Below, in pieces: positions 1 to 1,534 of a stretch of DNA of 1,534 nt. The notes under the pieces are model-generated. The model was given only the letters and a program-made list of their open reading frames with translations, had not been told where the DNA came from and did not search any database. A program made the position numbers and the translations under genes. The stretch lies in NCBI GenBank assembly GCA_000004985.1, contig GG739391.1. One strand, 5' to 3'. Position 1 is the first letter of the stretch. Each line of letters begins with the position of its first letter. The DNA comes from Naegleria gruberi (taxonomy: Eukaryota).

Positions 1-316
1 ATGATTGAGATCAGTCGATTTTTCACAACTGTAATCTTTAAAACAGTGGTTGTCATCCAACCCAGATGTAACAACTACTATTAAATAATTCAAATGAGCT
101 TGGAGTTGCTCAAACCCGTTGCTTCTTCTCAAAAGAGTGACTTATTCAACCTTTTGGTGGGGATTGTACAATACTGTTCAACAAATTAACATTGTCTTTT
201 CTTAATGAACTTTTCCTTCATCCTAATTATAAAGGAATTTTTACAAGTAGATGGAAAATGTTCAAAACTGGCTATAGATGGTATAATTCCATTGAACTAT
301 ACTCAAATTCTTAATA
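1..316. repeat. Repeat unit copy 1 (316 bp)
   Basis: Starts atgattgagatcagtcgatttttcacaactgtaatctttaaaacagtggttgtcatccaaccc. Ends ...actcaaattcttaata immediately before the next atgattgag. Has a 1-nt insertion (cccAgatgta) relative to copies 2 and 3. Confidence 0.9.
95..112. repeat. Small conserved palindrome inside the repeat core (tgagc-N8-gctca). It recurs at 409-426 and 723-740.
   Basis: tgagcttggagt(t/g)gctca has 5-bp perfectly complementary arms in all three copies. The only variable base (t/g) lies in the loop. Confidence 0.5.
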
Positions 317-630
317 ATGATTGAGATTGGTCGATTTTTCACAACTGTTATCTTTAAAACAGTGGTTGTTATCCAACCCGATGTAAAAACCACTTAAAAT
401 TGTTTCAAATGAGCTTGGAGTGGCTCAAACCCGTTGCTTCTTTTCAAAAAAGAGACTTATCCAACCTTTTGAATGAGAATGTATTATACTATACAACAAA
501 TTAAAATTTTTGCATTCTTTGAACTTTTCTTACTTCACAATAATTAAGGAAGTTTTACAAGTGGTTGGAAAATGTTCTAAACTGTATGTAGATGGTAACA
601 TTCCAATGGAGTATACTCAAAATCTTAATA
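317..630. repeat. Repeat unit copy 2 (314 bp)
   Basis: Starts atgattgagattggtcgatttttcacaactgttatctttaaaacagtggttgttatccaaccc. Homologous to copy 1 along its full length, about 85% overall and over 93% in the first ~135 bp. Ends ...actcaaaatcttaata. Confidence 0.9.
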
Positions 631-940
631 ATGACTGAGATTAGTCGATTTTTCACAACTGTAATCTTTAAAACAGTGGTTGTCATCCAACCCGATGTAA
701 AAACGACTTGAAACTATTTCAAATGAGCTTGGAGTGGCTCAAACCCGTTGCTTCTTTTCAAAAAAGTTCCTGATCGAGCAATGTGATGAGGCTGTAATAC
801 ACTATTCAACAAAGTAAATTGTTTGCAATCTTAGGGTTTGGATCCCATGTCAACCCCTATTTATTAAGCTTTTCTCCTTAAATACATTAACAATATATAT
901 CATAAATGATGTCAAAAGATGGTGATTGTAATGGGGCACA
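631..940. repeat. Repeat unit copy 3, array-edge copy. 631-768 is highly conserved. 769-~940 is strongly diverged and carries an apparent insertion around 835-870. The 3' end is uncertain.
   Basis: 631-768 matches copies 1 and 2 almost base for base through ...gcttcttttcaaaaaag. Beyond that only patchy similarity remains. gtaatacactattcaacaaagtaaattgtttgcaatctt matches gtattatactatacaacaaattaaaatttttgcattctt. gcttttctccttaaatacattaac matches aacttttccttcatcctaattat. aagatggtgattgtaatgg matches tagatggtataattccattg. Confidence 0.7.
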
Positions 941-1015
941 ATATTCGGCTGATGTGAAATTGTTAAATATTTATATATATCAAGTTATGATGGTGGCTAG
1001 TGGCAATAAAATCAC

Positions 1016-1062
1016 TTGATCAAAATTATTTTTGCCGGTTGATCAAACCGAAAAACGCGCGG
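1016..1062. promoter_or_regulatory. Pair of TTGATCAA palindromes (1016-1023, 1039-1046) 23 bp apart. The second is embedded in the near-palindrome ccggttgatcaaaccg, which is followed by a CpG cluster (aaaaacgcgcgg).
   Basis: There are exact 8-bp palindromes at both positions. 5 CpGs fall within 1036-1061, while the rest of the 1.5-kb window has about 14 CpGs in total. The region is locally GC-rich within an AT-rich background. The regulatory role is inferred only. Confidence 0.2.
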
Positions 1063-1138
1063 AAAAGTTAAAAATAGATTCGAGTTGATGTGAAAATGGC
1101 TCAGAATCGAAAGGATTAACAAAGCTTACTACTATATT

Positions 1139-1170
1139 GGAAGTGAAAGTGCCATTTGGCACTCACTTCC
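1139..1170. repeat. Near-perfect inverted repeat or hairpin, with a 13-bp stem, a 2-nt bulge and a 4-nt loop
   Basis: In ggaagtgaaagtgcc-attt-ggcactcacttcc, ggaagtg (1139-1145) pairs with cacttcc (1164-1170) and agtgcc (1148-1153) pairs with ggcact (1158-1163). The two bulged bases are a1146-a1147 (equivalently a1147-a1148, if a1146 pairs with t1163), and the loop is attt. Confidence 0.6.
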
Positions 1171-1274
1171 ATCAACTTTATCATAGAAATCACTCTTGAA
1201 ACATGAATTGTACTATAATGTGTGAGTAACATACTGGTGTTGGAATTGATCAATAACTCTATGAATTGACTGAG

Positions 1275-1298
1275 ATGGAACGTAAACCTTCTTCTAAG
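1275..1298 (+). other. Putative ATG-initiated mini-exon (ATG GAA CGT AAA CCT TCT TCT AAG, that is MERKPSSK) ending exactly at a canonical splice donor
   Basis: The ATG is at 1275-1277. The frame runs open to 1298, then is followed by GTAAGT. A possible TATA-like ctataat lies at 1214-1220, about 55 bp upstream. This is highly speculative. If the segment is unspliced the frame stops after 10 codons, and if spliced at 1349/1350 it stops 18 codons later, unless further introns exist. Confidence 0.15.
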
Positions 1299-1349
1299 GT
1301 AAGTTAGTGGAATTTAAGATACTGAGCCATCAATGTGAAACTTTCTTAG
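1299..1349 (+). other. Putative 51-nt spliceosomal intron (GTAAGT...TTTCTTAG)
   Basis: The exon/intron junction AAG|GTAAGTTAG matches the canonical metazoan and fungal 5' splice site. A pyrimidine-rich ctttcttAG lies 51 nt downstream, a typical length for compact-intron eukaryotes. A single GTAAGT is expected about once by chance in 3 kb of AT-rich double-stranded sequence, so this alone is weak. Confidence 0.25.
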
Positions 1350-1534
1350 ATTATTCTACTCATCAAGAGGAGTGTATTCATATTTGATACTTGTATGATA
1401 TTTTGAAAAATGAATGAGATGGAGTATATTCTATATGTTGAAATGTGACAATTTGACAGATTGTTATTATTATCATACTGAATTCAATTCTAATAGACTA
1501 AAATTGATACCATAGGTATAATAGTGTCATTAAA

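Follow-up and report, generated by a model that had tools for sequence, protein, structure and literature searches.

The stretch of DNA analyzed here, referred to below as the window (1,534 bp, 32% GC), is probably non-coding tandem-repeat DNA, most likely eukaryotic nuclear, in which a unit of ~314 bp is repeated head to tail at least 2.65 times (positions 1 to 832) and abuts unrelated unique DNA. The features that make up this arrangement, none of which is assigned to a strand, are as follows.

1 to 316: repeat unit 1, 316 bp, complete when the phase is counted from the first base of the window; 82% identity to unit 2 over 314 aligned bases
317 to 630: repeat unit 2, 314 bp, complete; supported by Tandem Repeats Finder, the repeat search, MAFFT, and block identities
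631 to 832: repeat unit 3, ~202 bp, partial, ending at monomer phase ~202 to 206; local alignment reaches 832
1 to 138, also 317 to 453 and 631 to 767: conserved monomer block; 88 to 93% identity between units
139 to 205, also 454 to 519 and 768 to 832: hypervariable monomer block; 58 to 73% identity in every unit pair
833 to 1534: flank of unique AT-rich non-coding DNA; no open reading frame, Pfam, or protein match

Structure and extent of the array

Tandem Repeats Finder reported an array at positions 1 to 766 with a period of 314, 2.4 copies, 86% matches, 1% indels, and a score of 1114, and a repeat search of the window recovered three in-register copies with start-to-start spacings of 316 and then 314 bp, which bears out the tandem array with a unit of ~315 bp described in an earlier note on this DNA. 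Inside the array, identity in sliding windows was 0.7 to 0.97 at lags of 313 to 316, compared to a background of ~0.3. The head-to-tail repeat is real and far exceeds chance.

A right-hand boundary of the array had also been placed inside the window, and we could locate it at 832, where homology to the monomer stops, rather than at 766 or 940. Over its first 137 bp unit 3 shares 93% identity with unit 2, falling to 73% over the next 66 bp, and a local alignment of positions 456 to 519 with positions 770 to 832 scored 30, while shuffled sequences scored 10.3 ± 1.6. Past 832 there is no monomer homology (the best score against the rest of unit 1 or 2 was 9, and shuffles also scored 9); the extent of 1 to 940 given previously must therefore be corrected to 1 to 832, as nothing beyond this point resembles the monomer. 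The array accordingly comprises ~2.65 units and stops abruptly at 832, at monomer phase ~202. A three-way MAFFT alignment, for which the input sequences were 1 to 316, 317 to 630, and 631 to 945, hinted at a weak continuation of unit 3 past 832, but the corresponding local alignment was not significant and this extension was rejected.

The last unit is expected to be partial, because a count of whole units holds only in the array's own boundary phase and the phase used here was set by the arbitrary start of the window. At the other end the repeat starts at base 1, in agreement with the earlier suggestion of an array running off the left end of the window, and because unit 1 reaches that end the array may extend upstream. 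No dimeric, higher-order, or inverted substructure of the monomer was significant compared to shuffles. The one-to-two-nucleosome scale that had been attributed to the monomer likewise found no counterpart in its internal structure, as its two halves show no relationship to each other (score of 20 versus 17.1 ± 2.5 in shuffles).

Divergence within and between units

Each unit is a mosaic of a slow-changing block of 138 bp, a fast-changing block of ~68 bp, and a moderately conserved block. Identities by segment of the three-way alignment are given below.

Columns 1 to 138: 88% (units 1/2), 91% (units 1/3), 93% (units 2/3)
Columns 139 to 206: 70% (units 1/2), 58% (units 1/3), 73% (units 2/3)
Columns 207 to 328: 82% (units 1/2), 46% (units 1/3), 46% (units 2/3)

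The conserved and hypervariable blocks differed in every comparison (Fisher p = 0.003 for units 1/2, 7e-8 for units 1/3, and 1e-4 for units 2/3). Over the 206 columns shared by all units, identity was 82.4% between units 1 and 2, 86.7% between units 2 and 3, and 80.3% between units 1 and 3, and the difference between the first two of these pairs had a p value of 0.27. Neighboring units are 82 to 87% identical, and among the three units available there is no gradient toward the edge. This result does not support the previously proposed decay of the edge copy: the highest identity is between units 2 and 3, and divergence in the last unit does not exceed that in the rest. The degeneration of the third copy after ~138 bp, which had been cited in the same context, is instead a property of the monomer, given that the hypervariable block is 70% identical even between units 1 and 2. 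Transversions exceed transitions in the comparisons between units (35 to 21, 25 to 15, and 18 to 9).

Constraint on the 138-bp block, which would not be expected under a purely passive model, may account for the significantly uneven conservation of the monomer; a mutational hot spot in the variable block could equally be its source.

Absence of coding and known-RNA signal

The window is without coding or known-RNA signal. There is no open frame of more than 65 amino acids under the standard code anywhere in the window and no convincing one under other genetic codes, and a Pfam search at E ≤ 10 with ten of the longest stop-free peptides returned only noise. When all stop-free six-frame peptides of the repeat and the flank were compared to a collection of 5.8 billion proteins, there was no match at E ≤ 0.01, and four open reading frames of the window, looked up by exact sequence, corresponded to no recorded called gene. 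A coding repeat was rejected on the basis of this lack of support from six-frame translation, alternative codes, Pfam, and the large protein collection.

Searches for structured RNA gave a similar picture. Rfam returned no credible match for the whole window at E ≤ 1, and for positions 600 to 840 alone at E ≤ 10 it returned only C/D snoRNA noise (15 to 16 bits against thresholds of 39 to 70). ARAGORN found no tRNA in the window, and the conserved block folds no better than shuffles on either strand (z = -0.7 and -1.4). Hammerhead ribozymes occur in the satellites of newts and Schistosoma, which have units of ~330 bp; here a hammerhead was considered and rejected, there being no core motif by inspection and no Rfam match.

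We also examined motifs resembling an internal RNA polymerase III (Pol III) promoter in the conserved block. Units 2 and 3 (355 to 444 and 669 to 758) contain an A-box-like motif, TAAAACAGTGG, with 2 mismatches, and 56 nt after it a B-box-like motif, GGCTCAAACCC, that departs from the scanned consensus GGTTCGANNCC at 2 positions (at 1 when position 6 may be a purine); a TTTT run lies 8 nt downstream of GGCTCAAACCC in both units. These observations raise the idea that the 138-bp block is a tandemly repeated Pol III unit, whether a gene for a small RNA or a SINE head derived from a tRNA, with the rest of the monomer as spacer, which we regard as improbable. The array would in that case consist of clustered copies of a small-RNA gene not previously described, or be a satellite derived from a SINE head, and would not be inert DNA; we hold this equally doubtful. 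In its favor, the boxes and a T run occur in order in two units, within a block that is significantly better conserved than its surroundings, and the B-box region can pair, by inspection, into a hairpin resembling a T arm (5-bp stem, 7-nt loop). The combination of A box, B box, and TTTT arose in 1 of 300 shuffles, although this null preserved only mononucleotide composition and the motifs were noticed post hoc, as was the hypothesis itself. Against it, two of the three elements are missing from unit 1, which has neither the B-box G nor the T run; ARAGORN recovered no tRNA, Rfam gave no match above noise even with the block alone, no acceptor-stem pairing was evident by inspection, and folding was no better than that of shuffles, as noted above.

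Composition and likely compartment

In array and flank alike, CpG is depleted (observed/expected ratio of 0.49) and TpG overrepresented (1.44), and AA/TT dinucleotides recur with a periodicity of ~10.1 to 10.5 bp in both the monomer and the flank. Together with the lack of any gene in 1.5 kb, these properties led us to read the window as eukaryotic nuclear DNA. Judged solely by composition and the absence of genes over this distance, the evidence suggests methylated, nucleosome-packed DNA.

AT-rich non-coding tandem repeats of a few hundred base pairs are typical of organelle repeat regions, such as the mitochondrial control region, and of the sub-repeats of rDNA intergenic spacers, and in its metazoan-mitochondrial mode ARAGORN called two tRNA-like structures. 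An origin of the array in either setting is nevertheless very improbable. Both mitochondrial calls lack an arm, and one of them lies in unit 2 only and was not called in units 1 and 3; shuffled sequences averaged 0.29 calls, with two or more calls in 7 of 100. As the standard mode of ARAGORN gave no call and the mitochondrial calls were not significant compared to shuffles, a tRNA or mitochondrial tRNA was rejected. The longest frame under mitochondrial codes, which have two stop codons, encodes 107 amino acids and is hydrophilic, not resembling a membrane protein by inspection. Neither rRNA nor protein matches that would indicate mitochondrial genes beside the repeat were present in the window, and Rfam gave no rRNA match; for the spacer in particular, linkage to 18S or 28S rRNA was not seen in the window, of which the visible flank makes up only 700 bp. 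Finally, the combination of depleted CpG and excess TpG is indicative of methylated nuclear DNA.

Prokaryotic and phage repeat systems (CRISPR arrays, iterons, and coding repeats) were also rejected: the 314-bp units adjoin one another directly, the 1.5 kb of sequence contains no gene, and prokaryote, phage, plasmid, Escherichia coli, and viral collections contain no relatives.

Searches for related sequences

Phage and plasmid collections searched with blastn in distant mode and E. coli genomes searched with megablast yielded no match, nor did exact scans of viral contigs with invariant 19- to 22-mers. A scan of prokaryote genomes and JGI metagenomes with 19-mer seeds found three loci that match over only 19 to 24 nt, and given the size of the collection these matches are due to chance. 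There is thus nothing related to the repeat among the phage, plasmid, E. coli, prokaryote, metagenome, and viral collections, which do not cover eukaryotic repeats.

Twelve conserved k-mers of 14 to 19 nt were absent from the papers searched, save for one chance match to an unrelated primer. A literature search for satellites of "314 bp" returned Allium cepa pAc074 and two irrelevant mentions, so that the lead is by length only, and a search for "315 bp" found none. The subtelomeric ACSAT/pAc074 satellite of Allium cepa has monomers of 314 to 378 bp (PMC6387171). In the text and 24 supplementary files of that paper, six k-mers of 12 to 13 nt from the conserved block (representing five distinct sites, one of them on both strands) were absent.

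The flanking sequence

Beyond the array, the monomer scored 24 to 27 against the flank, compared to 25 ± 2.2 in shuffles, and no repeat signal was detected in the flank at any lag. Remnants of the monomer in the flank were considered and rejected, as the short matches found there were not significant.

Several other observations concern this region. At positions 828 to 836, exactly on the junction of array and flank, TTAGGGTTT matches nine bases of (TTTAGGG)n, the telomere repeat of the plant type; by our own estimate such a match is expected ~0.16 times per window, and it is probably due to chance.

We also noticed, post hoc, a candidate insert of 235 bp resembling a miniature inverted-repeat element (MITE) at 1096 to 1330. 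Its arms are 13-nt inverted repeats with 12 of 13 positions matching, ATGGCTCAGAATC (1096 to 1108) and GATACTGAGCCAT (1318 to 1330), and the candidate is bordered by the 8-mer ATGTGAAA at 1088 to 1095 and 1333 to 1340, the copy on the right being offset by 2 nt; the same 8-mer is present at 952 to 959 too. An 8-bp duplication around the element would be hAT-like. Of 300 shuffles, 0 contained the inverted repeat together with a flanking direct repeat of 8 nt and 90 contained the inverted repeat alone, and the segment from 1096 to 1330 folds with a z score of -2.8, none of 200 shuffles folding as well. Within it lies an imperfect palindrome, GGAAGTGAAAGTGCCATTTGGCACTCACTTCC (1138 to 1171), comprising an 8-bp and a 6-bp stem plus a 2-nt bulge (self-BLAST E = 2e-4). 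Three copies of the palindromic 8-mer TTGATCAA lie in the flank (1016 to 1023, 1039 to 1046, and 1246 to 1253). In addition, a donor-like GGTAAGT at 1298 and an acceptor-like TTTCTTAG ending at 1349 would, by inspection, delimit an intron of ~50 nt, with no coding evidence on either side.

Origin of the array

On the best-supported reading, which is a passive one, the arrangement probably arose when a ~314-bp segment was duplicated in tandem, with unequal exchange or replication slippage altering the copy number; the repeat itself would make no product. The partial last unit and the end at 832 would then represent the breakpoint of the original duplication. The visible units are probably old and not under active homogenization, because neighboring units differ by 13 to 20%. 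This level of divergence fits either a short locus-specific array or the poorly homogenized margin of a longer satellite, and we consider these two cases in turn.

The array may be short and specific to this locus, its few units either standing alone or forming the internal repeat region of a transposable element whose other end lies upstream of the window, and this is the origin that we tentatively prefer without giving it an even chance. The divergence of neighboring units without a sign of homogenization is consistent with such an origin, as is the abrupt end of the array, and the candidate MITE-like insert in the flank suggests a transposon-rich setting. Arguing against this origin, the window shows neither a terminal inverted repeat nor any other terminus bracketing the array, and no element terminus was recognized to its right; the flank is also unrelated to the monomer, and the left side of the array lies outside the window.

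It is also possible that the window captures the right margin of a long, high-copy satellite, heterochromatic or subtelomeric, with hundreds to thousands of units and extending upstream past base 1. The array reaches the very first base; satellites commonly have such a unit length, AT-richness, division into conserved and variable blocks, and 10-bp AA/TT periodicity; and it shares with satellites constant-period head-to-tail units (314 to 316 bp, three in register) with no gene product found. Higher divergence at the margins of arrays is established, and the divergence seen here would fit such a margin. What speaks against a long satellite is that identity shows no gradient toward the edge, that the visible units number only 2.65, and that no published satellite was matched by the literature k-mers or in the supplements of the Allium paper mentioning a 314-bp satellite. 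Moreover, a window that contains an edge would favor short arrays a priori, because these are far more numerous than long ones and any array contributes just two edges. We rate the short-array or element-associated origin slightly higher than the satellite margin because the window holds an edge and no homogenization is visible.

Eukaryotic genomes have few features more common than tandem repeats of a few hundred base pairs that border unique DNA, and the importance of this one is small; the 314-bp array gives no sign of an unusual structure or product. The monomer could serve as a cytogenetic or assembly marker within its source genome.

Comparison with known systems

Pol III-transcribed units and the heads of tRNA-derived SINEs share with two of the three units an A-box-like motif, a B-box-like motif, and a T run. 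The conserved block differs from them in that these motifs are degenerate (the boxes being only approximate) and missing in unit 1, a cloverleaf is absent, and neither ARAGORN nor Rfam gives support, the latter with no tRNA match at E ≤ 10.

Tandem arrays in or beside transposable elements, such as the internal repeats of MITEs, Helitrons, and CACTA elements, likewise consist of few units that end abruptly against unrelated sequence, and here too a candidate small inverted-repeat element lies close by. The CvA/pearl elements of bivalves, for example, carry a repeated core (PMC5874043). The present array differs in that no flanking element termini were recognized and it has no similarity to a transposase or known element in the collections searched.

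The satellites Allium cepa ACSAT/pAc074 and Tribolium castaneum TCAST, with monomers of ~300 to 380 bp, resemble the array in their head-to-tail, non-coding, AT-rich units of similar length and in the presence of conserved and variable blocks within the unit. The match of these satellites to the 314-bp monomer is one of length, taken from the literature, with no sequence relationship shown. For TCAST-like elements, short dispersed arrays have been described near genes (PMC3411249), so that short arrays beside unique DNA, as seen here, are documented among them.
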